Source: a virus
Lineage: Duplodnaviria; Caudoviricetes
Virus record (IMG/VR): IMGVR_UViG_3300020047_006434
Coordinates: 21,414 to 85,413 of that record
Direction: 5' to 3' (one strand)
Length of the DNA stretch: 64,000 bases
Positions 1 through 64,000 of this stretch are shown here, piece by piece. How positions within the stretch are numbered: the stretch's first letter is position 1; each line of letters begins with the position of its first letter. The notes under the pieces were generated by a model. It did not search any database and had not been told where the DNA came from. It saw only the letters and a list, made by a program, of their open reading frames with translations. Both the position numbers and the translations under genes were made by a program.

Positions 1-19
1 CTCCGGTGACGCCGCCGCC

Positions 20-508
20 ATGAATGAGTTTCTGACGGCGTGCGTGCCGCTCGTGCGCATGACCGCCATCCGCATTCTTGGCGCCGGCAATGATATGGTT
101 GACGATGCCATACAGGAGTCGTTGATCAAAGTGTGGCGCAACTTGCATCGGTTCAGCGCTGGCAACATAGAGGCGTGGATAGTCACCGTCACCAGTAACG
201 CCTGCCATGATGCGCGGCTGTCGGCAACCCACAGGCACTGGCACGGTAGTATCGGACTCCATACACTGCAAGGTGTGGCAGCCATCGACGACACGGCGGC
301 GATAGTATGCCGAGACGAAAGCCGGCGCAGGGTGCGTGATGCCATCAGCAGGCTATACCCGACCTACCAGCCGGTTGCATGGTTGATGTACGTTGAAGGC
401 TGCAAGGCGGGGGAAGCGGCGCAGGTGCTGGGCGTGCCGGATGCCACAGTGTACGCACAGGCGAAGCATGTAAAGACGATGTTGGGTAAAATATTGAGCG
501 AGAATTAG
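20..508 (+). CDS. Phage-encoded ECF-type RNA polymerase sigma-70 factor
   Basis: Region 2 signature DDAIQESLIKVWRNLHRF...AWIVTVTSNACHD and region 4 HTH AISRL...LMYVEGCKAGEAAQVLGVPDATV; 162 aa, no regions 1/3. Confidence 0.85.
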   Translation: MNEFLTACVPLVRMTAIRILGAGNDMVDDAIQESLIKVWRNLHRFSAGNIEAWIVTVTSNACHDARLSATHRHWHGSIGLHTLQGVAAIDDTAAIVCRDESRRRVRDAISRLYPTYQPVAWLMYVEGCKAGEAAQVLGVPDATVYAQAKHVKTMLGKILSEN

Positions 509-517
509 ACAGGAGGA

Positions 518-838
518 TTGATAGTGATTATCGAATTCCCAAAAAAGTACAATGTGATTGGTGCTGATAGAATGTTTACCGTGACTGTTCCAGACGAGTA
601 TGCCGACTCGCTGCTATCGATGATCAAGCGGCAACCGTGGATTAAGGCTTCGTGGTTTGTTCTGCCCGACGACAAGGCAATCATCTGCATTATCTCAAGC
701 GCCTACGATGTCACCGACGAACAAGCACACGACGCCCTATGTCGCCTGTGTGAGCACGTCATGTCACCGCCGGTAGAGGTAGACCTAGCGGTGTGGGGCG
801 ATGCGTTGGGGGATAGCACGGATGAGGCGGCGTCATGA
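518..838 (+). CDS. Hypothetical protein
   Basis: AGGAGG upstream; overlaps next start (ATGA). Confidence 0.6.
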   Translation: MIVIIEFPKKYNVIGADRMFTVTVPDEYADSLLSMIKRQPWIKASWFVLPDDKAIICIISSAYDVTDEQAHDALCRLCEHVMSPPVEVDLAVWGDALGDSTDEAAS

Positions 839-1077
839 CCTACACACACCGCAACGGCGAAACCGACACGCCGACCGAACCGGGGCTGTACTGGTTTGCC
901 GGCAGCAAATGGGGCAAAGAAGCGGCCGGGATGCTGCACATTGTGTGTGAGGATGGGATGCTGATGTGGTACCCGCTGGGCGACGAAATGCGGATACCGT
1001 ACAAGGGACTGGAGACGTTTATCGGCCAGTGGTGGGGACCGGTAACGCCACCGTGGGGGAACGATGAAACAAACTGA
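835..1077 (+). CDS. Hypothetical protein, Trp-rich domain shared with the C-terminus of 37516-38130
   Basis: HRNGET.PT.PG.YWF and GQWWGPV..PW occur in both proteins. Confidence 0.7.
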   Translation: MTYTHRNGETDTPTEPGLYWFAGSKWGKEAAGMLHIVCEDGMLMWYPLGDEMRIPYKGLETFIGQWWGPVTPPWGNDETN

Positions 1078-1327
1078 AGCTAGAACCATAGAGCGAAAAT
1101 ATGTGATAGCCGAATTCTGCGACTGGTGCGGCAAGAGAATCGCCACAGGCGACATGTACGAAACCAGAGAGTTCAGGATTTTGTTTAGCGTCGGCGACAG
1201 CTTCCCCGAAGGTGGATACAAAAAAGGCTGGCAGGTTGAGGACTTATGCGATGACTGCGTTGCGAATCTGCGCACCTTGCTGGAGGATGCCGGGATTAAG
1301 ATTAAGCCGATAGAAGTGGATTGGTAG
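1064..1327 (+). CDS. Small putative zinc-binding protein
   Basis: CDWC and CDDC pairs; coupled to neighbouring ORFs. Confidence 0.65.
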   Translation: MKQTEARTIERKYVIAEFCDWCGKRIATGDMYETREFRILFSVGDSFPEGGYKKGWQVEDLCDDCVANLRTLLEDAGIKIKPIEVDW

Positions 1328-1334
1328 AGGAGGA

Positions 1335-1556
1335 GTGATGGTAAGTACTGATGAAATCAACGGTTGGATTTACGATATTGAACCCATGTCGGTAGAGTCG
1401 GCGATAGCGTATCACTCGAACTTGTGGCGCACAGCAAAGCATAATTTGCCGACATTGACTGATGAGCAATTAGCCGTGGTAGTTAGTTTGGTTGTGGGTA
1501 CATGTCCACATTGCCATGATAATGAATTGGACTGTTATTGCTCTTGTGATGATTAG
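1335..1556 (+). CDS. Hypothetical protein with Cys-rich C-terminus; last + strand gene before convergence
   Basis: GAGGAG RBS; CPHC...CYCSC. Confidence 0.6.
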   Translation: MMVSTDEINGWIYDIEPMSVESAIAYHSNLWRTAKHNLPTLTDEQLAVVVSLVVGTCPHCHDNELDCYCSCDD

Positions 1557-2059
1557 TCCAGACAGGTGGCGATCCAGACGCAAAAATACCATCGAAACTC
1601 GGCGTCTGGATTCTCCGCCATGCCTATGCCCACATGGAACTGCTGCCGAAAGAAATCATTTTCGCCAAACAGATGCACCTCGTGGCTTTGGCTGTTTGCT
1701 AATGAGTCAAACATCACCGTAGCGTCGGCTGAGCCACCACAAAGCGATTCAATGTAGTTCTGATCGTCGCTGTACTCGCTTGGCAACGCGCACCCATAGC
1801 CCCTAGCAATCCCATTCGCCCCACGGCCTGCGCTATCATGATGTGACCACGGTGCGCCATGTGCCAAGTCGAACGCCCGCCGCATCGCCCCCGCCTGCAA
1901 CACCTTGCACACCTCTAGCCGTGGCCGTTGCTGCCTGCTGTCGTGTAGCAGCAAGTCATAGAACACACTAACCGGGTCAACCGGCGCCGTGGCTATGATG
2001 GGCAGGAAGACACTGCCGCGGGTCGTTGGTGTGGTGGGGCCGGGGGCTAGGTGGAGCAT
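1553..2059 (-). CDS. CAP/SCP-like domain protein (start refined to the ATG at 2059)
   Basis: WSHHDSAGRG...IESLCGG...SLANSQSHEVHLFG...VGIG resembles the CAP core (H-rich, S..H..., vGiG). Confidence 0.55.
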   Translation of the reverse strand: MLHLAPGPTTPTTRGSVFLPIIATAPVDPVSVFYDLLLHDSRQQRPRLEVCKVLQAGAMRRAFDLAHGAPWSHHDSAGRGANGIARGYGCALPSEYSDDQNYIESLCGGSADATVMFDSLANSQSHEVHLFGENDFFRQQFHVGIGMAENPDAEFRWYFCVWIATCLD

Positions 2060-2060
2060 G

Positions 2061-2276
2061 TTATGACTCTGCGATAGGTTCGGCTGGCGTTGCTGGTGTG
2101 ACTTGTCCCTCTGCGATAAACTCATCGCACAGCATAACGGCGCCTTCCAAGCGGCTGAGCATCGCCTTGGCGTTTGCCAGTTCAGCATCGATTCGCTTGA
2201 TTACTGATTCTTGCGTGCTAATGTCCTGTACTAATTTCTTCTTACGTTCTTTATAATCGATCATCTTTCCTCGCAT
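2061..2276 (-). CDS. Small coiled-coil protein
   Basis: Heptad pattern IKRIDAELANAKAMLSRLEG. Confidence 0.6.
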   Translation of the reverse strand: MRGKMIDYKERKKKLVQDISTQESVIKRIDAELANAKAMLSRLEGAVMLCDEFIAEGQVTPATPAEPIAES

Positions 2277-2524
2277 AAAACAATCACACTGGCATCATCA
2301 ACCTGCACCAGTGGCAACGAACCATCGGTACAGGTTGCGTCTATCCAGTTGCCGCCGTCAATCGTTACCGCCTGTCCGTAGCCGATGGCGGCTGCACGGA
2401 TGTCGGACACGGGCATGATTGGTAAATACACGTTCGCCATGACAGCTTGCACCGCACAAAACAGTGCAATGACGATAATCAGTAGAATGCTTATCGTTTT
2501 CTTAATCATGCCAACATTATACAA
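2261..2524 (-). CDS. Small exported or membrane protein
   Basis: MIKK plus long hydrophobic stretch resembling a signal peptide. Confidence 0.6.
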   Translation of the reverse strand: MYNVGMIKKTISILLIIVIALFCAVQAVMANVYLPIMPVSDIRAAAIGYGQAVTIDGGNWIDATCTDGSLPLVQVDDASVIVLCEER

Positions 2525-2894
2525 CAGTTGGTGCCGAAATGATCATGTCGATGGGGCGTTCGTCATATGATACTGGCACGCCGTCCAAAACAGTCTCAAT
2601 CGGTGTGGCCAGCCATACGTTAAAAGTGCTCCACATTGCCCGAAATTTGCGGATGAACTCAGCGTCAAACGTGCCATCACCAACTGCTGCGCCGTCCGTT
2701 GTGGCAGCCACATCGGCAGCAAGTCCGCTGTAATTCCAGTGCGTTGCGCCGTTGCTGGCCATGTTGATCAGCACCTCTGTCAGTGCAATCGATGCTCGGA
2801 TCTTCGATTCAAACCGCTGAATTGATGACCGGTTGGTGTCGTTGCCTGCCTCCCAGTCTGCAATAATGCGGTTCGCATTCTCTTTAGTTAGCAT
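2517..2894 (-). CDS. Hypothetical protein following tail fibre genes
   Basis: GGAG RBS; overlaps stop of 2884-3714. Confidence 0.7.
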   Translation of the reverse strand: MLTKENANRIIADWEAGNDTNRSSIQRFESKIRASIALTEVLINMASNGATHWNYSGLAADVAATTDGAAVGDGTFDAEFIRKFRAMWSTFNVWLATPIETVLDGVPVSYDERPIDMIISAPTVV

Positions 2895-3714
2895 TTTTCA
2901 ACTCCTCCACTTTTGCCTTTAGTTCCTCGATCTGCGCCTGTTGCGCTTGGATTGCTGCAATCAGGTGTCCGAATAGGTTACGCTCGTTCAGTGCCGGCGT
3001 TTGGTTGTCGGCGTCATTTTCACTGAACCATGCGCCCCGGTCCTCGTCAGTGATGACAATGCCGTGGTACTGCCGGCGGGTTTCGTCAGTCTTGAATCGA
3101 TAGCTGAACAATCTGCACGCCAGCACAGCGTCTAGTGCCGCTCGATTATCGTCCCACGGCGCGATGTCCTCTTTGAGTTCCGCCCAACTGGTTTGGGCTC
3201 CCACCACGGTCCCCGCCGTATCGTTGGCGGCGCTGGCCGGCGCTGCCGTGTGAATGCGTAGATTCGCACTGGCATCTACCCATAGGCTGTAAGGCGTCCC
3301 GCTCCGGTTGTATAGCTGCACGCTGCCAGCTGATGGAACAGTTGCATTGCTGTTTCGTCCAACGCTGACATACGGGCCGGCGATGGTGTTGCCTAGGTCG
3401 TCACTGAATAACTCCACAAGCGACAGCGCAGCGCGCGAATAGACACCGAAGCGATAGACGGCATTGTAATACGCCATGAAGGCATACGCGGTGTTCGATG
3501 CCGGCATTGACGCCTTGACGGCGTTAATATTGGTTGCCGATGGCGCAAATGTTTGTTCAGCGGTAAAGCTCTGCGAATTTGCCAGAACCGCAAACCTGCT
3601 GATATTAACTTTCCTATCCTTATCTGTGGCACCAGCACTATCATCGTAGATCCCCAGGTAATCACCGCTAGTCGGATTGGTACATTCATTTAACTGCTCA
3701 ACATATCTCGTCAT
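2884..3714 (-). CDS. Tail fibre/spike protein with C-terminal intramolecular chaperone (peptidase S74-like)
   Basis: TSWAELKEDI cleavage-site motif, LFSYRFK, HGIV, terminal coiled coil LIAAIQAQQAQIEELKAKVEEL. Confidence 0.8.
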   Translation of the reverse strand: MTRYVEQLNECTNPTSGDYLGIYDDSAGATDKDRKVNISRFAVLANSQSFTAEQTFAPSATNINAVKASMPASNTAYAFMAYYNAVYRFGVYSRAALSLVELFSDDLGNTIAGPYVSVGRNSNATVPSAGSVQLYNRSGTPYSLWVDASANLRIHTAAPASAANDTAGTVVGAQTSWAELKEDIAPWDDNRAALDAVLACRLFSYRFKTDETRRQYHGIVITDEDRGAWFSENDADNQTPALNERNLFGHLIAAIQAQQAQIEELKAKVEELKNAN

Positions 3715-3723
3715 CTAAACTCC

Positions 3724-6700
3724 TTACGCCGCCTCGTACATGACGGTCATCTGAATAATACTATTGTTCGCAAAGTCGGCGTGCGTCAGTGCAGTATAGG
3801 AAGCGCTTGCCGCAGTGTGGCCGACCAGTGCAATGGTGGTGGCACTGGTATCCACCATGCCAGCCATGTAGACAAAGCTCGTTGTCATCTGATACCAGAC
3901 CACATTGGCGATGGAATTGATTGTCGCTGCATGTGTTGCCGGTAGCCCACTGATTTTTGCAGCACCGGTTGACGAACCCTTCGCTGATAGGTAGATATAC
4001 GCACTGGCAAACACCATTTTGCCAACCTTGATGTAGCGGCCGGAGCGGGCCGTGTAGGTTAGCCCTGTACTGCCACCGCCGAAAGTGATGGCCGGCGTCC
4101 AGCTAGATACCGTGCCAATGGTGCCAATGTCGGTGATGTCGTTACCATTCATGTCCAGATCGCCGGTTAAACCGGCGATCCCCGTGCTGCCCGTAAACGT
4201 GATGCCGGATGTAACAGAACCACCACTGTAAGACGCTATAGATGCGGTCGTGCTGGTCAGCCCGATAGCGCCGCTAGTAGCGCCAGCGTTGGTGTAGCCT
4301 GTCAGCCCGATGGCGCTTGTGTTTCCGTATACTGATAAATTCGCCGTTACGTTACCATTGCTGTTGTATGCGGTAATGTCAGCCGTGCCAGCGGCGTTGG
4401 TAGAGTCGCCATCATTGGCTATGCTACGTCCCGCGGACATGTAGACCCGTGCTGGCGACAGGTCCGACAACGCCCACAATCGCCCCGATTTGTTGCCGTC
4501 AGTAAAAGTGTTCGTGCGGTAAAATGTGATACCGGCTGCGCTACCGTTGGCAACCTTTAGCCCAGCGCTGTCAATGACAATAGTTCCGGCGCCCGCCTTT
4601 AATTTGCCGTCGGTAGCGTCTGCATACCATTGCTCAGTGCCACCACCAACACCCTGAAGCTTATTCGATGCCGCTGCCCATTGTAGATAGTTGTTACTGG
4701 CATTGCCTAATAGCTTCATGTTGCCGCTGCTGTCAATGTACGTTTTCCAGTCCGTGCCGTTGTGATAGCCCATATAGTTGCTACCCAGAAACAGGCCAGC
4801 GCCCCCAGGTGTGACAGCCGTTGCGGGAATCACCGACGTTACCAGATTGTTGCTACCATTAATAGCCGTGTAGGCCCTGCTGGCCCCGGTCACTTGGTTG
4901 GCAGTTGTCTTGAAATACGTTGACCCATCCGGTACGGCGTCAATGGTGGCGGTGATGTTACTAAAATCGGTTTTCGCAGCGTTGCCACCGGTGACCGTGA
5001 TTGACCCGTAGACCGTCACAGTGCCAGGATACGCCGCCGATCCGATAGTCATAGCGCCGGTGGTTGGGTTGAATAGTAACCCCGTCGTGCTGTCAGCATC
5101 CACGTCAGTGCCCAGTCGAAATTCACCACCACTGGTAATGCGCGCCGTCGGATTGCCGTTGTTCCACTCGCTGTCAACGTTGTAGCTGAACATTTGCAGG
5201 TTGCTATTGACGATGTACGGCGCCGATGCGTCCGACAGGTCGGTGCTGGTGACCATGCCATACTGCTCGATACCAGACACCCCAGGCAGCCCCACGCCGT
5301 CGAGTCTCCCCAGACGTGTGTGCGGCGTGATGTCGCCATTCCACGGCTCTAGCCCGCTGGTAAAAATATCAATATAGGGTGCATAATTCTGATCAGCCGT
5401 CAACAGGATGCGCCCGTCGCCTTGAGTGCCGTAACTGATGACGGCTGCACCAGCAGGAAGAATAATGCCGTCACTCCCGCCGCTCTGCCGGGTGTAGTAA
5501 TAGCGGTAATAGTCGGTCATGTCCTCAATACGGGTGACGGTTGCCCACACATCATAGAGGTCAATGCCTGGCGATGTGTTACCCAGAGACTTGCACCGCA
5601 GCGTGTCACCCACGCCGAAAATGGTAGCGTGCCCAGACGCAGGGTCAGTAATCTCAAAATAGTTTTCAATCCAGCGCCGCGTAATCTGTGTGCCGCTGCC
5701 CGTGCCGCTGGTTGTACGAATGTCTATCTGTGTGCCGCTGCCCGTGCCGGATGTCGTGCGAATATCGAAAACGCTTTCGACGCCAGTGGTCACATTGACC
5801 GTGGCGTCATTCTCAAGCTTACCAGCCGGTGCCACCACCAATGTTCCGCCGCTGGCGTGAAATTCGTCCATTACGAAAATAGACGCGTGCAATTCGCCGC
5901 GAATCCAGGCGTTATTGAATTCGGCATTGCCGGCTGGTGTTACTTGCCACCCCGTCAACCCTGACACGAAGCCAGGGTTGCCGCTCTGCAAATTGCCGAC
6001 GGAATCCAGCACAATCAATTCTTGCCCCGCGCTGTCCTCTGCGCGCAACATGCGCCCAGTTTGCGAAGCCTTTTGTTTGAGGAACAATGTAATGTCATCG
6101 GTGGCACTGGCCAATACCTTGAGCGCAGACGTGCTGTCGAATGCAGTGTTGACGCCAGCCCCTGTTGCGCCAACGTTGATGATACCGGTGCCGTTTGCTA
6201 CTAGGCTAAAGGCGTCCGTGCCGCTGCGATAGATGCCGGTATTGGTGTCGCTCAGAAACGAAAAAGCCGGAGTGCCAACGGCGCCATCACTTGCCTGGAT
6301 TTCGCCAGTGTTGGTAAAACGTACTTTTCGCCCAGCGGTGAATGTGGCGTGATCCATTGTTCGGCTACTGGCGCCGCTTGATGCGTGAAAAATCAGGTCA
6401 ATGGAGCTTGACGGATTGGGTACGAACAGCCCGGCCGCGTCATTGGCGCCTATGTTGTCAATGCACCATAGGTTGCCCGATGCGTCCCATTTTGCGTTAT
6501 GCCCTAACCAGATACGGCTATAACTATTGTCGGCGTCCAATAGCCCCTGAACTACAGCGCCGCCACTATCGGTAGCATTGTAGGTCGAACGTAACGCGCC
6601 CACCGTCTGCACGGTGGTTCCGGCCGGCTGCAACGACAATGTGCCGCTGGCCGTGTCGATCAATGGCGTGCGGACCTTTGTGGTTGCCGTAAACTGTGGC

Positions 6701-7107
6701 AAAGTCAGCAGCCCCGCGGTGGCTTTTAGTATCGATTCAGTGGTGCCAGGCGCAGCCGATGGCGTGAGTAAGCCTAGCGTATCGGTAGCTGTTGCACCAA
6801 CAACCGACAACGCAGCGCCGGTAATGGTATGATCGGACGATGACACAACGTCATGCTGGCGGGCATGATGAGCGTCCGGGTTGGCGGTGTGGCTGTTAAA
6901 TGTCGTCGTAGTCACAGCCCACGGCGCCTGGCTCGTTGATAATGTGCCGGTATGGTAAGCGCCGTCGATGGCGTGTGCCGTTAATCCGGCCGCCGCCTGT
7001 GTACCCGTGTTGATACGTGCCAGTCGCTGCACCAGATATGGTTCTAATTCGCTGGCCAGTACTGCCAGGTGTTTGCTTCTCTCCGCCTTACGTGCTAAAT
7101 CTGCCAT
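3724..7107 (-). CDS. Large tail fibre / receptor-binding protein (1127 aa)
   Basis: G/T/S/A-rich beta-type sequence; GNPGFVSGLTGWQVTPAGNAEFNNAWIRGELHAS tail motif; C-terminal WTPAITF...GRYIKVGKMV receptor-binding-type domain. Confidence 0.8.
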   Translation of the reverse strand: MADLARKAERSKHLAVLASELEPYLVQRLARINTGTQAAAGLTAHAIDGAYHTGTLSTSQAPWAVTTTTFNSHTANPDAHHARQHDVVSSSDHTITGAALSVVGATATDTLGLLTPSAAPGTTESILKATAGLLTLPQFTATTKVRTPLIDTASGTLSLQPAGTTVQTVGALRSTYNATDSGGAVVQGLLDADNSYSRIWLGHNAKWDASGNLWCIDNIGANDAAGLFVPNPSSSIDLIFHASSGASSRTMDHATFTAGRKVRFTNTGEIQASDGAVGTPAFSFLSDTNTGIYRSGTDAFSLVANGTGIINVGATGAGVNTAFDSTSALKVLASATDDITLFLKQKASQTGRMLRAEDSAGQELIVLDSVGNLQSGNPGFVSGLTGWQVTPAGNAEFNNAWIRGELHASIFVMDEFHASGGTLVVAPAGKLENDATVNVTTGVESVFDIRTTSGTGSGTQIDIRTTSGTGSGTQITRRWIENYFEITDPASGHATIFGVGDTLRCKSLGNTSPGIDLYDVWATVTRIEDMTDYYRYYYTRQSGGSDGIILPAGAAVISYGTQGDGRILLTADQNYAPYIDIFTSGLEPWNGDITPHTRLGRLDGVGLPGVSGIEQYGMVTSTDLSDASAPYIVNSNLQMFSYNVDSEWNNGNPTARITSGGEFRLGTDVDADSTTGLLFNPTTGAMTIGSAAYPGTVTVYGSITVTGGNAAKTDFSNITATIDAVPDGSTYFKTTANQVTGASRAYTAINGSNNLVTSVIPATAVTPGGAGLFLGSNYMGYHNGTDWKTYIDSSGNMKLLGNASNNYLQWAAASNKLQGVGGGTEQWYADATDGKLKAGAGTIVIDSAGLKVANGSAAGITFYRTNTFTDGNKSGRLWALSDLSPARVYMSAGRSIANDGDSTNAAGTADITAYNSNGNVTANLSVYGNTSAIGLTGYTNAGATSGAIGLTSTTASIASYSGGSVTSGITFTGSTGIAGLTGDLDMNGNDITDIGTIGTVSSWTPAITFGGGSTGLTYTARSGRYIKVGKMVFASAYIYLSAKGSSTGAAKISGLPATHAATINSIANVVWYQMTTSFVYMAGMVDTSATTIALVGHTAASASYTALTHADFANNSIIQMTVMYEAA
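5684..5767 (-). repeat. 42-bp tandem duplication encoding DIRTTSGTGSGTQI twice
   Basis: atctgtgtgccgctgcccgtgccg at 5684 and 5726. Confidence 0.85.
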
Positions 7108-9062
7108 TAAAGTTTACCCACATCCCAAGGTGATGGCATACCAGCTGGTTCAATCTGAAGGTTGCCGTCTCGGTAGTCAGCGCGTTCAATAAAAATATTG
7201 GCAAGGCCGGCCAGCGCGTCAACTGACCGTGGTATGTCGGCCAACTGTATCCACCGCGCCACCGGCAGCCAGCCATCAGTGATAAGCCCGCCCGCTGGCC
7301 AACCAACCTGCCCAGTCGAGCGCAGCACAATGTCACCCTCGCCCGCCGTCGGTTGCGCGTAAATCTTCAGCGCCCCGTCTGGTGTGACCGTGGCCAGCAT
7401 CCGATTAGCGGTACTCGTGCCGCTGGCTAGTAGATCATCAATCTCTGCCTTGGCGGTTTTGTCACCTTCGCGATACTGATTGCTGTATACGCCGCTTGAA
7501 TCAACCACATCAATGGTGCTAAAAAACTGGCCAACACCGTCGTAAATACTATCGACCTGCGTGGTGGTGAGTTCGGCACCAAGAATGCGAAACGCCAGAT
7601 CTGCGTCGTTGTAGCGCGTTGTCCATGCGCTACCGGTGTAGAGTTTCAGTGACCCGCGACTATAGCCTAAATCCTCATCCACATCGACTGCGTAATAGTT
7701 GGCGATTTCATTGCTGCTTGTGCGGCTAATGACAATCCAGTAGGTTGTGCCGTAGGCAATGGCCTGCGTGTTGCCGAGATCAAACACAATCCAGTCGCTA
7801 TCTGTACCGATGTCGGCGGACGCAACGGTGGCATAGACCAACACGCTACCGGGTGATCCTGACGAATCGCTGCACAGTTCGACCTTGGCTGAATCGGCCG
7901 GCGCCCCGACCTTTTTCATGTTGATCTCAATTTTGTCTACCGTCCAGGTATTGTCAGCCGCGAGGCTGAACGACTGTGCGACTTTTTGACCATGCACCAC
8001 AAAGGTGACTGATGCGCTTGGTAGTTCGTTTGTGAATGTTGTTTCGGTTGTCACGCTGCCAAACTGTGCAATGGTGACTGATGCGCCAGCACTCGCCGTA
8101 CTGATGGACTGCGTGACGGTAATGTGGTCAGCCGCTGCCGATTTGACGCGCATCGTGCCATTGTTGGATGCGCTGCCGCTAATGGTGATGATGTCATCCT
8201 GCGACAAAAACCCCATGCCCGATGCGCTGTCGAGCACATCGTCAGTCGTGTCAAACGAGATAGTGGTAGCGGTATAGCTCTCGCCATCGTTCCCCCGTCC
8301 GGTGATGAGGTGAGCGCCATTATTTGACGCGCTGCCGGTCACCTGCACACGGTGATCTGACAGGAGTTCATCAAGCCGGTTGCCGCTGTCATGGATGCGC
8401 CCGTCACTGGTAAAGGCGATGGTGGAGGCGGTGAATCCCTGCCCTAGCGCCTGCTGCTGGCCGCCGGTACTGTGCTCCTCCTTGCCGGCGCTGTTGCTGT
8501 AATAGCGCCAGTCTAGTGTGTCGTACAGCCCGATACAGCGCAACGTAGCCATTGGTGTGCCACCGGGCGTGATGCGCAGTACCGGCTGCGGCTGGCCGAA
8601 CGCGGCCAACAACGTGTCGCGCTGCGCCTCGGCTTGCGTCAGGTTGGTGTCGCTCATGCTGTACATGAGTTCCTTGTAACCATAGCGCAGGATGCTCTCG
8701 CTGTTCTCTGACCAGTCTGTCGTGGCCCGCTCGACAGCACCGCCTGGTGGCTCGTAGGTATAGGCGACCGCAACACGGTTGTACATGTTGGCCAGTGATA
8801 GCCCCACCTCAATGCTGCCGGTTGCAATCACAACCTCATGCAGCATTCCGTACCAGACCCGCTGCCCGTTGTCGGCAAGGATCGTCACCCGATGACCAAG
8901 CCAGCGTGTTGCCTGCCACAATGCCGACAATGGGCCAACCAGCGTCATTTCGGCAGACTTCGGGCCGCCAACTGCTTCGGCGTCGTAGCCTGTGACCGTC
9001 ATGGTGGCATTAGCCGGTATCGACACCGTGTTGTTACCACTCGTGCGAATCTCAACAATCAT
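7107..9062 (-). CDS. Tail/baseplate hub-like structural protein (651 aa)
   Basis: Position after distal tail gene; internal repeated TASTIAFTS/TATTISFDT segments; coupled stop/start. Confidence 0.7.
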   Translation of the reverse strand: MIVEIRTSGNNTVSIPANATMTVTGYDAEAVGGPKSAEMTLVGPLSALWQATRWLGHRVTILADNGQRVWYGMLHEVVIATGSIEVGLSLANMYNRVAVAYTYEPPGGAVERATTDWSENSESILRYGYKELMYSMSDTNLTQAEAQRDTLLAAFGQPQPVLRITPGGTPMATLRCIGLYDTLDWRYYSNSAGKEEHSTGGQQQALGQGFTASTIAFTSDGRIHDSGNRLDELLSDHRVQVTGSASNNGAHLITGRGNDGESYTATTISFDTTDDVLDSASGMGFLSQDDIITISGSASNNGTMRVKSAAADHITVTQSISTASAGASVTIAQFGSVTTETTFTNELPSASVTFVVHGQKVAQSFSLAADNTWTVDKIEINMKKVGAPADSAKVELCSDSSGSPGSVLVYATVASADIGTDSDWIVFDLGNTQAIAYGTTYWIVISRTSSNEIANYYAVDVDEDLGYSRGSLKLYTGSAWTTRYNDADLAFRILGAELTTTQVDSIYDGVGQFFSTIDVVDSSGVYSNQYREGDKTAKAEIDDLLASGTSTANRMLATVTPDGALKIYAQPTAGEGDIVLRSTGQVGWPAGGLITDGWLPVARWIQLADIPRSVDALAGLANIFIERADYRDGNLQIEPAGMPSPWDVGKL

Positions 9063-10435
9063 ATGGTGAGCCTCCGCGGCCGGTAGTAGGCGCGAATCGA
9101 AAAGGTGTTCGTGATGACCGACGACGACCCTTCATCGTGCAGGATGATGATCTTCTGGACACGGTTCGGGAATACCGTCAGCGGTGAATCGTAGACGGTA
9201 TAGATAGGGTAATCGACACCGCTTTCTTGCAACACTGTGTAACCTTCTGTACCATCGTCAATGATGTAACTATTGTTGCCGGCACTGTAGCCAAGTTGAT
9301 ACAACCTGCGAAACGAATCAGTCGGTGTAAGTTGAAAATAGTCAATGCTTACTGACGGTGTTCCCGTCGTGCGCAATTTAAGCACCAGGCGAGCGGCGCC
9401 GAAGTTCGTGGCGTATCCACCAGGCGGGATAGCCAACACACCAAGATCAACAATAGCGTTTGCGCTTGCGGTAATCTTTACCTCGTCGCCGGTGGCTAAC
9501 GGAATCAACCCGTCTTTGTCGTAGATGCAAGGGGTAACATAGACGGTAGACGCTGGTGCAGTCACCAGCCGCATAAGGATGCGAAAATCACGCCCCATCG
9601 TGTCCTGTAACTGTGTCGATGAAATATTCCAGTGCATTTCATTTGTGCCAACTGACAGCGTTCTGGCCACATATGACCCACCGCTACATGTTGACAGACT
9701 TGTCGAGGTACCGTAACCGCTGACCACCGATTCGCCTTCGATGATGTGTGTGAAATTCGCCGGATCACTGTACGCATTGACCGCCATGTAAATATTGCGA
9801 TAGTCCTGCGCACTGCCGGTGGTATTCTGTAGCGTGAGTTTTAGCGGTGCCGGAATTGCGCCGCCCACTTGCGCCGCTGCAATCTGCACCCAGTTGTCAT
9901 TGCCGGCGTCACTATCATCGTGATTGTAGATAGTCTTACCACCAGTGGCCGCACTTGAGTTTGACGTGGACAACTGCAACTCGGTCAGCGCACCTTCCCA
10001 AAAATAGCGCCGAGTGACAGATAGCCGTGCCGGGAATTGATAGTTACCCCAAATTGACAGCGCATCCTCACCCGGCTCAAAACGCCCGTACAGGATCTCG
10101 CTGCGATAGGTATTTGATTCGCCGTCAACCTGCAACTGGAGGTAAACCCGTGGCCCCGTGCGGTATTTCTGCCGTTGCTTGGCATAGTCAATAAGGCGCT
10201 CGATACCGTTGACGACCGCCTGTAATGCCGACGTGTTGGCGGCGTAGGGCAGCAACTCTATAGTCTCGGTAACGTTCTCGTAAATGGGATCGGTCACATC
10301 ATCGCCATCGAAGCCACGCGCTGAACCCGTCCGCACTGATGGCGGTTGCGGACTGTACTGCGTCAGGAAGACGCCACTGCCACTCGATAAACTCACGGTT
10401 GTTGTGCCGTCGGTGATTGAAAGACTATGAGCCAC
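9059..10435 (-). CDS. Distal tail protein (Dit-like), 458 aa
   Basis: Directly downstream of tape measure; C-terminal IRAYYRPRRLTI ending typical of the position. Confidence 0.65.
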   Translation of the reverse strand: MAHSLSITDGTTTVSLSSGSGVFLTQYSPQPPSVRTGSARGFDGDDVTDPIYENVTETIELLPYAANTSALQAVVNGIERLIDYAKQRQKYRTGPRVYLQLQVDGESNTYRSEILYGRFEPGEDALSIWGNYQFPARLSVTRRYFWEGALTELQLSTSNSSAATGGKTIYNHDDSDAGNDNWVQIAAAQVGGAIPAPLKLTLQNTTGSAQDYRNIYMAVNAYSDPANFTHIIEGESVVSGYGTSTSLSTCSGGSYVARTLSVGTNEMHWNISSTQLQDTMGRDFRILMRLVTAPASTVYVTPCIYDKDGLIPLATGDEVKITASANAIVDLGVLAIPPGGYATNFGAARLVLKLRTTGTPSVSIDYFQLTPTDSFRRLYQLGYSAGNNSYIIDDGTEGYTVLQESGVDYPIYTVYDSPLTVFPNRVQKIIILHDEGSSSVITNTFSIRAYYRPRRLTI

Positions 10436-10541
10436 TAGCCACCATCCGAATCATTACAAATTGTAACCACCAACCCAAGGTGGCAATCGTCGCACCTGAT
10501 ACCAGCCCGATAACGAGTGCCCATCGTTCACGATCTGTCAT
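10425..10541 (-). CDS. 38-aa single-TM micropeptide MTDRERWALVIGLVSGATIATLGWWLQFVMIRMVASGS (not in ORF track)
   Basis: ATG overlaps tape-measure TGA; fills the intergenic gap and overlaps the next start. Confidence 0.5.
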   Translation of the reverse strand: MTDRERWALVIGLVSGATIATLGWWLQFVMIRMVASGS

Positions 10542-13522
10542 CTTCGCCGCCTAATCACATCAGCAACCCGATACGCCATTGTTTCAACGTCGATCTGATT
10601 GTCTACAGTAGCGTAAACATTCACGTTGAAAGTGTTGCCACCAGCGCCCGCCATCGCCATGCTTTCAGCGTTGGAATAGATGCGGCTGCGTGCCGGCAGG
10701 CTGACCAGTTCCGGGCCTGTCTCACCTACCCAGGTTATACCACCACGCCAATTAGAGTCGCCAATAGCGCGATGCGTCCAGGAGAACGGGTTATACCATG
10801 CGCTGTCGCTTTGTGCTGGCGGCGCTGTTTGTGTCGGTGGCGCTGTTTGTGCGGCCCCACCACCCGATCCAAAGAGACCTTGGGCCAGTGCGGCCCAGCC
10901 AGGGAAAGACGGCAACGATGGCCAGTCGAATCGTGGAATAAACGCCGACCAGCTAAACGACGGGATCAACGCCGACCAGTTGATCATACTGATGAACGAC
11001 GGCCAATTGACGTTGGCAATGAACGAATTCCAGGTTACAGCGGCGATGAACTGCCCCCAGTCGCCTAGGGCGTCAATGTAATCACTCCAGGGTAGGGTGA
11101 TTACATAGGTTGACCAGTCGCCCAGTGCCGTAACAAATGACTCCCATGTAAGCGTGGTTGCTACGGTTGACCAGTCCAATTGGCTGATGTAACTTGTCCA
11201 GGCAAAATAACTAATAAACGCAGTCCAGTCAAGCGCCAAAACAAACGCATTCCAGGGTAGCGCTATAATCCATGTGGCCCAATCAATCGATGTTGTGATG
11301 ATTGCCTTCCAGTCAAGCGCCTTGATATAAGCGCCCCAGTCGATTGCGGCGCCCATGACGCTATCCCATGACAAGGTTGGAATGTAGCTCGCCCAGTTGT
11401 CAAGCTTGGCAATAACGCCGGTCCACTCCAGCTTGGTAATGAAGCTGCCCCAGGCAAACGATGCGATATAATCGGCCCATGTAATCGCCTTGACAACATT
11501 ATCCCAGGTAAGCGCATTGACGAACGCTGACCAGTCAATGCCCTCGCCGGCCACAGTTGCCCAGTCCAGAACGCTAACGAACGCCGACCATGCAAAAGCG
11601 GTCACATAGACCGACCATTCTAGCGACGTGATAAGCGCCGTCCAGCTAAGCGCCGGGATCCATGTGGCCCAGTCGATTGCCGTAGTGATGATGCTTGTCC
11701 AGTCAAGCCCCTTGATGTAGACGCCCCAATCTACCATTTTGGCTACAACCATATCCCAGGCAAGTGGCGAAATGTACGCCGCCCAACTAAAGCCCTTGAC
11801 ATAGGCGCCCCAGTCAACCAAATGCGCCACAACCGTATCCCAAGCTAATGGAGCGATATAGGCTGCCCAGTCAATAGCGGTATTGACGTAGGCTGCCCAG
11901 TCCAGGGACGTAACATAGGTGCCCCAGTCGCCTAACGTAGTGACAATGGCATCCCATGCCAACGGCGCAACGTAGGCGGCCCACTCAAGCGCCGGAATGA
12001 TAGCGTTATCCCATGCAAGTTGTCCGATATAGGCGGCCCAGTCAACCACAGTTACGACAGCATCCCATGCCAGTGGAGCGATGTAGGTTGCCCAATCGAT
12101 TGTGGTGTTGACAATGTTTTCCCAGGTCAGCGAGTCGATAAAGTCCGACCATGAAAAGTTAGCAACGGCAACAGATACCGAATCCTTGATGGCCAGCCAG
12201 CCGTCAAAGACTTTTGTCTGGATCTGGTCAATAGCCACACCAGCACCAAAAAGATTCTCCGCGATGGCATCGCCGGTTTCCTGGCTAACAATGCCCAGGC
12301 TCACCAGCCCATCGGTGATGTCCCACCACCAATCAATGTTGTCGCCCTTGCCCTGCCACAACCAGCGCAGCGCAGCAAAGGTGTCGCTCGCCATCGTCTG
12401 TATCGTTGGCATGGCGGACATTACGCCACTGGCCAGATCCATGATGGCGGTACGAACGCCGCCAACGTCATAGTAAAGCGCAGCAGCAGCCCCGGCCGCA
12501 ATTGCGAACGGAACCGCAAGCCCAGCCAGCGCAGCGCCAACGGTGGCAATAACCGGCATGGCGGCGCCGATGGCTACAGCAGCCATGCCTAGCCCTGTTA
12601 CAATAGGACCAATGGCAGCGGCTACAGTGGCAAGAATTACACCCATCTTGAATAACTGCGGGTTGGTTTCTGCAAATGCCGTAATCTGCAAACGTAACTG
12701 CTCCAGGTATGAGATCCCACCACCAAGCAGTGCTTTCAGGTTGAATGTTTCAATAATCTGATTGCCGATGACGGTCAGCGTTTGACCAATATTATCCTTG
12801 ACTGTGCTGAATAGACCCTGCACACTCTGCGACTGGGCAGCCATCAGCCCCGTAAATTTGCCGCCCTCGCTGGTCATGACGGCGAAAGCCTTTTTCATCT
12901 CCTCGGCGCCGATCTTGCCCTCGGCTGCCAGGTCGCGCACCTCTGAAGCGGATACGCCCATGACCTTGCCCAGCGCTTCAATGATCGGGATACCGCGCCC
13001 CGCAAACTGGTTAATGTCAACCGTCATCAGGCGCCCCGATGCACTCGCCGTGCCAAACAGATAGGCCAGATCCCCGATGGGCGCCCCAACGCCGGCCGCA
13101 ACGTCGCCTAGTTGTTTCAGCGTTGGCTCAATATCTTTCGCCTCGATACCAAACGCCAACAATTGCCGGCCGGCCGCCACAACCTCCGGCAATTCAAACG
13201 GCGTTGCGGCGCTAAACTTTGCCAAATCAGCCAACAACGCCTTTGCAGCGTCGGCGCTGCCCAGCATGGTGGTGAATGCAATGTCTAACTGTTCCATGTC
13301 ACCGGCGCTTTTAATGGCTGACATAGCCAGCCCAGCAATAGGCGCCGTTACCCCAGCCGTCAAGCCGGCGCCTACAAATGTCATGGTTTTCCCCATGCTC
13401 TGCATTCCGGCGCTGACAGACTGTGCTTGCTTGCCCAAGCTCGCAATGTCGCCGCCGATGCCCTTTAGCACGGCGCTTGCTTGGTTCTGCGCAACGACAA
13501 CTAATTCTACTTTTCCCGCCAT
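10538..13522 (-). CDS. Tape measure protein (994 aa) with Trp-rich periodic region
   Basis: N-terminal tape-measure domain FTTMLGSADAAKALL...TPFELPEV...; RAIGDSNWRGGITWVGETGPELV C-terminal motif; follows tail chaperones. Confidence 0.92.
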   Translation of the reverse strand: MAGKVELVVVAQNQASAVLKGIGGDIASLGKQAQSVSAGMQSMGKTMTFVGAGLTAGVTAPIAGLAMSAIKSAGDMEQLDIAFTTMLGSADAAKALLADLAKFSAATPFELPEVVAAGRQLLAFGIEAKDIEPTLKQLGDVAAGVGAPIGDLAYLFGTASASGRLMTVDINQFAGRGIPIIEALGKVMGVSASEVRDLAAEGKIGAEEMKKAFAVMTSEGGKFTGLMAAQSQSVQGLFSTVKDNIGQTLTVIGNQIIETFNLKALLGGGISYLEQLRLQITAFAETNPQLFKMGVILATVAAAIGPIVTGLGMAAVAIGAAMPVIATVGAALAGLAVPFAIAAGAAAALYYDVGGVRTAIMDLASGVMSAMPTIQTMASDTFAALRWLWQGKGDNIDWWWDITDGLVSLGIVSQETGDAIAENLFGAGVAIDQIQTKVFDGWLAIKDSVSVAVANFSWSDFIDSLTWENIVNTTIDWATYIAPLAWDAVVTVVDWAAYIGQLAWDNAIIPALEWAAYVAPLAWDAIVTTLGDWGTYVTSLDWAAYVNTAIDWAAYIAPLAWDTVVAHLVDWGAYVKGFSWAAYISPLAWDMVVAKMVDWGVYIKGLDWTSIITTAIDWATWIPALSWTALITSLEWSVYVTAFAWSAFVSVLDWATVAGEGIDWSAFVNALTWDNVVKAITWADYIASFAWGSFITKLEWTGVIAKLDNWASYIPTLSWDSVMGAAIDWGAYIKALDWKAIITTSIDWATWIIALPWNAFVLALDWTAFISYFAWTSYISQLDWSTVATTLTWESFVTALGDWSTYVITLPWSDYIDALGDWGQFIAAVTWNSFIANVNWPSFISMINWSALIPSFSWSAFIPRFDWPSLPSFPGWAALAQGLFGSGGGAAQTAPPTQTAPPAQSDSAWYNPFSWTHRAIGDSNWRGGITWVGETGPELVSLPARSRIYSNAESMAMAGAGGNTFNVNVYATVDNQIDVETMAYRVADVIRRRR

Positions 13523-13740
13523 TACTTTTTGCCTTTGCTCTGACGTTGCGCCTGCATCTTCATGCGCTTGGATTCCGCTTTGTTTTGCGCATTCATCCGC
13601 ACAATAATCTCATCAACCATGTCAGCCGGTGTGTCGAGAAGCGCCGCATAGGTCCAGCCCATTTCCTGACACACGCTGATCTCGATTGCATACCGACCGC
13701 CAATCGGGGATGGAACGCCATCGACTATCGTGCGCTCCAT
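13522..13740 (-). CDS. Tail assembly chaperone, second (frameshift) ORF
   Basis: ICQEMGWTYAALLDTPADMVDEI motif; lies in the -1 frame of the upstream chaperone. Confidence 0.75.
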   Translation of the reverse strand: MERTIVDGVPSPIGGRYAIEISVCQEMGWTYAALLDTPADMVDEIIVRMNAQNKAESKRMKMQAQRQSKGKK

Positions 13741-13748
13741 GCCCCGCT

Positions 13749-14075
13749 CTATGCTTTTTTTTCGTCATCACTCAGCGTGTTGAACTCGTCAATCGCGGTC
13801 AACAGTTGGTCGGCAATCTCCACGGGCAGGCGCTCGATGTTCTCGTCAGTCACGCCGAACCCGTCGAAGTCCGGGCCGGCCCATGACACGATGTTCAGCC
13901 GCAGTTGGTCGAACCGCATCATGGCGTGGTCGATGGACATCTCTTGCGTCCGGGCGTCAAGCTTCGTGTGCTTGGCAAGAATCTTCTGCCGTGTGCCGAA
14001 CGTGACCTTGCGCACGGTGACCACATTACCTGCGCCCACATCCACAGCCTTGGTTTGCTCAGTAAGAAAACTCAT
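13749..14075 (-). CDS. Tail assembly chaperone (lambda gpG-like position)
   Basis: Between tail tube and tape measure; ends at an A8 slippery run (GAA AAA AAA GCA TAG). Confidence 0.8.
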   Translation of the reverse strand: MSFLTEQTKAVDVGAGNVVTVRKVTFGTRQKILAKHTKLDARTQEMSIDHAMMRFDQLRLNIVSWAGPDFDGFGVTDENIERLPVEIADQLLTAIDEFNTLSDDEKKA

Positions 14076-14078
14076 AGA

Positions 14079-15083
14079 TTAATGGCCCCCGCTACCCAGC
14101 GCCGCAACGCTGTTGATCATGGTGAATGTTAGCGCCAGCGAATCGGCGGAGGACGCAACGCCATGCCCTTCAAATGTTACGGTCGTATTGCCGTTGCTGT
14201 TTTCGTAGTCGCTGATACTGTCGTACTTTGCTGCCAGGTCAATCTGGAATTGCAGGCTGGCCGATGGCGAAGTCTTCAGCCGAATCAGGCGCGTACCATT
14301 CGCCCGATAAATAACGCGCTCTGCCGCCACAATCGAGGCGTCTTCCAGTTCCATCGTGATACTGAAGGTGATTTCCGGTTGTGTCCATTTGTGTGATGTG
14401 GCGTAAAGCTGGCCATCACCAACGGGCACCTGCATTAGCCCCGTCTTGACCTTGATGTTGGCTGCCGTCAACACACCGCTTTTCTGCGTGGTGCCGATGG
14501 TGCCACCACTGGCATCAATGTACAGCAGACAGTAGTTGAACAGCGCTTCATTAACGGTAGGCGCCGACAGCGAACCGGTAAAACTGGTCTGCGTCATCTG
14601 GCGCGCTAGCCAGTTTGATTGCATGGTCCAGGCTTCACCGAATGCGCCAGAAAACTCGAAGTCTTCCACGAACGCATATTCAGCCTCGTACACATCACTG
14701 CTGACGGTGGCTGACCCAGCTTCGATGGTGTACGTCTTGATCGTGTTGACCGACGTACCGCTGTATGGGTAGTTGTACACGCGTGTGTACGGCCCCGTAC
14801 CGCTAGGCGTAGCAGTCTTAACACCGGCCTCTAGGATGTGGCAGACTTGTTCGTAGGTAAGGGGCGCGCTAGGTTGTGACCACTTCGCGGCGATCTTGCT
14901 GTCGTAGCTTCTTTCAGCGGAAACAAAATTTCCAATTTGCTCTTCAACTATAGTCCGCTCTCTTCCGTCCTCAATCATCGAGAAGGGGCCTCTCCACACA
15001 GATGTTGCCGCGGTAGCTGTGCCGGCACTTGCCTCTCTGCCGATCTGGACTTTCGTGTTACTAAAAGGCGAATATGTAGGCAT
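14079..15083 (-). CDS. Major tail tube protein
   Basis: AGGAGG RBS at 15092-15097; VQIGREASAGT N-terminus; position before chaperones. Confidence 0.8.
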   Translation of the reverse strand: MPTYSPFSNTKVQIGREASAGTATAATSVWRGPFSMIEDGRERTIVEEQIGNFVSAERSYDSKIAAKWSQPSAPLTYEQVCHILEAGVKTATPSGTGPYTRVYNYPYSGTSVNTIKTYTIEAGSATVSSDVYEAEYAFVEDFEFSGAFGEAWTMQSNWLARQMTQTSFTGSLSAPTVNEALFNYCLLYIDASGGTIGTTQKSGVLTAANIKVKTGLMQVPVGDGQLYATSHKWTQPEITFSITMELEDASIVAAERVIYRANGTRLIRLKTSPSASLQFQIDLAAKYDSISDYENSNGNTTVTFEGHGVASSADSLALTFTMINSVAALGSGGH

Positions 15084-15097
15084 TACCAAAACCTCCT

Positions 15098-15140
15098 AAA
15101 AAAAATGGCGTATAGGCATGGTTTCCCACACCTATACGCC
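15098..15140 (-). terminator. Intrinsic terminator-like hairpin directly upstream of tail tube RBS
   Basis: 10-bp perfect stem GGCGTATAGG/CCTATACGCC followed by U8 on the - strand. Confidence 0.7.
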
Positions 15141-15173
15141 GATGGCCCACCTGGGCGGTTAGACGTAAACTTA

Positions 15174-15202
15174 TTGACTTTTTACTAAAAATCTGCTATA
15201 CT
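15174..15202 (+). promoter_or_regulatory. sigma70 promoter for the antisense HNH gene
   Basis: TTGACT-17 bp-TATACT. Confidence 0.7.
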
Positions 15203-15331
15203 ACAGATGTTCAGAACGCTTCATACTTGGTCATTCGGGCGGGATTATGCTATAGTTATCCCGGCCTCTTGTTGCCATTGGAGCGTTCTGAACACTCGCC
15301 CAATTGACTGTGCGACAGGAGGCTTTCTTTT

Positions 15332-16219
15332 ATGCAGCACACTTGCCAACTTTGTGAAACGACATTCGATTCCCCGCATCGTAAAGCGAAATTTTGCTCC
15401 AAGGAATGCACCCGTAAGCATCGATCTATTGTTCAGACGGCGGATCGGAATTGCGAGTTGTGCGGCAAAGAACTTGTTACCCCAGGTCAGAAGAAACTCG
15501 GCTATTGTTCCATAGAATGCAGAGATAGCGACCCAAAACGTGTTGTGATTGGCGATGAAGTACACACCACTTGCGCCCACTGTGGCAACGCGTTCACTCA
15601 CGCCAAGTGGCGCAATCTCAAGTTTTGCTCCAAGGAATGCGCAGACACGTCCCGCAAGACAATAACCACAGTTCACGCCACATGCCAACAGTGTGGCAAG
15701 GAATTCGCCCACCGTAGTCATGTCACCAGAAAGTTTTGTTCCAACGCGTGTTGGTACAAATTCGGTGTTGGCGAAAACAACCCATGCTACAATAGCGTTG
15801 ATATCCAGTGCGATCAATGCGGCAAGCTTATGAAGCGCGAACCAAATCACGCCAATCGGGTAGATCATAATTTCTGCTGTACGCGCTGCCGGTCTGACTG
15901 GCACTCTGCAAACATTCGTGGCGAAATTCATCCGCTCTGGAAAGGTGGCGCTGATAGCAACCGCGGTCCCAACTGGTTGGCACAGCGTCGCAAGGCGTGG
16001 AAGCGTGACGACTACACATGCCAACACTGCGGCACAACAAAAGTGCAGTTGGGTAGAAATCCAGCCGTTCACCACATCATTCCATTTCGTGAGTTTGGAG
16101 TAGAGCGCTACAAGGATGCCAACGAATTGACTAACCTGATAACACTTTGCCCCACTTGCCACATGCGCGCTGAGCATAACCTAATCCCTATTCAGCCTTA
16201 TCTTCTGTCAATTCCGTGA
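15332..16219 (+). CDS. HNH endonuclease with multiple CxxC...FCS..C zinc-finger repeats
   Basis: YTCQHCG...VHHIIPF...NLITLCPTCH; AGGAGG RBS; opposite strand to tail operon. Confidence 0.85.
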   Translation: MQHTCQLCETTFDSPHRKAKFCSKECTRKHRSIVQTADRNCELCGKELVTPGQKKLGYCSIECRDSDPKRVVIGDEVHTTCAHCGNAFTHAKWRNLKFCSKECADTSRKTITTVHATCQQCGKEFAHRSHVTRKFCSNACWYKFGVGENNPCYNSVDIQCDQCGKLMKREPNHANRVDHNFCCTRCRSDWHSANIRGEIHPLWKGGADSNRGPNWLAQRRKAWKRDDYTCQHCGTTKVQLGRNPAVHHIIPFREFGVERYKDANELTNLITLCPTCHMRAEHNLIPIQPYLLSIP

Positions 16220-16451
16220 CTACATTCACCGGCTGCTTCGCCGCTTTCTTCGCCACTGGCGCCGGTTCGACGTGCTCGAAACAGGTGCCCGGTGCGTTGA
16301 CGATGTTCAGCTCAATCGCCGCTTTCAATTCTGGCGACTGCATCACTTCCCACTCGGCAATGTCGCGTGCGGGCACGGGCACGTCAGCCACCACGAAAGC
16401 GCCGTTACCGATGTATTTATAGGCTATATCTGTGTTCATGTTATAATTCAC
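16188..16451 (-). CDS. Hypothetical protein in head-tail region
   Basis: YKYIGNGAFV...VPARD motif typical of small virion-region proteins. Confidence 0.55.
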   Translation of the reverse strand: MNYNMNTDIAYKYIGNGAFVVADVPVPARDIAEWEVMQSPELKAAIELNIVNAPGTCFEHVEPAPVAKKAAKQPVNVVTELTEDKAE

Positions 16452-16466
16452 CTAGAAAGGACTACT

Positions 16467-16763
16467 ATGAAAATCAACTTACAGATTGAAGTCGATAAAG
16501 CTACAGATGCAAGCAGCCTGATTGCACTTGCGCAACTGCTGAAAGGCGGCAAAGGTGACTATACCTTTGTCTTTGACGAAGCCATGCCAGCACTAGCCAA
16601 CGTCTTACTGTGCATTAACACCATACTATTGAACACCGATGATCTAAAGTCCCGCATTGAATTGCAGAAAGAAATTGGTGATCCCATGTTGCTGCACCGT
16701 GTACAACAAATGGCTGAAAGCCTAATCGCCCACATCAAGCCACATCTCTCCTCACCAACTTAG
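16467..16763 (+). CDS. Hypothetical 98-aa protein antisense to late operon (start refined)
   Basis: GAAAGGA RBS and extended -10 TGTTATAAT at 16439-16447. Confidence 0.6.
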   Translation: MKINLQIEVDKATDASSLIALAQLLKGGKGDYTFVFDEAMPALANVLLCINTILLNTDDLKSRIELQKEIGDPMLLHRVQQMAESLIAHIKPHLSSPT

Positions 16764-17385
16764 GCGCATCCACGTCAGGCCACAGCACTACGCTGCCGTC
16801 AATGTGGCCGCACACGACACCGCAATGATGCACCTGTGGCACACCGTAGGCGATACAGTCCAGTGCAAACGTCCAGTCATCTGCTACGACGCCCAGTGGG
16901 TCATTGCGAAAGGCTAGCGTCTCCAGCACATCCCGCCGAATCAGTGTACAGCCCATACCAGCGCCCTGTGTGATCACCACGTTACCGAACCACTGCGCCG
17001 CTAACTCTGGCTGCTCGTCAACAAACTCCACTTCATAGCCTGACAGTCGTGTGAACGCTAGCCAGTGGTAAGGCGCATACCGCATCACGTACAGCCCATA
17101 GGCAACAGGCACATCTAGCGCCACCAGTTTCGACAGCGCATCGGGCGGGATGATCATGTCTGCTTCCACCAGAAACAGCGCATCATAGCCCCCATCTAGC
17201 ACCAGGCGACGCGCTTCGTTGTGCTTGTCAACGATGTCGGCGTACTTGCCCATACGGTTGGGCCGGTCATTGCGGCCATAGACGATAGGCATTGTCGGCC
17301 ACACTAGATTGTCGATGCTGGCAGCGGTGAGAGGGTGCAGACGTGGCTGTGTTGGGTTGAGCGGCACATGGGTCAGGATGCGCAT
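16735..17385 (-). CDS. Glycosyltransferase, GT-A fold (GT2-like)
   Basis: DALFLVEADMIIPPDAL (ExD variant of DxD), GAGMGCTLIRRDVL, DDWTFALD, CGHI. Confidence 0.8.
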   Translation of the reverse strand: MRILTHVPLNPTQPRLHPLTAASIDNLVWPTMPIVYGRNDRPNRMGKYADIVDKHNEARRLVLDGGYDALFLVEADMIIPPDALSKLVALDVPVAYGLYVMRYAPYHWLAFTRLSGYEVEFVDEQPELAAQWFGNVVITQGAGMGCTLIRRDVLETLAFRNDPLGVVADDWTFALDCIAYGVPQVHHCGVVCGHIDGSVVLWPDVDAPKLVRRDVA

Positions 17386-17517
17386 CGTTCGTCAATCGCC
17401 TGCAACGCCTTGGTTAGCCATGCCAGTACTGCTTTGCTCGGCGGAAATAGTAACTGTTCAACTATTGACATCCATGCATTGCTTAAGTCTGAACATGCTT
17501 CCGATAACGTCGCCTGC

Positions 17518-18006
17518 TTATTGTCCATGCTTAAAAGCCACCCCACTAATGTCTGTGTCGTTGTACATGCGAATGTCGTAGCTTTCCAATTTGCCGGTTA
17601 TGTCAAACAGGTATGACATCCCATCGGGCAAAATTCTATAGCAATCTATCGGATAACGGTGGTACTCCCAGCGGGTATGTGTGATAATCGCTAGCATCCC
17701 GCCAGGGCGCAACACTCGCACCAACTCAGGCACCCATAGCCAGATTGCCTGCACATGCTCCATCGTGCTACCGCTGATCACAATGTCGAATGAATCGTCA
17801 TCGAACGGGAAGCGGTACGGGTCAGGCGACACCATGTCAACGTTTGGGCCGGCGCAAAGGTCGAGTCCTGTATACTGCCATCCCCGTCGCTGAACCATCG
17901 GTCGGTAGGTGCCATTTACGTCCAGGCTGCCCACGTCTAGCAATCGTGCGTGACCTTGCCAGCGGTCGAGAATGCGGGTCATCTCTGACAGGCTTGCGTC
18001 ATGCAT
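17518..18006 (-). CDS. Class I SAM-dependent methyltransferase (small-molecule/glycan type)
   Basis: LLDVGSLDVNG motif I, YTGLDL, PFDDDSFDIVISGSTMEHV, VRVLRPGGML. Confidence 0.88.
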   Translation of the reverse strand: MHDASLSEMTRILDRWQGHARLLDVGSLDVNGTYRPMVQRRGWQYTGLDLCAGPNVDMVSPDPYRFPFDDDSFDIVISGSTMEHVQAIWLWVPELVRVLRPGGMLAIITHTRWEYHRYPIDCYRILPDGMSYLFDITGKLESYDIRMYNDTDISGVAFKHGQ

Positions 18007-18011
18007 TAGCG

Positions 18012-18380
18012 CTATTCGTCCTCGTCGGGCACTTCGCCCAACTCTTGCAGGATGACATGGGCATCATCGGGATTCGCCTGCGCCAAGATGATTGCCTTAA
18101 CCTTGGCGCTTACCTCATCTTTGGCGATGAATGCTGGCGTCTCAAAGTACACAGCGCCCCTGACGATAACATAGGCTTTATATAGACACTTCACTGGTTT
18201 GCTTTCCTCCTGCATGTCTCGGTATGGCGCTGTGCCACTAGTGATCAGGACCGTGCCCGAACTACTCCATGCGGAGCTGTATGGACTACAGCTCGCGCTA
18301 GATAGCACGCTAGATCCTGAAATAGTTAACGATCCAGGCGCAGATAGCACGCCCTGGTCTGTATTTTTTTGTGGATACAT
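18012..18380 (-). CDS. Hypothetical protein with Ser-rich N-terminal half (start uncertain)
   Basis: ATG at 18380 just after stop of 18383-18802. Confidence 0.45.
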   Translation of the reverse strand: MYPQKNTDQGVLSAPGSLTISGSSVLSSASCSPYSSAWSSSGTVLITSGTAPYRDMQEESKPVKCLYKAYVIVRGAVYFETPAFIAKDEVSAKVKAIILAQANPDDAHVILQELGEVPDEDE

Positions 18381-18382
18381 CA

Positions 18383-18802
18383 CTATGATTCGTTCACCTT
18401 TACCGTAATCGTAAACCGCACGCCAAAACACAACTGCTGATTGTACTGTAGTGGCAGCGTCTGGTAACGCAACCCCACGCCGCCGGTCGTATCCCACACC
18501 ACATGGCTGACAGCGCCGCCCAATGTCTGGTCCGCCTTCAACGCCGCAAAGGCACGGTCAGGCCACGGCTTGGCAGCGTCAACCACTTCGGGCAAATACT
18601 GACGCGCCAGGTATACTTCGGCCACCAGGGTATGCAACGAATAGCCACCGGACGCCGTGTAATACATCACGCCGTCTTTGCTGTAAACAATCAGTGACGG
18701 GAATTCGTTGATAGACTCAGGCGGATCAGGATAGGTGCGCACCAAGCCCGTCATGGTGGCTAGTCGTGTGCGTAGACCGTCAATGGCAGTGCTAAGGCTC
18801 AT
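18383..18802 (-). CDS. Tail terminator / tail completion protein
   Basis: LKADQTLGGAV motif and position after head-tail adaptor. Confidence 0.7.
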   Translation of the reverse strand: MSLSTAIDGLRTRLATMTGLVRTYPDPPESINEFPSLIVYSKDGVMYYTASGGYSLHTLVAEVYLARQYLPEVVDAAKPWPDRAFAALKADQTLGGAVSHVVWDTTGGVGLRYQTLPLQYNQQLCFGVRFTITVKVNES

Positions 18803-18975
18803 AAGTCATACTCTTTTGCGACGGTGTGCCATGTGGCGTAAGCTATAGCGCCACTGGCTATACTGCCACCAATCCCCAAGATTGCCGCCGGACTAAGTAT
18901 CAATGAAGCAACGCCGGCGCTCATGATACCCATACCGAAAAACACAAGCATCACCAAACGTTCGCGTGCTGTCAT
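18799..18975 (-). CDS. 58-aa two-TM micropeptide starting MTARERLVMLVFFG (not in ORF track)
   Basis: ATGA couplings at both ends. Confidence 0.55.
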   Translation of the reverse strand: MTARERLVMLVFFGMGIMSAGVASLILSPAAILGIGGSIASGAIAYATWHTVAKEYDL

Positions 18976-19106
18976 AGACTTGTCTCCTGACTTCGCAGGA
19001 AAGAACCAAGCGCAATCAGCGCAATCCCGATGGCAAGAAAGGCAGAGTTATCATTTACGACAGCTACCACAACAGCGCATACAGTAGTAATGATGAGCCA
19101 TATCAC
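18972..19106 (-). CDS. 44-aa hydrophobic micropeptide (GTG start, not in ORF track)
   Basis: WLIITTVCAVVVAVV...FLAIGIALIALG; stop overlaps next ATG. Confidence 0.45.
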   Translation of the reverse strand: MIWLIITTVCAVVVAVVNDNSAFLAIGIALIALGSFLRSQETSL

Positions 19107-19129
19107 TACATCTCTTTTGGTTAATGGCG

Positions 19130-19708
19130 TCATAAACTCGGCCCCCGGCTTCTCAGCAGCGCCAACACCTGTTTCGGGATGGCCTCACTGTAGATAAGCT
19201 GCCCTAACTCCTGGTTGGCAGTAGCGTCCTGCAATGCGCTTTGGTAGCGTTTCACTAGCCATCCAACCCACATGGCGGCCGCTTCGCTGATGTTGTCAGG
19301 CACGCTTGTGCTATAGCCAAACTTACCCACCACGGTGATTTCGCCGTCGGTCGTAATGCCCCAATCGTACCCGGTCAACAACTCGATAAAGTGCTTGCGC
19401 GCCTCGTTGCGTGGGTGCAACCGGTAGCCGTTTGACGGAATCACACCGCCATCACCGTTCGTCAGCGTGGTTACACTCAGGCACGGCGTATCCAGAAACA
19501 ACCGCGCCCGCTGAATCTCGCTATACTGATAATAGCGCGTTGTGTCAGCCGTCACCCGAAAGCCACCGGCCGGCATGTTGTGCATTTCGTCAAGGCGTAG
19601 CGACACGGTATTGATCAACTGTGTGATCCCCGCGTCGCTGCTGGTTGACGTAATGTCCAACCTGGCCTTGTCTTTGACATCAGCAACCGTGCAGTATGGT
19701 ACTGTCAT
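19130..19708 (-). CDS. Head-tail connector/adaptor protein (HK97 gp6 / SPP1 gp15-like)
   Basis: YCTVADVK N-terminus; VVGKFGYSTSVPDNISEAA; follows capsid genes. Confidence 0.8.
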   Translation of the reverse strand: MTVPYCTVADVKDKARLDITSTSSDAGITQLINTVSLRLDEMHNMPAGGFRVTADTTRYYQYSEIQRARLFLDTPCLSVTTLTNGDGGVIPSNGYRLHPRNEARKHFIELLTGYDWGITTDGEITVVGKFGYSTSVPDNISEAAAMWVGWLVKRYQSALQDATANQELGQLIYSEAIPKQVLALLRSRGPSL

Positions 19709-19711
19709 ACA

Positions 19712-19918
19712 TTATCCCTCGGTGGATTTGCGCTTACGCTTTGGCTTCGGCGCATCCTCCACCGGCTGTTCCTCTGTTGGTGGTACGTATTCCGCGGCTT
19801 GCTCTGCGACTATTTGGCTGGCAATGTCATCCTCAAAAGCGACAACATCACCAGCCGGATAGAACACTTCGCGAGTCAGTTTGCCACGGTAATCGCGTGT
19901 AAACTTAACTTCTGTCAT
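19712..19918 (-). CDS. Small capsid-adjacent protein
   Basis: Short N-domain plus acidic/basic tail PKPKRKRK. Confidence 0.65.
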   Translation of the reverse strand: MTEVKFTRDYRGKLTREVFYPAGDVVAFEDDIASQIVAEQAAEYVPPTEEQPVEDAPKPKRKRKSTEG

Positions 19919-19920
19919 GG

Positions 19921-20319
19921 TTAGGCCAGCGTCACATTAACATTATTTGTGACGTACCATTCGCCCTGGTACGCGGTGACCGCAATGCCGTCACCGATAG
20001 CGCCGCCGAACGTGCCAACGTCGCCACCTGTGTCGCCAGCATTAAAACCGATGGTGGTGGCGGTGACGGTGTGAGCCGCGGCGGTGGTGCTCACGAACAC
20101 GATCTCTACACCGTCATGCGTGGTCGCAGTCGGCGCGGCCAGGGTAAGGTTGGCCGCGGTGCCTTTGGTGATGAACACCTTGAGACGACCGCTAGCCGGA
20201 ATCGACACGGCGCCGTTGGCGCTGGCAACGGTAAACTGATTCGATACATCAGTCGCAGCAATCGACGCCAGATCATCACCAGTGGCCACATCGCGCTTGA
20301 GATTATACAATCCTGCCAT
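19921..20319 (-). CDS. Putative capsid decoration protein
   Basis: A/T/G-rich beta protein right after MCP; AGGAGG RBS. Confidence 0.6.
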   Translation of the reverse strand: MAGLYNLKRDVATGDDLASIAATDVSNQFTVASANGAVSIPASGRLKVFITKGTAANLTLAAPTATTHDGVEIVFVSTTAAAHTVTATTIGFNAGDTGGDVGTFGGAIGDGIAVTAYQGEWYVTNNVNVTLA

Positions 20320-20331
20320 GATGGCCTCCTG

Positions 20332-23300
20332 TTAAAGCGTGACGTTGTACGAAATTGCAGAAGCTTCCGTATCCCGGTAGACCATGCCGACGCGCATCAT
20401 GCCGACAATCACGGTGCTGTCACTGATGGCATCACGCTGAACCTCAAACGTCCAGTTGCGCTTGTAGCCAAGGCGCCACTGATCCCAGCGCACGGCCAAA
20501 ATGCTGCCGGTCGTGTTGTTGCTGGCGGTGTCCAGGTCAATCTTGCCGGCCGTGTTGGCCTTCAGCCCGTAGGTAGCATCCTGGTTGGCGCGGTGCATGT
20601 TGTTGGTGGTCAGCACATCGTAGCCGTACACCCGGCGCAAAACACCCTCTTCGATGGTTGGCATCGAGTAGACATCCTGTGTTTTGAGTTCGGCCAGTTC
20701 CAACGATTTCCAGTGCGTGAACATGTCAATGATATAGCTGACGCGGGATTTCTCCACGGCGTTCTTGCCACCCAGACCCATTAGCTTAATGGTTTCCAGG
20801 TAATCCTCAATCGTCAACGTGCCAGCGCTGCGGCTGTTGGCCGTGTTGGTGACCAAGGCAAGCTTGCGGAAGCCGTCAAACAACAGGAAGGCTTCTGTGC
20901 CAGCAGGAGTGCCGCCGATGTCGTTGATGTTCGTGGTTGCGCCGGTGGCGGTATCGCCATCAACAACCACGTGTTCTAGCACTTCGGCGCCTTCGTTGAT
21001 CAGGTCGCGGCGGAGTTCAGCCACCCAGGGGATCAAGGAATCTTCCTCAAGCTCACCGCTATAGTTGACGGCAGCGCCCAGCTTGCTGACGGTCAGCGTT
21101 TTGCTAGTGCTGCCCATCTTGCTGCTGGTGATGGTCGGTGTCACGCGCCCCGGATTGCTGTCCTGCGCAGTCGCCTGTGCAACCTTGTAGAACGTGGGGC
21201 TGGTCGTGTTGACCGGAATCACAATGGATTCGCTGCCTTGCGGCACGACCACAGTGGGGATGCGGTTGACGATTTGCGTCTGTAGCCGAATCTTGTCCCA
21301 CAACTGGGTGGAATAAGTCACGCCGATCCATTCATCCCCGTAACTGGACAGCGTGCTATAGTTGAGTTCATTCGCCTTCATCGACTTGACGGCTTCAGGC
21401 ATAGCACTCTTAGCAGAACGGTATTCGTCGCCTTTGCCTTCGCTGGAATCAAGCAGGCGGATGGCCAAAGCACGGCGCAAACCTTCGGTCGTGCCTGGGC
21501 TTTCGCGGCCGTCAATGCGCATCCCCTTGGCGCTATTGAGTACGCCACTCATAAAGGAGAGGTCCTCAATCGATAGCCCGTCGTACTTGGCCTCAAACTT
21601 CGCCACGTGCGGCGCCCCACCAGGCAGGCGGCGGGCCTCGGCAGCTTCAGCCTTAGCAGCATCGGCGGCGGCCTTGGCGGCGTCTAGTTCGGCTTGCATC
21701 GCATCACGTGCAGCCTTGGCGGCATCGGTGGCCGCTGACTTCACAGCGTTCGCGATTTCGGCTTGACGGTCAGCTTCGGCTTTGGCAGCGGCATCGCGTT
21801 GGGCGAGCGCTGAAGCGACAGACTGAGCAACAAGCTCCTGAATATTTACATCGCTCATATTGTCTAAAACTCCTGTAGAACTAATGTCTTGTTGAGTGTC
21901 CGTCTCATTCGCTTTTGCCGATGCCAGCCCTCGCAACGATGTACGGTCGTCGCCTATAGCCGCACCCTCTGGCGTTTGCGCAGAGTCGGGAGATTCTATG
22001 TCAAGCGGCCAGGTCAATCCCGCCGCTGCATAAACTGATTTAAGGACCGGCAGCGCCACAGCGTATTGATTCGCCGGCTGCCGTTTGCCCACTGCGTCAA
22101 AAATTGACAGCTCTGCCACAGGCCAGTGGGTAATGTGCCCGTCGCGTTCTTTGCGCACGAGGTGCGTGATGCTGCCACTGCTCGCCCGTGCGATACCCTG
22201 TTTGGCTGCATTCCAGACGCGTACAGCGTAAGCCTGCGCTTTATCTAGTAGTGTCTTGTACCAGTGACCTTTGCTGTCGGTGTGGCTGTAAATCGCCGTG
22301 CCGATGACCTGCGGTTCGCTGGACGGGTGCCCGTTTTCGTCGTAGCCGTGGTAGTAAATGACCGGCACGGACGGGTAGCGGTCAGCATAGATATTTGTCT
22401 TGCTGCTGAAGTACTCACCGTCGCTATCCTTGCCAGCATTAGGCCCACCAAACGGCACGCCCAACACTTCAAGCGCCCATTCGCCATCGGATTTGATGGC
22501 ACGGACTAAGCCGGTGATGATTGGCTGCGATTCAGCGGCTTTCAGTTCAAAGCCTTTGACCGCTTCGCCTTTCACTTCAATCTCAATACTCACGCCGCCC
22601 TCGTTTTCGCCTTCGTCATCCTCACCCATACCGAACAACATGTAATCGATGCGCTCACCGGCCCAGACGAGGGAGAAGCCTGCAAAGTTCATGCCAAGCG
22701 CCGGCATGTCAAGCGCTGGCAGCGGTTCAGATGTGGGCAAATAGCCCAACGTCAAATGCGGCGTAAATCCGTGGTCTTCGGGCAGTTCGACACAGCATTC
22801 GGTTAATTCGTGGAGCAGTTTGGCGCGCAGCTTGAACAGCGCCGGGCTGTCATAGTTGGCGTAGACGGGGTACATTTCGGCATTGCCACTAAATCGCCCG
22901 TAGCCGTTCAGTTTACCGGCCACCGGTTCGCATTCATCAGCGATGCAGGCGAGGGTTTCGATGACCTTGTTTTTGTAGCCGGTAATCAACTGGGCATCGT
23001 CACCCAAGTACAACAGCGTAATGTGGTCAGCTTCGCTATTGGCCATGTCGCCAACACGAAACGGCGCCAACTGCGCCTGCTGCTCAGGTGACAACATCAG
23101 CGCTACCATTGCGCCTGGGTGTGCGTTCGGATCGATCTGCACAGCCTTTTGCGCCATGTCATCAGCGGGCATGGTTGGCTCATCACTGGCACTTGGTTCC
23201 AGTTCCAGCGTGGTCGCCACGATAGTCTGCGCCTGCTGGCGAATGTTGCGAATCCGTTGTCGGTCGCTTCTACTGTTGCGCTGTCCTGCCTTACCTGCCA

Positions 23301-23643
23301 TGCGTTCCTGCTCTCGTAATATGCGTTGTGCCCATGCTTTGCCGGCGTTGCCACCCCACAACAACCACGCCACGGTCCCGGCCGTTGGCCCGCCGTCGAA
23401 CTCTTTCACGTTGGGTCTATAGTTCTTCTGGTGCCGGCTGAAAAAGTTCGCCATGCGCTGGATTGTGTCCAAGCTTACGGCGTCACCATTCGCCAGATTC
23501 GTGGCACGCTGTACACCACTGCCGATGCCTTCGTCGCTGGCTTCTGCGTTACTCAAGCCACCACGCCCCCACTTTTTGCGGAGTTCTAGCCCCCGACGGG
23601 CAGCACTGCGGACGTTTTCAGGTGGTACAAACGAATCAGCCAT
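20332..23643 (-). CDS. Polyprotein: uncharacterised head-associated N-domain + 2H phosphoesterase + HK97-type prohead protease + scaffold + major capsid protein
   Basis: One uninterrupted frame; HITL (23014-23025) and HLTL (22747-22758); protease motifs YHG and ASSGS; Ala-rich coiled coil; HK97-fold MCP motifs (KLGAAVNYSGELEEDS, FDGFRK, GYDVLTTN). Confidence 0.85.
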   Translation of the reverse strand: MADSFVPPENVRSAARRGLELRKKWGRGGLSNAEASDEGIGSGVQRATNLANGDAVSLDTIQRMANFFSRHQKNYRPNVKEFDGGPTAGTVAWLLWGGNAGKAWAQRILREQERMAGKAGQRNSRSDRQRIRNIRQQAQTIVATTLELEPSASDEPTMPADDMAQKAVQIDPNAHPGAMVALMLSPEQQAQLAPFRVGDMANSEADHITLLYLGDDAQLITGYKNKVIETLACIADECEPVAGKLNGYGRFSGNAEMYPVYANYDSPALFKLRAKLLHELTECCVELPEDHGFTPHLTLGYLPTSEPLPALDMPALGMNFAGFSLVWAGERIDYMLFGMGEDDEGENEGGVSIEIEVKGEAVKGFELKAAESQPIITGLVRAIKSDGEWALEVLGVPFGGPNAGKDSDGEYFSSKTNIYADRYPSVPVIYYHGYDENGHPSSEPQVIGTAIYSHTDSKGHWYKTLLDKAQAYAVRVWNAAKQGIARASSGSITHLVRKERDGHITHWPVAELSIFDAVGKRQPANQYAVALPVLKSVYAAAGLTWPLDIESPDSAQTPEGAAIGDDRTSLRGLASAKANETDTQQDISSTGVLDNMSDVNIQELVAQSVASALAQRDAAAKAEADRQAEIANAVKSAATDAAKAARDAMQAELDAAKAAADAAKAEAAEARRLPGGAPHVAKFEAKYDGLSIEDLSFMSGVLNSAKGMRIDGRESPGTTEGLRRALAIRLLDSSEGKGDEYRSAKSAMPEAVKSMKANELNYSTLSSYGDEWIGVTYSTQLWDKIRLQTQIVNRIPTVVVPQGSESIVIPVNTTSPTFYKVAQATAQDSNPGRVTPTITSSKMGSTSKTLTVSKLGAAVNYSGELEEDSLIPWVAELRRDLINEGAEVLEHVVVDGDTATGATTNINDIGGTPAGTEAFLLFDGFRKLALVTNTANSRSAGTLTIEDYLETIKLMGLGGKNAVEKSRVSYIIDMFTHWKSLELAELKTQDVYSMPTIEEGVLRRVYGYDVLTTNNMHRANQDATYGLKANTAGKIDLDTASNNTTGSILAVRWDQWRLGYKRNWTFEVQRDAISDSTVIVGMMRVGMVYRDTEASAISYNVTL
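21870..21874 (-). promoter_or_regulatory. Internal RBS (AGGAG) ahead of in-frame ATG at 21858 (MSDVNIQELV...)
   Basis: AGGAG-11 nt-ATG at the protease/scaffold boundary. Confidence 0.5.
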
Positions 23644-23659
23644 AGTCAGAAAAATGAAC

Positions 23660-23701
23660 AAAAAAAACGGCGTGTAACCGGATTTCTCCGATCACACGCC
23701 G
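23660..23701 (-). terminator. Intrinsic terminator-like hairpin upstream of the capsid polyprotein
   Basis: 8-bp stem CGGCGTGT/ACACGCCG followed by a U run on the - strand. Confidence 0.6.
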
Positions 23702-23772
23702 CTGGTCAATTAAGACGGTTAGACGTTTTATCTATATTTAGTTTGGGCTAAGTGCCCTTAACACCTGCTGAC

Positions 23773-23801
23773 AGTATACCAGAAAACAGGCGTTTCGTCA
23801 A
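23773..23801 (-). promoter_or_regulatory. sigma70 promoter for capsid operon
   Basis: TTGACG-17 bp-TATACT. Confidence 0.7.
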
Positions 23802-24010
23802 TGGGTTTCGGCTATAGTCGTTGACAGCGTGCGCCCGTGGCTATCCACCATTTTGATTACGTTGGCCGGCATCGATCTGTCACAGCACACCGTGAATACG
23901 TGGTCACCAATGTAAATCTGCGCCGCTTTACTCAGGGCTTCATCGCTAATCGTTGCGCCATCTGGTAAAACAATCCATTCACCCAAGTAAGGGTTATATT
24001 TCATTGTCAT
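23798..24010 (-). CDS. Hypothetical protein
   Basis: ORF on the operon strand. Confidence 0.45.
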   Translation of the reverse strand: MTMKYNPYLGEWIVLPDGATISDEALSKAAQIYIGDHVFTVCCDRSMPANVIKMVDSHGRTLSTTIAETH

Positions 24011-24056
24011 GCTTCACCCCTGTTCATCGAACCATGCGCCCCAAATGCGCATACTG

Positions 24057-24485
24057 CTACCCGTTTTGCTCCCACCAACTTGTTATATCGCGACTCATGC
24101 GGCGTGTCAAATCACCCATAAAATCGCCAATCACATCGGCGGCTAGCCACCATCGGCCCTCATGCATCCACGCCTGACTGTCGGCACCATCGGCATCACC
24201 GACCACGTAAGGACCATAGAACTGCCCGCGGTCACCCCGTGCTGAGTTCTGGATGGATACCTGCCCAGGCTTGTCTTTCTTGACGTTCCAGCTATTCGCT
24301 AGCCGTCCGGTGCGGATATACTTCTGATTCGGTCGCTTCGGCGGGTAGGGCATCGACTTCAATTCGTGGCGTATGTCCTGCGCCCACTCACCCAGCGTAT
24401 CCTCAATCACTTCGGGATGCGTTGACGCTAACATACGCAGGGCATTGCCAACGCGCTGATAACCAATAATCTTAAAATCAATCAT
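24057..24485 (-). CDS. HK97 gp10-like neck/tail-completion protein
   Basis: YIRTGRLANSW motif and YGPYV. Confidence 0.7.
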   Translation of the reverse strand: MIDFKIIGYQRVGNALRMLASTHPEVIEDTLGEWAQDIRHELKSMPYPPKRPNQKYIRTGRLANSWNVKKDKPGQVSIQNSARGDRGQFYGPYVVGDADGADSQAWMHEGRWWLAADVIGDFMGDLTRRMSRDITSWWEQNG

Positions 24486-24493
24486 CTATCCAC

Positions 24494-25144
24494 CTACAGC
24501 TTAGGTACCACTAGCGGGTTCCACGTTGTTGCATTCGTGATGCATCCGGCACAGTTTTCTGTCGGCGTCAACGTCCAGTAGCAAAGCCACTCTTTATCAT
24601 TCTCTTTGATGTCCCAGTAACATTTACAGTTGCTGAGACATGGCGTATTACCTGCTCCGGGGTACTGTGGCATGTCAGGCATCCCCCGTGCCGCCACCTT
24701 TGACCGCTCAAAAGCTTGGCTACTTGCCTCCGCATACATACGCGCCCGCGATGCAACCGCTGATTCGTTGTAGCGCCCACCGGCAATGTCGGTGGCGAAT
24801 CTGTCCAGATATTGATACTGGTTGCGCACCATATGGCCAACACGCCCCCAGTCGGCCTGAGACATCGTATTGCGTCCACCATGTGCAAGCATGTACTGAT
24901 TGATAAAATTGTCTTTAATCTCTTGGCGCATTGCCAGGGTCCACTGATTCAGGTTGATGTCACCTTTGCTTAGTTTGGCCGACAATCCATTGACGCGTTC
25001 TTTACTTGACGCAATAATCTGCTCGCGAAAATCGAGCATTTTCTTCTGACCAACGAACGTGCCGGCGGTCTGATTGAGCGTGGCCGCGCCTTCTGCCGTT
25101 ACACGGTATCGTCTAGACGCGGAGTCCCATGACCATAGTCCCAT
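24494..25144 (-). CDS. Minor head morphogenesis protein (MuF / SPP1 gp7-like)
   Basis: Directly after portal; C-terminal CLSNCKC motif. Confidence 0.7.
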   Translation of the reverse strand: MGLWSWDSASRRYRVTAEGAATLNQTAGTFVGQKKMLDFREQIIASSKERVNGLSAKLSKGDINLNQWTLAMRQEIKDNFINQYMLAHGGRNTMSQADWGRVGHMVRNQYQYLDRFATDIAGGRYNESAVASRARMYAEASSQAFERSKVAARGMPDMPQYPGAGNTPCLSNCKCYWDIKENDKEWLCYWTLTPTENCAGCITNATTWNPLVVPKL

Positions 25145-27003
25145 TATAGGTCACTCCCGACCGATTGCGCATCGGCTTCGAGCAAGCCGGCATAATTGGG
25201 AAACGTCCGATCCCACGCCGCTATGGCGTGCTCAATATCGTCATCAGTAATCTGTAGCTCAGATGGCACAGGCGGCAATGGCTCATCGTTGCCACGTGGA
25301 ATAAATCGCAATGCCTTTGCGCTATCGTCTCGCACGTCAGCGTAGATAGTGGCTTTGTCAGCGTCGGTCAGATATGCCGCCTTAAATCCGTCAGGCTGCC
25401 GTGATTCGTCACGCTTAAGCCACTTGCGGTAAGCTTTCGCTTCCTGTTGGCGCATGGTATCCGGTGGCGCATCTGCCGGCGCGCCCTGCGGTTGGTCCGG
25501 CGGTGGTTGCTCTTGTGGCGCTGGCAATTGGCGCTGTGGTTGGACGGTCACGGAATCGACGGATGGTAGCAATGCAGGCGGTAATCCCATTAACTGGAAC
25601 AACGCTTCCGGCGGAATGCCAAGCCCCACACCAGCGGCGATTGCCTCGAACTTGGCTTTGTACTCCGATGGCGGTGGCTGTGGCAATGGTGGTAATCCTA
25701 ACCCTGCCCGCGCCTCTTCACGGGTAATAATGCCGGCGGTAATTTGATAGTTGTAGGTTTGCGCCAACTGAACACGCCCAGCGCTTTCGTCAGGCTGTGC
25801 TGCCGCTTGCTGTACGGGTTCAGATAGCAGGCGTGCGCCTTTATTGTCGGCTAGGGGCGGCATACTGTAGAAGCCCTGCCGTAGCTCGTCAATCGTTTGC
25901 ACCTGGCTGGCCGCGTTCTGTTCTGCCAACTGCATACCACGGTCGGCAATCCGCACGTCGTCAAAAGCGCCCACAAGATCGTTGCCATAGGCAGGCAGTA
26001 AATCATTGGTGATCTTCTCCGCAATGCTGACTAGTTGCGGCCACACCGCCATTTCCATAAAGGTGGATTTTCCGGCATTGCTGTTGGCCTCAGTGGCATT
26101 CACGGCCAGCATGGAGGCGTAACCAGGTGCGTAGATTGAAAAGATTTCCTCTTTATTGAAGGTGCGGCCGCTCAGGAACTCCATGTCACGCTGTGATAGC
26201 GCCATACTAATCCACTGCACGCCACCTTTGCCCACGTTGCGCAGCATCATCATCTGGCGCTTTGTGCCGCCATGCTTGGCATTCACATCGGCTTTGATTT
26301 TCTCCCATGCGTCGTTTTCAATTGGGTCAGCAAATGCTAGCGCACCTGGCACCTTGGCGTTGTCCTTGTCAAAGTAGTTGGTGTTCCACCGTTGCATAGC
26401 CAAGTCACCCTGCGCTATGGTAGCCAGCGCTTCAATTGGTGATAAGCCCACAAAGCTATTGAGCGGGTGAAAGCGCTTAAAGTGGACAATCTCATGACGC
26501 TCTAGCGGGATTTTTTCGCCGGCATCTGATTCGTACATGTAGCCACGTAGGAACATCCTGCCATCGGGTACCGGTTGAATCCGGTGTGGTGGAATAATCC
26601 AAATCTCGTTCGGCTCAGCATTTTCATTGGCGCGATTTAGCCACCAGTAGGCATTGCCGGTCAATGCGTGAAAACTAATCGTCGCCTCTAGTAATTCAAA
26701 GCGGCTCTGCAATGGGTTGGGCCGGCGTAGCAATAACTCGAATGGATGATTTTCGACGCCTTGTGTGTCTTCGCCTTTTAATTGAGATACACTAAATCCA
26801 GTTGTAGCAGCCGTGCGCGCAACACCAGCCACAGCCGCCTGCACCCATGACAAGCGCAAGTACAATTCGGATTGCGCCTGTGGTAGCGACCGATCCGGTA
26901 TCGCCCACCGCTCATCATTTGCCGTTACCCGCAGCCAGTCCGCCTGCACTTGGTCCGCCTTGCGGTACCCGAACCGCGCCGCCAATCTATCGATGATGCC
27001 CAC
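25144..27003 (-). CDS. Portal protein, HK97 family
   Basis: HPFELLLRRPNPLQS, GNAYWW, EIVHFKRFHPLNSFVGLSPI, FSIYAPG...N. Confidence 0.92.
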   Translation of the reverse strand: MGIIDRLAARFGYRKADQVQADWLRVTANDERWAIPDRSLPQAQSELYLRLSWVQAAVAGVARTAATTGFSVSQLKGEDTQGVENHPFELLLRRPNPLQSRFELLEATISFHALTGNAYWWLNRANENAEPNEIWIIPPHRIQPVPDGRMFLRGYMYESDAGEKIPLERHEIVHFKRFHPLNSFVGLSPIEALATIAQGDLAMQRWNTNYFDKDNAKVPGALAFADPIENDAWEKIKADVNAKHGGTKRQMMMLRNVGKGGVQWISMALSQRDMEFLSGRTFNKEEIFSIYAPGYASMLAVNATEANSNAGKSTFMEMAVWPQLVSIAEKITNDLLPAYGNDLVGAFDDVRIADRGMQLAEQNAASQVQTIDELRQGFYSMPPLADNKGARLLSEPVQQAAAQPDESAGRVQLAQTYNYQITAGIITREEARAGLGLPPLPQPPPSEYKAKFEAIAAGVGLGIPPEALFQLMGLPPALLPSVDSVTVQPQRQLPAPQEQPPPDQPQGAPADAPPDTMRQQEAKAYRKWLKRDESRQPDGFKAAYLTDADKATIYADVRDDSAKALRFIPRGNDEPLPPVPSELQITDDDIEHAIAAWDRTFPNYAGLLEADAQSVGSDL

Positions 27004-27229
27004 TATATGCCGCCTTTTTCAATTGATTGCCACTGGGCAACGGTTCGCGCCCCAACGCCTTGCGCCAGTATTGCGCCATGCTCATGCTGATACGATACGC
27101 CTGCTCCGCGTCGCCGGATGGAATCGCCATCATATCGCACGGCTGCCCGTTCATGCTGTGGATTCTTAGCACGCCAGCGTCGTCCATGCGTGCCTGCAAC
27201 GTGATGGCGGGTGTAGATTGGGTCATCAA
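26987..27229 (-). CDS. Hypothetical protein
   Basis: Coupled ORF between terminase and portal. Confidence 0.55.
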   Translation of the reverse strand: MMTQSTPAITLQARMDDAGVLRIHSMNGQPCDMMAIPSGDAEQAYRISMSMAQYWRKALGREPLPSGNQLKKAAYSGHHR

Positions 27230-27438
27230 TTCCCCTCGCGAACAACGGACAAATCACACTCGTTTAACACAAGTATCTGAATGTCAGGGAAGAAAGCATG
27301 TAACTGTTTTACAATTTGGTCCCTGTCTTCAAGCGTCGGATTTACACCGGGGCGCATGGTCAGCACAAGCGTGTCGCCTTTGCGAATATTGACGATCTCT
27401 ATCCGTTCAGCCTTGTTCAGCAACTCTTGATTGTCCAT
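27226..27438 (-). CDS. Hypothetical protein
   Basis: AGGGAG RBS; coupled ORF. Confidence 0.6.
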   Translation of the reverse strand: MDNQELLNKAERIEIVNIRKGDTLVLTMRPGVNPTLEDRDQIVKQLHAFFPDIQILVLNECDLSVVREGN

Positions 27439-27446
27439 GTGTCTCC

Positions 27447-28952
27447 CTATGCAAAATCGACTAAGCTCTCTGGTTCTATTGTGCCAAAGATTAACGGTCC
27501 AGCCGCAGCCAAAGCAACAGCGTCACCACAGTCAGGTGAACGTTTGATGCGGTCAATAATTTCATCTTTGCTTTCCACTTGAATGCCCCGCATTGTAAGT
27601 TTCCACCGTGGAACGCATAGGTCGGCTTTTAATTCTGAATCTGGCGGCAAGGCTATATCTTCACCACTTTGCGGATCTAATGCTTCTCTCAACTTCCAAT
27701 ATGCTTCTGCCCGCTTATTGACAATGCGCAGCTTCCTGCTTTTGTCTGTGGCAGACGATGCTTCTGCGAAATTCGCTGCATTAACCTTTACTCCATTAGC
27801 CCTTACTGCGTCGTACACAGCGGAACCAACGCCAATAATATCAAGATTGATTCGCACACCAGGCTCGTAAGCTGCTATCACTTTTGCTGCTGCGGTCGGC
27901 CCATCTGGTGTCTCAGATCCTGCATACTTTAGCAGTGGAGCAAACCAATTACCATAGCGCTGGGAAATCACCGTTTTATCCTTGCCACCTCTAGCGACAT
28001 CAACGCCCAATGCTGACAATGCGGCGTCTGGCTTGCCTCGTTGCTTCCATCTTGCCTGCGCCAAGTCAACCCATAAAGTCGGTATCACTTGCCACGGATT
28101 ATCTTCTACACCGACGAAGAAATCGCCCTTAAGCATTTGTGTTCGCAGCGGTTCTGGCAATGACTGCAAGGTTGCTCCATAATCAGTTGCCATTAGATAA
28201 GGGTTATCAGATAATCGCGCCGGTACAAATGTTCTACTTTTCGGCTTTATCTCATCGCCCTTATGTATGAATGGTCGGCTTGATTCTACCTCTACATCCT
28301 CACCGTCAATCATAGCGAACCAGCGCAATTCACCAGGCTTTGCAGGGTTGCTATACTGCTTGTCTATCCAAGGTGCCCAACGCCTTATGACCCATTCGCC
28401 ATCAGCATTCGTTGGCGGATTGCCTGCACCAACAACCCTCGTTCTTTGCCCTGGTTTTGTTGTGCGATTCCAGCCTATCAAAAATCGATACTGGAGTTCG
28501 GTGAAATTTGGCAACTCATCAAATGCTTTTAGATCGTGAGCGCGACCCTGGTATTTACTCACATCGCCCTCGTACTGAACGGCGCCAAATTCAAGAGTGC
28601 ATTTAGGTAGACGCCACATGTTCGCCTGACCATTATATCTACCTTTGATGCCGATGATCGCTTGACTACGATCAATCATGTCCTTAAGCTGCGGATACTC
28701 ACGGCGAAACACGATGCTTTTTGCGTGTTGGGTAAGTGCTAGACCTAGAATCAAATCAGTCTTGCCGCCACCGGCAGCGCCGCCATAAAAAAGCTCATCG
28801 GCATTAGAGTAGTATGCTTCAGTCTGTGGACCCGGCAACGGGCGCCATATCGTCTGATCCGCCTTCAACAGTTTGTCGATCTCGTCTAGCTCTTGCGGCT
28901 TCAAAAATGGCAGCAATTCTAGCAGCTCTTTGTTCGTCCGTGAAAGTAGCAT
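27447..28952 (-). CDS. terL: Terminase large subunit
   Basis: Walker A YGGAAGGGKT, Walker B KAFDELPN, nuclease LGVDVARGGKD and SPDCGDA. Confidence 0.93.
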   Translation of the reverse strand: MLLSRTNKELLELLPFLKPQELDEIDKLLKADQTIWRPLPGPQTEAYYSNADELFYGGAAGGGKTDLILGLALTQHAKSIVFRREYPQLKDMIDRSQAIIGIKGRYNGQANMWRLPKCTLEFGAVQYEGDVSKYQGRAHDLKAFDELPNFTELQYRFLIGWNRTTKPGQRTRVVGAGNPPTNADGEWVIRRWAPWIDKQYSNPAKPGELRWFAMIDGEDVEVESSRPFIHKGDEIKPKSRTFVPARLSDNPYLMATDYGATLQSLPEPLRTQMLKGDFFVGVEDNPWQVIPTLWVDLAQARWKQRGKPDAALSALGVDVARGGKDKTVISQRYGNWFAPLLKYAGSETPDGPTAAAKVIAAYEPGVRINLDIIGVGSAVYDAVRANGVKVNAANFAEASSATDKSRKLRIVNKRAEAYWKLREALDPQSGEDIALPPDSELKADLCVPRWKLTMRGIQVESKDEIIDRIKRSPDCGDAVALAAAGPLIFGTIEPESLVDFA

Positions 28953-29442
28953 CTGTTGTCTCTATTGGTCCGCCATCCTTGCCGGTCAACTCAGTGCGAT
29001 CAGCAAAAAGCTTGTGGTACTTTCCCAAATGTACCAGCGCCGCCTGGGCGTCGTGTAGTTCAAATTCAACTTCAACGGTCTGCACTTCCATTTCGCCAAC
29101 AGTGCGTGTGGTCGTCTTGGTCTTCAATTTCTTCAGCAACGCTGTGCGCTTTCCCCGGCGCGCTTTGGTCAAATCGAAAGCGCCATCAGCGTCCAGGAAA
29201 TCATCAATGTCAGCGCGGGCATGATCCGTAATGCGTGCCAAGACTTCATCGGCGGGCATGGCAGCCTGATCAAGCCTCGCCTGAATCGCCTCTGCAACGC
29301 GGGCAGTTCTCAAAAGTCGCCAGCCGTTTGACGCCGCGGTTGTTCGATTTACCCCAGGGTAAACAGTCTGATAAGCCTCAGTGGCGTTTGAGTTTTGTAG
29401 ATACTCCTCCACAAAACGCTGGTGCTTTATCGACAGTGCCAC
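28819..29442 (-). CDS. terS: Terminase small subunit
   Basis: KHQRFVEEYL...NATEAY...RLL HTH; LHDAQAALVHLGKYHKLF...ELTGKDGGPI. Confidence 0.88.
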   Translation of the reverse strand: MALSIKHQRFVEEYLQNSNATEAYQTVYPGVNRTTAASNGWRLLRTARVAEAIQARLDQAAMPADEVLARITDHARADIDDFLDADGAFDLTKARRGKRTALLKKLKTKTTTRTVGEMEVQTVEVEFELHDAQAALVHLGKYHKLFADRTELTGKDGGPIETTDATFTDEQRAARIAAIFEAARARRDRQTVEGGSDDMAPVAGSTD

Positions 29443-29804
29443 TACTTCGCCTCTCCATACACGAACGCCCGAATCTCCGCCAACGCTTCGTTATTCGCTG
29501 CGTGTCGCTCCTCGAACGTCGGCGCTAACGCATCGCAATCTGTCGGCAGATCTAGCGTTTTGCGTGCTAGGTCGTTGGCGACATCCACATAGTGCGGCGT
29601 ACCTTCTGATATGTACACCTGCCCCGTCGCGCCATTCATAAAGCTTTCCGAAATGGCGCGTAAAATAGCATGAGCCGCCGCACCCCACGCCTCTCGAATT
29701 TCAGGCGTCAGATTGTCCCATGACGGGATAGGCTTTGCGTCATAGGTAATGCCGCTTCGATGTTTGCAATATGCATCAAACGCAACCTGTGCTAGATTCA
29801 GCAT
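29442..29804 (-). CDS. Hypothetical protein
   Basis: LAQVAFDAYC...IPSWDNL...EAWGAAA, a common phage small-protein pattern. Confidence 0.65.
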   Translation of the reverse strand: MLNLAQVAFDAYCKHRSGITYDAKPIPSWDNLTPEIREAWGAAAHAILRAISESFMNGATGQVYISEGTPHYVDVANDLARKTLDLPTDCDALAPTFEERHAANNEALAEIRAFVYGEAK

Positions 29805-29848
29805 TTCTTCCCGCCCTTACCCTTACCGCTTTTACCCTTTTTCGCCAT
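29798..29848 (-). CDS. 16-aa Lys/Gly peptide MAKKGKSGKGKGGKKC (or 43 aa with a TM segment if started at 29929)
   Basis: AGGAGA RBS; stop overlaps start of 29442-29804. Confidence 0.55.
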   Translation of the reverse strand: MAKKGKSGKGKGGKKC

Positions 29849-29925
29849 GTCTCTATATCTCCTGTCGTATGCCCACGTTGTCAGCAGCAGCAGAACCAAC
29901 AGCGCCGCCGCTACTTGGGCGTCGG

Positions 29926-30289
29926 TCATGTGCGCTTGCTCGGCTGCACATCAACACGATAATCGTCGGACGCCGCCTTGCCTGTGCCGGTACTGTAGAA
30001 TCCACACCACCATGTGCCGGCGGTGTCTACGTCAAAGGTCACGGCATAATCGCCGGTGTCAACCTTTGTCACGGCGCCATGCTTCCGATTCGGCGTCATC
30101 TAGCGCCATGTCTAGCGCCTCATCCCAGGCGTCCCTGAACTCTGCGTCAAGATTTTTCTGTGCATAGGCATACGACCGGCTGATTTTCGCCTTGCGACAG
30201 GCCGCGGCCACGTTGCTCGATTTGAGTAGCGCCGTAATAAAAATCTCTTTCCAGTTATCAGCCGGTTTCTGACTCTCTGCCTTTGCCAT
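29926..30289 (-). pseudogene. Truncated second terminase-small-subunit-like gene joined to the 3' half of an Ig-like protein gene
   Basis: NVAAACRKAKISRSYAY...FRDAWDEALDMALDDAESEAWRR stops abruptly; a shifted frame reads VTKVDTGDYAVTFDVDTAGTWWCGFYSTGTGKAA. Confidence 0.5.
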
Positions 30290-30609
30290 CAGAACGCCTC
30301 ATACACAAACCACTCACTCGCAATCGTGCGCGCCGGGGATGGGTTATCCCCGAACGTCGCCTTGAATTGCACCATGAACCGGCCGGCGTCGGCTACATCA
30401 TCGGCATGGTAAGCCCATGTGAACACGCCATTTGCCCCGTCTGTCACGGTTAGCGTACCGGCAATGTCACGCACCGTGCCGGTAACGTTGTCACGTATCT
30501 TCCCGGTCAACGTTGCGCCGGTCAGGTTTTCAGGCGTATTGTCGCCACGGGTCCATGTGATAATCTGCGATGGTCGCAATGAATCTTGGATTGCTTGCGC
30601 TAGTGCCAT
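30289..30609 (-). CDS. BppU-N-like / Ig-fold virion protein
   Basis: NLTGATL...VTDGANGVFTWAY...DVADAGRFMVQF pattern. Confidence 0.65.
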   Translation of the reverse strand: MALAQAIQDSLRPSQIITWTRGDNTPENLTGATLTGKIRDNVTGTVRDIAGTLTVTDGANGVFTWAYHADDVADAGRFMVQFKATFGDNPSPARTIASEWFVYEAF

Positions 30610-30719
30610 GAATTCACATCTCCATACACCTGTGGTATAATATAAAGGTGAAACGGAAATACCGGGCGATTGCTTGCGACAATCCCCGGCCTGGTCAAAC
30701 GTTGAAGGGAACGAATGAC

Positions 30720-31340
30720 ATGAGTGATCATACCACAGAAACTACCTCTACAAAACTCTGCGAATGCGGTTGTATGCGGCCTGCACCAATCGCAAAACGA
30801 AACAATACGAAGCTGCATCATGTAAAAGGTCAACCGGTGCGCTTTATCGTAGGCCATCAGCGAAAGAACAAGTTTACTCCCATCGAAGAGCGTTTTTGGA
30901 AATTTGTCCAAAAGACGAATACTTGTTGGATCTGGACTGGCGCTAAGACCAACGGCGGATATGGCGTACTGAATGATGGTTCCAATCATGTTGTCCGCGC
31001 TCATCGACTGTCTTACGAAATGCACTATTCGCCTATCCCCAATGTCTTGGACGTATGCCACCATTGCGACAATCCCTCTTGTGTCAATCCTGCACATCTT
31101 TTTCTTGGCACTCCCACAGAAAACGCTGCCGATATGGTAATGAAAAACCGTGTTAGCCGAACACACAATCCGCAAGGTGAAAAACACCCGATGTCAAAGC
31201 TCACGGAAACACAAGTCGCCAGTATCAGAGCCGCATATATTCCGCATGTCGTCAGCCTCAACACATTAGCCAACAAGTATCACGTATCCAAACGTACTAT
31301 CCTGTTTATTATCCAGGGTAAGCACTGGAAACAAGTTTAA
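30720..31340 (+). CDS. HNH homing endonuclease (HNH_3 type) with C-terminal DNA-binding domain
   Basis: CWIWTG...GYG...RAHRLSY...DVCHHCDNPSCVNPAHLFLGT...EN; antisense to late operon. Confidence 0.9.
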   Translation: MSDHTTETTSTKLCECGCMRPAPIAKRNNTKLHHVKGQPVRFIVGHQRKNKFTPIEERFWKFVQKTNTCWIWTGAKTNGGYGVLNDGSNHVVRAHRLSYEMHYSPIPNVLDVCHHCDNPSCVNPAHLFLGTPTENAADMVMKNRVSRTHNPQGEKHPMSKLTETQVASIRAAYIPHVVSLNTLANKYHVSKRTILFIIQGKHWKQV

Positions 31341-31372
31341 CCTAACCAAACTCGTAATTTACCTATTGCAAA

Positions 31373-31780
31373 TTACGAGTTTGCATCTGTGAGGGAAAAA
31401 CTTGAAATCGTGACAGATTGTCCGCTTGCGATGGAGGTGTTGTCTAATTGAAGATCTCCGCCGCCACCAGTCACTGTAACCGTGCCTTGCAGATGGGCCG
31501 TCGTGCCATCGCTGGCATAGATGCGAAAATGCGCCGCTGTGCCGGTCGCATCAGCGGAGGTGTCCTGCCAGGTTCCGCTTTTGGCCTTGCTGCCACTAGA
31601 GGCTGCTGCTAACCAGTCAGATGGCAGCGTTAGACTTGCCAACACCGTGCCGCTGTCAGCGGTTGCCACATCCGCAGGCGCTGCGCCTGTACGAATTTTT
31701 AGCACAGCCGCCGTGCCGATTGCTGTCTCGATTGCATCAAGCCGAGCATTTCTTACACTTACTGAGAGCTGGACTGCCAA
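31373..31780 (-). CDS. Conserved virion-associated protein (135 aa)
   Basis: RNARLDAI...LKIRTG...DATGTAAHFRI...GTVTVTGGGGDL; beta-rich, next to fibre gene. Confidence 0.65.
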   Translation of the reverse strand: MAVQLSVSVRNARLDAIETAIGTAAVLKIRTGAAPADVATADSGTVLASLTLPSDWLAAASSGSKAKSGTWQDTSADATGTAAHFRIYASDGTTAHLQGTVTVTGGGGDLQLDNTSIASGQSVTISSFSLTDANS

Positions 31781-31794
31781 AGTACACCTTCCTT

Positions 31795-32544
31795 TTATCT
31801 GTCGTTATTCCCGACAACTGAACATACATAAACCCGTTTTACCCATTCAAGAAACTCTGGCAAAGAAAGCGTTCGTTTTGCATTGTTGCAAACGATACAG
31901 CAAGGAACAACATTATCGATGGTATACCCCTTGCCGTTATCTACACGATCTAGACCATTGTAGACATAGTTCCCATTGCGCGCCGTACACGTGTGCATGG
32001 GGGCGATCCCACAGTAATGACAGTTTTGCTGCATCAGTTCTGATACTTGTTCATCAGATAGTTGCCATGTAATATTTCGTCTTACTGCATTACTGATCAT
32101 ATTGGCAATCGCCCTATTCTTAGCAGCTATGCCCTTAGGAAGAGAAACTTTTTCTCTTGTCCTATCCCTATGTAGGCACCCACAACTTTCCGTATTGCCT
32201 GACCGTAACGAATGTCCTGTTACGGCGATCTCGTTGCCACAGTCACATCGACATACCCAGGTTGCTTGTGTTGCAGAATTACCGTGCTTACGTCTTAGAT
32301 TATCGCCTCTCCTGAGGACAACAAGCCTACCATAGCGAGTTCCTGGAATCTCCTCAACAAATCTGCTATTGAGACAGCCACAACCTTTGGTGTTTCCGCT
32401 TTTTAAGCTCGCTCCTAGGATAGCTTTCGTCTTACCGCACTCGCACTGACAAAGCCACCGAATTTGCCCATTGTTGGCAACACTATCTCTGCTGATCACC
32501 GTCAATCTGCCAAACTTCTGTCCGGTTAAGTCCTCGAATTTCAT
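31795..32544 (-). CDS. Putative homing endonuclease with two GxxFGRLxV...WxCxCxCG zinc domains and HNH-like C-terminus
   Basis: GLDRVDNGKGYTIDNVVPCCIVCNNAK. Confidence 0.85.
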   Translation of the reverse strand: MKFEDLTGQKFGRLTVISRDSVANNGQIRWLCQCECGKTKAILGASLKSGNTKGCGCLNSRFVEEIPGTRYGRLVVLRRGDNLRRKHGNSATQATWVCRCDCGNEIAVTGHSLRSGNTESCGCLHRDRTREKVSLPKGIAAKNRAIANMISNAVRRNITWQLSDEQVSELMQQNCHYCGIAPMHTCTARNGNYVYNGLDRVDNGKGYTIDNVVPCCIVCNNAKRTLSLPEFLEWVKRVYVCSVVGNNDR

Positions 32545-32705
32545 TTACGATCCTCCTCTTGTCGAACGCCTTCGCTTTCGGCCAATCGTCGAATCGCAAT
32601 TTCCATAATAGCGGCCTGGGATATGCCCAGCTTCTTTGCCAGTTCCTTGATCAGGCTCTTCGCTTCTGGCGTCAAGCGAATGCTAGTTGCTTGTTTATTA
32701 TCCAT
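32541..32705 (-). CDS. Ribbon-helix-helix (CopG-like) regulator
   Basis: TSIRLTPEAKSLIKELAKKLGISQAAIMEIAIRRLA. Confidence 0.85.
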   Translation of the reverse strand: MDNKQATSIRLTPEAKSLIKELAKKLGISQAAIMEIAIRRLAESEGVRQEEDRK

Positions 32706-32740
32706 AACGCAATTATACCGCATTTTGCGTTATTTTGCAA
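32704..32740 (-). promoter_or_regulatory. sigma70 promoter with inverted-repeat operator; predicted leaderless transcript
   Basis: TTGCAA-17-TATAAT; ATAACGCAA (32704-32712) / TTGCGTTAT (32725-32733); ATG 7 nt after the -10. Confidence 0.7.
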
Positions 32741-35062
32741 CTACGTCCCCTTTACTGATCCTGAACTAAACATACCTTCTACGGTGCCAGCGGCTGTAAC
32801 ACCGTGTACCGTGCCATATACCGCAATCAGCGCCGTAATCACACCGGCTGCCGAGAGTGTCATAACCCCTAAACTGATGGTAGCAACGCCGGCAATTGGC
32901 GCTCCGCCTGCTGTGGCAACGAGTGAGAGCGCATCCAGCGGAATTGACGCACTACCGGCAACCGGATTCTGCGCTGTGGCCGTTAGCGATAGTGCATCTA
33001 GCGCTTTGTCGAATCCGCCAACAACAGGAACAACACCGGCTGCGTTGATGGCCAGCGTACCCAGCGTCACATTTGCACTAGCGATAACAGCGACCGCACC
33101 GGCTGATGTACTGACAAGAGCGCCTAGTGTGACGGTCGCCTGACCAACGACGGCCACGGCTCCTACTGCGCTACTGGTCAATGCGCCTAATGTAATCGCT
33201 GCTTCGCCAACAAAGTCGGCTGATGCATAGCCTTCGCCGGCTGCCGTTATCGCGCCTAATGTAATCGCCGCCTCGCCAACGACTGCCACAGCGCCAGCCG
33301 CCTCGCTGGTCAGTGTTTCCAACGTGATGGCCGCCGCTGCATTGTTGGTGATGCCACCCGCGGCTGCTAGGCTAAGGCTGCCCAGCGTAATGGCTGCTGT
33401 ACCTACAACCGGCGCTATACCAGCAGCGCTGACCGTTAGCGCCGCCAACGTGACAGCGGCGCTGCCAACCACAGGATTGATTGCAACGGCAACGAGCGCC
33501 AATGATCCCAGCGTGACATCGGCTGCGCCAGCAACGGCAATTACGCCAGTGGCCGTGCCGCTCAGTGCATCCAACGTCTTTGCCAGTGCGCCAACTACAT
33601 CGACAGCGCCGGTTGCCGTAGTTGTCAATGCGCCTAGTGTGGGCGTGGCGGCGCCAGCAATGGCGACTGTTCCAGCCGCAGAAGATACGACAGGCCCTAA
33701 TGTGACACTGGACGTACCAGCGACGGCAACAACACCGGCGCTACTACTGGTTAGCGCGTCCAGTGTTTTCGACAGCGAGCCGACGACCTCATTCGTCTGC
33801 ACTGTACCGGCTGCTGAAACCGTCAATGCGCCAAGCGTGACCGCTGATGCGCCGGTTGTAGCTTCCGTGCTAATGGCCCACACGATCATGTAGCGCCCGC
33901 TGGCCTGCACGGTCGTGTAGTTGAGCGTATAGCCGGTGCTGTCCAGGCTATATGTCGATGTCACTAAGCCGTTCGTACCATCCGGTAACGGCAAGATCAG
34001 TGGAACGTTATCGGACAGACTTTGTGCATCGGTAGTTGCGCTGCCATCCTCATCAGCAATTGCCGTCGAAAATGCCGCCGTAGACGAAAAGCCGGAGAAG
34101 CCCAACGCCAGACTGTTAGCGCTTGTGCTCTGGATAGTGCCGGTGGCCGACAGATGTGATGAAAGCAGTGTAACAAAATTCGGAGTGAAGCCCGGAGCGG
34201 TATTAGCTGCATTGCCGGTCGATGTGGGACTGGCCACGGTGCCAACGTAGCTGCTTGCCTTTCCTCCGTAATTGAGCGCCAGATAGCCAAAAATCTGAGC
34301 GCCGGCCCCATGCGATTTCACTTTGAAGCCATCGCTTAAAAATGCCGACAGTTCGTAGGAGCGACTGAGCGAACCGCCGGATAGGATGGCCCCTATCCGC
34401 GTGGTGTAGAGTGCGCCATCCGTCACGCTGCCACTACTGCCATCGGTCGATTGATGCGCTACCACTCCCTGATCAATGCTGGTCCCGTTGTGCGCCATGC
34501 CTAGCTGCGGCGCAGCCCCGGCATCAGATGTATTGTTCCAAGCGGTATGGCCGATTGCCGAAAAAATAACATCATTCGGCGTAAACGTGGTGGTGGTCGT
34601 GACCTCAGCTTGATCCGTGGTGCTAGCGCTTATTGTGCCAGCTTTTACCGACAAATCCGAACCGGCAAAGAAAACGACCGTGAACAGGAAAGCCGTACCG
34701 ATGCTGTCGGTCCAGTTGATGCGAATGCCGTTGGTCAGCCAAGAGGAGAATTCAGCGTCACCAGATAGAGCGCCGGTGGTTGTGTTAAGAATTTGAAAAA
34801 CGCGCGTGTTGCTGCTGCGGCTATAAACATCGCTGGTTGTCTGCCCGTTGCGGATGATGGATGTAGTTGCCCATTGACTCGTGCCATCGGTGGCGCCGAT
34901 GCTCATCTGCGCGTGATTCGCAGCGCTACCGTCTGCGGTGGCAGAAGACAAAATAAAAATAGCCGCCTTAGGGGTTAAGCCCCCAAGGTCGGTTGTTGTA
35001 ATGTCTTGCGTGCCACCTGATGTGCCACAGGCGACACGGGTAACGGCAACGGTAACGGGCAT
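32741..35062 (-). CDS. 773-aa putative fibre/appendage protein with about 16 C-terminal repeats of about 19 aa
   Basis: Recurring (V/I/K)TL(G/D)AL...A.G.V.V.G units; T/G/S-rich N-domain. Confidence 0.7.
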   Translation of the reverse strand: MPVTVAVTRVACGTSGGTQDITTTDLGGLTPKAAIFILSSATADGSAANHAQMSIGATDGTSQWATTSIIRNGQTTSDVYSRSSNTRVFQILNTTTGALSGDAEFSSWLTNGIRINWTDSIGTAFLFTVVFFAGSDLSVKAGTISASTTDQAEVTTTTTFTPNDVIFSAIGHTAWNNTSDAGAAPQLGMAHNGTSIDQGVVAHQSTDGSSGSVTDGALYTTRIGAILSGGSLSRSYELSAFLSDGFKVKSHGAGAQIFGYLALNYGGKASSYVGTVASPTSTGNAANTAPGFTPNFVTLLSSHLSATGTIQSTSANSLALGFSGFSSTAAFSTAIADEDGSATTDAQSLSDNVPLILPLPDGTNGLVTSTYSLDSTGYTLNYTTVQASGRYMIVWAISTEATTGASAVTLGALTVSAAGTVQTNEVVGSLSKTLDALTSSSAGVVAVAGTSSVTLGPVVSSAAGTVAIAGAATPTLGALTTTATGAVDVVGALAKTLDALSGTATGVIAVAGAADVTLGSLALVAVAINPVVGSAAVTLAALTVSAAGIAPVVGTAAITLGSLSLAAAGGITNNAAAAITLETLTSEAAGAVAVVGEAAITLGAITAAGEGYASADFVGEAAITLGALTSSAVGAVAVVGQATVTLGALVSTSAGAVAVIASANVTLGTLAINAAGVVPVVGGFDKALDALSLTATAQNPVAGSASIPLDALSLVATAGGAPIAGVATISLGVMTLSAAGVITALIAVYGTVHGVTAAGTVEGMFSSGSVKGT

Positions 35063-35070
35063 CTGTTACT

Positions 35071-35316
35071 TCAACCCCACAACACTTTATCTACATAGCT
35101 GCGCTTTTGTGCTACCGGCTCCAGACCAAAACTAACATCCTGGCTGGCCTGCGCTTGTGGCTCACCACCTGGGGCAAGTAGTTTCAGCAACACAGGCACG
35201 GATGCCACCAACACAGGCGCCCACGGGAAGCCAGCGCCAGCGCCCGATGTAAAGTAGTCCACTGCCCACGCAGCGACGGCCAAAAGTAAACTGTAAATGA
35301 TGCCTGGTAGTTTCAT
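35071..35316 (-). CDS. Holin-like membrane protein
   Basis: Two short TM segments, charged C-tail, AAGGA RBS. Confidence 0.55.
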   Translation of the reverse strand: MKLPGIIYSLLLAVAAWAVDYFTSGAGAGFPWAPVLVASVPVLLKLLAPGGEPQAQASQDVSFGLEPVAQKRSYVDKVLWG

Positions 35317-35317
35317 G

Positions 35318-35641
35318 TCAATCCATCCTTTCATCTGACTCTATAACTAAATACGTGCGTCCATACAATAGCTCAAATAACAGGCTAAAGACTGCCCATA
35401 GTGCAATGGCCAGCCTAACCAACACGACCGTGGTTGCTGTGCGCCATAGCGGATCTGGACCAGACCCGACAATCAGCAGCGCTAACGCTACAGCCAGTGC
35501 GACATTCGCCGGGATGCCAACCAGGTAAAATGTGCTGCCAAAGCGCCGATAGTCAAACAGATAGCGGATCACCTTGAGCATCGCTGCGATAAAGGCCAAA
35601 AAATAGCAGCCGGCCAACAATTGCGCTAGGCAGCCTCTCAC
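35318..35641 (-). CDS. Three-TM membrane protein
   Basis: Three hydrophobic helices; GTGA coupling. Confidence 0.6.
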   Translation of the reverse strand: MRGCLAQLLAGCYFLAFIAAMLKVIRYLFDYRRFGSTFYLVGIPANVALAVALALLIVGSGPDPLWRTATTVVLVRLAIALWAVFSLLFELLYGRTYLVIESDERMD

Positions 35642-35838
35642 GGCGTCACCCCCGCCCATTGCAGAACGCTGTCAGCGTTGTAGCCAAGCACAGCCACGGC
35701 CACAATCACCACCACGGTGATGACGACAAGTTTGACAGTGCGGCCGTACTCCGCCTCAACGCTGTCGAGAAACGGCACGGGATTCAATTTGGATAAAATG
35801 GCGGCGATGGTCTGCAACAATGGAATAAGTTTTTGCAT
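35638..35838 (-). CDS. Small membrane protein
   Basis: KLVVITVVVIVAVAVLG TM; GAGG RBS. Confidence 0.6.
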   Translation of the reverse strand: MQKLIPLLQTIAAILSKLNPVPFLDSVEAEYGRTVKLVVITVVVIVAVAVLGYNADSVLQWAGVTP

Positions 35839-35860
35839 GGTGACCTCACTAAAAACAGTA

Positions 35861-35941
35861 TGGTGGCCCAGTCGGGAATTGAACCCGCCACTATTAGGAA
35901 TGCTCCCGGCTAGCCTCACCGATAGTACAACCCCATAGACC
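35861..35941 (-). ncRNA. Degenerate tRNA-like RNA ending in ACCA
   Basis: T-arm CGGG-TTCAATT-CCCG; acceptor GGTCTAT/CTGGGCC with GU pairs and one mismatch; no sound anticodon stem (CAT at roughly the expected place). Confidence 0.4.
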
Positions 35942-35959
35942 AGCCAGGATGCCGAGTAG

Positions 35960-36077
35960 TAGTGTGGGCCGGAATCGAACCGGCGTTCAGTGATACGGTG
36001 CCCTGATAACTGTTAGCCTTACAGTGACCGCTTTGCTAGGTTCCAGCCTGCGTGTCCCCAAACCACGCCGCCACACT
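35960..36077 (-). ncRNA. 118-nt tRNA-like RNA with enlarged anticodon arm
   Basis: Perfect acceptor AGTGTGG/CCACACT, D-stem GCGTG/CACGC, T-arm GCCGG-TTCGATT-CCGGC; GGCTG/CAGTT closes a 31-nt region instead of a 7-nt loop. Confidence 0.6.
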
Positions 36078-36107
36078 TCACTGTTGAGACGCATTCTCAA
36101 TTACAGT

Positions 36108-36136
36108 ATTGTAGCATAGGTTGACGCAAAATTCAA
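36108..36136 (-). promoter_or_regulatory. sigma70 promoter upstream of the tRNA-like RNAs
   Basis: TTGAAT-17-TACAAT with TG extension. Confidence 0.6.
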
Positions 36137-36147
36137 CAATCATGCTC

Positions 36148-36879
36148 CTATCGCAGCACCAGCTTTTCAGCCTGCCGATAATCCAACGCCAACTTAGCTT
36201 CATCAAACGCCCGTGGAACATCCATGCCGGCGGCATGGAGTTGATAGAACTGCTGCGCAAACTCCACGGCGGCGGCATCCTCTATTTCGCCCGTCACAGC
36301 TACCACATGCTGAATCCCGGCACGCTTCATGGCGTCAGCTACACTGTGATCACTGAAGCAAGCGAGGATGACCGCCACATTGACACCGCGCCCGGTTAGC
36401 ACCCGTTGCCACCATCCGGCACTCAGTTGCAGGTCGTTAATGATAATGTGTTCTGCATCACCGTGACTGCCGATTTCAATGGCAGTAATGCCGCCGATCC
36501 GCAACTCTCGCAGAATGTTGGCGCGGGTCGCTGATTCACCTGTTAGCGCACGGTATTCAACACCGGAATCATACACGGCGTCACGTTCGCTACCGGAATC
36601 AATGTTCGACACTGGCCAAATGCCAAGCACGACTACATGCGGCTTAGACTTGACGACCTGCGCCCGCAATTCGTCTAATTCACTTCTCAGATCCTGAATA
36701 AGCCGGTTGGCTGCTGCCAGGTCTGCCAATAGTTGATTGCGCTCGCCTGTGAGCCATTGCACCTGTTGCCGCAATTCTCGCACCTCTTTCGTGCCGGTAA
36801 AACCCCACCCCTGGCGCTGGGCGATGACGAAGAGAGCGAACGACAACGCAACAGAGATTACAATAGTCCACGCTTCCAT
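36148..36879 (-). CDS. Membrane-anchored CHAT (caspase-like, clan CD) domain protein
   Basis: N-terminal TM, coiled coil, IEIGSHGD (His), VILACFS (Cys), C-terminal AGIQHVVAVTGEIEDAAAVEFAQQFYQLHAAG...AFDEAK. Confidence 0.75.
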   Translation of the reverse strand: MEAWTIVISVALSFALFVIAQRQGWGFTGTKEVRELRQQVQWLTGERNQLLADLAAANRLIQDLRSELDELRAQVVKSKPHVVVLGIWPVSNIDSGSERDAVYDSGVEYRALTGESATRANILRELRIGGITAIEIGSHGDAEHIIINDLQLSAGWWQRVLTGRGVNVAVILACFSDHSVADAMKRAGIQHVVAVTGEIEDAAAVEFAQQFYQLHAAGMDVPRAFDEAKLALDYRQAEKLVLR

Positions 36880-36880
36880 A

Positions 36881-37048
36881 CTATTCGCCCCACTCATCCA
36901 TTGGCACAGCCTTGACTTGCCCGTTGGCCATGCCGGCGCAGATGTCTTCCAGCACAGCAATCTGCTGCCGCTGATACCACGCGAACAGACCTAACGCCAA
37001 CGTTGACACGGCAAACGCACCAACCAAAAACGCCAACGTTGTAATCAT
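36881..37048 (-). CDS. 55-aa single-TM protein (not in ORF track)
   Basis: MITTLAFLVGAFAVSTLALGLFAWYQRQQ...; ATGA coupling. Confidence 0.55.
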   Translation of the reverse strand: MITTLAFLVGAFAVSTLALGLFAWYQRQQIAVLEDICAGMANGQVKAVPMDEWGE

Positions 37049-37287
37049 CTTCCATCCCCCTCGTACTGCCGTAATACCGTAGACATATTCATGGCTAGCA
37101 CATTTAGCGCACGCAGTTGCTCAGCCTGTGTCTTGGCTATCGCTTCCAGTTGCGCCACCCGTTGCTCCATCGCCGTAGCGTGCTGCGTGGCTGCGTCGAG
37201 CGCATTGGTCAGCCGCGCCACATCATAGGCAAGTTGAACGAAGCGTTGATCATTCGTTGATCTATCGTTGTTCCATAGCCAGGTCAT
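37045..37287 (-). CDS. Coiled-coil protein
   Basis: VARLTNAL...MEQRVAQLEAIA heptads. Confidence 0.6.
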   Translation of the reverse strand: MTWLWNNDRSTNDQRFVQLAYDVARLTNALDAATQHATAMEQRVAQLEAIAKTQAEQLRALNVLAMNMSTVLRQYEGDGR

Positions 37288-37519
37288 TGACACCCGTTGC
37301 CTCCCCGCTAATCCCATCTGCCACCACATACCCGTCCTGTTGCCCGTCATACGTCACCGCATACCAGGCGCTGTCAGGCCCGCACGGACAGCCATGCACC
37401 CGCACCGTGTCACCGTGGACAATGGTGCGCACTACCGACGCCGTTGCGTGTGGCCGTGTGCGCAGGTCAACGCCGGATGGTGCGATGACGTGGCCAGTCC
37501 ATGTGGCGGCGGCGTTCAT
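37262..37519 (-). CDS. Stand-alone bacterial SH3 (SH3b) domain protein
   Basis: VDLRTRPHATASVVRTIVHGDTVRV...WYAVTYDGQQDGYV. Confidence 0.75.
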   Translation of the reverse strand: MNAAATWTGHVIAPSGVDLRTRPHATASVVRTIVHGDTVRVHGCPCGPDSAWYAVTYDGQQDGYVVADGISGEATGVNDLAMEQR

Positions 37520-38130
37520 TCGGCTGGCTCCCACGGGGCGACGACTGGCCCCCACCACTGGCCGGAAAACCATTTAATATCCTCAAATTGACCACCGTCC
37601 CAGCCGGGCAACCATGCCAGGATTTCGACACTGTAGGCCAGGATTTCAGGATCATCGGTGACCATAACCGGCGTTAAATCGGCAAGATCACGAGCATGGC
37701 AGCGGCCTTTGAACCAGTACCGTCCTGGCATTGTGGGCGCTTCCGTCTCCCCGTTGCGGTGACTGTACGCCACCGTCGTCCGTAGTTCGGACTGAAGAGC
37801 GAGCTTGTCCTCACTGGTTAGCACCGTGTCAAAAATCTCCCACATGCATTCGGACCAATCAATGTTATCCAGCCTGCCATTCATGTCAAAACGAAACTGA
37901 ACAATCGCCGCGATATCCTTGTCTTGCTCAGGCGTGATATTGAACCGGCTATCATCCCGCTTTGCCACTCGCTGCCACACGCCCACAGCCACGTCCTGCT
38001 GGCTAAATGACCGCGTGCTGATGCCGCAGACCAGGTTGCTGCATTGGACCGACCAGCAAAGGTGAGGGTCGGTGACGTTTTTGATGAGGTGGGCGGGACT
38101 GCCACAGTGTTTGCAGTGTGATAGTTTCAT
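37516..38130 (-). CDS. Lar-like zinc-ribbon N-domain fused to the Trp-rich domain seen at 835-1077
   Basis: CKHCG...VQCSNLVCG...AVGVWQR; C-terminal HRNGETEAPTMPGRYWF...GQWWGPV. Confidence 0.6.
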   Translation of the reverse strand: MKLSHCKHCGSPAHLIKNVTDPHLCWSVQCSNLVCGISTRSFSQQDVAVGVWQRVAKRDDSRFNITPEQDKDIAAIVQFRFDMNGRLDNIDWSECMWEIFDTVLTSEDKLALQSELRTTVAYSHRNGETEAPTMPGRYWFKGRCHARDLADLTPVMVTDDPEILAYSVEILAWLPGWDGGQFEDIKWFSGQWWGPVVAPWEPAE

Positions 38131-38360
38131 GGTAGCACCCGATGCTGTGTAAAGACGACCTGCGACGGCGAACCATTGATGCGCTCAATATCCAGCCCGT
38201 CAAAGTCGTTGAATTCATCAGAGTCATTAGACGCCAGATCGCATTGCGTGCGGAATGCCTCTAAATCTTCTAGCGCCACAATGTACCAATGCCCTTCGTT
38301 GTCTTTGGCGATCACGTATTCTGTCATTTGCCACCTTGCCATTCGTTCACAATCGCCCAC
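38127..38360 (-). CDS. Small acidic hypothetical protein
   Basis: KDNEGHWYIV motif. Confidence 0.55.
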   Translation of the reverse strand: MGDCERMARWQMTEYVIAKDNEGHWYIVALEDLEAFRTQCDLASNDSDEFNDFDGLDIERINGSPSQVVFTQHRVLP

Positions 38361-38929
38361 AGTTTGCGAATCTCCACCCAGGCCGCTTCCAACGTGTCAG
38401 GCTGTGTCGGCGGGTCAATCGGTGGGGTGATGGTGCCGGCAGTCTCCATTGTCCAGGTAGCAAACCAAGAGACGTGCAACTGAAACGGCAAACCTGCACC
38501 GACAACCATATCGGCTTTGACTCCTGCTGGCTTCCATGCCCACGGACCCCGTTGTCCCTGGTCGGGGAAATAACGAGACGACGACCACATGACAATGTTA
38601 GCCCAGCCGCTGCGCTGTTTGGCGCTGACGGTAACGTGATTGCCTCCGTCCTGCCAGGTATAAAACTCAATCGGGAAATTGCCAACCATCTGGCCATCAC
38701 GCTGCACGCCACCAAATAAGTGATGGTCAGCGCCGGCATCATCGAAAGCGCTAGACAGGTATGCATCCCGCGCCCATTGTGGCAACGCGCCAGGCTTGCT
38801 GGATACTTCCCACGAGCCGTCACGGGTTGTCCAAATGTCTTTCACCCGATAAACCACGTCACCCGGACGCGCATCATACGCCTGCACGCTGATGTTGAAC
38901 TTTCGTGCATCGTCGCTAATTCGTGCCAT
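38324..38929 (-). CDS. Hypothetical protein resembling a Chloroflexota cell-envelope-associated domain
   Basis: GGAGG RBS; HHLFGGV...FYTWQDG...ANIVMW...ADMVVGAGLP..LHVSW pattern recalled, not verified. Confidence 0.5.
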   Translation of the reverse strand: MARISDDARKFNISVQAYDARPGDVVYRVKDIWTTRDGSWEVSSKPGALPQWARDAYLSSAFDDAGADHHLFGGVQRDGQMVGNFPIEFYTWQDGGNHVTVSAKQRSGWANIVMWSSSRYFPDQGQRGPWAWKPAGVKADMVVGAGLPFQLHVSWFATWTMETAGTITPPIDPPTQPDTLEAAWVEIRKLWAIVNEWQGGK

Positions 38930-39009
38930 CGTTGTAATCCTCCATGCCCCAACTAACAAAAAGCGCCACGGGCTGCATCGGCTGCGGCGCGTGGCGTTGA
39001 CGTAGCACC

Positions 39010-39038
39010 ATTATAGCATAGCAGCCTTACAATCGCAA
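39010..39038 (-). promoter_or_regulatory. sigma70 promoter for envelope/lysis block, followed by terminator-like hairpin 38958-38996
   Basis: TTGCGA-17-TATAAT with TG extension. Confidence 0.65.
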
Positions 39039-39201
39039 CTAGTTGAGATGCATTCTCATTTACAGTATCGTGATTTGGGCGTAATTCCTTCGCGAACGCG
39101 GATTATTTGGAGAAGATACACTAAAGGTAGTAGTTGACGGTGGCGTAAGTGGAGGAATAAATGAATAGGATTCATTGTTTTCAAATTCGCCAAATTGCCT
39201 A

Positions 39202-39231
39202 TTGACAACAGTTATTATTCCGTGGTATAAT
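39202..39231 (+). promoter_or_regulatory. Strong sigma70 promoter for the early small-gene island
   Basis: TTGACA-18-TATAAT with TG extension. Confidence 0.75.
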
Positions 39232-39276
39232 TATCTTAGGAAAGCAAAACGGATAGAGCAGAAAGGACAACTGAAT

Positions 39277-39483
39277 ATGTTTAGCGAACGATGGTTAGAC
39301 AGCCTGGACAAGATGTATGCCGATGCAAAGCCCCGCCGTATCTCTGTCAACATGGCAGCGCACAATGCTTGGGACGTAGGCACGACGGTTCTCTTCCATG
39401 TACCAGAGATTGATCGCTGGATTGCCTACGAGAATATCAAGCAGGATAAAGTGGGCGCATACATTGAGGTGACAGTCGGCTAA
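39277..39483 (+). CDS. Small early protein
   Basis: GAAAGGA RBS. Confidence 0.65.
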   Translation: MFSERWLDSLDKMYADAKPRRISVNMAAHNAWDVGTTVLFHVPEIDRWIAYENIKQDKVGAYIEVTVG

Positions 39484-39517
39484 CTTCAGCCGCGATTCTC
39501 ATAGGCAACTATGAGGA

Positions 39518-39760
39518 TTGCGAGTGCAGTTAGTAACACACGAAAGGATAAGGCAGGGTATGTTTAGCGATAATGTAACATTCTGGATTTACACGAACGA
39601 CGGGCGCAAGGTTGGCGAGTTTCAGGTAGGCAAAACCTTGTTCTCCCCAGAAAACGAATGGCCAAGAATTGAGGCGACCTTGAACATTGCGCACTGGAAT
39701 ACTTGTCGCGACCTCGGTCTTGACTACAAGCAACACAACTACTGCATCGCAGCAGCGTAA
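39518..39760 (+). CDS. Small early protein, paralogue of 40934-41158
   Basis: WIYTNDGRKVGEF ... LGLD..HNYCIA. Confidence 0.65.
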   Translation: MRVQLVTHERIRQGMFSDNVTFWIYTNDGRKVGEFQVGKTLFSPENEWPRIEATLNIAHWNTCRDLGLDYKQHNYCIAAA

Positions 39761-39833
39761 GACGAAACAGGCACCCCCGCCTGTCGCTAGCTAAGTGGCT
39801 AGCCTGATGAGTCTCAAGTGAAAGGAACGAACG

Positions 39834-40022
39834 ATGAACGTAACAAGAACACCCATGAATGCTGTCGCAATCCACACCGCAACACAATGCATTGAGGTAA
39901 GCGAAGGGCAGAAGTTCTATGAAACGCCAAAGGCCATTGAACTTTGGCAAGAGGAACCAGAGCTCCGGTTCCTCAAACGGTGGTCGAAGGGTAAGCAAGT
40001 CTTATGGGTAACTGAACGTTAA
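39834..40022 (+). CDS. Small early protein
   Basis: GAAAGGA RBS. Confidence 0.6.
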   Translation: MNVTRTPMNAVAIHTATQCIEVSEGQKFYETPKAIELWQEEPELRFLKRWSKGKQVLWVTER

Positions 40023-40275
40023 AATCATCGCAGCCAGCAGCCCCGGCAGAAAGGAGGTGACACCGCCCACGTTGGGCGTACACATATAGCAAGGATAGGC
40101 ACATGTACAAGGCAATGTATACGATTCAGTTGGCACTCTATGCCCAGCCAGACGCCAAGATAGCGAACGGCATCTACTGGACAGGAGTATGGGTAAGATT
40201 ATTTGTTTGGATATGGAAAGGATAGAGAGATGCAACAGTACACAGTCAGTTACAGGGTAACGAAAGGATAACAGT

Positions 40276-40536
40276 ATGACCGTAAAACAATTAGACGCTA
40301 CCACAAAAGAGGAAATCTTAGAAGCCGCCGCACACTGGCGCACACTGGCGCAGGAAGAGCGGAATACAGGCGACTACGAAGTTAAAGCTGGTATCAGTGA
40401 TGGAAAAGTACATCGCAACCGAGCAAGTCTTTACGATGAGGTGGCTGTCACGCTAGACATTCAAGCGCGGACGGGGATAGGGGTACAACCCTTCAATCAT
40501 AAGCCTTATGGCGAAGGGTTCACGTTTCAACAGTAA
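40276..40536 (+). CDS. Small early protein
   Basis: GAAAGGA RBS. Confidence 0.65.
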   Translation: MTVKQLDATTKEEILEAAAHWRTLAQEERNTGDYEVKAGISDGKVHRNRASLYDEVAVTLDIQARTGIGVQPFNHKPYGEGFTFQQ

Positions 40537-40551
40537 CGAAAGGAACACAGT

Positions 40552-40815
40552 ATGAATCAGATGAATCTACTAGGCGAAGAGCAAGGCGCCCCACTCTTTA
40601 GCCAGCCGCAACGCAGCGTCATTCATCTAACCCTGACCGGGTACTATGCAGGCACACCGGTTTGTGGTGCCAACAAAGCGCAGGCCAAGGCTAACGGCGA
40701 TGAGTTCTATCATGCGATGTACTTTAATGATTGGACTAACGCCCGCCTTTGCCCCCACTGCAAAGCCGAATGGGACGCCGCAGCCGATGAGCCAAGCGAC
40801 CCGCTGTTCACCTAA
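40552..40815 (+). CDS. Small early zinc-binding protein
   Basis: GAAAGGA RBS; PVCG and LCPHC. Confidence 0.65.
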   Translation: MNQMNLLGEEQGAPLFSQPQRSVIHLTLTGYYAGTPVCGANKAQAKANGDEFYHAMYFNDWTNARLCPHCKAEWDAAADEPSDPLFT

Positions 40816-40933
40816 CCCAACACATCGCAGCCGCAGCCCGGCACCCTTTATCCGTACTCCCTGTGTGACAAGTGCAGGGTACCCAAGCCGAGAGTCAAAG
40901 GGCCAACCAATAGACACATGAAAGGATAGAACG

Positions 40934-41158
40934 ATGATTACCTACTGGATTTGCACAAAGGATAGGCGACATGTTGGCGAGTTTAGCATAAGCGAGGAAT
41001 CGGTAATGGTGGGTATGGGTGTAGTAAAGAGAGACGACAAAATAACGCAGACGGCAATGCGCATGGGCGCAAAGTTCATTCTCTCCAATTACCTGCTCGC
41101 CTGCTTGCGGCTAGGTATTGACCCAGAGCTACACACCTATTGCCTAGCGTCAACATAA
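40934..41158 (+). CDS. Small early protein, paralogue of 39518-39760
   Basis: WICTKDRRHVGEF ... LGIDP..HTYCLA. Confidence 0.65.
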   Translation: MITYWICTKDRRHVGEFSISEESVMVGMGVVKRDDKITQTAMRMGAKFILSNYLLACLRLGIDPELHTYCLAST

Positions 41159-41173
41159 TTCGGAAAGGACATC

Positions 41174-41614
41174 ATGACGAGCAAGCCAACCAAGCAGCAG
41201 GATTTAGAAGCACTACAAAACCGTATCATTATCGCCATGTCAGCAGGCAACACCAACGAACTGGCACAATTAGTAGACGCTCGCGAGATGGCGCGCAGCA
41301 GCAAGAAGTCAGTGGCCGAATGCGAAGCAGCTATTCGTAAACTGTATGCCGATGTTGCCAGCGGTACGCACCCCTATGTAGCAGAGATTGTGACGGCTAT
41401 GCATATGAATATCGGTCAACGCGTGGTCATCGACCAGCAATTTGTAAGCGGCGTCTGCGACGGGCAGAACTTCGGGCCATCCACTGTCGCAGAACTGCAA
41501 GCCCTGGTGGGCAGGCAGGCAACGATAATCGCAATCGCAAGGGCGGGCTACACGATTGCGATTGATGGACTGGAAGGGCTTTTCCCTGTTCGCTGTCATG
41601 AGGTGACCGCATGA
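41174..41614 (+). CDS. Early hypothetical protein
   Basis: GAAAGGA RBS; helical N-half, possible KOW/SH3-like C-half. Confidence 0.65.
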   Translation: MTSKPTKQQDLEALQNRIIIAMSAGNTNELAQLVDAREMARSSKKSVAECEAAIRKLYADVASGTHPYVAEIVTAMHMNIGQRVVIDQQFVSGVCDGQNFGPSTVAELQALVGRQATIIAIARAGYTIAIDGLEGLFPVRCHEVTA

Positions 41615-41838
41615 CAGCACAACCCAAGCACCCAGGCGGCAGACCACGCGGCAGCCGCAACAAACCAGGACACCAGGCAGGACGGCCAACGAAGGGGGTG
41701 ATAGATGTTACTGTCACCCTACCCCCTGCCCTAGTCGAGTGGCTTGATACACTCGAGCCAAAAGGGAACCGCAGCGCCACCGTTACCCGACTTTTGCGGG
41801 ATTTACAAGCGAACCATGATACAGTAAACACAGGTTAG
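41611..41838 (+). CDS. AT-hook-like plus ribbon-helix-helix DNA-binding protein
   Basis: GGRPRG and AGRP; VTVTLPPALVEWLD...NRSATVTRLL. Confidence 0.75.
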   Translation: MTAQPKHPGGRPRGSRNKPGHQAGRPTKGVIDVTVTLPPALVEWLDTLEPKGNRSATVTRLLRDLQANHDTVNTG

Positions 41839-41860
41839 TTAATTCAGAAAGGAACTACAC

Positions 41861-42037
41861 ATGAACAAGCAATACACATACGAAGAAACCGCCGAATCCT
41901 ATAACCTCTGGGGCGAATACGTTGACCCAGAAGGAACAATGACAGAAGCTGAGTTTGATGAACTCAGCACCGAAGAAAAGATCCAGATCCAAATCAAGTG
42001 CTTCGGTAAAGAAGAAAAGGTAAGCGACGAAGAGTAA
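41861..42037 (+). CDS. 58-aa highly acidic protein (not in ORF track)
   Basis: GAAAGGA RBS; MNKQYTYEETAESYNLWGEYVDPEGTMTEAEFDELSTEEK...; followed by terminator. Confidence 0.75.
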   Translation: MNKQYTYEETAESYNLWGEYVDPEGTMTEAEFDELSTEEKIQIQIKCFGKEEKVSDEE

Positions 42038-42044
42038 TCAACCC

Positions 42045-42075
42045 GCCCCACCTCACAAGTGGGGCAATTCTTTTT
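42045..42075 (+). terminator. Intrinsic terminator
   Basis: GCCCCAC/GTGGGGC stem, T-rich tail. Confidence 0.65.
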
Positions 42076-42088
42076 GCAGGAGCGCCCA

Positions 42089-42319
42089 ATGCAAGAAAAT
42101 CCACAATGGCAACTGCTCGAATGGTATCGCGGTTGCCCTATCGAACATCGACCAGGGATGCAACGCCGCGGGTATCGGCTCATCTATCGCAATGACGCCG
42201 GCATTATAACGATGGTGCATTACACCGCCGATAAGTGTCGCCATCAATGCGACAGACTACACAAATCGCTAGGCGATCAAGTAGAACTAACAGAAAAGGA
42301 ATACGAAGCATACTCATGA
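42089..42319 (+). CDS. Small early protein
   Basis: AGGAG RBS; coupled to next ORF. Confidence 0.55.
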   Translation: MQENPQWQLLEWYRGCPIEHRPGMQRRGYRLIYRNDAGIITMVHYTADKCRHQCDRLHKSLGDQVELTEKEYEAYS

Positions 42320-42606
42320 TGACAAACTTCCAGGCAAAGCACCACATCGGCAAAGCGCTGGCCGAATCGCTGGGTATCGATGTCCAGGTTACGCAATCCG
42401 GCCAACTGACAGCCGATACACGCAGGTCAATCAATGCGGCCGGTTACTACTGGTTTCCTAGTCGTCGCTGTTGGGACAAGTTGCAGCCACATCCAGACAC
42501 GACCGCCGCCGCCGTAGCGCTAGGTAGCAAGACCAGCGACAAAAAGGCTACAGCATCCCGTGAGAATGGCAAGCGCGGCGGACGGCCACGAAAGCAATCC
42601 ACATAA
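42316..42606 (+). CDS. Small protein with C-terminal basic AT-hook-like tail
   Basis: GSKTSDKKATASRENGKRGGRPRK. Confidence 0.7.
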   Translation: MMTNFQAKHHIGKALAESLGIDVQVTQSGQLTADTRRSINAAGYYWFPSRRCWDKLQPHPDTTAAAVALGSKTSDKKATASRENGKRGGRPRKQST

Positions 42607-42613
42607 AACACAC

Positions 42614-42645
42614 AGCCCCAGGTCATGCGCCTGGGGCTTTCTTTT
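42614..42645 (+). terminator. Intrinsic terminator
   Basis: AGCCCCAGG/CCTGGGGCT stem plus T tract. Confidence 0.75.
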
Positions 42646-42698
42646 GCGCGGAATAACTGAACCGTATTCACTATTGCGCGGAAATGCAAAACTCATGC

Positions 42699-42727
42699 TT
42701 GACAACGTTACGTAACGGCGATATACT
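42699..42727 (+). promoter_or_regulatory. sigma70 promoter with palindromic operator in spacer
   Basis: TTGACA-17-TATACT; CGTTACGTAACG at 42706-42717. Confidence 0.8.
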
Positions 42728-42770
42728 TGAGACATAGGCAAGGCAAAACGGACAAAGACAGGAGCGAATC

Positions 42771-43247
42771 ATGAGCAGCAAGACAATCACATTCGGCAAG
42801 TACAGCGGTAGCGAAGTCAACCACGTCGCCATTACCGACCCTGGTTACGCAAGTTGGGCGGCGCAGAACCTAAAGTCAGCCGAATGGCGCAAAGCTTTCG
42901 CTGATGCGTTGAAGGCTGTCAAAAGTGCCACCGTCGAAGAAATCGCCTCCGCTCATGAATCGCCCGATAGCCCACACTACGCCAAGGTGCTGGCAATGGT
43001 CAGTGCGGACAAGGCGAAGGAAGACCGCCAACAGGCTGAAATCAACGCTTGCCTAGCCGAGTATGCAGCCCAGGCGAATGTCAACGTAGATAAGTTCAGC
43101 AAAGTCGTCATGAGCTTCGTTGATCGCATGACACCACCAAGCGCAATCGACCCGGCGAAATTCAGCAGCCGCAACACTTACCAGGCCGTTGTGGACGCCA
43201 TGAACGCAGTCGATAAGTTAGTAGCAAAGCATTTCTTGGAAATCTGA
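42771..43247 (+). CDS. Hypothetical protein with N-terminal FGKY-type small domain
   Basis: ITFGKYSG...DPGYASW (DUF3820 / exonuclease-X-C-terminal-like); AGGAG RBS. Confidence 0.65.
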   Translation: MSSKTITFGKYSGSEVNHVAITDPGYASWAAQNLKSAEWRKAFADALKAVKSATVEEIASAHESPDSPHYAKVLAMVSADKAKEDRQQAEINACLAEYAAQANVNVDKFSKVVMSFVDRMTPPSAIDPAKFSSRNTYQAVVDAMNAVDKLVAKHFLEI

Positions 43248-43257
43248 GGAGGTTACA

Positions 43258-43494
43258 ATGGACATGAGGTATTGCGACGTGTGCGGTGAGGAGTACAACG
43301 CCAGCCGCACAACCCACACATGCCGGCCGGCTGATTTGGAAATGGCATTTTTGCAGGAAAGGGATCAACCAGTCGCCTGCAACCTGAACGGCGATGCACT
43401 CGCTGGATTGCGACGTGAAATCATCGCCAACGGCAGCCCAGCAAAACTTGTAGGTATGTGGGAACGGTCGGCCGGTCGGAAATTCGATAGTTAA
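43258..43494 (+). CDS. Small zinc-ribbon protein
   Basis: CDVCG...HTC; GAGGAGG RBS. Confidence 0.6.
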   Translation: MDMRYCDVCGEEYNASRTTHTCRPADLEMAFLQERDQPVACNLNGDALAGLRREIIANGSPAKLVGMWERSAGRKFDS

Positions 43495-43538
43495 TCCTTA
43501 GCCTTTGCGGTGGGCGGTCAAACCGCAGTCAGGATACC

Positions 43539-43895
43539 ATGAAAAAACCGTGGACAGGGCCGCTACCAACGGCGGCACAAATTAACCGCTGGATAGCAGA
43601 CCGACAGAAGGAAGGCGCAACGCTCAAGATTGAATCGCACGATAACGACGGCTCGCTGATGTCGTTTCATTGCGCCCATGATGAAGACGGCGTGCTTTAT
43701 GACTGGTTCCCCGCCGAATCAGCAGAGAGCGACGAATCGACGGGTGATAGTACGCCAGTCAACCGACAACGTCGCCGTAACTGGCGACTAAAGCGGATGG
43801 CACAGGTGAGCGGATTTGATTCAGTTGACGCGATGGCGAAAGCTATCAACAGCGGAACGCACCGGGTGGTGCGGATAACTGAAGAGATCGCCTAG
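43539..43895 (+). CDS. Early hypothetical protein
   Basis: AGGA RBS. Confidence 0.6.
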   Translation: MKKPWTGPLPTAAQINRWIADRQKEGATLKIESHDNDGSLMSFHCAHDEDGVLYDWFPAESAESDESTGDSTPVNRQRRRNWRLKRMAQVSGFDSVDAMAKAINSGTHRVVRITEEIA

Positions 43896-43977
43896 CCCCA
43901 AGCCCGGCGCCATCAGCGAGGTTGGTGGCCCTGGGTGTGTGGTTAGCAAAACAGTGACTAAAGAAAGAAGGAACACC

Positions 43978-44199
43978 ATGACATATCAACACGCAAAACA
44001 AATCGCAACCCAACTGACCGGTCGCACACCCAGATGGTGTGACGTGCGCGACGCAGACGACGAACTCGCACCGGCTCCTATCGCCTCAGCGATGGATGAC
44101 TGTATCGCCCTCGACGCCAACGGCAACCGCACGCAGGTTGACCACTGGCTGAATCAGCAGCCACGCGGCGAGAACGTCGAAGCCGTCTGCTATTTTTAA
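43978..44199 (+). CDS. Early hypothetical protein
   Basis: AAGGA RBS. Confidence 0.55.
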   Translation: MTYQHAKQIATQLTGRTPRWCDVRDADDELAPAPIASAMDDCIALDANGNRTQVDHWLNQQPRGENVEAVCYF

Positions 44200-44244
44200 T
44201 CAAGCCGCCCGCACCGGCTAACGTGCGGAGAAAGATAGGGAGTC

Positions 44245-44454
44245 GTGATTACCGTAGGAAAATTTCGGCGTGATTTAATTGTATTGGCCGACAACAAGCG
44301 TGTCGCCTCTTGCGACACGCTTAACGAGGTTGACGAATGCCACCTTGCCATTATGGCGGCGGCACCGCAAACAAAGGCGGTAACATATCAATTCAACCAG
44401 GATATTGCCTGGGCAGAGGATGAACACGGCAACACGATTTCCCCGAATCGATAG
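44245..44454 (+). CDS. Early hypothetical protein
   Basis: AGGGAG RBS, GTG start. Confidence 0.55.
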   Translation: MITVGKFRRDLIVLADNKRVASCDTLNEVDECHLAIMAAAPQTKAVTYQFNQDIAWAEDEHGNTISPNR

Positions 44455-44480
44455 CCACCGCACACAACCGCATATCCAAC

Positions 44481-44508
44481 AAAAGCGCCGGTGGTTGCCG
44501 GCGCTTTT
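44481..44508. terminator. Bidirectional terminator between convergent blocks
   Basis: AAAAGCGCCGG-TGGTTG-CCGGCGCTTTT. Confidence 0.8.
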
Positions 44509-44744
44509 GTTTGCGGCAAAAAGAAAGCCGGGGATCATCGCCCCGGCGTCTCTATGCGGCGTGCGTGGTCAGCGGTCTTAGCTCTCCAACGCATCCACGA
44601 CCGCCTGCACCTGCTCGTGTGCTTTCTCCTCATCGTCCCAGCATTCCTGGCATAGCCACACGGTTTTGCCCTCACGCAGTGCATGGTACACCCTGCTGCG
44701 TTTGCGCTTGCGACACTTGCTGCACGTTTTGCGATATTCGTCGG

Positions 44745-44969
44745 TCATCGGTTGCTTCCTCTCAGAATCTTGTACATTGCCTGCCGGTTAACGTCAACAT
44801 GGCCCATAGTCGTCATTCCAGCGCTGAAGGCTGGATTACTCTTGAGATATGCAACAATAGGCAAGGTGTAGCCGTGTAAATCGATGGCCTCAAGTATTGC
44901 AATGTGTCCGTCAATCTGCTCGATTTCCACCGAACGATCCCCGCTGGTAACGATGTATGTGCGTGTCAT
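44745..44969 (-). CDS. Hypothetical protein
   Basis: GGAGGA RBS. Confidence 0.55.
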   Translation of the reverse strand: MTRTYIVTSGDRSVEIEQIDGHIAILEAIDLHGYTLPIVAYLKSNPAFSAGMTTMGHVDVNRQAMYKILRGSNR

Positions 44970-44973
44970 CGGT

Positions 44974-45165
44974 TCATCCTCCGTTTATGAAATGTTTCGC
45001 CATGTAGACTATACCAGCCACCACCACGAACACTATAGCCTTCGTGATGGCCTCGCCAAGCCGAACGGACTTGCCACGGTTGACGACGCCGTTCATGATG
45101 GACTGTAGCGCCATGCCGAGAAATAGTGCAGTTACGATTTCGATGGTCATTAAATTAGCCTCCAA
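44974..45165 (-). CDS. Small two-TM protein
   Basis: Two hydrophobic segments. Confidence 0.55.
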   Translation of the reverse strand: MEANLMTIEIVTALFLGMALQSIMNGVVNRGKSVRLGEAITKAIVFVVVAGIVYMAKHFINGG

Positions 45166-45364
45166 ACAAATCCTGACAAGTACCCAAAGACGCCAACGCC
45201 CTTTGTGACAGATCTGCCAAAGGCACTGCCCAACCCCTCATTGTGAGATACCGCCGCCCCTTGTCCGTTGTCCTCACTATCGACAGTACAGCCTTCTGGC
45301 TATAGTATTCATCATCCTGTATTTTTACGAGTTGAACAATGTCACCGTCTACTATAATAGGCAA
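45155..45364 (-). CDS. Hypothetical protein
   Basis: Coupled ORF. Confidence 0.5.
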   Translation of the reverse strand: MPIIVDGDIVQLVKIQDDEYYSQKAVLSIVRTTDKGRRYLTMRGWAVPLADLSQRALASLGTCQDLFGG

Positions 45365-45398
45365 GTACTCATTGTCTTTAAGCTTTTCAAGTAGGTAA

Positions 45399-45779
45399 TC
45401 ACGCCCGTAGTAGATAGCCGAGTAATCGCCATCGGTGATTCTGTTTTGCTACAACCTGCGTAGATGGCAGGCTGTTATACTTGCTCGTAATCATGGCGGC
45501 GGTGTTGGTTAACGGCCAACCATTGCTTTTTCCAAAGTTAATCCATTGATATTCAACAATGTAGCGCTGTTCAGTTGAAACGATGGACAATATCACGAGC
45601 CTTGGTAGTAACCCACGGCTTTTTAGTTCAGCTATCCACATTGCTTTTTTCGTGAATGCGATTTCACTTACATGTGAACCAAATCGCTCGTGCGCATCTA
45701 TGGCACTTCCTACGTAATGGATTAATTCATCTCGTGGATCAATTAGCCCATAGATTTGTACCATGTCCCGATCTATCAT
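45399..45779 (-). CDS. GIY-YIG family nuclease
   Basis: IYGLIDPRDELIHYVGSA...ERFGSH...KAMWIAEL...EYQWI. Confidence 0.75.
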   Translation of the reverse strand: MIDRDMVQIYGLIDPRDELIHYVGSAIDAHERFGSHVSEIAFTKKAMWIAELKSRGLLPRLVILSIVSTEQRYIVEYQWINFGKSNGWPLTNTAAMITSKYNSLPSTQVVAKQNHRWRLLGYLLRA

Positions 45780-45787
45780 TCCATCTC

Positions 45788-46063
45788 CTACAGTTCATTA
45801 AACAATGCATCAAGCAGTTCTTCGGTGTTATCAACTTCCACCTGTTGCATACTTGCTGCCCCCTTGCGCCATGCAAGCTTTGCTAACTGTACGCGCTCAT
45901 CAGTTGGCACATTTTCAAACAAGGCTATTAGGTCATCATCCTCGCCACGAATCAGCCACATGTTTAGGCGCAACTGAAAAACGCTGTTCCGGTCTCGCTT
46001 AGGGCGACCCTTGCGTACTTTCTTGGGTCGCCCTGGCTTTTTCTTACCCGCGTCGCTTAGCAT
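45788..46063 (-). CDS. parR: ParR/StbB-like centromere-binding adaptor (RHH-like)
   Basis: Overlaps parM stop; basic N-terminus, beta-helix-helix core, acidic C-tail EVDNTEELLDALFNEL. Confidence 0.6.
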   Translation of the reverse strand: MLSDAGKKKPGRPKKVRKGRPKRDRNSVFQLRLNMWLIRGEDDDLIALFENVPTDERVQLAKLAWRKGAASMQQVEVDNTEELLDALFNEL

Positions 46064-47033
46064 CGGCCACACCCCGCTTGTACAGACCGCGTGCGATGGA
46101 TTGAATTGGGTCTGATGGCACAACGGCTTTACCATCAAAATAGGCATCGATCTTAGACGAAAGCAGGGCAGGAGTAGCGCCACCGCCAACCACAATCACT
46201 TTGCCGAAACGCTTCCATGTGGCTGCCCATGCCGTCGAAATATAAGCGGTAACCATTTCAGACCATGCATTGATACCGCTCTTCATCTCACCATTAAGCC
46301 GGTTATCACGCAATAAAGTATCAAGCTCGGTCAATGTGTACATCTTACCCTTGTTGAGCAATTCAAGTAGGCGACGAACGCCAAGCATATCACTGCCACC
46401 CATTCGATCAACCTGCTTGCCGCCATTCAATACCATCAATTCGATAGTGTTGTAACCGATTGATACAATACCAACTTCACTTTTGAGAATGCCAGCGTTT
46501 CCATTTGGAGCGCCGTCAATATTCAGGATGTAATCAAATAAAGCACCAGCAGCCTGAGGCTTAAGCACAATGGACTCAACATTAACCTTAAACGATTCGC
46601 CATTGTACTTCCACCAATGATCGCCCAGTAACCAGCCTTCCATACTGGACTGAACAGAACTGGCGTCGGATTCTTTCAGCATGGAGAATGGTAGCCCAAC
46701 ATAAAGCGTCAACGGATTACGAAGCTTTGAATAGGTACCCATGTGCTTACTGAACGCACTGTATAGTAGTGCTCGGATCTCCAGGCTGCCAACTAGCCTC
46801 TCTAGCCCCAGATTGCCAACACTGACGCCCTCGTAACCTGCATAGTGCCCGGTATAAAAACGATTGTCGCTAAACTCGATAACGGCGGCACGAACACTTT
46901 GCCCGTCACCCATCGCATCGGCAAAGCGCTCGCCAGTAGCAACAGACACATGGCTAGCGTATGTAGTGGCACCATTCTTGTCATACAGCTTGATATTACC
47001 AAACCCCAGATCGACACCCATTAAATGACTCAC
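46044..47033 (-). CDS. parM: ParM/StbA-family actin-like ATPase (plasmid segregation); GTG start refined
   Basis: Phosphate-1 GVDLGFGNIK, PQAAGA, phosphate-2 VSIGYNTIE, adenosine VVGGGA, DPIQSIARGLY; AAGGA RBS. Confidence 0.88.
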   Translation of the reverse strand: MSHLMGVDLGFGNIKLYDKNGATTYASHVSVATGERFADAMGDGQSVRAAVIEFSDNRFYTGHYAGYEGVSVGNLGLERLVGSLEIRALLYSAFSKHMGTYSKLRNPLTLYVGLPFSMLKESDASSVQSSMEGWLLGDHWWKYNGESFKVNVESIVLKPQAAGALFDYILNIDGAPNGNAGILKSEVGIVSIGYNTIELMVLNGGKQVDRMGGSDMLGVRRLLELLNKGKMYTLTELDTLLRDNRLNGEMKSGINAWSEMVTAYISTAWAATWKRFGKVIVVGGGATPALLSSKIDAYFDGKAVVPSDPIQSIARGLYKRGVADAKRRG

Positions 47034-47078
47034 TGAAACATCCTTTCTATAGAAAACTATATCCAACTTACTCATCTC

Positions 47079-47129
47079 AGTATATCATAGGTTTTTGTAA
47101 CACACAAAAACAAACTATCATTTTGTGAC
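47079..47129 (-). promoter_or_regulatory. parMR promoter with repeated GT(T/C)ACAAAA sites
   Basis: TTGTGT-17-TATACT; repeats at 47093-47101 and 47121-47129. Confidence 0.55.
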
Positions 47130-47406
47130 ATACTATAATTATCATGTGTGCCATAGGTGGTAGAATATCGCTCATCCTATCGCCTCCCTATATCGTCTCA
47201 ATCAACGTAATCGCCACGGCCAGCGCAACAGCCAGCCGTACATCCCCTTGCATCGCCACGTACAGCCACAGCCCGAACAGCGCAATCAGCAGCAGCCTAT
47301 TGCCGCCACTTCGCCAGAAGCCAGTCGAACGCCTGTAGTGCTTTCGTCGCGCCATAGCCTATCGCCAGCCCTATCGCCAAAACGGTAACAATTGAGAGTA
47401 GTTCAT

Positions 47407-47730
47407 TCATGCCGTCACCCCAATTCTACACGTATCACTCATTCCATAGATCCATACGCGCTGCCCATCTACATCAACACCAGCGTCATCGGCGCAGAAT
47501 GCGTCACGCAGCCGGCTCGACAGCGTTCGGCAGCGTTGCGGGTAGGCTACGGGGTTGACGGCAAATTTTGCTTCCATTTCGATAGTGCTGGCATCCTCGT
47601 GCAGGATGCCGCCGACAATCTTGCACGGTAGGCCAACAGCGCTACATAGCGATTCGGTATAATCGGCCGCCATATTCAGCGCCGATTGTTTGCCGCCCGA
47701 CACATCATCGTTGTATTTTTGCAATTTCAT
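47407..47730 (-). CDS. Hypothetical protein
   Basis: Coupled ORF; start refined to MKLQKY. Confidence 0.55.
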   Translation of the reverse strand: MKLQKYNDDVSGGKQSALNMAADYTESLCSAVGLPCKIVGGILHEDASTIEMEAKFAVNPVAYPQRCRTLSSRLRDAFCADDAGVDVDGQRVWIYGMSDTCRIGVTA

Positions 47731-48044
47731 GCCGTCACCCCCACGGCAACGCCCACCGTGTACCGGCCCAGCGTCCACACAAAGCCCGACCGACGACCGA
47801 CGTGCATCGGTGATTGTCGGCGCGCATCGGACAACAACCGGTGGTAGAACGTGGTCAGCACTACCCATATGATAGCCACTAGCCATAGGCCATCGAATAG
47901 ACAATGGAGATACGGCACGGCGGCGATGATGAGATACAGCAGGATAGCTGTGACGGCGCCCGTGCCTAGCCAGGTGTCGGTGATGCCCACTGCTCTGGCC
48001 GCTAACAGTGCAATGATGCCAATGACGATAGTTGCGATGATCAT
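47727..48044 (-). CDS. Multi-TM membrane protein
   Basis: Three hydrophobic helices; GGGGAG RBS. Confidence 0.6.
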   Translation of the reverse strand: MIIATIVIGIIALLAARAVGITDTWLGTGAVTAILLYLIIAAVPYLHCLFDGLWLVAIIWVVLTTFYHRLLSDARRQSPMHVGRRSGFVWTLGRYTVGVAVGVTA

Positions 48045-48069
48045 GATACCCACTCCCCTACTCAAACAT

Positions 48070-48157
48070 TAAACCGAAGACTAAACCGCATACTACACGA
48101 AGCATAAACAAACAGTACGTAAACACTAAACCGAACAGTAAACCAAAGTAAACCGAA
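48070..48157. repeat. Seven short direct repeats TAAAC(CGAA) in an A/C-rich intergenic segment
   Basis: TAAAC at 48070, 48082, 48105, 48120, 48127, 48139, 48149. Confidence 0.8.
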
Positions 48158-48169
48158 CCAGTGTATTTT

Positions 48170-48700
48170 CTATTTTCTCAGGCGCAACATGCGTGCGTGA
48201 GCAGCGCTGCGATAGTCGTTCACAATCGTGCGCCACTCGCTCAGGCGTGGCCCATCTCGCCTGAGCCACTCAAGCGCATCAGCGCCGGTTGGATAATCGT
48301 GCGTGTTGATGTGCCACTGCCGCGCTTCGCTGTTGTAGTCGAACAAGCACGGCAAGCGGCGCCGCTGCCCTACCCTATCGAGCATAAGCCGGCGAAGGCA
48401 TTGCCCCTCCCAACGACGCAACCCCCAACGTGCGGCGCCACTTTCACCCCAAGGCAGCGGCCGCATGAGGATGCGGCCTGTCATGCTGTCCACATTCGCC
48501 AAGCCGCCATCAGCCTCGGTCGTGTATAACTTTGCGATCAAGTGCGCAATGGCAGTGATAGCAATGTCTAGTTGCGCCTGACTGTGGCCGGCCAAATTTA
48601 ATTCGTCGGCTGTGGCTGCGATGCGTTGCTTGATGGCTGCCGGCGCCGCAATGGTGGCCACAGCCTGCGCGCGTTCGAGTAGTTGCGTGAAATCGTTCAT
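48170..48700 (-). CDS. Hypothetical protein (176 aa)
   Basis: GGAGA RBS; ATGA coupling. Confidence 0.65.
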   Translation of the reverse strand: MNDFTQLLERAQAVATIAAPAAIKQRIAATADELNLAGHSQAQLDIAITAIAHLIAKLYTTEADGGLANVDSMTGRILMRPLPWGESGAARWGLRRWEGQCLRRLMLDRVGQRRRLPCLFDYNSEARQWHINTHDYPTGADALEWLRRDGPRLSEWRTIVNDYRSAAHARMLRLRK

Positions 48701-49212
48701 TCATTGTCTCCCTGGATCATTCGGTCGTAATGGTCCCACATGCGATCCTGGTGGCGCTCAATCACGCCCCACTTGCGATCTGATTCGTTACGCGCTATGC
48801 CTTCCGGTGAATGCTTCAAATCCAGATAGTAGGCATACAGCCACACGGCGGCATAGGTCAGCACGTAGATAGTCAGTGACCAGAAACTAAACACGGGCAC
48901 GTCAACAAAAGCGACACTGGCCACGGTCACCGCAAAGCCGATAATCAGCCCTAGTTGCTGCGTCTTGATAGCGAAACCTTGCGCCCGATCTACGGCGGTG
49001 GTTTTCATGACAATCTGCTGCGTGGACTGTAGCGGTACGTCAATCGTGTAGTTCATTTCCTGCGATGGTGCGGGCGGTGGCATCCGCTTTGCAACGGCCG
49101 TCGCCTGCATAGGTAGCGCAGCCACGAAGTTTTTAGGCCGTGGCACAATCTGCGACGTGGGCGGGCCGGCGGCGTGGTGCTGTTGGGTTATCATGTAGTC
49201 TAGTTGCTTCAT
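48697..49212 (-). CDS. Two-TM membrane protein
   Basis: LGLIIGFAVTVASVAFV and FWSLTIYVLTYAAVWLYAY. Confidence 0.65.
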   Translation of the reverse strand: MKQLDYMITQQHHAAGPPTSQIVPRPKNFVAALPMQATAVAKRMPPPAPSQEMNYTIDVPLQSTQQIVMKTTAVDRAQGFAIKTQQLGLIIGFAVTVASVAFVDVPVFSFWSLTIYVLTYAAVWLYAYYLDLKHSPEGIARNESDRKWGVIERHQDRMWDHYDRMIQGDNE

Positions 49213-49568
49213 CGAATCCCCCTCATTTCCATATAGGCCAAGGCTGCGCCGGCCATACCGATATAGGCCAGCCCAACGACAATGGCCGCCATCACTACCC
49301 ACCACAGCCAAGCGCACCCGAAGCGGCGCTGTTTGATTTCGGTATCAACCTGCACTTGGCACTCAGCAGCTGGCCATGTGGCCAGAATTAAGGCGCCACT
49401 GGCCATCATGCCGAACACGGCAACGGGTGGCAACCATGCCAGCAAACATGCCGACCCAACAAACACGGCTACAGCACCTTTACGCAACTGCGTGCTTTCG
49501 GTCGTCACGCTGGCGTCGGTCACCGCGGGCTGTTCATCTTCGTCAGTATTGCCAAACATGTAGGCCAT
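49209..49568 (-). CDS. Three-TM membrane protein
   Basis: Hydrophobic helices; GGGAG RBS. Confidence 0.65.
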   Translation of the reverse strand: MAYMFGNTDEDEQPAVTDASVTTESTQLRKGAVAVFVGSACLLAWLPPVAVFGMMASGALILATWPAAECQVQVDTEIKQRRFGCAWLWWVVMAAIVVGLAYIGMAGAALAYMEMRGIR

Positions 49569-49592
49569 AAAAATAAAAGCTCCCGTCAGTTA

Positions 49593-50312
49593 CTATTTCT
49601 TCGGTTTGCGCTTGTTACTTGCCTGTTCTTCTCGTGTTGCCCATCGGCAGTTTGCTGCCCACCCATGAGATTTGCAGTCATCGCAATGCCCACAGTGATA
49701 GCCATCATCGTTGTTGATTCTATCGATACTATGACCTTGAGGGCGTGAACCCATGTCGGTAATGAAATTTTCGACTGTTTCAACCCATCGTTTGCAAACA
49801 GTAATCCCTCTGCCGCCATAATCTGCATATTGGATCGTCTTCGGATTAGTACAACGATGGATCATGTTTGCCCAGGATCGATACTCTGGCGTACAACTTC
49901 TCCCATGAACATGTGGTCGGCCGATCACCTTCTTGCATCCACAGCTTCTGATGTATCCACGCCGCAAGTAGTGAACAGTAGCAAAAATAGTACCACCACA
50001 ATCGCACATGCAAAGCCATTGCATCATTCCTTTTTCTGGATTGAGTGTCAATTCATTTGCCACCAAATATCCAAACCTCTGCCCAGTAACATCGGCCCGT
50101 CTGGCGCTAATTTGCACATCTTTGTTTGCACAACCGCACCCGTGCGACTTTCCGTTAAATAATGTTCTTCCTCTCACAGTTCTAATATTTCCGCAATCGC
50201 ACTTGCATACCCAGTATGCGCCGTCCCTGCTTTCAGCAGGCTCAATCACTACGTATCGGCCAAATCTTTGTCCTGCTATATCAATTGACGGACGCCCTAT
50301 TTTCTTAGTCAT
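49593..50312 (-). CDS. Putative homing endonuclease, paralogue of 31795-32544
   Basis: Two GQRFG...W.C.CDCG domains; TPEYRSWANMIHRC...YGGRGITVC..W...SIDRINND...NCRWAT. Confidence 0.85.
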   Translation of the reverse strand: MTKKIGRPSIDIAGQRFGRYVVIEPAESRDGAYWVCKCDCGNIRTVRGRTLFNGKSHGCGCANKDVQISARRADVTGQRFGYLVANELTLNPEKGMMQWLCMCDCGGTIFATVHYLRRGYIRSCGCKKVIGRPHVHGRSCTPEYRSWANMIHRCTNPKTIQYADYGGRGITVCKRWVETVENFITDMGSRPQGHSIDRINNDDGYHCGHCDDCKSHGWAANCRWATREEQASNKRKPKK

Positions 50313-50316
50313 ATGC

Positions 50317-50586
50317 TCACCACATCGCCCGCAGGCTGTCCACTTGCTCACTATCTGACATTGCGTCAAACGTCTTCACAGCCTTCGTCATGCGCTTCGT
50401 GGGCAACTTTGCGGCCTTGGCTGGCTTCGGTGTTTCGACGGGCTGTTCCTGTCGTGCCATGCGCTCAACCAACAGACGGTCACGCTTTAGCATCAGTTCT
50501 TCAATGTACGCACGCAGTTCGGTGCTACTCATCCGGTCAATGTCTTTGCGCGAATCGCCGCGCTGAGGTAAACTACGCTTTGCCAT
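50317..50586 (-). CDS. Hypothetical coiled-coil/basic protein
   Basis: ELRAYIEELMLKRDRL heptads. Confidence 0.6.
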   Translation of the reverse strand: MAKRSLPQRGDSRKDIDRMSSTELRAYIEELMLKRDRLLVERMARQEQPVETPKPAKAAKLPTKRMTKAVKTFDAMSDSEQVDSLRAMW

Positions 50587-50662
50587 GAGAAGTCTTCTTT
50601 CTTGTGGCTATCGAGCCGGTTGACATCTGATCTATGTCACCGGCTTTACTGTTTCAGGAAAC

Positions 50663-50693
50663 AAAAAAACCTCGGTATCAATGCGATACCGAG
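50663..50693 (-). terminator. Intrinsic terminator
   Basis: CTCGGTATC/GATACCGAG 9-bp stem plus U tract on the - strand. Confidence 0.75.
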
Positions 50694-50803
50694 TTGCTAA
50701 AGCGCAGCCTATGCTGCATAATCTTTTAGTCAAGATAGTCGGTATATGCGACTATTCTGGCAGGGCTGGCTGATGGGTATCACATCGGCTGGCCCACTTG
50801 ATA

Positions 50804-50992
50804 TTAAATTGTATCGCTTTCTATGTCAGGCTTTTTCCCTTTCCGCCGTTCGGCCCGCTTCTGTTCGCGTTCCGCTTGTTCAATCAGCGCGGTCTCTACA
50901 CACGCTGTTTCATTCACACCCGTCAGGCGCTTGATTACTTCCAACGCCTCCAATGCTTCCTCAGACAATCTCCAACTTTTTGATTTCTTCAC
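50804..50992 (-). CDS. Ribbon-helix-helix (Arc-like) regulator
   Basis: KSWRLSEEALEALEVIKRLTGVNETACVETAL. Confidence 0.8.
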   Translation of the reverse strand: MKKSKSWRLSEEALEALEVIKRLTGVNETACVETALIEQAEREQKRAERRKGKKPDIESDTI

Positions 50993-51042
50993 ACCATTCC
51001 TTCTGCTCTTGACTCGCTCGCTTGTATTGCTTTACGCATTAC

Positions 51043-51071
51043 ATTTTACACGACTTTACGCCGGCTGTCAA
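51043..51071 (-). promoter_or_regulatory. sigma70 promoter
   Basis: TTGACA-17-TAAAAT, overlapped by TTTAC(G/A)C repeats. Confidence 0.7.
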
Positions 51072-51200
51072 TTGGCAACATGGTAGACAAATATGGCGAA
51101 TTGGCGCGTAAAACAGCGTGTCTGTAGCCACAAAAATAGATATACGGCGAAATGTCAAAACAGTGCGCGCCTATTCGTCGGGCGCAACGTCATCAGCGGA

Positions 51201-51560
51201 TTATCTTACCATCAGCTTCGTTCGGCGATCTATCTCCTCATCGTCCAGCGGACGCAATAGTGCGCTATAGTTCGCTTTGGCCATCAATGTCGGCACCACG
51301 TCCGGGTGGCATATCAAATCATAGCCGCATCGGGCGTACTCGTTGAGCATCTTGTAAACAGCGGTTTTATCATCCACATGTTCGCTGGCAATGTAGTAGG
51401 TTACCGGGTAGTCGTCCTGAAACTTGCGCCGCAGTTTCAGCAACGTGTCCAGCGTCAACGATGGCGCCGGTTCTGCGCTGGCTGTAGTGGTTGTCGTGCC
51501 GGACGCGTCACCGGTCAGGAAAGTTTCGTTCATTAGGTCGGTGAAGGTTTTGCGGGTCAT
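51201..51560 (-). CDS. Hypothetical protein
   Basis: GAGG RBS; ATGA coupling. Confidence 0.6.
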   Translation of the reverse strand: MTRKTFTDLMNETFLTGDASGTTTTTASAEPAPSLTLDTLLKLRRKFQDDYPVTYYIASEHVDDKTAVYKMLNEYARCGYDLICHPDVVPTLMAKANYSALLRPLDDEEIDRRTKLMVR

Positions 51561-51787
51561 GGTTGCACCTCGCTACTCTCACTCAATAGCACTTCACGCA
51601 CGCGCTCTTGCATCTTTCGCAACTGCAATTGGCGCCGTAACAGCGCTTTGTCTGCTCGCCCGATTAGCATCGCGTCGATTTCATCGGCGGTATATGTTCG
51701 CTGCTCAACAATTGCCGGCGTTGTCTCCAAATCACCAAATGCTTGTTTGAAGTCGGCGCGCTGCCGACGAACAGTTCGTTTTCTCAT
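51557..51787 (-). CDS. Hypothetical protein
   Basis: AAGGAAG RBS. Confidence 0.55.
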   Translation of the reverse strand: MRKRTVRRQRADFKQAFGDLETTPAIVEQRTYTADEIDAMLIGRADKALLRRQLQLRKMQERVREVLLSESSEVQP

Positions 51788-51826
51788 ATTGACTTCCTTT
51801 CGCCAAAACCAAGCCGCCAAACCGCC

Positions 51827-52105
51827 TCAAATTGCGCCGATGGGGGGCGGGGCTTCCGCTTGCAGCACACGTTTAGCATAACGTTTCCTTGCATCATTCC
51901 CGGTCATGGCTGCCATATCCTCTAACAGCTTCCGCCTGTATTCCGGCGCTGCCTTCTGAATCAGCGTACAGTCAGACAGCTTTGCTTCACCCTCTGGCCA
52001 GCCACACCAAGCGAGATAATCACCTTGCACGTAGGCGACAACCCAATCCTCGCCGGAAGGCGCATGGTGAACAGAATCACCGGTGTCTATGGTTTGAACG
52101 GTCAT
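51827..52105 (-). CDS. Conserved phage hypothetical protein
   Basis: GDSVHHAPSGEDWVVAYV...WCGWPEG...SDCTL. Confidence 0.65.
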   Translation of the reverse strand: MTVQTIDTGDSVHHAPSGEDWVVAYVQGDYLAWCGWPEGEAKLSDCTLIQKAAPEYRRKLLEDMAAMTGNDARKRYAKRVLQAEAPPPIGAI

Positions 52106-52416
52106 GCCGGCGCATCCTTCGCCACTAGTACGCCACTTACCCATTTTTGTATAAATTGCAAAAGACGTTTTTTAAATGCGGCACCTTCTTCAAACGGTAC
52201 AATTTTCGCTATTTCTTTGCCACTAAATCTACTTAGGTAATGCGCACCACTATGCACGAACCTAGTGACGAGATAGCATTCGTCCCTGTATTCAACTAGA
52301 GTAAACCCTACAATACCATGCTTGGTAACAGCGTACCCGAAGCGATGACCGTTATCAAGTTCACCTATACAGATATTAATTTTATTGCTCGCCTTGCCTT
52401 TGTAGGTTCTCGCCAT
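52102..52416 (-). CDS. Hypothetical protein
   Basis: GGAGG RBS; lower GC than neighbours. Confidence 0.6.
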   Translation of the reverse strand: MARTYKGKASNKINICIGELDNGHRFGYAVTKHGIVGFTLVEYRDECYLVTRFVHSGAHYLSRFSGKEIAKIVPFEEGAAFKKRLLQFIQKWVSGVLVAKDAPA

Positions 52417-52684
52417 GGCCCCTCCTTCCCACAAAAAAAAACGCCGCCAAGCCGCCTAAAATTCTTCCAACATCCAATTCGGCACGCTCATAGCTACTTC
52501 GCCAAATTACCGCCATTCATGCAGCCACGGCGCAATCTGTGCATGTTCTCGCCGCCACGGTTGGCACTGCAACGCTACGGATTGCCACCACGGCCACGGA
52601 ACGGCCCTAGAAGGCACATTGCGGCGCTGAATCGTGCTACCGGCCATTCTGACGCATCCTGCGGCGTTTGGTGGCGTTCTGTGG

Positions 52685-53362
52685 TCATTGCGCTACTCGT
52701 AATTGTGCCATATCCTCATCATCTTGCAAATGCTGCGTCACCCTGTCCCAAATGCGGGCGTGGCGTTCTGCGTCCTTCGCCGCTTCCAACAGCGTCAGCA
52801 GTTCGTCAATCATCTGCTGGCACCAACTAGCACTATGCTGGGCGAACAGCGCTTCTGCGACGTCGCCGGGGAGTGCGGCGGCGTGAATGCTGATTTGTGC
52901 GGCGGGCGCAGTTGCGTCAGTGGAAGCTGGCGCCGGCACATCATGTCCCCGGCAAATGTCTTCCGGCAAGTTGCAGCCAGTACACCACGGCTGCGCGGGC
53001 TGCTGTTCCACGTTGACGGCGGGCACTTCCTGCGATTGTAGAATGCCGCGGGCATCGGTCGCATGTAGTCCAACATTGACGGCGGTCAATGTCAGCCGCC
53101 AGTCGATGCCGGCCATGTTGATGGTGTCAATACACTGCGCACGACTGCCATCGCCCCAATGCCACATTGCCACAGCGATATGTGGCTCGTCTTCGTACTC
53201 CCACACTTCGCCACTGCTATCGATAACCGCCACCCACTTGGCCCACGGCGACAACTGCCACCGCGATACGTCCAGCGGCTGCGCTCTCTCTTCCTGCGTG
53301 CGATAGTCGTACACAGTCACGCCTTGCTTGATTGCATCATCTACGGTCATTGTGCTTAGCAT
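52685..53362 (-). CDS. Hypothetical multi-domain phage protein
   Basis: AAGGA RBS; PWAKWVAVIDSSGEVWEYEDEP motif. Confidence 0.65.
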   Translation of the reverse strand: MLSTMTVDDAIKQGVTVYDYRTQEERAQPLDVSRWQLSPWAKWVAVIDSSGEVWEYEDEPHIAVAMWHWGDGSRAQCIDTINMAGIDWRLTLTAVNVGLHATDARGILQSQEVPAVNVEQQPAQPWCTGCNLPEDICRGHDVPAPASTDATAPAAQISIHAAALPGDVAEALFAQHSASWCQQMIDELLTLLEAAKDAERHARIWDRVTQHLQDDEDMAQLRVAQ

Positions 53363-53795
53363 CGTTTCGTCCTTTCTCAGTAAAATCTCAGCATTTGATC
53401 AGCAAACCGTGACGGCCGTCACCCCACCATCCACATCAGCCACGCAATCATGACAATGGCCAGCACCATGCCGCCCAGCAACCACCATACCGTATTGCGT
53501 AGCTTGGCGTTCTCCCGGCGTGCGGCAATCCTTCACCGTCACGCCGGCAGCACGGGCGGCGCTTTCAACTTCGTTTCTTGAGTCCAGTATCATCCTTCCT
53601 TCTACCTTCCTTGGATACAATGGCCAATCTGTATAGCCAACATAGAACGCCGTCGCCAGCGCATCGTAATGCCCGCTACGCAAGTACCACCGTGTCCGGC
53701 TGCGCAGCGATTTGCGCCGACTACGGACAAGCGCCGCACGGGTAGCACGGTGACGGCGACATTCAGGGCAGAAACACAGAACGGGCTTCATGATT

Positions 53796-53996
53796 TCACC
53801 CCGCCATCCACATCACCCAGGCCAGCACGACAATGGCCAGCAGCAGCGCCGCCAGTAACCAATGCACCGTGCGGCGCAATGCGGCATTGTCGGCACGTTC
53901 AGCGGACAGCGCACGCAGCGCACAGTCACGGTTAGCGATGGCGGCGCGGTAGGTTTCGTCAGACACAAACACCCAGGTGTGGTTGTCGCTGTTCAT
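53796..53996 (-). CDS. Small coiled-coil plus C-terminal TM protein
   Basis: WLLAALLLAIVVLAWVMW. Confidence 0.55.
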   Translation of the reverse strand: MNSDNHTWVFVSDETYRAAIANRDCALRALSAERADNAALRRTVHWLLAALLLAIVVLAWVMWMAG

Positions 53997-54952
53997 GGTG
54001 CCACCTCCGCAAACAATGGCATGGATTCGTAGTCGGTCGCCTTGCCCACACGCACCACAGGCGCACGTCCGCTTGCGTTGATGGCTTCACGGATACGGGC
54101 ATGGGCCAACTCGATATAATCGGCGCTTAGGTCGATACCGATGTAGTCACGCCCTAACATGGCAGCCGTTGCACCGGTCGTGCCAGAACCATTGAACGGA
54201 TCAAGAATCGTGGCCGGCACGATGTCGGCGTTACATGTGCAGGTTGGGCGAAAGCCGATTGCCTGCTTAATGTAGCGTTCACCCGCTTGCACACGTCCGT
54301 TACCATTGACGCCGGTTTTGCCCTTGTCAAAGTAGCTGCCCTTGGCGCTTGTGTCCGGTTGGTCGGTGCGTTCAATAATGCGTTCCCACGGTGCCCCACA
54401 ATTGCCGCAAACGCCATGCTCGCTGCTTCCCGCCTTGATGCACGTCTCGGCCAACTCCGGCGGCATGGTGGCGAAGTGGGCACCGTGGTAAGGCTTGGTT
54501 GTGATGCTCCACACAGAGCGGCGGTTACGAAAACCAGATCCGGCAGTGCGAGAGTCTACACCAGCATTTTGGCGTTTTTGTATTGATGGTGCGTGCCATG
54601 AAACATTATTTCCATCAACAAAAGAACGACCCCTAAGTAATCCTAGGTCTGTGCCTTCTGTAGCTTTTTCTTTCACCGCTTCAGCGTCGTAATAATACCG
54701 CTGGCTTTTGGTCAGCAGAAAGATATACTCATGGGCCTTGGTCGGTCGGTCGATTACGCTTTCCGGCATAGGGTTGGGCTTTGCCCACACATTATCCATG
54801 CGAACAATCCATCCGTCAGATTGCAAAGCCAGTGCCACGCGATGCGGAGTAAGCATGTCATTCTTCGGCTTTATTACCGCCGGCGGCTCAAAGTATTTGA
54901 GTAGGTGCGATGGTATCTGCTCTTTTCGCATGGATATTGTTGGACGATTCAC
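53993..54952 (-). CDS. N4-C/N6-A DNA methyltransferase, C-terminal fragment
   Basis: ALQSDGW...VWAKPNPMPESVIDRPTKAHEYIFLLTK; HFATMPPELAETCI; ILDPFNGSGTTG (motif I); own AAGGAG RBS. Confidence 0.88.
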   Translation of the reverse strand: MNRPTISMRKEQIPSHLLKYFEPPAVIKPKNDMLTPHRVALALQSDGWIVRMDNVWAKPNPMPESVIDRPTKAHEYIFLLTKSQRYYYDAEAVKEKATEGTDLGLLRGRSFVDGNNVSWHAPSIQKRQNAGVDSRTAGSGFRNRRSVWSITTKPYHGAHFATMPPELAETCIKAGSSEHGVCGNCGAPWERIIERTDQPDTSAKGSYFDKGKTGVNGNGRVQAGERYIKQAIGFRPTCTCNADIVPATILDPFNGSGTTGATAAMLGRDYIGIDLSADYIELAHARIREAINASGRAPVVRVGKATDYESMPLFAEVAP

Positions 54953-55688
54953 AGATAAACTCCTTATTTACATTCTTCAAGCTATGCACCCACTTGTGGC
55001 ACTTTTCACAGAGCAATATCAGATTAGATGGTTCAGCCCTCAGTGATTCATCGGACACGAAAGATACGATGTGATGAATGTGAAAAGGTTTTCGATAAGA
55101 CTCTTTCCTGACTCCGCATCGTTGGCAATGGCCATTATCTCGTTTCCACACAAGAAGTGCGGCGGCTTTCCATTCCTTTGATGAGTACAACCGTTGCCGA
55201 TCTGGTGTGCCACCTTGCCACTCTGCATGATTCTCGCCTTGATTGTAGATGTACCAACAGACCGGAGAACAAAAGTGCTTGTCACCAACATTTTTCTTGA
55301 TTTCGGATTTGTGCTTTTCAAAATGCTTGCCACAAGTCCAACAGTTGACAGTTAGCCTAGTGCGCTTCCGTGCTGGTCTTCTAGATCCGGCGCAATGCTT
55401 GCTGCAATATATGCCAGCGCCACGATTGATATGAACAACGTGAACTGTGAACACCTTTTCGCAAACAGGACAAGGCTTAGTTACATAGTTTTCTGGCTTT
55501 GACACATGCGCAATACTGCACGCTCTGCAAATAGAACTTTGCCGATGCTTTTCCTTGCCACACAATGGGCAGGTTTTAGACTTTTCGCCTTTTTCAGCTT
55601 GTTGCTTCTGGAAGCAATCCATGCATTGCTTACCCTGCCCAGAATATAATTTATTACACTTAGGGCATTGTATCGGCTTTCGTGCCAT
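54888..55688 (-). mobile_element. HNH endonuclease with zinc-finger repeats inserted in the methyltransferase gene
   Basis: CQRCG...HIHHIVSF...NLILLCEKCH; overlaps both MTase fragments; paralogue of 15332-16219. Confidence 0.85.
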
Positions 55689-56061
55689 GTTTAGCCAACT
55701 CCTGTAAAACGAAAATATATTCTTCCTGTGTTAAGTCTCTGCGTAGAACATAGCTGCTCGACTCTATATTTTCGCTGGCAAAACTTGAACCCAAATTCAG
55801 CCAGCACACCCCATCGTCACGCAACACCCGCCACACTTCAGCGAACACACTACGCAAGGCGCAGACGTAACAGACGCTGCACGGTGGTTCCTTGCGTGCC
55901 CATGCAAGGCAATCCGGCTCAGACTCAAGGCCAATCTGCCCGTCAACACCATAGTCACGTAGTCCAGCATAAGGCGGACTAGTCACCACGCAATGCACAC
56001 TCTTTGCCGGCAGCGTGCGCAGTACCTGTCGGTTGTCACCCTGCAATAGTTGGTAAGTCAT
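55660..56061 (-). CDS. N4-C/N6-A DNA methyltransferase, N-terminal fragment
   Basis: LLQGDNRQVL...VHCVVTSPPY (motif IV) ...VWRVLRDDGVCWLNLG. Confidence 0.88.
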   Translation of the reverse strand: MTYQLLQGDNRQVLRTLPAKSVHCVVTSPPYAGLRDYGVDGQIGLESEPDCLAWARKEPPCSVCYVCALRSVFAEVWRVLRDDGVCWLNLGSSFASENIESSSYVLRRDLTQEEYIFVLQELAKHGTKADTMP

Positions 56062-56297
56062 CGTCGGCCCTCCGTCTCAATCTTGCGTATCGCCTCTGTC
56101 AGCGTACAGATAGCAGCACCTAGCCGCAACCATTCAGGCGACAGCCACGCGTGCTGCCGCTTCTGTGCCCGCAGTTCGTCAACCTGCGCAAACAGTGCTT
56201 CTGTGGCGGCCGTGGGACGAATGCGGCCGGCGTATGGGGGGAAGTCTAGTAACGCCATACCCACCCCCAATTCAGCAACGCTTCGCCCCGTTCCCAC
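56058..56297 (-). CDS. Hypothetical protein
   Basis: Coupled ORF; start uncertain. Confidence 0.45.
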   Translation of the reverse strand: MGTGRSVAELGVGMALLDFPPYAGRIRPTAATEALFAQVDELRAQKRQHAWLSPEWLRLGAAICTLTEAIRKIETEGRR

Positions 56298-56494
56298 GCC
56301 GCTTGGTAGGCCAGCGCCAGCCGTGGATCACGCACTAGCAGCACGTCAATCAGCCGCAGTCTCTGCTGCTGCGTGCTCAGCAAATTGACGACTGTGCGCA
56401 CGTCGTCGTTATCGGTGATTCCATCCGTTAGCCATTGCCGAAGTTCTTCAATGTTTGCTGCGATGCGGCGCCGGCAGGTTAGCCAGTCCGCCAT
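56246..56494 (-). CDS. Hypothetical protein
   Basis: ORF on operon strand. Confidence 0.55.
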   Translation of the reverse strand: MADWLTCRRRIAANIEELRQWLTDGITDNDDVRTVVNLLSTQQQRLRLIDVLLVRDPRLALAYQAAWERGEALLNWGWVWRY

Positions 56495-56500
56495 AATTGA

Positions 56501-57376
56501 TTAGTCCTTAGTCAATAATTTCCAAGCCGTTGCAACTACTGCCGATACTTGCCCGTTGCCTAGCGCTTTGAGCCGGTCAACACGGTTAGTGACGCCCTTG
56601 GCTACCCGTGGTATATCCGGCTCGTTGGGCCACCAAGCACCGTTGGTCACTGCGTCAAGCCACTGGGCAAAGCTGTCAGCCGGTAGCGGTTCCAACGATG
56701 TCCAACCGATAGGCCAGCCCATCAACCATTCAACCCAGTTGGGATTGAGCGCACCATTTAACTCCTGTTCACTGACGCCATTGTTGCGCATCATCTGGCG
56801 CGCCCCACTACCACCCCACTTGCACAGAGCAGCGCCACCTGTGTCAGTCACGGCGGTTGGCGTCGGCCACATCTGGACAGCCGCAGACAACGCTGGCGAG
56901 TGCCGATTCATCTCGCTTGCACTGGCATTCCGTTTGTAGTCGGATGCCTTTATTGTGGGCCACAATCCAGAGCCGATCTCGTTTGTGCGGTGCTCCCAGT
57001 TCGGCTGCGGATAAAATGCGCCATCGACAATCAAACCCGCTTTCGGCCAAGTCTCCCAGGATGGTCCCGAAATATCCGCTAGCAACCAGCCCTGCGACAT
57101 TTTCCAGCAGCGCGTATCGGGGTCGAATGATGCGAATGCACTCGATAGTTGCGGGCCACATGTTACGGGGGTCGTCTGCTCCAAGTCGCTCCCCTGCGTT
57201 GGAAAACGGTTGACAGGGGAATCCACCTGTGATGATGTCCGTAACTCCTCGATAAAGCTCCGCAGATCCTGAACTAACGAATGTTCGGATATCGCCAAAG
57301 ATGGGGGCGTTTGGTAGCAGTCCGTCAAGGATTCGCTGTCTGATAACTCGCTGGCAGTAGTCGTTAAATTCAACAT
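56501..57376 (-). CDS. C5-cytosine methyltransferase, second (alternate-frame) polypeptide carrying TRD and motifs IX-X; start uncertain
   Basis: WPT repeats, LNPNWVEWLMGWPIGWT, RVDRLKALGNGQV. Confidence 0.7.
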   Translation of the reverse strand: MLNLTTTASELSDSESLTDCYQTPPSLAISEHSLVQDLRSFIEELRTSSQVDSPVNRFPTQGSDLEQTTPVTCGPQLSSAFASFDPDTRCWKMSQGWLLADISGPSWETWPKAGLIVDGAFYPQPNWEHRTNEIGSGLWPTIKASDYKRNASASEMNRHSPALSAAVQMWPTPTAVTDTGGAALCKWGGSGARQMMRNNGVSEQELNGALNPNWVEWLMGWPIGWTSLEPLPADSFAQWLDAVTNGAWWPNEPDIPRVAKGVTNRVDRLKALGNGQVSAVVATAWKLLTKD

Positions 57377-57455
57377 AACCGATTGGTTTCCATCCTAACA
57401 AGTGCGTACCCAACAAACCGCCACCGGCGCCACTGAACAGCGACAACTCGTTCAC
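56844..57455 (-). CDS. C5-cytosine DNA methyltransferase, motifs I-VIII
   Basis: LSLFSGAGG, GGFPCQPFS (catalytic Cys), LLENVAGL, GAPHKRDRLW; no motif X in this frame. Confidence 0.9.
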   Translation of the reverse strand: MNELSLFSGAGGGLLGTHLLGWKPIGYVEFNDYCQRVIRQRILDGLLPNAPIFGDIRTFVSSGSAELYRGVTDIITGGFPCQPFSNAGERLGADDPRNMWPATIECIRIIRPRYALLENVAGLVASGYFGTILGDLAESGFDCRWRILSAAELGAPHKRDRLWIVAHNKGIRLQTECQCKRDESALASVVCGCPDVADANRRD

Positions 57456-57644
57456 GCCCCCACCTTCTCCGTTACAGTTTCCACAATAGCGTGCTGCGTT
57501 ACTTTCTTTGCAGCGGCATTTTGTGGTAGCATTGTCTCAACAAGCGCAACCGCCGCCTCTGCATACGTGCCACCACAAGCACGCCGCACGTTGACCGGCT
57601 GGCCGCGAAACATGAACACGTGAATCACCGGAGAAAGACGACTA

Positions 57645-57935
57645 CTATGCTGCATGATCCGGGTCTCCGTTTGGCAACGAAAGCAGTTGGTCAAGTGACA
57701 CGGCCAATGCCTCACTCAATACTGCCGCATCCTCTGGCGTCAACGGTTGCGCGCCACTCTCTAGCTTACACATCTTACTATTGTGAAAATTCACTTTCTG
57801 CGCAAGTTCATTCTGTCCAATGTCGCGCTCAGCGCGCAGCAAACGGATACGAGCGCCCACAATGCGCCTGTTGCGTGGCGAGGACAGCAACCGCTGAACC
57901 TCCACAACCTTCTGAAACGCCGAATCAATTGTCAT
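57645..57935 (-). CDS. XRE (Cro/CI-type) HTH transcriptional regulator
   Basis: VGARIRLLRAERDIGQNELAQKV...KLESG...LSEALAVSLDQLL; GGAGG RBS. Confidence 0.88.
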   Translation of the reverse strand: MTIDSAFQKVVEVQRLLSSPRNRRIVGARIRLLRAERDIGQNELAQKVNFHNSKMCKLESGAQPLTPEDAAVLSEALAVSLDQLLSLPNGDPDHAA

Positions 57936-58266
57936 CAAAAAGACCTCCATGTCATTGCTGAATCTGGAACAAATTTCATTAATAGCAATGATAGCAGGTT
58001 TTTTACCAGTTGTCAACAATGAATTTTCTGTTTTAGAAATTTATGTCTAGGAAAGGGATACCATGCGAATCGATGCTAGTGCTTGACGACATTCCCCGCG
58101 CCAATGCCTGGTTTCGGCGCCACTTTCGGGTGTGGATGCAAAGTAACGAAGTGGTCAATGTCGATGCGCTGTAGGTTTGCACTTGGCGAGAACACATTGA
58201 CGATAGTGTTCTGAGTAGATAGAGAATTATCAGCGAATGATCAGTAGAAAATCAGCAAAAGTCAGC

Positions 58267-58301
58267 AAAAAGCGCCGGCCATTGCGGACCCGGCGCTTTT
58301 T
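58267..58301. terminator. Bidirectional terminator
   Basis: AAAAAGCGCCGG...CCGGCGCTTTTT. Confidence 0.75.
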
Positions 58302-58362
58302 AATGTGTCAAAGGATGCAATTAGAAAGTTCCAGCAAGAGGATCAAAGACTTTGTGTAAACA

Positions 58363-59205
58363 CTATGCCGCCTTGCGTAGCACCTGAATACCGTTCTCTT
58401 GTTCTCTTTCCGTATCACGCTTGCGATTAGGTGTGTACTTTGAAAGAATCACCCGATCCGAATCACTCTCTTTGTAATTGTATAACTTGTTAAACAAATC
58501 GATATATGAATCAACATCAACACACTTAACAAGGCGGGTGCTAAGAAACTTCATTTTTCGCATCATACGAGCATGATCATATTGTCCGCCGGAAAACAAA
58601 TTGTACAGCGCACTGATAAAAACACGCTCGTATGCACCGTCAAAGTAAATGGCAAAATCCTTTGCAGCTTCCACCACCTTGGTTGCAAACACGATATTAT
58701 TAGCCTTATATGTGCCATCCTTAAAGTACTTATGCAGATCGACCTTATCACCATAATGACAGATCTGATAAGCGGTAGCAGTAGTCAGGAATGGGTATTT
58801 CTTTTGAAACTCGCGAAGGCGTAAGTACTCAGCATTACCTTCAGTGCAGTACCGGTGCAAGTAGTCCTCTACCCTCCAATTTCTCTGGTAACTATTTAGC
58901 AGAGCCACATCGTCACGATTTGCAGACTTTGTGATCTGGTAATAAATCCGCAATCCAAGCTGCTTTGCAGCGTACCATCGGTGCTGCCCATCAATAATAA
59001 CCCGATTCGTGTCAACCTTAATCGGGTTATCTTCAAGCATATTTTTTCTCGCAATGGAATCGGCAATTTCAGCGGCATGATCCATGTCAATGGGGCGATT
59101 CGATGGATCTAATCTGAACTGATCGTAGTTTGTTGTTGAGTAGATGGCGTTTACAACCAAATCCTCTTGACGTTGCAAAGGGCCATGATACAATGAGTTA
59201 GACAT
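58363..59205 (-). CDS. ParB/Srx N-terminal-like domain protein
   Basis: SNRPID...IADSI...NPIKV...IIDGQHRWYAAKQLG. Confidence 0.75.
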   Translation of the reverse strand: MSNSLYHGPLQRQEDLVVNAIYSTTNYDQFRLDPSNRPIDMDHAAEIADSIARKNMLEDNPIKVDTNRVIIDGQHRWYAAKQLGLRIYYQITKSANRDDVALLNSYQRNWRVEDYLHRYCTEGNAEYLRLREFQKKYPFLTTATAYQICHYGDKVDLHKYFKDGTYKANNIVFATKVVEAAKDFAIYFDGAYERVFISALYNLFSGGQYDHARMMRKMKFLSTRLVKCVDVDSYIDLFNKLYNYKESDSDRVILSKYTPNRKRDTEREQENGIQVLRKAA

Positions 59206-59357
59206 GAAAAAACCTTTCTGTCATATAGACAATTCAATACCTACTTTGCAAAAGACACAGGCGCCTACCTGTGTCTTTTATTTTACCTACTTTTCGCGAT
59301 TTCCGCAATAGGCAATTTTCAATAGTGGGAATTGTTCCACAAACAGAAATGACTATC

Positions 59358-59756
59358 TTATTTCTTCTTGATCAGCGCCATCCCATGCTTGGCGCGCTCA
59401 ATCAACACATTGTACAGCTTGATTTCGTGCTCTGCTTGCTGGGTGCGTTCAGCAAAGGCGACAAGGTGAAGTTGGATCTCCATAGCGTCTTTGATGTGGT
59501 CAAGTATATTATATAGTTCCTTTCTGTCCTCAGGAGACTCTTTTTTATCCTCTGGAACTTCCTTTTCCTGCTTTGACAGCATGGCAAAGATGTCTTCGAC
59601 AGCGGCAACCAGGGCGTCTTTATTATCGGACATGTGAGCTACAGCGATTGACACAACATTGCTTCTGGGGATACTCATGTCATTGGCTAGGGTGTCGATT
59701 TGTTTGTCGATGTTAGTCGGCAGATATAAACACACGGCTTTCTTTTCAGTTGACAT
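59358..59756 (-). CDS. RHH-like regulator with coiled-coil C-terminus
   Basis: VCLYLPTNIDKQIDTLANDMSIPRSNVVSIAV. Confidence 0.65.
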   Translation of the reverse strand: MSTEKKAVCLYLPTNIDKQIDTLANDMSIPRSNVVSIAVAHMSDNKDALVAAVEDIFAMLSKQEKEVPEDKKESPEDRKELYNILDHIKDAMEIQLHLVAFAERTQQAEHEIKLYNVLIERAKHGMALIKKK

Positions 59757-59943
59757 CGGGTTGACCTTTCTGGACATCGACAAGATGAAAGTTGCCATCA
59801 TCATCTTCAATGACTTGCGCTTTCATAACAAGCAGACCAACAAATTCACCCTTTTTCAAACCAAGCTTCTGGCTAAGTTCATAGAGTTTCAGGGATTCTT
59901 TGGGAGTTAGACTGAAATGTACTGGGTATCTTGTTTCACTCAT
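59746..59943 (-). CDS. Small RHH-like DNA-binding protein
   Basis: VHFSLTPKESLKLYELSQKLGLKKGEFVGLL; GAGG RBS. Confidence 0.6.
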   Translation of the reverse strand: MSETRYPVHFSLTPKESLKLYELSQKLGLKKGEFVGLLVMKAQVIEDDDGNFHLVDVQKGQPDVN

Positions 59944-59952
59944 CTTGTCACC

Positions 59953-60228
59953 TCAATTGAACACGATCAAATTAGATTCGACGGGTTGGGCGTCACATGC
60001 GGCCACAGCCATATTGTAACCGACGGCGAAAGCGCATTGCTCGGCATCGCCCATCAAGCGCCCAGCGGCTTCGTAGACAGCATTGAACACATCAGCGGGC
60101 ATGTTGAGTTTGAGTATATCCTGATAGAAGGTTTCCAAGTGATCTTGGAACTGCTCACAAGCGGCATTATATAGTTGGGTGCGAGGTAGATCCGATGATA
60201 GAATAAGTGTAGCCATAGGAAAGTCCAT
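59953..60228 (-). CDS. Hypothetical helical protein
   Basis: ORF on operon strand. Confidence 0.55.
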   Translation of the reverse strand: MDFPMATLILSSDLPRTQLYNAACEQFQDHLETFYQDILKLNMPADVFNAVYEAAGRLMGDAEQCAFAVGYNMAVAACDAQPVESNLIVFN

Positions 60229-60279
60229 ACCTTTCTTGTGGTGATTAGCCGGTTGGGTGGTGAAGACACCTGGCCGGCT

Positions 60280-60429
60280 TTACTTTCGCTCTTTCATTAA
60301 ACGCTCTGCTTCAGCCTTCGCCAATCGTTCCATGACCTCTTGCATTGTTTCCCCGGTCAAAGCGGCGATCAGCCGCAAGGCTTTGCGAGCACCCTCAGTA
60401 AGTTTCATCGTAACTTTTTCTTTATCCAT
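60280..60429 (-). CDS. 49-aa RHH-like regulator (not in ORF track)
   Basis: MDKEKVTMKLTEGARKALRLIAALTGETMQEVMERLA...; promoter upstream. Confidence 0.7.
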   Translation of the reverse strand: MDKEKVTMKLTEGARKALRLIAALTGETMQEVMERLAKAEAERLMKERK

Positions 60430-60476
60430 TACCTGCCTGCTATTCACCTCCATTGATAATGTATCTACTAGTAGTC

Positions 60477-60505
60477 ATAGTAGCACAATATCAAGTAGTA
60501 GTCAA
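60477..60505 (-). promoter_or_regulatory. sigma70 promoter with AGTAGTCA repeats
   Basis: TTGACT-17-TACTAT. Confidence 0.6.
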
Positions 60506-60656
60506 GCGATTCGCTCATGATCCAACCTTAAATTTTTGCACTTTTGCATAGCCATATATCATGCAACTTTCATAACGCAATCAGCGCTGCCCGCAAGAGT
60601 TACCCAAGAACAGTGAAAATTACCCACATTTCAGCTAAATTGTACTACATAGTTAT

Positions 60657-60670
60657 CGAACTTTTGTTCT
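60657..60670. promoter_or_regulatory. LexA (Cheo-type SOS) box
   Basis: CGAAC-TTTT-GTTCT. Confidence 0.55.
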
Positions 60671-60898
60671 AATTACACGAGTATGAGTAAAAAAAAGTTA
60701 TTGAGTTACCGTTATCCCCATCCTAAATCATTTATAATATAATTATATGTCTAAAATATACATATAATTATATAATGTTTATATATATATAGCATATAAG
60801 TGTATTTTTTTATTATTTTATAAACTAAACCAAGAATGAATAACTAAAATAACATGGATAACTCTCTCAGAGTAAAATACCCTAAAAATGCCAGTTAT

Positions 60899-60912
60899 CG
60901 AACGTTTGTTCG
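60899..60912. promoter_or_regulatory. LexA (Cheo-type SOS) box
   Basis: CGAAC-GTTT-GTTCG, full consensus. Confidence 0.65.
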
Positions 60913-61181
60913 GATAACTGAGTTTTTGAAACTTCACTATTAATTGCAGAAAAGTTAAGAATATTTTCATAAATTATTGAATTACTTCGTATAACAATCT
61001 TCGTTTTTGCAATTTTTGTTGCAGTCATTTTCGCATCCCCGCCAGTTATCCAAGTTATCCTTATTCCATACCTTCGCCAGCTTACTGCATTGTCAATTGC
61101 TAAAATAGGAATTAAGTGCTACAATTCTAGTCACTTAGCCGCTTACCACGCAAATTCATTGCTAATTTAGAAATTTAGTGC

Positions 61182-61210
61182 TTGACAAGGGATTGACATT
61201 GTGTTAATAT
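61182..61210 (+). promoter_or_regulatory. sigma70 promoter for recombination operon
   Basis: TTGACA-17-TAATAT. Confidence 0.65.
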
Positions 61211-61294
61211 TTCTATTGTAGCAACTGACCAACACGCAAAGTCGCCATCGCTACATAGATTCCATCTTATTTGAGCACAAGAAAGGCTTAAACC

Positions 61295-61996
61295 ATGTCC
61301 ACGTATTTAGACCCGATGAGCACCGCAGTTGAAGAAGCAGAGCGCCCGAATTTTATCTACGGGCAGTTGGAAGTGAGCGCCGCGTTTATTCAGTTCGTCA
61401 ACAAAAAAAAGACGGTCTGGACGGAACACGATGACGCCAAAGAGCGCCGCACTGAGGTCACTATGGTGATCAACCCCATTGAAGAAACTGGCCTTACACA
61501 ATTGTTCACCCGCTCCACGATCTGCGGTAATCGCGGCGAGTGGGCCGATATTATTTGGCCCAGCTTGCGGGATGTGTGCGGCATTAAGGAGTTGCGCGCC
61601 GCTGACAAGAAGTTTGTCAAAGTCGAGGTCGTCAAGACTGGCCGCAAGTACACCAACAAAAACGGCGAAGAAGTGGAAAACACAACCTTCAAATTCCACG
61701 GGCTGTTTACCGACAAGGCTGGATGTGTTAGTGCATTTTCCGCCGACGGCGGCACCCCCAAGAGCACGCTGAACGTTGCGCCGGCCAATAACCCTGGCGA
61801 TCCGATGGCCATTGACATGACGCCCAACGCCAACAATCTGGAACGGGAAAGCTCCAAGCTTTTCCTGCCGATGCTGGTGAAAGCTGCCGGCGGTGACGTC
61901 AATCAATTGAAGACCATGATCGCATCCATGACGCCATTGAACAAGTATTTTACCGTTGATTCGCCCGAAGTCGTTGAACTCCTCAAGGCGGCATAA
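61295..61996 (+). CDS. Hypothetical protein, possibly ssDNA-binding
   Basis: GAAAGG RBS; beta-rich N-half; first gene of recombination operon. Confidence 0.55.
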   Translation: MSTYLDPMSTAVEEAERPNFIYGQLEVSAAFIQFVNKKKTVWTEHDDAKERRTEVTMVINPIEETGLTQLFTRSTICGNRGEWADIIWPSLRDVCGIKELRAADKKFVKVEVVKTGRKYTNKNGEEVENTTFKFHGLFTDKAGCVSAFSADGGTPKSTLNVAPANNPGDPMAIDMTPNANNLERESSKLFLPMLVKAAGGDVNQLKTMIASMTPLNKYFTVDSPEVVELLKAA

Positions 61997-62189
61997 CATG
62001 GAAGAAATTTACGAGTTCATTAATGTCTATATCAACTTGCAAGAATTGTATCCAGATAGCCGCACGGGTTTTGTCTGGATGCTGATGGACGCCACAAGAC
62101 TCGACAAAGCTGCCGCTGACGCCCTTCGTTACGATTTTACCTAACCATAGAAGCGCCGCCGGCCGCTTACAATAGCCGGCGCTTTTATT

Positions 62190-62912
62190 ATGACAATCTC
62201 AATGATTATGGTTGACAGCCGTGAGCCAAAATGGGTGCATGACCTCAAGTTTGGCGGCGCCATGAAGATGGTCACGGCGCTTGACTATGGCGATGCGTGG
62301 GTGACGGCCGGCAATGGTGACATGATCTGTATAGAACGCAAAGCCCCCAACGACCTACTCGGTAGCATTAAAGACAACCGGCTGTTTAATCAAATCGCCG
62401 GGATCCGGGCAAAGACCCCGTGGTCTTATTTGGTAGTTACCGGCGTGCTAACGGCCACAGTGCAGGGCAAAGTCGTTGCAGATGAACGGGTAAGCGGCTG
62501 GGACTGGAACAGCGTTCAGGGCGCTTTGCTGACTGTACAGGAAATGGGCGTGCGGGTTGTGTTCGCCCAGTCTGACAACGACTATGAAGCTATGGTCTGC
62601 CGACTTTGCAGCCGGGACCGCAAACCGGAATTCGTGATCGAGCCACTATCACAGCCTAAGTTTATGTCACCCGGTGAAATCATGCTGACCGCACTCCCCG
62701 GCATTGGTCTGGAACGTGCGCAGACTTTGTTGAAAGAGTTTGACAACCGCCCTGCTGACGCACTCGCTTGGCTGACCTGGCACCGATGGAATGAGGATCA
62801 TCCAGTCGCCGGCATTAGTACAGGCATTAAAAAAGCAGTGCGCACGGCGCTCAATATTGAAGACTGGCATGTAATCGACATCGTGAGAGATGAAAAATAT
62901 CAGGAGAATTGA
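62190..62912 (+). CDS. ERCC4/XPF-family nuclease (possible resolvase)
   Basis: MVDSREP, GDAW, IERKAPNDLLGSIKDNRLFNQ; C-terminal HhH LTALPGIGLERAQTLL. Confidence 0.85.
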   Translation: MTISMIMVDSREPKWVHDLKFGGAMKMVTALDYGDAWVTAGNGDMICIERKAPNDLLGSIKDNRLFNQIAGIRAKTPWSYLVVTGVLTATVQGKVVADERVSGWDWNSVQGALLTVQEMGVRVVFAQSDNDYEAMVCRLCSRDRKPEFVIEPLSQPKFMSPGEIMLTALPGIGLERAQTLLKEFDNRPADALAWLTWHRWNEDHPVAGISTGIKKAVRTALNIEDWHVIDIVRDEKYQEN

Positions 62913-62914
62913 TA

Positions 62915-63634
62915 ATGACTACTGCTCTTGTTCGCAAAGAAGTAACCCCCGAAATTTGGCAAATGATTGAACGCATTGCACCGACGATGAAAGACAGCCG
63001 TCTGTTTGGTGTGGCCACAGTCCACCAGGCCGCCGCTATCATGCTGAAAGGCCATGAACTTGGCTTGGGTATGGCCGCAAGCTTTGAGTTTGTCCAGGTG
63101 ATTCAGGACAAGCCCACGCTTAACCCCCGTGGCGCTCTGGCATTAGTCATGCAATCTGGCGAGTGCGAAGCGATGAAGATCAACAATGAGACTGACGATA
63201 AAGGCAATCCAGCATCCTGCACTGTGTATATGAAGCGGCGCGGCGGATTGGAACACACTGAACGCTTTACGTTGGCTGACGCCAACCGTGCGGGATTGAT
63301 TAAACCTGACAGCGGATGGACAAAGTACCCAAGTAACATGCTTCGTTGGCGTGCAGTTGGTTACTGCATTGACGTTCTATTTCCCGACATCACCGGCGGC
63401 ATGAAACGATCCGATGAATTTGGCGCCGCCATTTCGCCCGAAGGCGAGGTCATTGCAACGACCTGGACGGTACAGCCACAAACGCCCCAGGCGCCATCAC
63501 AGACGCAAATCACGCTGCAACAACTTGTGGATGTTTACGGCGCCGAAAAAGTTTTTGAGGCCGCGGGCAACAAGCTTCCCGGCACGAATGACGAAGTGCA
63601 AGCCGTGGCCGCAAAGTTGAACGGTGGTGCATAG
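62915..63634 (+). CDS. RecT-like single-strand annealing protein
   Basis: IMLKGHELGLGMAASF...FTLADANRAGL...WTKYPSNMLRWRA...FPDITGG. Confidence 0.8.
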   Translation: MTTALVRKEVTPEIWQMIERIAPTMKDSRLFGVATVHQAAAIMLKGHELGLGMAASFEFVQVIQDKPTLNPRGALALVMQSGECEAMKINNETDDKGNPASCTVYMKRRGGLEHTERFTLADANRAGLIKPDSGWTKYPSNMLRWRAVGYCIDVLFPDITGGMKRSDEFGAAISPEGEVIATTWTVQPQTPQAPSQTQITLQQLVDVYGAEKVFEAAGNKLPGTNDEVQAVAAKLNGGA

Positions 63635-64000
63635 TGGCGCCTGAGTATCTTTCCTATAGTTCCATCAGCAAGTATTTATCCTGTGCGGAGAACTGGCGCC
63701 GGCACTACATCGCCAAAGAGCCGACAATGAGCACCCCGGCGCTAGTCTTTGGCAGTGCGTTCCACGCTACTATCGAAGGTTACATCGAACATAAACACAA
63801 GGAAGGCACTGCCCCCGACATTGCAGAGCTTTGGAATAGCAATTGGCGGTCAAAGGTCGAAGCCGAAAAGAACGTCGACTGGGGCGCCGAACAGCCTGAC
63901 GACCACCACAAAGACGGGCTGCGCATTGTGACCAACAAAGACGTTGTTTCCCTGGTCGATAGCATCCGACCGAAAGTCGATGACGCTGGCCTATTTATGG
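63634..64000 (+). CDS. PD-(D/E)XK exonuclease (RecB-like), partial, runs off window
   Basis: GTG overlapping upstream TAG; YLSYSSISKYLSCAENW...LVFGSAFHATIE. Confidence 0.8.
   Translation, partial: MAPEYLSYSSISKYLSCAENWRRHYIAKEPTMSTPALVFGSAFHATIEGYIEHKHKEGTAPDIAELWNSNWRSKVEAEKNVDWGAEQPDDHHKDGLRIVTNKDVVSLVDSIRPKVDDAGLFM

Follow-up and report, generated by a model that had tools for sequence, protein, structure and literature searches.

A predicted 2H phosphoesterase domain in one frame with the prohead protease, scaffold, and capsid protein of a wastewater phage, and a candidate internal start within the gene

In the nested genes lambda C/Nu3 and herpesvirus UL26/UL26.5, a protease-bearing long form and an abundant short form are produced by means of an in-frame internal start. 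The HK97 delta domain, the portal crown, and SPP1 gp7/MuF are all located in the capsid interior, and the T4 internal proteins and Alt, P1 Dar, and cargo-fused encapsulins are proteins loaded into an HK97-fold shell. In T4 the cargo is released by the head protease, and cargo of the T4/P1 type is used in the next infection. The actinobacteriophage "major capsid and protease fusion protein" (SEA-PHAGES; Arthrobacter AU/AW and Microbacterium EE) has the protease and the major capsid protein (MCP) in one frame and is likened to the protein described here by its annotation name. Iyer, Burroughs, Anand, de Souza, and Aravind (2017) proposed that 2H-MuF and 2H-portal fusions are packaged, injected "polyvalent" effectors (PMC5512222). 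Here, we describe a head polyprotein that fits the polyvalent-protein architecture, namely a multidomain protein of the virion module with a head anchor and effector-type domains. It is encoded in a window of 64,000 nucleotides (the whole stretch of DNA that was analyzed) from an uncultured wastewater tailed phage with a complete genome of 85 kb.

The polyprotein gene and its structural domains

The original prediction had described a single stop-free, multidomain ORF, and this ORF proved to be real. The reading frame was free of stops over 20332..23661 on the minus strand, with the stop codon at 20332-20334, and the ATG at 23643 was taken as the real start because the MADSF... N-terminus is common to all full-length homologues. 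More than 11 independent metagenome proteins with 71-92% identity retained the 1094-1104-aa architecture. Logan contigs were used to check the frame, and the uncovered bins of some runs were not counted as evidence. Within the ORF, the indels in contigs of four sequencing runs from different studies were only in-frame or self-compensating. An assembly error or frameshift as the source of the fusion was ruled out by these contigs together with the homologues of the same architecture. The gene is located downstream of TerL and portal. The phage collection held no record covering 80% or more of the polyprotein, and no match of note emerged when solved structures were searched with the whole protein as a single sequence. 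ARAGORN found no tRNA genes in the window, and PADLOC gave no match.

Table 1. Features of the head polyprotein locus (positions in the window)
Feature	Position	Strand	Description
Leader	23660..23801	-	Promoter, ACGTCTAACCG motif, hairpin terminator
Sigma70-like promoter	23801-23773	-	TTGACG-17-TATACT with TG
Leader motif ACGTCTAACCG	23726-23716	-	Sequence
Leader terminator	23703-23660	-	17-bp hairpin + T8; fold z -5.2; stops 17 nt before ATG
Head polyprotein gene, long form	20332..23643	-	1103 aa + stop; N-domain, helix, 2H, protease, linker, scaffold, MCP
N-domain (aa 1-118)	23290..23643	-	Helical; phrog_2859; without Pfam family; pLDDT 70-90
Conserved basic helix	23149..23289	-	K-x-G-x-R-N-x-x-x-D-x-x-R-I-x-x-I; N-terminus of many shorter family members
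2H phosphoesterase (aa 166-345)	22609..23148	-	HxT motifs at 23017-23025 and 22750-22758
Prohead protease (aa 386-560)	21964..22488	-	Invariant His432, Ser488, His494; predicted T4 gp21 fold
Candidate internal ribosome-binding site and ATG	21856..21874	-	AGGAG 21874-21870, 11-nt spacer, ATG 21858-21856 = Met596
Ala-rich coiled scaffold / delta-like domain (aa 596-700)	21544..21858	-	Sequence; phrog_10 match starts aa 595
HK97-type MCP domain (aa 701-1103)	20335..21543	-	PF05065, phrog_10, phrog_1623

The protease core was modeled by AF2 with a pLDDT of about 90. Exhaustive structural alignment placed T4 gp21 (5jbl) first (Z 9.1, 129 residues, 3.3 Å), followed by the herpesvirus assemblins (VZV, Z 6.8; HCMV, Z 5.4), and the top ~34 rows of the Foldseek search with the protease model were all herpesvirus proteases, yet with E >= 0.01. 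No Pfam match of the domain was obtained at E up to 10 (S78, S78_2, Mu-like_Pro, and others). The YHG and ASSGS motifs claimed for an HK97-type protease were found within invariant YYHGY and ASSGS motifs, which bear His432 and Ser488, and these two residues and His494 were invariant in 26 and 15 aligned sequences. From their order and spacing we infer that the three are the catalytic residues. The models indicate that the domain is a divergent lineage of prohead (capsid maturation) serine protease with an assemblin/T4 gp21 fold. The claimed Ala-rich coil was present at about aa 600-690. The MCP domain was likewise borne out by its position in the head module, by the phrog_10 (major head protein) match from aa 595 (E 1.3e-8), and by PF05065, which matched aa 778-1094 at 24.4 bits, marginally above the cut-off of 24.2; there was also a weak profile match to solved MCPs.

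The core protease-scaffold-MCP fusion is widespread in metagenomes, and the N-terminal slot of the polyprotein family is variable, being filled by the 2H domain, a Cys-rich mini-domain, DUF6582, or other domains. To call this four- to five-domain polyprotein unusual was therefore an overstatement, as the core fusion is common and 2H-head protein fusions had already been described (PMC5512222).

The conserved basic helix opens several of the shorter members (P0044, P0049, P0050, L043, L063, L081, and L082), and G120, R122, N123, D127, R130, and I134 were nearly invariant in the alignment. Relatives of the N-domain with 60-78% identity were fused to XkdF-type proteases, portal, MuF, ADP-ribosyltransferase, NUDIX, Dam methylase, and InPase. 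In Synechococcus phage S-CBS4, the N-domain is a stand-alone protein between portal and MCP, and in Vibrio phages it begins a 258-aa protein located between the same two genes. The N-domain is a promiscuous phage head-associated module. The ESM Atlas gave no informative named neighbor for it, and the PDB match lists of the model, which the 2H domain filled, contained no known fold for it. Highly conserved, without a known family, and joined to many head and effector proteins, the N-domain represents a second target for study.

The ATG at 23643 has no Shine-Dalgarno (SD) sequence and is preceded by the T-run of the leader terminator. The leader was kept in L004, L005, and L008, with compensatory changes in the stem. 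In the tail-tube gene of the same phage, a T-run is followed by AGGAGG. A possible third start, Met115, is preceded by a weak AGGA.

An internal start at the protease/scaffold junction

A conserved ribosome-binding site and ATG at the protease/scaffold junction appears to be the new element of this locus, which the original prediction had missed. Initiation at Met596 is predicted to yield a 508-aa scaffold-MCP product. The codon aligned with Met596 was ATG in 57 of 60 relatives, and the Met was invariant in alignment A4. An SD-like motif lay upstream of the aligned ATG at 51 of 55 dereplicated loci, compared with 8.7% of all codons (p about 2e-49) and 6.4% of other in-frame ATGs. The motif was spelled through TGV, PEG, NKE, TRR, SRS, and other residues and in different frames, indicating that the constraint acts on the nucleotides, and this nucleotide-level conservation extends to the whole family. 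Just upstream of the site, dS reached its minimum (0.23 versus 0.7-1.7 elsewhere, over 33 codons only). The spacing of 11 nt between the SD motif and the ATG is longish.

In the related phage L076, the gene is split exactly at the internal start: the TAG of the protease ORF overlaps AGGAG, and a separate scaffold-MCP gene then begins with its own ATG. Together, the conserved SD-like motif, the varied residues that spell it, and the split in L076 suggest that the short scaffold-capsid product is probably made in bulk from the internal start and that the full-length protein is the minor form. As only about half of the phage's genes have a recognizable SD, the missing SD at 23643 is no proof of low expression. 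Separate production of scaffold-MCP from the internal start would spare the phage from placing a copy of the enzyme on every capsid subunit.

The 2H domain, its fusion partners, and its possible role

The 2H domain matched PF13563 (2_5_RNA_ligase2) at 43.9-47.9 bits against a gathering cut-off of 27, and LigT_PEase (PF02834) at 21.1 bits, which is under the cut-off of 23.3. Its AF2 model had a pLDDT of 80-90 over aa 175-340. Structural comparison of the model bore out the 2H fold (Foldseek, E 1.6e-7), and the LigT-type chains were the best matches. In VIA-align, 1iuh had a Z score of 17.3 (162 residues aligned, rmsd 2.7 Å) and 5h7e a Z score of 17.1 (163 residues, 2.8 Å). Acb1 (7t26) ranked 42nd with Z 9.5 (131 residues, 3.6 Å), compared with Z 15-17 for LigT-type chains. 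The substrate cannot be read from a fold common to the whole superfamily. The Acb1 model PF23474 was not matched at E up to 1 with the whole protein or up to 10 with the domain alone. The domain had originally been called "Acb1-like"; its membership in the 2H superfamily stands, and its placement shifts to the LigT/CPDase group. Taken together, the models point to a genuine 2H fold that is closest to bacterial LigT/CPDase, with Acb1 as a distant relative. No paper on the phosphodiesterase of Burkholderia phage BCSR5 (PDB 9q2y) was found in the literature.

These structural matches bear on a role in RNA-end healing or processing, in which the domain would be a 2',3'-cyclic phosphodiesterase repairing tRNAs or other RNAs cut by anticodon nucleases, or a Usb1-like RNase, either delivered by the capsid or acting in the cytoplasm. 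Its nearest structures are indeed CPDase and 2'-5' RNA ligase enzymes, Usb1 aligned with Z 13.9, and an RNase role was favored by Iyer et al. as one of two options for this 2H type (PMC5512222). However, the same authors never saw this type associated with ligases (PMC5512222), and the shared fold does not settle the substrate. No gene of the RNA_ligase (PF09414) family was found in the complete 85-kb genome, so heal-and-seal RNA repair is not favored. We regard this explanation as rather improbable.

The two HxT motifs, claimed to lie about 90 aa apart, were present as H207-I-T-L and H296-L-T-L with a spacing of 89 aa. Across the aligned sequences, 22 from the family and 73 from distant 2H relatives, they varied hardly or not at all. 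The dN/dS of the 2H domain was 0.057 (versus L004), as low as that of the capsid domain (0.053), suggesting that the 2H domain is under strong purifying selection. Among the best 150 of 2534 relatives, fusions of the 2H clade included at least 20 to prohead proteases and at least 8 to portal C-termini, as well as fusions to MuF and toxin-like domains. Partners of the 2H domain or the N-domain included portal, MuF, ADP-ribosyltransferase, zeta toxin, InPase, and NUDIX. L076 and L079, two related phages, carry the 2H domain on the portal C-terminus instead, and Gordonia phage ChisanaKitsune has a free-standing 2H gene between portal and a VIP2-like toxin gene.

The N-terminal domains could, alternatively, serve assembly only (protease regulation, size determination, or portal contact) and be digested at maturation, so that the 2H chemistry would be irrelevant. 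In HK97 and many other phages, internal scaffold or delta parts are broken down and lost from the head, and most family members can do without the N-terminal slot, both of which are in line with this possibility. However, the invariance of both HxT motifs in very divergent relatives and a dN/dS near 0.06 point to a working enzyme, and among the fusion partners are clear-cut effectors, ADP-ribosyltransferase and zeta toxin for example. An assembly-only role is thus highly improbable.

The original prediction also cited capsid or prohead-protease proteins as implicated in triggering CBASS, and the literature does implicate prohead proteases and scaffolds: prohead proteases activate CD-NTases by cutting their activation loop (PMC12991175), and mutations that allow escape from CBASS fall in the protease and scaffold (bioRxiv 10.1101/2023.05.21.541620). 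Both findings would suit a reading, a sharper form of the original prediction, in which an Acb1-like 2H domain, fused to the CBASS-triggering protease, degrades cyclic oligonucleotides in the producing cell late in infection, with packaging being incidental. The same reading is favored by the repeated adaptation of viral LigT-like enzymes to degrade immune nucleotides (PMC11410667), by 2H-protease being the commonest identifiable fusion of the 2H clade among the matches listed, and by weak matches of 6 of 73 clade members to the Acb1 Pfam model PF23474. The 2H domain of the window itself, however, lacks a PF23474 match and is far nearer to LigT/CPDase (Z 17 versus 9.5), and the clade is found equally on portal C-termini and MuF, close relatives differing in whether portal or protease carries the domain. 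What the portal, MuF, and protease partners have in common is a location in the capsid interior, not CBASS triggering. A minor long form would also leave little free cytoplasmic enzyme, and we consider this reading unlikely. It also seems improbable that the 2H domain is a cis-wired antidote, that is, a signal-degrading phosphodiesterase placed on each CBASS-triggering protease, or in relatives on other proteins of the head interior, and also carried to the next cell; if true, every active protease molecule would come with an alarm-destroying enzyme. No SMODS/CD-NTase (PF18144) gene was found in the phage's own genome, which, being a viral record, is uninformative on the host. The locus is a candidate for testing whether head-borne LigT-type 2H enzymes are counter-defense effectors and whether the 2H-prohead protease fusion is related to protease-triggered CBASS.

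The reading that we prefer, with a probability of roughly 0.6, combines nested long and short products with the 2H domain as minor head cargo and a counter-defense hydrolysis. Ribosomes at the internal site would produce the bulk 508-aa scaffold-capsid subunit, and ribosomes at the SD-less upstream ATG would produce the minor full-length form, which would co-assemble via its own capsid and scaffold part. Because the N-terminus of the capsid protein faces inward, the protease, the 2H enzyme, and the N-domain would be placed inside the procapsid, and the resident protease would then cut the pieces free. Packaging of the 2H domain is plausible from this topology, and its presence in the procapsid, at least transiently, is quite probable. 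Whether the domain would also be retained in the virion and leave it together with the DNA, in the manner of T4 internal proteins or MuF/portal-borne effectors, is more doubtful, at somewhat below even odds; the protease might degrade a folded cargo of ~20 kDa rather than spare it. The most likely activity is predicted to be counter-defense hydrolysis of a 2',3'-cyclic-phosphate, 2'-5'-linked, or cyclic-oligonucleotide substrate, although the nearest folds are housekeeping-type LigT/CPDase and not proven anti-defense enzymes. As predicted targets, host immune nucleotide signals on the one hand and RNA ends or RNA cleavage on the other are equally tentative.

Comparison with known systems

The best profile and structure matches across the whole 2H domain were the bacterial LigT/CPDase enzymes (E. 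coli LigT, 5ldm; D. radiodurans CPDase, 5h7e; Thermus TT0787, 1iuh). These are free cellular enzymes, whereas the phage domain is set in a virion assembly protein and shares only 17-22% identity with them. The Acb1 proteins of T4 and FBB1 (PF23474; 7t26) are similarly phage-encoded members of the 2H superfamily with two HxT motifs, but Acb1 is a small free cytoplasmic protein, and the 2H domain described here is part of a structural polyprotein and lacks a PF23474 match.

As in lambda C/Nu3 and UL26/UL26.5, a shared C-terminus would direct co-assembly and the protease has a predicted assemblin fold, the internal start of the phage being supported by comparative sequence evidence. In contrast to those systems, the part shared at the C-terminus of the phage products would extend to the capsid protein, and domains that do not serve assembly are added in the long form. 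Loading would proceed by covalent linkage to the shell subunit, in contrast to the targeting peptides (capsid-targeting sequences) of the T4 internal proteins and Alt. If true, this would be a genetically encoded way of loading an enzyme into an HK97-fold capsid, with subunit fusion, dosing by a nested start, and release by the resident protease, and it would link phage internal proteins, the logic of herpesvirus UL26/UL26.5, and encapsulin cargo loading.

The polyvalent proteins carry the same kind of 2H domain on a head-interior protein and have the same partner repertoire (PMC5512222). They share the predicted logic of being packaged, injected, and acting on RNA or nucleotide signals. The anchor in the present phage is a prohead protease-scaffold-MCP polyprotein, which is absent from PMC5512222, and delivery by this polyprotein would need proteolytic release, with the dose set by the nested internal start.

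A single-frame head polyprotein

The virus record holding the window is complete, spans 85,413 bp, and has direct terminal repeats; the sequencing runs containing the stretch indicate wastewater or activated-sludge metagenomes as its source. The head module has a standard arrangement, from the terminase to the head-tail adaptor. Within the structural module, between neck and tail genes, 16735-18006 (-) holds two further genes, one glycosyltransferase-like (weak PF13641 match) and one for a class I SAM methyltransferase.

The original prediction of an N-domain, 2H phosphoesterase with two HxT motifs, prohead protease, coil and major capsid protein (MCP) in one frame was borne out in every particular by the stop-free ORF, the domain matches and the models. 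Because all full-length homologues share the N-terminus MADSF, the ATG at 23643, not the TTG upstream of it, is the true start. The AF2 model of the protease domain (core pLDDT about 90) had as its closest structural match the capsid assembly protease gp21 of T4 (Z 9.1; 129 residues at 3.3 A), with herpesvirus assemblins next; the Foldseek rows were weak but uniform. His432, Ser488, and His494 were invariant in the aligned relatives. The phrog_10 match starts at aa 595, and the profile match of the capsid domain to solved MCPs was weak.

Features of the head module and polyprotein (window positions unless a locus is named)
Feature	Position	Strand	Remarks
Large terminase (TerL)	27447-28952	-	
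Portal	25144-27003	-	
Two small proteins	between portal and polyprotein ORF	-	
Leader	23660-23801	-	promoter, then ACGTCTAACCG, then hairpin-T8 terminator
Polyprotein ORF	23643-20332	-	stop-free, 1103 aa
N-domain	aa 1-118; 23290-23643	-	helical; phrog_2859; no Pfam family
Conserved basic helix	aa 119-165; 23149-23289	-	from alignment of family members
2H phosphoesterase	aa 166-345	-	PF13563, 44-48 bits (cut-off 27); HxT at 207-209 and 296-298
Protease domain	aa 386-560	-	AF2 model resembles T4 gp21; no match in Pfam scan
Putative internal start	21874-21856	-	AGGAG, 11-nt spacer, ATG (Met596); protease/scaffold boundary
Ala-rich coil	aa 596-700	-	
HK97-type capsid protein	aa 701-1103	-	PF05065 barely above threshold; phrog_10
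Small ORF	19921-20319	-	after polyprotein ORF
Head-tail adaptor	19130-19708	-	after small ORF
Portal-2H gene of related loci	L076:1799-4603; L079:1775-4540		about 300 further residues beyond 2H

An artefactual fusion was ruled out. At least 11 independent metagenome proteins (71-92% identity) keep the 1094-1104-aa architecture, and a search for a stop or frameshift between domains in contigs of four runs from different studies showed that the frame was kept: within the ORF, length differences were limited to one 3-nt insertion, one in-frame replacement, and a +1/-1 pair separated by 4 nt, with substitutions mostly at 3-nt spacing. Compared with the IMG/VR relative L004, dN/dS was 0.057 in 2H, 0.077 in the N-domain, and 0.053 in the capsid domain, with dS near saturation; every part of the polyprotein is thus under strong purifying selection.

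Starts of the long form and of a proposed short form

Met596 was invariant in 15 sequences (43-64% identity), whereas the surrounding linker was otherwise variable. Across 60 IMG/VR loci, the aligned codon was ATG in 57 and GTG in one. GGAG, GAGG, or AGGA occurred 4-17 nt upstream of it in 51 of 55 dereplicated loci, compared with a background of 8.7% when every codon position in the same genes is counted and 6.4% for their remaining in-frame ATGs (binomial p about 2e-49). The SD-like motif is spelled through different residues (TGV, PEG, NKE, SED, IGG, TRR, SRS) and even different codon registers, so the constraint acts on RNA, not protein. In the related locus L076, the protease ORF ends at a TAG overlapping AGGAG, and a separate scaffold-MCP gene begins at the next ATG. 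The dS minimum against L004 fell in the 33 codons preceding the site, which is only a weak hint in the same direction.

Upstream of the long form, the leader carries, in order, a strong sigma70-like promoter (TTGACG-17-TATACT, extended -10 TG), the motif ACGTCTAACCG, and a terminator (17-bp hairpin with T8) that ends 17 nt before the ATG. It is conserved in L004, L005, and L008 with compensatory stem changes, and the T-run immediately ahead of the gene is also present in many more distant relatives. It looks like a late-gene leader under antitermination control. No SD was found upstream of the long-form ATG; because only about half of the genes of this phage have a recognisable SD, this contrast with the internal site is suggestive only. 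The same T-run occurs at the tail-tube gene, where AGGAGG comes after it.

The N-terminal slot and the 2H enzyme

The polyprotein is less exceptional than first described. Helix, protease, scaffold, and MCP form a core of about 700 aa that occurs widely, with at least 245 matches in one search and 254 confirmed IMG/VR loci, and actinophage genomes are already routinely annotated with a "Major capsid and protease fusion protein". N-terminal extensions range from none to 2H alone, N-domain with 2H, N-domain with a Cys-rich mini-domain replacing 2H, DUF6582, and several small MPW/MPY-type domains. The short Cys-rich segment (C-x2-C ... C ... C, zinc-ribbon-like) lies exactly at the 2H position in P0013, P0016, P0018, P0019, L005, L006, and L008, whose cores are 73-87% identical. 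Its presence there in close relatives demonstrates that cassettes have recently been exchanged in this slot. Of the 80 IMG/VR loci fetched, just 2 have 2H in the polyprotein; in two others, L076 and L079, 2H is instead at the C-terminus of the portal, the neighbouring gene.

The basic helix (G-x-R-N-x-x-x-D-x-x-R-I-x-x-I) that separates the N-domain from 2H in this phage forms the N-terminus of many shorter protease-scaffold-MCP proteins of about 710-800 aa. Met115, immediately ahead of it, has a weak AGGA upstream and could be a third start or a vestigial one.

A full HMMER scan found 2534 2H relatives (885 at E < 1e-10). The best 150 had a median length of 669 aa (115 were at least 400 aa), and at least 20 carried a prohead protease piece and at least 8 a portal. 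Pfam domains in 73 scanned relatives included Phage_portal (7) and Portal_Mu (2); other partners were Phage_capsid (7), MuF (4), Mu-like protease (3), and ADP-ribosyltransferase toxin, zeta toxin, and ParB-like domains. A stand-alone 2H gene follows the portal directly in Gordonia phage ChisanaKitsune (L001, 6770-8826), ahead of a VIP2-like ADP-ribosyltransferase toxin gene. Because this position is typical of packaged effectors, its "RNA ligase" annotation is probably misleading. The 118-aa N-domain is 60-78% identical across XkdF-type protease, portal plus MuF, Dam methylase, and InPase fusions and ART-NUDIX-Acb1-WGR giants (protein names from BFVD), an unusually high conservation for a phage domain. 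In Synechococcus phage S-CBS4 it is a gene of its own between portal and MCP; in Vibrio phages it begins a 258-aa protein at that location. These contexts mark the 2H clade as a module associated with phage heads, and the N-domain behaves likewise.

The predicted 2H fold is unambiguous. The AF2 model was closest to Thermus TT0787 (Z 17.3), Deinococcus CPDase (17.1), E. coli LigT (about 15), and YjcG (14.7), followed by Usb1 (13.9), rotavirus VP3 (13.2), and MHV ns2 (12.6). Burkholderia phage BCSR5 PDE scored 10.0, and the immune-signal degraders with proven activity scored lower, at 9.5 for Acb1 (7t26) and 9.0 for penguinpox cGAMP PDE. Foldseek order and a profile search of PDB sequences agreed with this ranking, and the Acb1 Pfam model matched neither the polyprotein nor the 2H domain; the domain is thus Acb1-like at the superfamily level only. 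Viral LigT-like enzymes have repeatedly acquired new targets (Nomburg et al. 2024, PMC11410667), and the fold itself neither favours nor rules out an anti-CBASS role. Invariance of the catalytic residues speaks for a working enzyme. Heal-and-seal RNA repair is argued against: the complete genome has no gene of the RNA_ligase (PF09414) family, which fits the remark that 2H domains of this type never accompany ligases (Iyer et al. 2017, PMC5512222). Nucleotide-signal degradation and RNA-end processing or cleavage remain as candidate roles.

According to a recent report, prohead proteases cleave CD-NTases and thereby activate them (PMC12991175), and mutations conferring escape from CBASS fall in protease and scaffold (10.1101/2023.05.21.541620), making the predicted CBASS link more topical. 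The frequency of 2H-protease fusions is compatible with 2H being an antidote fused to the protease that triggers CBASS. However, portal and MuF fusions are equally frequent and the domain is LigT-like, so this is a rather improbable, minority reading until the enzyme is assayed.

Assembly model and comparison with known systems

HK97-type subunits turn their N-terminal (delta) side inward. In our model, the short 508-aa scaffold-MCP would be the bulk building block, and the 1103-aa form a minor subunit joining assembly via its own scaffold-MCP part. Because of the inward orientation, the protease, 2H, and N-domain would end up inside the procapsid, where the protease would then release them as pieces. 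With a minor long form, the objection that one enzyme copy per subunit would crowd out DNA would fall away. In related phages, 2H switches between the N-terminus of the protease and the C-terminus of the portal, as would fit a role determined by being inside the head. The evidence for a nested start, the cargo-slot picture, and the testable protease-CBASS link merit bench follow-up.

The fusion syntax of 2H and the N-domain is that of "polyvalent proteins" (Iyer et al. 2017, PMC5512222). Fusions of 2H domains to MuF or portal are set out explicitly in that study, which predicted that such proteins are packaged and injected and that they act as RNases or degrade 2'-5' oligoadenylate/cyclic-nucleotide defence signals; 2H-protease and 2H-capsid fusions are not mentioned. 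The general idea of head-borne 2H effectors is thus already known, whereas the anchoring of 2H in a protease-scaffold-MCP polyprotein with a conserved, putative nested start appears to be new. Lambda C/Nu3 and herpesvirus UL26/UL26.5 follow the same nested logic, to which this phage's version would add the capsid protein and non-assembly cargo.

What the first reader, a model, noticed from the sequence alone, without database searches (positions are those of the whole stretch)
35861..36136. Tandem tRNA-like RNAs with intact acceptor/T/D elbows but non-canonical anticodon arms
Seen: behind a sigma70 promoter, RNA A (35960-36077) has a perfect 7-bp acceptor, 5-bp D-stem and perfect T-arm, but its anticodon stem encloses 31 nt with an inner TAGC/GCTA helix, followed by a long variable arm. 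RNA B (35861-35941) keeps a T-arm and ACCA end with a collapsed anticodon stem. Retaining the elbow while losing decoding ability suggests non-translational roles. Inference: decoys for anticodon nucleases or tRNA-sensing defences, RNase P/Z processing signals for downstream membrane genes, or a new structured ncRNA.
Basis: partly seen in the sequence, partly recalled or inferred. Interest (0 to 1): 0.7.

Follow-up and report, generated by a model that had tools for sequence, protein, structure and literature searches.

The report
Phage tRNA-shaped RNAs without anticodons
An uncultured 85-kb phage carries, between a strong promoter and a small membrane-protein gene, two RNA genes that keep the outer frame of a transfer RNA but have no usable anticodon; related phages swap, drop or reshuffle these RNA modules, so they look like optional small RNAs of the little-studied T5 RNA2 / T4 RNAC kind, whose job has been unknown for about 50 years.

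Summary
RNA A (minus strand, 36077-35960) is real. It has a perfect 7-bp acceptor stem, a 5-bp D stem with a GG loop and a canonical T arm. Only the phage's two true tRNAs share this combination in 85 kb; 30 shuffles gave none. It is not a decoding tRNA: ARAGORN and Rfam call nothing, and ARAGORN's intron mode gives inconsistent anticodons among homologues. Close relatives keep the promoter and frame but carry three unrelated centres (A1, A2, A3), and the D stem covaries. An unrelated 38-kb phage group has the same ends around a 110-nt centre. The closest known RNA is phage T5 RNA2, annotated as a tRNA-like stable RNA of unknown function, which shares the CG linker, 5-bp D stem and G-rich D loop.

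RNA B (35945-35862) is a separate module with no D arm. It stands alone in relatives L055/L056, where five substitutions all keep the predicted pairs. Its CCA end is not conserved.

Seven arrangements of modules A, B and C occur behind the same promoter, two with no RNA at all. The modules are therefore accessory genes, not an obligatory signal for the next gene.

Function is unknown. My best guess is stable small RNAs cut out by tRNA-processing enzymes, with the centre as the working part. This scan has reported the same kind of RNA repeatedly on other phage DNA.

The parts
36108..36136 (-). Sigma-70-like promoter TTGAAT-17-TACAAT with an extended -10 (TGc), starting 12 nt after the stop codon of the upstream CHAT-protease gene.
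   Evidence: Promoter scan. The same or an equivalent promoter sits before the RNA modules in L041, L046, L050, L004 and L055.
36084..36100 (.). Palindrome TTGAGA-ATGCG-TCTCAA between the -10 box and RNA A. Probably a DNA operator; alternatively a 5' leader hairpin.
   Evidence: TGAGA-N5-TCTCA occurs twice in the window against 0.16 expected. The half-sites are invariant and the centre varies in relatives. L041 has two copies.
35960..36077 (-). RNA A (variant A1), a 117-nt tRNA-shaped RNA plus discriminator A. Acceptor 36077-36071 / 35967-35961; linker CG; D arm 36068-36050; variable centre 36049-35985; T arm 35984-35968.
   Evidence: Sequence; descriptor scan against shuffles; the unconstrained MFE keeps all three frame helices; the frame is conserved with other centres in L004, L046/L050 and the L002 group.
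35985..36049 (-). Centre ('cargo') of RNA A1, 65 nt, of uncertain fold. It includes hairpin GCUGG-AAC-CUAGC (36047-36035) and a possible hairpin ACUGU[AAGGCUA]ACAGU (36025-36009).
   Evidence: Energies and pair probabilities. No antisense match of 11 nt or more in the phage genome. The only other copy is identical (L041).
35862..35945 (-). RNA B, a tRNA-like module without a D arm. It has an 8-bp acceptor with a bulge, a long arm (5+3+5 bp) capped by loop GAGGCUA (35917-35911), and a T arm GGCGGG-UUCAAUU-CCCG(A)CU.
   Evidence: Consensus fold of ours against L055: 27 pairs, 5 one-sided changes that all keep pairing, none broken. B occurs without A in L055/L056.
35638..35838 (-). First gene of the operon, a 66-aa single-pass membrane protein with RBS GUGAGG, starting 23 nt after RNA B.
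   Evidence: ORF list; homologues in L004 and L054-L057; no PHROG or Pfam match.
39044..39058 (.). Second copy of the palindrome. 23 of 25 bases match the RNA A leader (ACTGTAAnTGAGAATGCnTCTCAAC). It lies just upstream of the -35 box of the minus-strand promoter 39038-39010.

Best explanation
RNA A is a non-decoding, tRNA-framed small RNA gene. Its constant outer frame (acceptor stem, D arm, T arm, hence an L-shaped elbow) carries an exchangeable centre where the anticodon arm would be. RNA B is a second, independent module of looser tRNA shape, with no D arm.

Shown here: both are transcribed in the same direction as the membrane-protein operon and lie between its strong promoter and its first gene. 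Close relatives hold different centres in the same frame, or B alone, or no module at all.

Inferred: the frame lets host tRNA enzymes cut the RNA out of the leader and keep it stable (RNase P at the 5' end, RNase Z or exonucleases at the 3' end, perhaps CCA addition and T-loop modification). Engineered tRNA scaffolds work this way. The centre is then the working part and binds a host or phage partner that is still unknown.

The modules share the short words GGCUA/UAGCC and GUGAG. B displays AGGCUA in a 7-nt loop. This hints at a common partner or at module-to-module pairing.
For: - Non-random frame: 3 descriptor hits in 85 kb (2 tRNAs and RNA A) against 0 in 30 shuffles. The MFE retains all frame helices.
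- Not a decoding tRNA: ARAGORN finds none and Rfam has nothing at gathering score. The best sub-threshold Rfam hit is tmRNA at 16.5 bits against a gathering score of 47, through the acceptor and T arm.
- Same promoter and frame with three unrelated centres of 65, 81 and 101 nt in ours/L041, L004 and L046/L050.
- The D stem covaries: GCGUG/CACGC, GCGU/ACGC, GCGGG/CCCGC, and GUG/CAC in the L002 group. The T stem varies GCCGG to GUCGG.
- Identical RNAs sit in different flanks: A1 in ours and L041, A3 in L046 and L050.
- B stands alone in L055/L056. All five substitutions in predicted stems preserve pairing.
- Element C has two double compensatory pairs.
- L073 and L081 carry the promoter and palindrome with no RNA module, so the modules are accessory.
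- T5 RNA2, annotated 'tRNA-like stable RNA with unknown functions', has the same CG linker, 5-bp D stem and G-rich D loop around a roughly 60-nt centre.
- The engineered tRNA scaffold has the same design, and its makers credit its success to recognition by cellular factors (PMC3753655).
- GGCUA/UAGCC occurs in 5 of 5 modules, 8 times against 1.29 expected.
Against: - There are no expression, end-mapping or stability data for this uncultured phage.
- The fold of the A1 centre is not supported by comparison, because the only other copy is identical. The whole-RNA folding energy is not unusual (z = -0.74).
- The acceptor stem was fixed by my search patterns, so its conservation across loci is not independent evidence.
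- The comparative sets are tiny: 2 sequences for B and 3 for C.
- No partner, target or associated protein was found. There is no antisense target in the phage and no Ro60, RtcB or CCA-adding enzyme gene.
- The motif enrichment is only marginal after correction for 512 words (about 0.03).
Confidence: 0.6

Rival explanations
1. Frame-as-decoy. The tRNA-like frame itself is the active part. It occupies or misleads a host enzyme that senses or cuts tRNAs (an anticodon nuclease, a tRNA-sensing defence, RNase P/Z, a synthetase). The centre only has to abolish decoding.
For: - The acceptor and T arm are identical over 24 nt in two unrelated phage groups (ours and the 38-kb L002 group), although the D arms and centres differ.
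- The frame is far more conserved than the centre.
- The phage also encodes a tRNA-Ala(UGC) and an odd tRNA.
Against: - Each centre is kept 100% identical in two different genomic contexts.
- B and C show pair-preserving substitutions and the centres share motifs. The centres therefore look selected, not free to drift.
- The 21-mer T arm plus acceptor is absent from 185,579 species genomes. The degenerate form gives only 12 hits, mostly not tRNA genes. No obvious host tRNA is being copied.
Confidence: 0.15
2. Cis-acting leader. The tRNA-like structures are processing or stability signals for the downstream membrane-protein mRNA. RNase P/Z cleavage would set its 5' end and so its translation or decay. 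The excised RNAs would be by-products.
For: - The modules lie in the 5' untranslated leader, between the promoter and an RBS 23 nt after B.
- In L046 the RBS follows RNA A by about 10 nt.
Against: - L073 and L081 have the same promoter and palindrome directly before the small membrane-protein genes of their own loci, with no module.
- Seven different arrangements occur in close relatives.
- RNAs with the same frame in the L002 group sit in a different context, after a transcription-regulator gene. T5 RNA2 lies in a tRNA cluster.
Confidence: 0.1
3. Intron-containing tRNA. RNA A is a class II tRNA-Ser(GGA) with a 26-nt intron at position 37/38, which is removed to give a decoding tRNA.
For: ARAGORN with introns allowed, at default thresholds, makes exactly this one extra call in the whole genome.
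Against: - The proposed anticodon stem has two non-pairs in five.
- Homologues with the same frame are called Cys(ACA) with an intron at position 31, Asp(GUC) with an intron at 36, or not at all.
- A73 and A1-U72 do not fit bacterial serine identity, which uses G73 and conserved G1-C72 and G2-C71 (PMC9976931).
- From general knowledge, no splicing route for a 26-nt intron is known in bacteria, and the insert is far too short for a group I intron.
Confidence: 0.03
4. Decaying tRNA genes or recombination scars. A and B are pseudo-tRNAs left by recombination and have no function.
For: - In our phage B has lost the 5'-terminal GUGGC that in L055 could pair with the 3' GCCAC as an alternative acceptor closure, next to the junction with RNA A.
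- B's CCA is not conserved.
- The fold of the A1 centre is not distinctive.
Against: - All 17 frame pairs of A are perfect.
- The D stem shows compensatory change.
- The promoter is dedicated and conserved.
- All five stem substitutions in B preserve pairing.
- The same kind of RNA is a stable, abundant species in T4 and T5.
Confidence: 0.05
5. Miniature tmRNA. The tRNA-like domain plus a very short tag frame (GCA AAG CGG UCA CUG UAA) acts in ribosome rescue or tagging.
For: The only Rfam family with any score is tmRNA (16.5 bits, E 1.2e-4 on 601 nt). A 5-codon frame starting with GCA lies in the centre.
Against: - The score is far below the gathering score of 47 and comes only from the acceptor and T arm.
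- The 3:70 pair is U3-A70, not the G3-U70 needed for alanine charging.
- A full 5-bp D stem is present, unlike tmRNA.
- ARAGORN finds no tmRNA.
- No comparable frame is conserved in A2 or A3.
Confidence: 0.02

Closest known systems
Phage T5 RNA2 (AY543070 32959-33083, misc_RNA 'tRNA-like stable RNA with unknown functions') and T5 RNA1
   Same: Full acceptor stem, T arm with a canonical T loop, a real D arm, and a large insert where the anticodon arm belongs. RNA2 also shares the unusual details of RNA A: CG at positions 8-9, a 5-bp D stem, and a G-rich D loop (GAUGGGGA, against GUUUGGGGA in ours and GAUGGUGA in L046).
   Different: T5 RNA2 has an 8-bp acceptor and lies inside a tRNA gene cluster. 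Ours lies in the leader of a membrane-protein operon. There is no sequence similarity in the centres or stems, and blastn against 50,697 phage records finds only two 21-nt tRNA T-arm matches, in unrelated actinophages. I did not score homology with a covariance model.
Phage T4 RNAC and RNAD (species 1 and 2 stable RNAs, AF158101 70908-71171)
   Same: Small stable phage RNAs made next to tRNA genes, with a T-arm-like 3' part (RNAC). They are late RNAs of unknown role (PMC3014915, PMC9697503).
   Different: RNAC has a T arm but no clean 7-bp acceptor or D arm in my folds. RNAD has no obvious tRNA frame.
Engineered 'tRNA scaffold' for recombinant RNA (Ponchon and Dardel; PMC3753655)
   Same: Identical design: acceptor stem, T and D arms kept, anticodon stem-loop replaced by an arbitrary insert. 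The makers credit its success to recognition by cellular factors, as for the naturally stable RNAs that are precisely processed, modified and protected from degradation.
   Different: It is man-made. It shows the design can work in bacteria, not that the phage RNA does so.
tmRNA tRNA-like domain (Rfam RF00023)
   Same: Acceptor stem and T arm with a large insert in place of the anticodon arm. It is the only Rfam family with any score.
   Different: Ours has no G3-U70, no tag frame or pseudoknots, and a full D stem. The score is 16.5 bits against 47.
P1/P7 C4 and P4 CI immunity RNAs (recalled from memory)
   Same: Phage small RNAs cut out of a longer transcript by RNase P through a tRNA-like acceptor end, with variable loops that set specificity among close relatives.
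   Different: There is no Rfam match to C4. No complementary target sites of 11 nt or more occur in the phage. C4 and CI lack true D and T arms.

Membership tests
Canonical tRNA (Rfam RF00005, ARAGORN) | 7-bp acceptor stem, D arm with GG, and T arm with a TPsiC-type loop | tested here: met
   RNA A meets all three. RNA B has an imperfect T arm and acceptor and no D arm.
Canonical tRNA (Rfam RF00005, ARAGORN) | 5-bp anticodon stem with a 7-nt loop (U33, purine 37) at the standard position; detected by tRNA finders | tested here: not met
   ARAGORN finds 0 genes in the window and Rfam nothing at gathering score. The hairpin at the anticodon-arm position has a 3-nt loop. The candidate 7-nt loops read AAGGCUA and GAGGCUA, with A33 and U37.
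Intron-containing tRNA | The same anticodon and intron position in homologues, with a sound anticodon stem after intron removal | tested here: not met
   Calls were Ser(GGA) i38, Cys(ACA) i31, Asp(GUC) i36 or none for RNAs with the same frame. There are two non-pairs in our stem.
tmRNA | G3-U70 alanine identity pair, a tag reading frame with pseudoknots, and no D stem | tested here: not met
   The pair is U3-A70 and a 5-bp D stem is present. ARAGORN finds no tmRNA. Rfam scores 16.5 bits against 47. No tag frame is conserved in A2 or A3.
Bacterial Y RNA / YrlA (tRNA-mimicking, Ro60-bound) | Match to the Rfam YrlA model and a nearby Ro60 (TROVE) gene | tested here: not met
   No Rfam match at E up to 10. 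There is no TROVE domain in the complete phage genome, with positive controls working.
Phage tRNA-like stable RNAs (T5 RNA2 type) | tRNA acceptor, D and T arms around a non-anticodon insert of tens of nucleotides | tested here: met
   The descriptor returns the same set of elements for RNA A, L004, L022/L046 and T5 RNA2, including the CG linker and 5-bp D stem. This rests on a descriptor and inspection, not a calibrated model.
Phage tRNA-like stable RNAs (T5 RNA2 type) | Accumulates as a discrete, stable, processed RNA during infection | not testable with these tools
   The phage is uncultured and no transcript data are available. A promoter is present.
C4/CI-type antisense immunity RNA | Loops complementary to target sites on the same transcript or phage | tested here: not met
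   No complementary match of 11 nt or more outside the gene itself. Ten-mers occur at or below chance. Seeds of 6-8 nt cannot be judged.
Aminoacylatable class II tRNA mimic (Leu- or Ser-like) | Identity set: G73 with G1-C72 and G2-C71 and a long variable arm for Ser; A73 with the U8:A14 tertiary pair for Leu (PMC9976931) | tested here: inconclusive
   RNA A has A73, A1-U72 and C8. This argues against Ser, and the missing U8 argues against Leu. Charging cannot be tested here.

The most novel reading that the evidence does not exclude
Phages use a tRNA-shaped frame as a natural plug-in expression and processing cassette for small RNA effectors. In this phage clade the effectors (A1, A2, A3, B, C) are shuffled like accessory genes in the leader of a strongly transcribed operon. 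They share a displayed word (AGGCUA or its complement) that addresses one common host or phage partner, for example a defence or RNA-processing protein.
Probability: 0.3. Interest if true: 0.8.

Novelty: new member of a known kind. Interest (0 to 1): 0.5.

Why it matters
The small stable RNAs of T4 (RNAC/RNAD) have had no known function since they were found (PMC3014915), and T5 RNA1/RNA2 are still annotated as of unknown function. This locus shows the same kind of RNA in an unrelated, uncultured phage.

It also shows how these RNAs evolve. The frame is constant, the centres are swapped, and the modules are present, absent or recombined between near-identical phages. That is the behaviour of accessory genes such as counter-defence genes, not of translation parts.

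This argues that the centre matters. It also supplies natural matched sets: same promoter and same frame with a different centre or none. Such sets could be rebuilt in a model phage-host pair to look for a phenotype. The finding also warns annotators that tRNA finders in intron mode will mislabel these RNAs as intron-containing tRNAs.

Tried and rejected
- **Canonical tRNA:** ARAGORN and Rfam are negative.
- **Intron tRNA:** the ARAGORN -i call is not reproducible across homologues.
- **tmRNA, or two-piece tmRNA made of A plus B:** wrong identity pair, no conserved tag, and B occurs without A.
- **YrlA/Ro60 system and RNA-repair or CCA enzymes:** absent from the phage.
- **Antisense regulator of the phage's own genes:** no complementarity above chance.
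- **Copy of a host tRNA:** the exact 21-mer is absent from 185,579 species genomes. The degenerate pattern gives 12 hits, mostly coding sequence or 3' tRNA fragments.
- **Cultured-phage relatives:** none by blastn.
- **The strong hairpin I first called 'H'** (CCUGGCUGGUC/GGCUAGCCGGG, the MFE of B in our phage) as a separate element: rejected, because two substitutions in L055 break it while the cloverleaf-like fold keeps all pairs.
- **Leader palindrome as an RNA hairpin only:** a second copy lies upstream of another promoter, so a DNA operator is more likely.
- **Covariance model of the frame:** not built, because MAFFT misaligned the D arms around the unequal centres. I used a descriptor script instead.
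- **PHROG and Pfam scans of neighbouring genes:** nothing useful except the CHAT domain upstream.

Full report
**Where and what.** The window is bases 21414-85413 of a complete 85,413-bp virus record with direct terminal repeats. The finding lies on the minus strand, between the stop codon of a CHAT-protease gene (36148) and a 66-aa membrane-protein gene (35838-35638). A sigma-70-like promoter, TTGAAT-17-TACAAT with an extended -10, sits at 36136-36108. It is followed by the palindrome TTGAGA-ATGCG-TCTCAA (36100-36084), then RNA A (36077-35960), then RNA B (35945-35862), then an RBS and ATG.

**Checking RNA A.**
- The sequence gives acceptor AGUGUGG/CCACACU, linker CG, D stem GCGUG/CACGC with loop GUUUGGGGA, T arm GCCGG-UUCGAUU-CCGGC, and A73 followed by CUA.
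- A descriptor script asked for a 7-bp acceptor, a T arm with a TTCRANY loop and a D arm with GG. It finds three sites in the genome: tRNA-Ala(UGC), an odd tRNA, and RNA A. It finds none in 30 shuffles.
- The unconstrained minimum-energy fold keeps all three frame helices, although the total energy is ordinary (z = -0.74).
- ARAGORN finds no tRNA or tmRNA in the window, and Rfam has nothing at gathering score. With permissive thresholds only tmRNA appears, at 16.5 bits against 47, aligned through the acceptor and T arm alone.

The observation therefore stands for RNA A: a tRNA frame without a decoding arm. With the frame enforced, however, it has probability 0.01 or less. The ensemble prefers a hairpin GCUGG-AAC-CUAGC at the anticodon-arm position plus a 37-nt irregular hairpin where a class II variable arm would be. 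Nothing tests these alternatives, because the only other copy of this centre is identical.

**Intron tRNA and tmRNA readings.** The drawn anticodon stem has two non-pairs in five. RNAs with the same frame in relatives are called Cys(ACA) with an intron at 31, Asp(GUC) with an intron at 36, or nothing. A73 and A1-U72 also do not fit bacterial serine identity, which uses G73 and conserved G1-C72 and G2-C71 (PMC9976931). The tmRNA reading fails on U3-A70, on the full D stem and on the absence of a conserved tag frame.

**Relatives of RNA A.**
- The 3' 24-mer of RNA A occurs in 8 viral contigs. A looser pattern gives 36, and 14 metagenome contigs also match.
- *Close relatives of our phage.* These keep the promoter, the palindrome, the first 12 bases and the last 26 bases of RNA A but hold different centres. 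A1 (65 nt) is in ours and L041. A2 (81 nt) is in L004. A3 (101 nt) is in L022/L046 and L050.
- The D stem changes in a compensatory way, GCGUG/CACGC to GCGGG/CCCGC. The T stem changes from G-C to G-U.
- A1 is identical in two contigs with different upstream DNA, and A3 in two contigs with different downstream DNA. Whole modules are therefore moved by recombination.
- *The L002 group.* In this unrelated set of roughly 38-kb contigs (at least 17 of them), the same acceptor and T arm surround a class II-like D arm, an 11-bp stem holding a roughly 70-nt centre and a variable-arm hairpin. The RNA lies after a transcription-regulator gene.
- No bacterial or archaeal species genome holds the 21-mer. 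The degenerate form gives 12 hits, mostly coding sequence or 3' tRNA fragments. The frame is not an obvious copy of a host tRNA.
- The acceptor sequence was fixed by my patterns, so its constancy is not evidence.

**RNA B and element C.** I searched with an alignment of the 66-aa protein. This found L055/L056, where the promoter and palindrome are followed directly by a homologue of RNA B, with no RNA A, and then by a third element, C.
- *Fold of B.* The consensus fold of the two B sequences is a cloverleaf without a D arm. It has an 8-bp acceptor with one bulge (GG.UGGUCU/GGGCCACC), a 5+3+5-bp arm capped by the 7-nt loop (G/U)AGGCUA, and a 6-bp T stem with a bulged A.
- *Support.* Of 27 pairs, five differ on one side and all five stay paired; none is broken. 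The stronger hairpin that RNAfold prefers for our copy alone is broken twice in L055, so I reject it.
- *5' flank in our phage.* Our copy lacks the 5'-terminal GUGGC that in L055 could pair with the 3' GCCAC as an alternative acceptor closure. The change lies next to the junction with RNA A. The consensus acceptor above is intact in both copies.
- *Element C.* It is present in L004, L050 and L055 and absent from ours. It has a 13-bp closing stem with two double compensatory pairs and two conserved hairpins.
- *Rfam.* Rfam matches no family at gathering score in L041 or L050, which together carry A1, B, A3 and C. The only sub-threshold hits are again tmRNA on A1 and on B's T arm.

**The locus is a mosaic.** Behind the same promoter and palindrome I found seven arrangements:

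| Contig | Arrangement |
|---|---|
| ours | A1-B-gene |
| L041 | A1-B, with two palindromes |
| L004 | A2-C-gene |
| L046 | A3-gene |
| L050 | A3-C, then another gene |
| L055 | B-C-gene |
| L073, L081 | no RNA; the small membrane-protein gene follows directly |

. The two no-RNA states argue against an obligatory cis role for the downstream gene. They fit accessory, independently selected RNA genes that ride on a strong transcript.

**The palindrome.** It occurs twice in the window against 0.16 expected. The second copy (39058-39044, 23 of 25 bases identical) lies just upstream of the -35 box of another minus-strand promoter in the divergent early control region. It is therefore more likely a DNA operator than an RNA hairpin.

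**Shared words.** Across the five independent modules (558 nt) the pair GGCUA/UAGCC ranks first of all 512 five-letter word pairs. It is present in all five modules, 8 times against 1.29 expected (p = 6e-5 uncorrected, about 0.03 corrected). GUGAG occurs 6 times against 0.55 expected. B displays AGGCUA in its 7-nt loop. A1 could do the same (ACUGU[AAGGCUA]ACAGU), but that hairpin is thermodynamically minor. A3 and C carry the complement UAGCCG. I found no partner. The A1 centre has no complementary site of 11 nt or more elsewhere in the phage.

**Comparison with known RNAs.** Earlier notes of this scan pointed me to the T4 and T5 stable RNAs, and I checked the records.
- T5 RNA1 and RNA2 are annotated as tRNA-like stable RNAs with unknown functions.
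- T4 RNAC and RNAD are annotated as small stable RNAs. Their roles are unknown and they are late RNAs (PMC3014915, PMC9697503).
- T5 RNA2 has an 8-bp acceptor, CG, a 5-bp D stem UGGUU/AACCA, a D loop GAUGGGGA, a roughly 60-nt centre and a canonical T arm. This is the same unusual set of details as RNA A.
- The engineered tRNA scaffold has the same design, and its makers credit its success to recognition by cellular factors (PMC3753655).
- The phage has no Ro60, RtcB or CCA-adding enzyme, and cultured phages hold no similar sequence.
- Literature searches found no description of a family of phage tRNA-framed RNAs with exchangeable centres. A 2026 preprint on bacterial tRNA mimics concerns other families.

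**Verdict.** RNA A is a real, non-decoding tRNA-framed RNA gene and a new member of the T5 RNA2 kind. RNA B is a real but different module without a D arm. Processing by tRNA enzymes, stability and a working centre are inferences. The function is unknown. The same kind of RNA has been reported many times by this scan on other phage DNA, so this locus adds a distinct frame subtype and a clear natural mosaic rather than a first sighting.

Noticed in passing
window 39044-39058 and 36085-36099: The palindrome TGAGA-N5-TCTCA occurs twice (0.16 expected), within a 25-nt block that is 23/25 identical. One copy lies between the -10 box and RNA A. The other lies just upstream of the -35 box of the minus-strand promoter 39038-39010, in the divergent early control region. 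It is probably the operator of a phage regulator that ties the RNA operon to early/late control.
   Followed up: partly
L004:4482-4562, L055:1403-1484, L050:342-425: Element C is a roughly 70-nt structured RNA found in relatives but absent from our phage. It has a 13-bp closing stem with two double compensatory pairs and hairpins CGGC..GCCG and GUUGGC-GAAARAU-GCCAAC. L050, which carries it, gave no Rfam match.
   Followed up: partly
genome 6236-6308 and 8158-8231 (outside the window, upstream of it): The phage encodes a normal tRNA-Ala(UGC) with G3-U70. It also encodes an odd tRNA-like gene whose anticodon loop has 6 nt (ARAGORN 'tRNA-?(aa)'). That gene's T stem, GCCGG/CCGGC, is the same as in RNA A.
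   Followed up: no
L012, L026, L029, L031, L033 (near the pattern match in each): Several AT-rich phage contigs carry a roughly 45-nt mini tRNA-like element: acceptor AGUGUGA/CCACACU joined to a T arm by a 9-nt linker, with no D or anticodon arm, ending ACUA or ACAA, in at least three contigs just after a conserved ORF.
   Followed up: no
L014:4578-4686 (minus strand): A Leu-like frame (AGUGUGG, UG, GCG-GAAUUGGUAAA-CGC) has an anticodon-like loop CCAAGAA and a second T-arm-like hairpin (UAGGUUCAACUCCUA) inside its long variable region. L020 has the same frame with no anticodon arm at all (61 nt).
   Followed up: no
window 39650-39900: Other first-stage notes report a hammerhead ribozyme at 39760-39814. 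Rfam gives no hammerhead match there at E up to 1, and nothing at gathering score anywhere in the window.
   Followed up: partly
L061 and L066 (near the pattern match): Two bacterial MAG contigs hold only the 3' half of a tRNA-Met-like gene (CUCAUAAC...CCACACUACCA or ...CCACACUACGA) with no 5' half upstream. They look like attachment-site remnants of integrated elements.
   Followed up: no

Follow-up and report, generated by a model that had tools for sequence, protein, structure and literature searches.

The complete 85,413-bp genome of an uncultured tailed phage, probably of Anaerolineae, very likely carries a genuine ParMRC-like (type II, actin-type) partition cassette, in which iterons precede a gene for a ParM-like ATPase and a gene for a ribbon-helix-helix (RHH) adaptor. 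A 64-kb stretch of this genome, bases 21414-85413 of a single IMG/VR virus record, was analyzed in detail and is called the window below; unless otherwise stated, coordinates are window positions. A ParM/ParR-type cassette had been proposed from the DNA letters of the window (the original prediction), and family membership, fold, synteny and iterons all spoke in its favor. The same prediction held that the prophage is kept as an episome, a question on which the evidence was divided.

The ATPase gene occupies positions 46044-47021 on the minus strand and encodes 325 residues when read from M19, whereas the longest open reading frame reaches 47075. In the alignment, the homologues begin at query residue 19 and the JGI gene call is also 325 residues long; for these reasons the start was set at the ATG at 47021, which is probably the true one. 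When the frame 46044-47075(-) was compared with Pfam, it matched ALP_N (PF17989) with an E value of 6.9e-11 (43 bits, for a cut-off of 26.3), and it aligned end to end with phrog_691, annotated as 'partition protein' (E 3e-32). An alignment of 32 sequences showed that residues D22, G24, G26 and K29 of phosphate-1, residues G202, S205, G207, T210 and E212 of phosphate-2, and residues V296 and G297-G299 of the adenosine motif are invariant. Thus, the actin-fold ATPase with three nucleotide-binding motifs that had been read from the sequence was recovered by the ALP_N match, the invariant residues and a ParM-like fold. It belongs to the ParM/ALP group of ATPases, and its phosphate-1, phosphate-2 and adenosine motifs are intact, as a ParMRC system requires.

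In order to establish to which actin family the protein belongs, its AF2 model (pLDDT 90) was compared with solved structures by Foldseek. The top matches were pSK41 ParM, pCBH ParM, Ta0583, CorM and Dh-cParM1, a chromosomal ParM of Desulfitobacterium, and both MreB and DnaK ranked below the ParM-type structures. Furthermore, a profile of the ATPase family searched against the PDB retrieved pCBH ParM (3.6e-15), CorM (3.9e-10), Alp12 (9.5e-10) and pSK41 ParM (1e-6), and the best PDB match of the single sequence was CorM (E 2e-7). Both the fold and the profile searches therefore group the protein with the segregation-type ParMs and not with MreB. More than 350 homologues were found, and the few that bear a name are 'ParM/StbA family protein' entries of Anaerolineae metagenome-assembled genomes (MAGs).

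The adaptor gene (45788-46063, minus strand, 91 residues) was recognized by homology, synteny, its AF2 model and VIA-align. The frame opens with an ATG at 46063, so that its first 20 nt are shared with the end of the ATPase gene, stop codon included. The protein consists of a basic N-terminus, a predicted strand-helix-helix RHH core (residues 28-73) and an acidic amphipathic C-terminal helix (77-90), and the AF2 model (pLDDT 86) shows an extended segment followed by helices 43-51, 54-73 and 77-90. By BLASTP, the adaptor was 35% identical (E 6e-7) to the gene lying 3' of a 39%-identical ATPase, and a profile search gathered 317 representatives, all of about 70-90 residues. A gene of 70-107 residues occupies the same place in nearly every related locus, and the adaptor HMM matched the gene directly 3' of the ATPase in 75 of the 117 loci with room for one. 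The family consensus runs from a basic N-terminus through a hydrophobic strand, 'GEDDDLIAF' and a second helix ending in 'ALRxG' to an acidic linker and a C-terminal 'DAL..LLF'.

Fifty members of this family gave nothing at E 0.1 or better against Pfam, the adaptor profile gave nothing below E 0.28 against the PDB, and Foldseek returned no match for the adaptor model. The only search that recovered RHH/ParR folds was an exhaustive structural comparison of the model with 48,161 chains by VIA-align. Rank 1 was chain B of 2q2k, the ParR of pSK41 (Z 5.2, rmsd 1.4 Å over 44/44 residues), and rank 3 was the ParR of pB171 (2jd3, Z 4.4); ranks 2 and 4-6 were RHH antitoxins, with more RHH antitoxins, NikR and PutA farther down. 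The entry 2Q2K is the complex of pSK41 ParR with DNA (PMC3074162). The Z values are modest, as is expected for the 45-residue half of a dimeric fold, and the list of matches is coherent. The overlapping, downstream, small RHH-like gene with an acidic tail of the original prediction is thus upheld by the 20-nt overlap, the conserved position and the two ParR structures among the first three ranks. As modeled, this small neighbor of the ATPase combines an N-terminal RHH domain with a C-terminal peptide, conserved as an acidic/hydrophobic terminus, that is predicted to bind ParM.

In addition, residues 9-24 of the adaptor (45990-46040, minus strand) contain two AT-hook-like GRP motifs, PGRPKK and KGRPKR. 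Most family members lack this N-terminal extension, which is also present in the 63%-identical adaptor P0123 and the close clade and might provide further contacts with the minor groove in the AT-rich leader of the ATPase gene.

As the ParMRC scheme also calls for an iterated centromere near the operon promoter, the region upstream of the ATPase was searched for repeats, and two candidate sets were found. The distal set, a candidate parC-like centromere, lies on the minus strand in a 105-nt gap (48066-48170). It contains five same-strand copies of GGTTTA (TAAACC on the plus strand) between 48070 and 48154, four of them as CGGTTTA, grouped 3 + 2 around a 39-nt core. TAAACC occurs 14 times on the two strands of the 64-kb window, five of these sites falling within 85 bp, and the array is the only cluster in the window in which any 6-mer reaches at least five copies within 130 bp. 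For CGGTTTA, four of the six sites in the whole genome are in 48066-48170. The array precedes a series of small genes leading up to the ATPase, 1 kb downstream, and a promoter scan found no sigma-70-like promoter inside it.

The proximal candidate, a putative operator or centromere, is the AT-rich leader (47022-47175, minus strand) that precedes the probable ATPase start. Three same-strand copies of TRTGKYACA are found at 47096-47155, together with an 8-bp inverted repeat (47091-47111) and a promoter-like site (47201-47174). The leader holds three of the seven genome-wide matches to TRTGKYACA, a motif that was defined post hoc from the region. These repeats are weaker than the distal set and were given less weight because the motif was derived from the leader itself. 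The two stretches in which repeats over the promoter had been announced (47079-47129 and 48070-48157) do both contain repeats.

Four small co-oriented ORFs, read from the sequence together with their Shine-Dalgarno sites, fill the interval 47188-48065 (minus strand). Three are hydrophobic (about 105, 37 and 55 residues) and one is soluble (about 107 residues), and none has a Pfam or PHROG match. The 16-nt sequence GGGGTGACGGCATGAA occurs twice among them, at 47405-47420 and 47726-47741 (minus strand), and each copy spans the end of one ORF and the beginning of the following one, stop and start codons included; the pair looks like a duplicated translational-coupling junction. Farther out, the cassette region is flanked on both sides by free-standing homing-endonuclease genes: 9 nt beyond the adaptor stop begins a GIY-YIG gene (45399-45779, minus strand), and 2.5 kb upstream lies an HNH gene (49593-50369, minus strand; phrog_374, E 1e-66).

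Clear arrays were observed in relatives of the cassette. Among 103 distinct related loci, 13 carry arrays of 4-10 iterons placed 48-150 nt upstream of the ATPase, whereas the fraction of the sequence taken up by that upstream zone predicts about 0.8. At one of them, L058, about 11 CTCACA units in two groups stand directly before the ribosome-binding site, which on sequence grounds is the classic parC-parM-parR layout. Other relatives have their arrays 0.7-1.5 kb upstream of the ATPase, like the present phage. At 24 of the 85 related loci with room, an FtsK/SpoIIIE-like ATPase gene lies at most 1.5 kb upstream of the ParM-like gene (for example L058, 8477-9946; also L046, L057, L066, L071, L087, L091 and L136), and in many cases the 3' end of the FtsK/SpoIIIE-like gene extends into the iterons, a link between a DNA translocase and an actin-type cassette in Anaerolineae elements.

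The genome around the cassette is that of a virion-encoding phage. The first 121 bases of the 85,413-bp record are identical to its last 121 bases, and CheckV scored the 85.4-kb genome as 100% complete, with direct terminal repeats; it was concluded that the record is a whole genome that assembles as a circle. A reading of the 121-bp overlap as physical terminal repeats was rejected, as its length is that of a plausible assembler k-mer; the overlap is therefore taken as a sign of a circular or permuted molecule only, and a circular assembly is expected equally of a circular episome and of a circularly permuted virion genome. Genes for the large terminase (TerL), portal, capsid polyprotein, tape measure and tail fibre were identified, and they were taken to represent the full virion, packaging and lysis set of a phage-plasmid. 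The claim of a complete, virion-encoding genome thus stood, on the structural genes, the joining of the ends and the CheckV estimate.

Outside the window, a 1154-residue primase-polymerase/D5-type helicase with NrS-1 HBD, D5_N and DUF5906 domains (phrog_1829, E 1e-153) provides the replicase that had been looked for. Its helicase half resembles 'phage/plasmid primase, P4 family' genes on Bacillus plasmid prophages of about 40 kb. The genome thus joins an autonomous replication initiator, this P4-family primase-helicase, to a partition system, as a phage-plasmid does; P4-type replicases occur in virulent phages too. Other genes encode a DnaJ-domain protein, an ERCC4-type nuclease, a RecT-like annealing protein, DNA methyltransferases, two HNH and one GIY-YIG endonucleases, an ECF-type sigma factor, an XRE-family HTH protein and a stand-alone ParB-like protein. 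The sigma factor gene (20-508, plus strand; Sigma70_r2 and r4_2) closes the rightward block, beside the structural genes. A tRNA scan of the 64-kb window found none.

Two further regions of the window deserve mention. At 53993-56061 (minus strand), a DNA methyltransferase is apparently split by an HNH endonuclease gene (54888-55688) into an N-terminal piece (55660-56061, phrog_67) and an N6_N4_Mtase piece (53993-54952), all on the minus strand; this may be a homing-endonuclease or intron-type insertion. The lowest GC of the window (about 43%) is found at 60400-61300, between divergent leftward and rightward gene blocks. This AT-rich region contains several repeats of the AGTTATCGAAC / GTTCGGATAAC type, repeated GTTATC/GATAAC sites and a very AT-rich palindromic stretch (60734-60837), and the cumulative GC skew reaches its minimum at about 60-62 kb. 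It may be a regulatory switch or a replication origin.

In order to establish whether the phage could integrate, all six frames of the whole 85,413-bp genome were searched for tyrosine (PF00589) and serine (PF00239) recombinases, DDE (rve) transposase (PF00665) and protelomerase (PF16684), and none was found. The absence of an integrase, first noted for the window, hence extends to the entire genome, and the integration module is missing as in a phage-plasmid. Neither ParA (AAA_31) nor FtsK has a homologue in the genome. A second partition system of the ParAB type was considered and rejected: ParA is absent, and the ParB-like protein (58363-59205, minus strand; phrog_12305, E 6e-35) stands alone. 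Its gene adjoins that of the XRE-family protein (57645-58019, minus strand), which has its HTH in the C-terminal half. Among the ORFs scanned, many of which have no match, these two proteins, together with the AT-rich region and its repeated GTTATC/GATAAC sites, are the sole candidates for lysogeny control, and no CI-type or cleavage-domain repressor, antirepressor, toxin-antitoxin pair or dimer resolvase was recognized.

The host is likely to be a member of the Anaerolineae (Chloroflexota), since the named homologues are from that group, as are 18 of 23 hits in species-representative genomes (MAGs of Anaerolineales, Anaerolineae, Chloroflexota or Thermoflexales). Portal relatives were present in 9 of 301 Anaerolineae genomes. 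The Chloroflexota host that had been put forward is thereby likely, and the filamentous habit that went with it is only probable.

Relatives of the ATPase were missed when viral contigs were scanned with the single protein and were found by an alignment-based scan. The family is carried by 42 IMG/VR records at 25-41% identity over most of the protein, with two short fragmentary matches higher, and the metagenome and genome scans gave only relatives at 41% identity or less. The phage database yielded a single match, Virus Rctr41k (36% identity), where an integrase-like gene lies at a distance of 2.5 kb, and PLSDB plasmids gave ATPase matches at 23-25% identity only. The closest ATPases, P0002-P0012, are 45-67% identical to the query. 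In a quick maximum-likelihood tree (IQ-TREE), the query ATPase groups with P0002-P0004 (SH-aLRT 96), outside a well-supported clade (97) that holds all integrase-linked and MAG copies.

The carriers of this sister clade are phages of about 40 kb. Of its records, 17 reach a completeness of at least 90%; every one of these has a PF00589 recombinase, and 6 are flagged as provirus. Copies of the ATPase were also found inside Anaerolineae contigs (1.49, 1.75 and 3.03 Mb), and one of these copies lies beside an integrase, a downstream gene of 82 residues and a DnaJ gene like that of the present phage. As read from these genomes, a partition-type cassette appears to be normal equipment of integrating temperate phages in this host group. 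Because sister-clade cassettes coexist with integrases and occur as integrated prophages, the cassette is not diagnostic of a plasmid state. The relatives of the portal gene (24 records, all fragments), none with the ATPase and 3 with an integrase, are uninformative for lifestyle.

The cassette most probably works like ParMRC. While the identity of its parts, the conservation of the unit and the lack of integration genes were shown here, we infer DNA binding, filament formation and the plasmid lifestyle along the following lines. Dimers of the adaptor would coat the repeat array, and their C-terminal helices would capture the ends of ATP-bound ATPase filaments. Insertional growth of the filaments would then push sister copies of the phage DNA apart, and in this way a slow-growing, filamentous Anaerolineae host could keep the unintegrated genome as a plasmid prophage of low copy number.

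Maintenance of the phage as a plasmid prophage is the most likely purpose, though at somewhat less than even odds. Phage-plasmids are expected to have a partition system and need no integrase (PMC7969092), and the present genome, which combines phage genes with a replicase and a partition system and lacks an integrase, fits this operational picture. The episome of the original prediction thus has on its side the missing integrase, the replicase and the closed genome, and against it the sister-clade cassettes in integrating phages, the lack of a recognized lysogeny module and the distance of 1 kb, filled by four genes, that separates the clean iterons from the ATPase; the position of the query ATPase in a clade separate from the integrase-linked one is a further point for a plasmid prophage. 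Somewhat more tentatively, one may picture an unintegrated, actin-segregated plasmid prophage of 85 kb whose unannotated adaptor family, and possibly the membrane proteins, spread the genome along the multicellular Anaerolineae filament. It is also possible, though less likely than not, that the cassette acts only during phage DNA replication, after infection or in a carrier state, positioning or spreading replicating genomes for replication and packaging in the manner of AlpAC, with no stable plasmid inheritance and in a phage that might be virulent. Such a role, nearly as likely as a plasmid prophage, has a precedent in the integrated prophage CGP3, whose AlpC and AlpA bind repeats in the promoter and are required if the phage DNA is to replicate efficiently (PMC4446434), and partition homologues occur in phages regarded as virulent too (PMC7969092). 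It would also suit both the sister clade, where integrating phages have no need of plasmid inheritance, and the lack of a lysogeny module among the scanned ORFs. Homing endonucleases and a sigma factor of their own are common in virulent phages, and the three homing endonucleases and the sigma factor of this genome fit a virulent phage equally well. Yet an integrase-less genome with a partition module and an autonomous replicase bears the standard signature of a phage-plasmid, and its ATPase is distinct from the integrase-linked clade; both observations weigh against a role limited to replication.

A function outside DNA segregation is unlikely. The filament might act on the envelope, or move DNA to septa for spread from cell to cell, with the help of the small membrane proteins, and the case for such repurposing draws on CorMR, a ParMR pair repurposed for cell shape whose CorM is among the closest solved relatives of the ATPase, on the four small, mostly hydrophobic ORFs between iterons and ATPase, and on the FtsK/SpoIIIE-like gene upstream in 24/85 related loci. 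However, the present genome lacks an FtsK homologue, its membrane ORFs have no homologues of known function, and the retained RHH core of the adaptor and the presence of iterons point to DNA as the cargo. Finally, the cassette could be a recent gain, a passenger with little or no function for the phage. The close flanking endonuclease genes (GIY-YIG 9 nt after the adaptor stop, HNH 2.5 kb upstream) and the absence of the ATPase from the 24 fragmentary portal records are in line with a passenger, but neither gene is damaged and all catalytic motifs are in place, the ATPase and adaptor are kept as a pair at 67% and 63% identity on another contig, and several data sets together contain at least 16 near-identical copies, which makes a passenger very improbable.

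To our knowledge, actin-type partition cassettes of phages have barely been studied, AlpAC being the one worked example, and for the phylum Chloroflexota we are aware of no report of either a phage-plasmid or a segregation system of the actin type. Our literature search found no work on Anaerolineae phages with ParM or on actin-type phage cassettes in Chloroflexota. The present analysis defines a large family, mainly of Anaerolineae, with more than 350 ATPases, 317 adaptor representatives that lack a Pfam entry, and iteron arrays before many of the copies. Most of its members are in integrating phages and the present one is in a complete, integrase-free genome, a useful natural contrast that raises the question whether the cassette is there for the inheritance of a plasmid, for the replication of phage DNA or for both purposes. 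It also cautions against naming phage-plasmids by the partition gene alone.

Among known systems, the cassette shares its order of repeats, ATPase and small adaptor with the ParMRC systems of pSK41, pCBH, R1 and, as Alp12, pE88. Its ATPase has the fold of the ParMs of Gram-positive plasmids (3js6 and 6izr were the top Foldseek matches, and pCBH ParM gave the profile E value of 3.6e-15), the RHH core of the adaptor is best matched by pSK41 and pB171 ParR, the adaptor likewise has a C-terminal helix, and relatives of the cassette have iterons in two groups before the ATPase. In contrast, the ATPase is only 12-19% identical to plasmid ParMs, no sequence relationship of the adaptor to Pfam or PDB entries could be detected, and the adaptors of the close clade have an AT-hook-like N-terminal extension. 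The replicon also differs from those of ParMRC in being a virion-encoding phage genome, and its clean iterons lie 1 kb upstream with four small ORFs between.

The phage-plasmids P1, N15 and SSU5 and the cluster A actinophages, in which parABS stands in place of the integrase (PMC7969092), resemble the present phage in their full set of phage genes, replicase and partition system and in having no integration module. Unlike these phage-plasmids, the present genome has no recognized repressor, addiction or dimer-resolution function, and its plasmid state is putative. The well-studied P1, N15 and cluster A actinophages also differ from it in using ParAB-type systems. AlpA/AlpC/alpS of Corynebacterium glutamicum CGP3 (PMC4446434), compared here by description, is likewise a phage-encoded pair of ParM-like ATPase and co-transcribed adaptor with short repeats in the promoter region, and it belongs to an integrated prophage, as does the sister clade of the present ATPase. 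However, the adaptor gene precedes the ATPase in CGP3, which is opposite to the order found here, and CGP3 integrates whereas the present phage has no integrase. The description of AlpAC(S) as the ATPase and adaptor of an integrated prophage thus fits the sister clade, and not the present phage. CorMR of Anabaena (bioRxiv 10.1101/2025.06.27.661541), whose CorM was the best single-sequence PDB match and among the top folds, is chromosomal and controls cell shape, whereas the present pair is carried by a phage and has kept its iterons.
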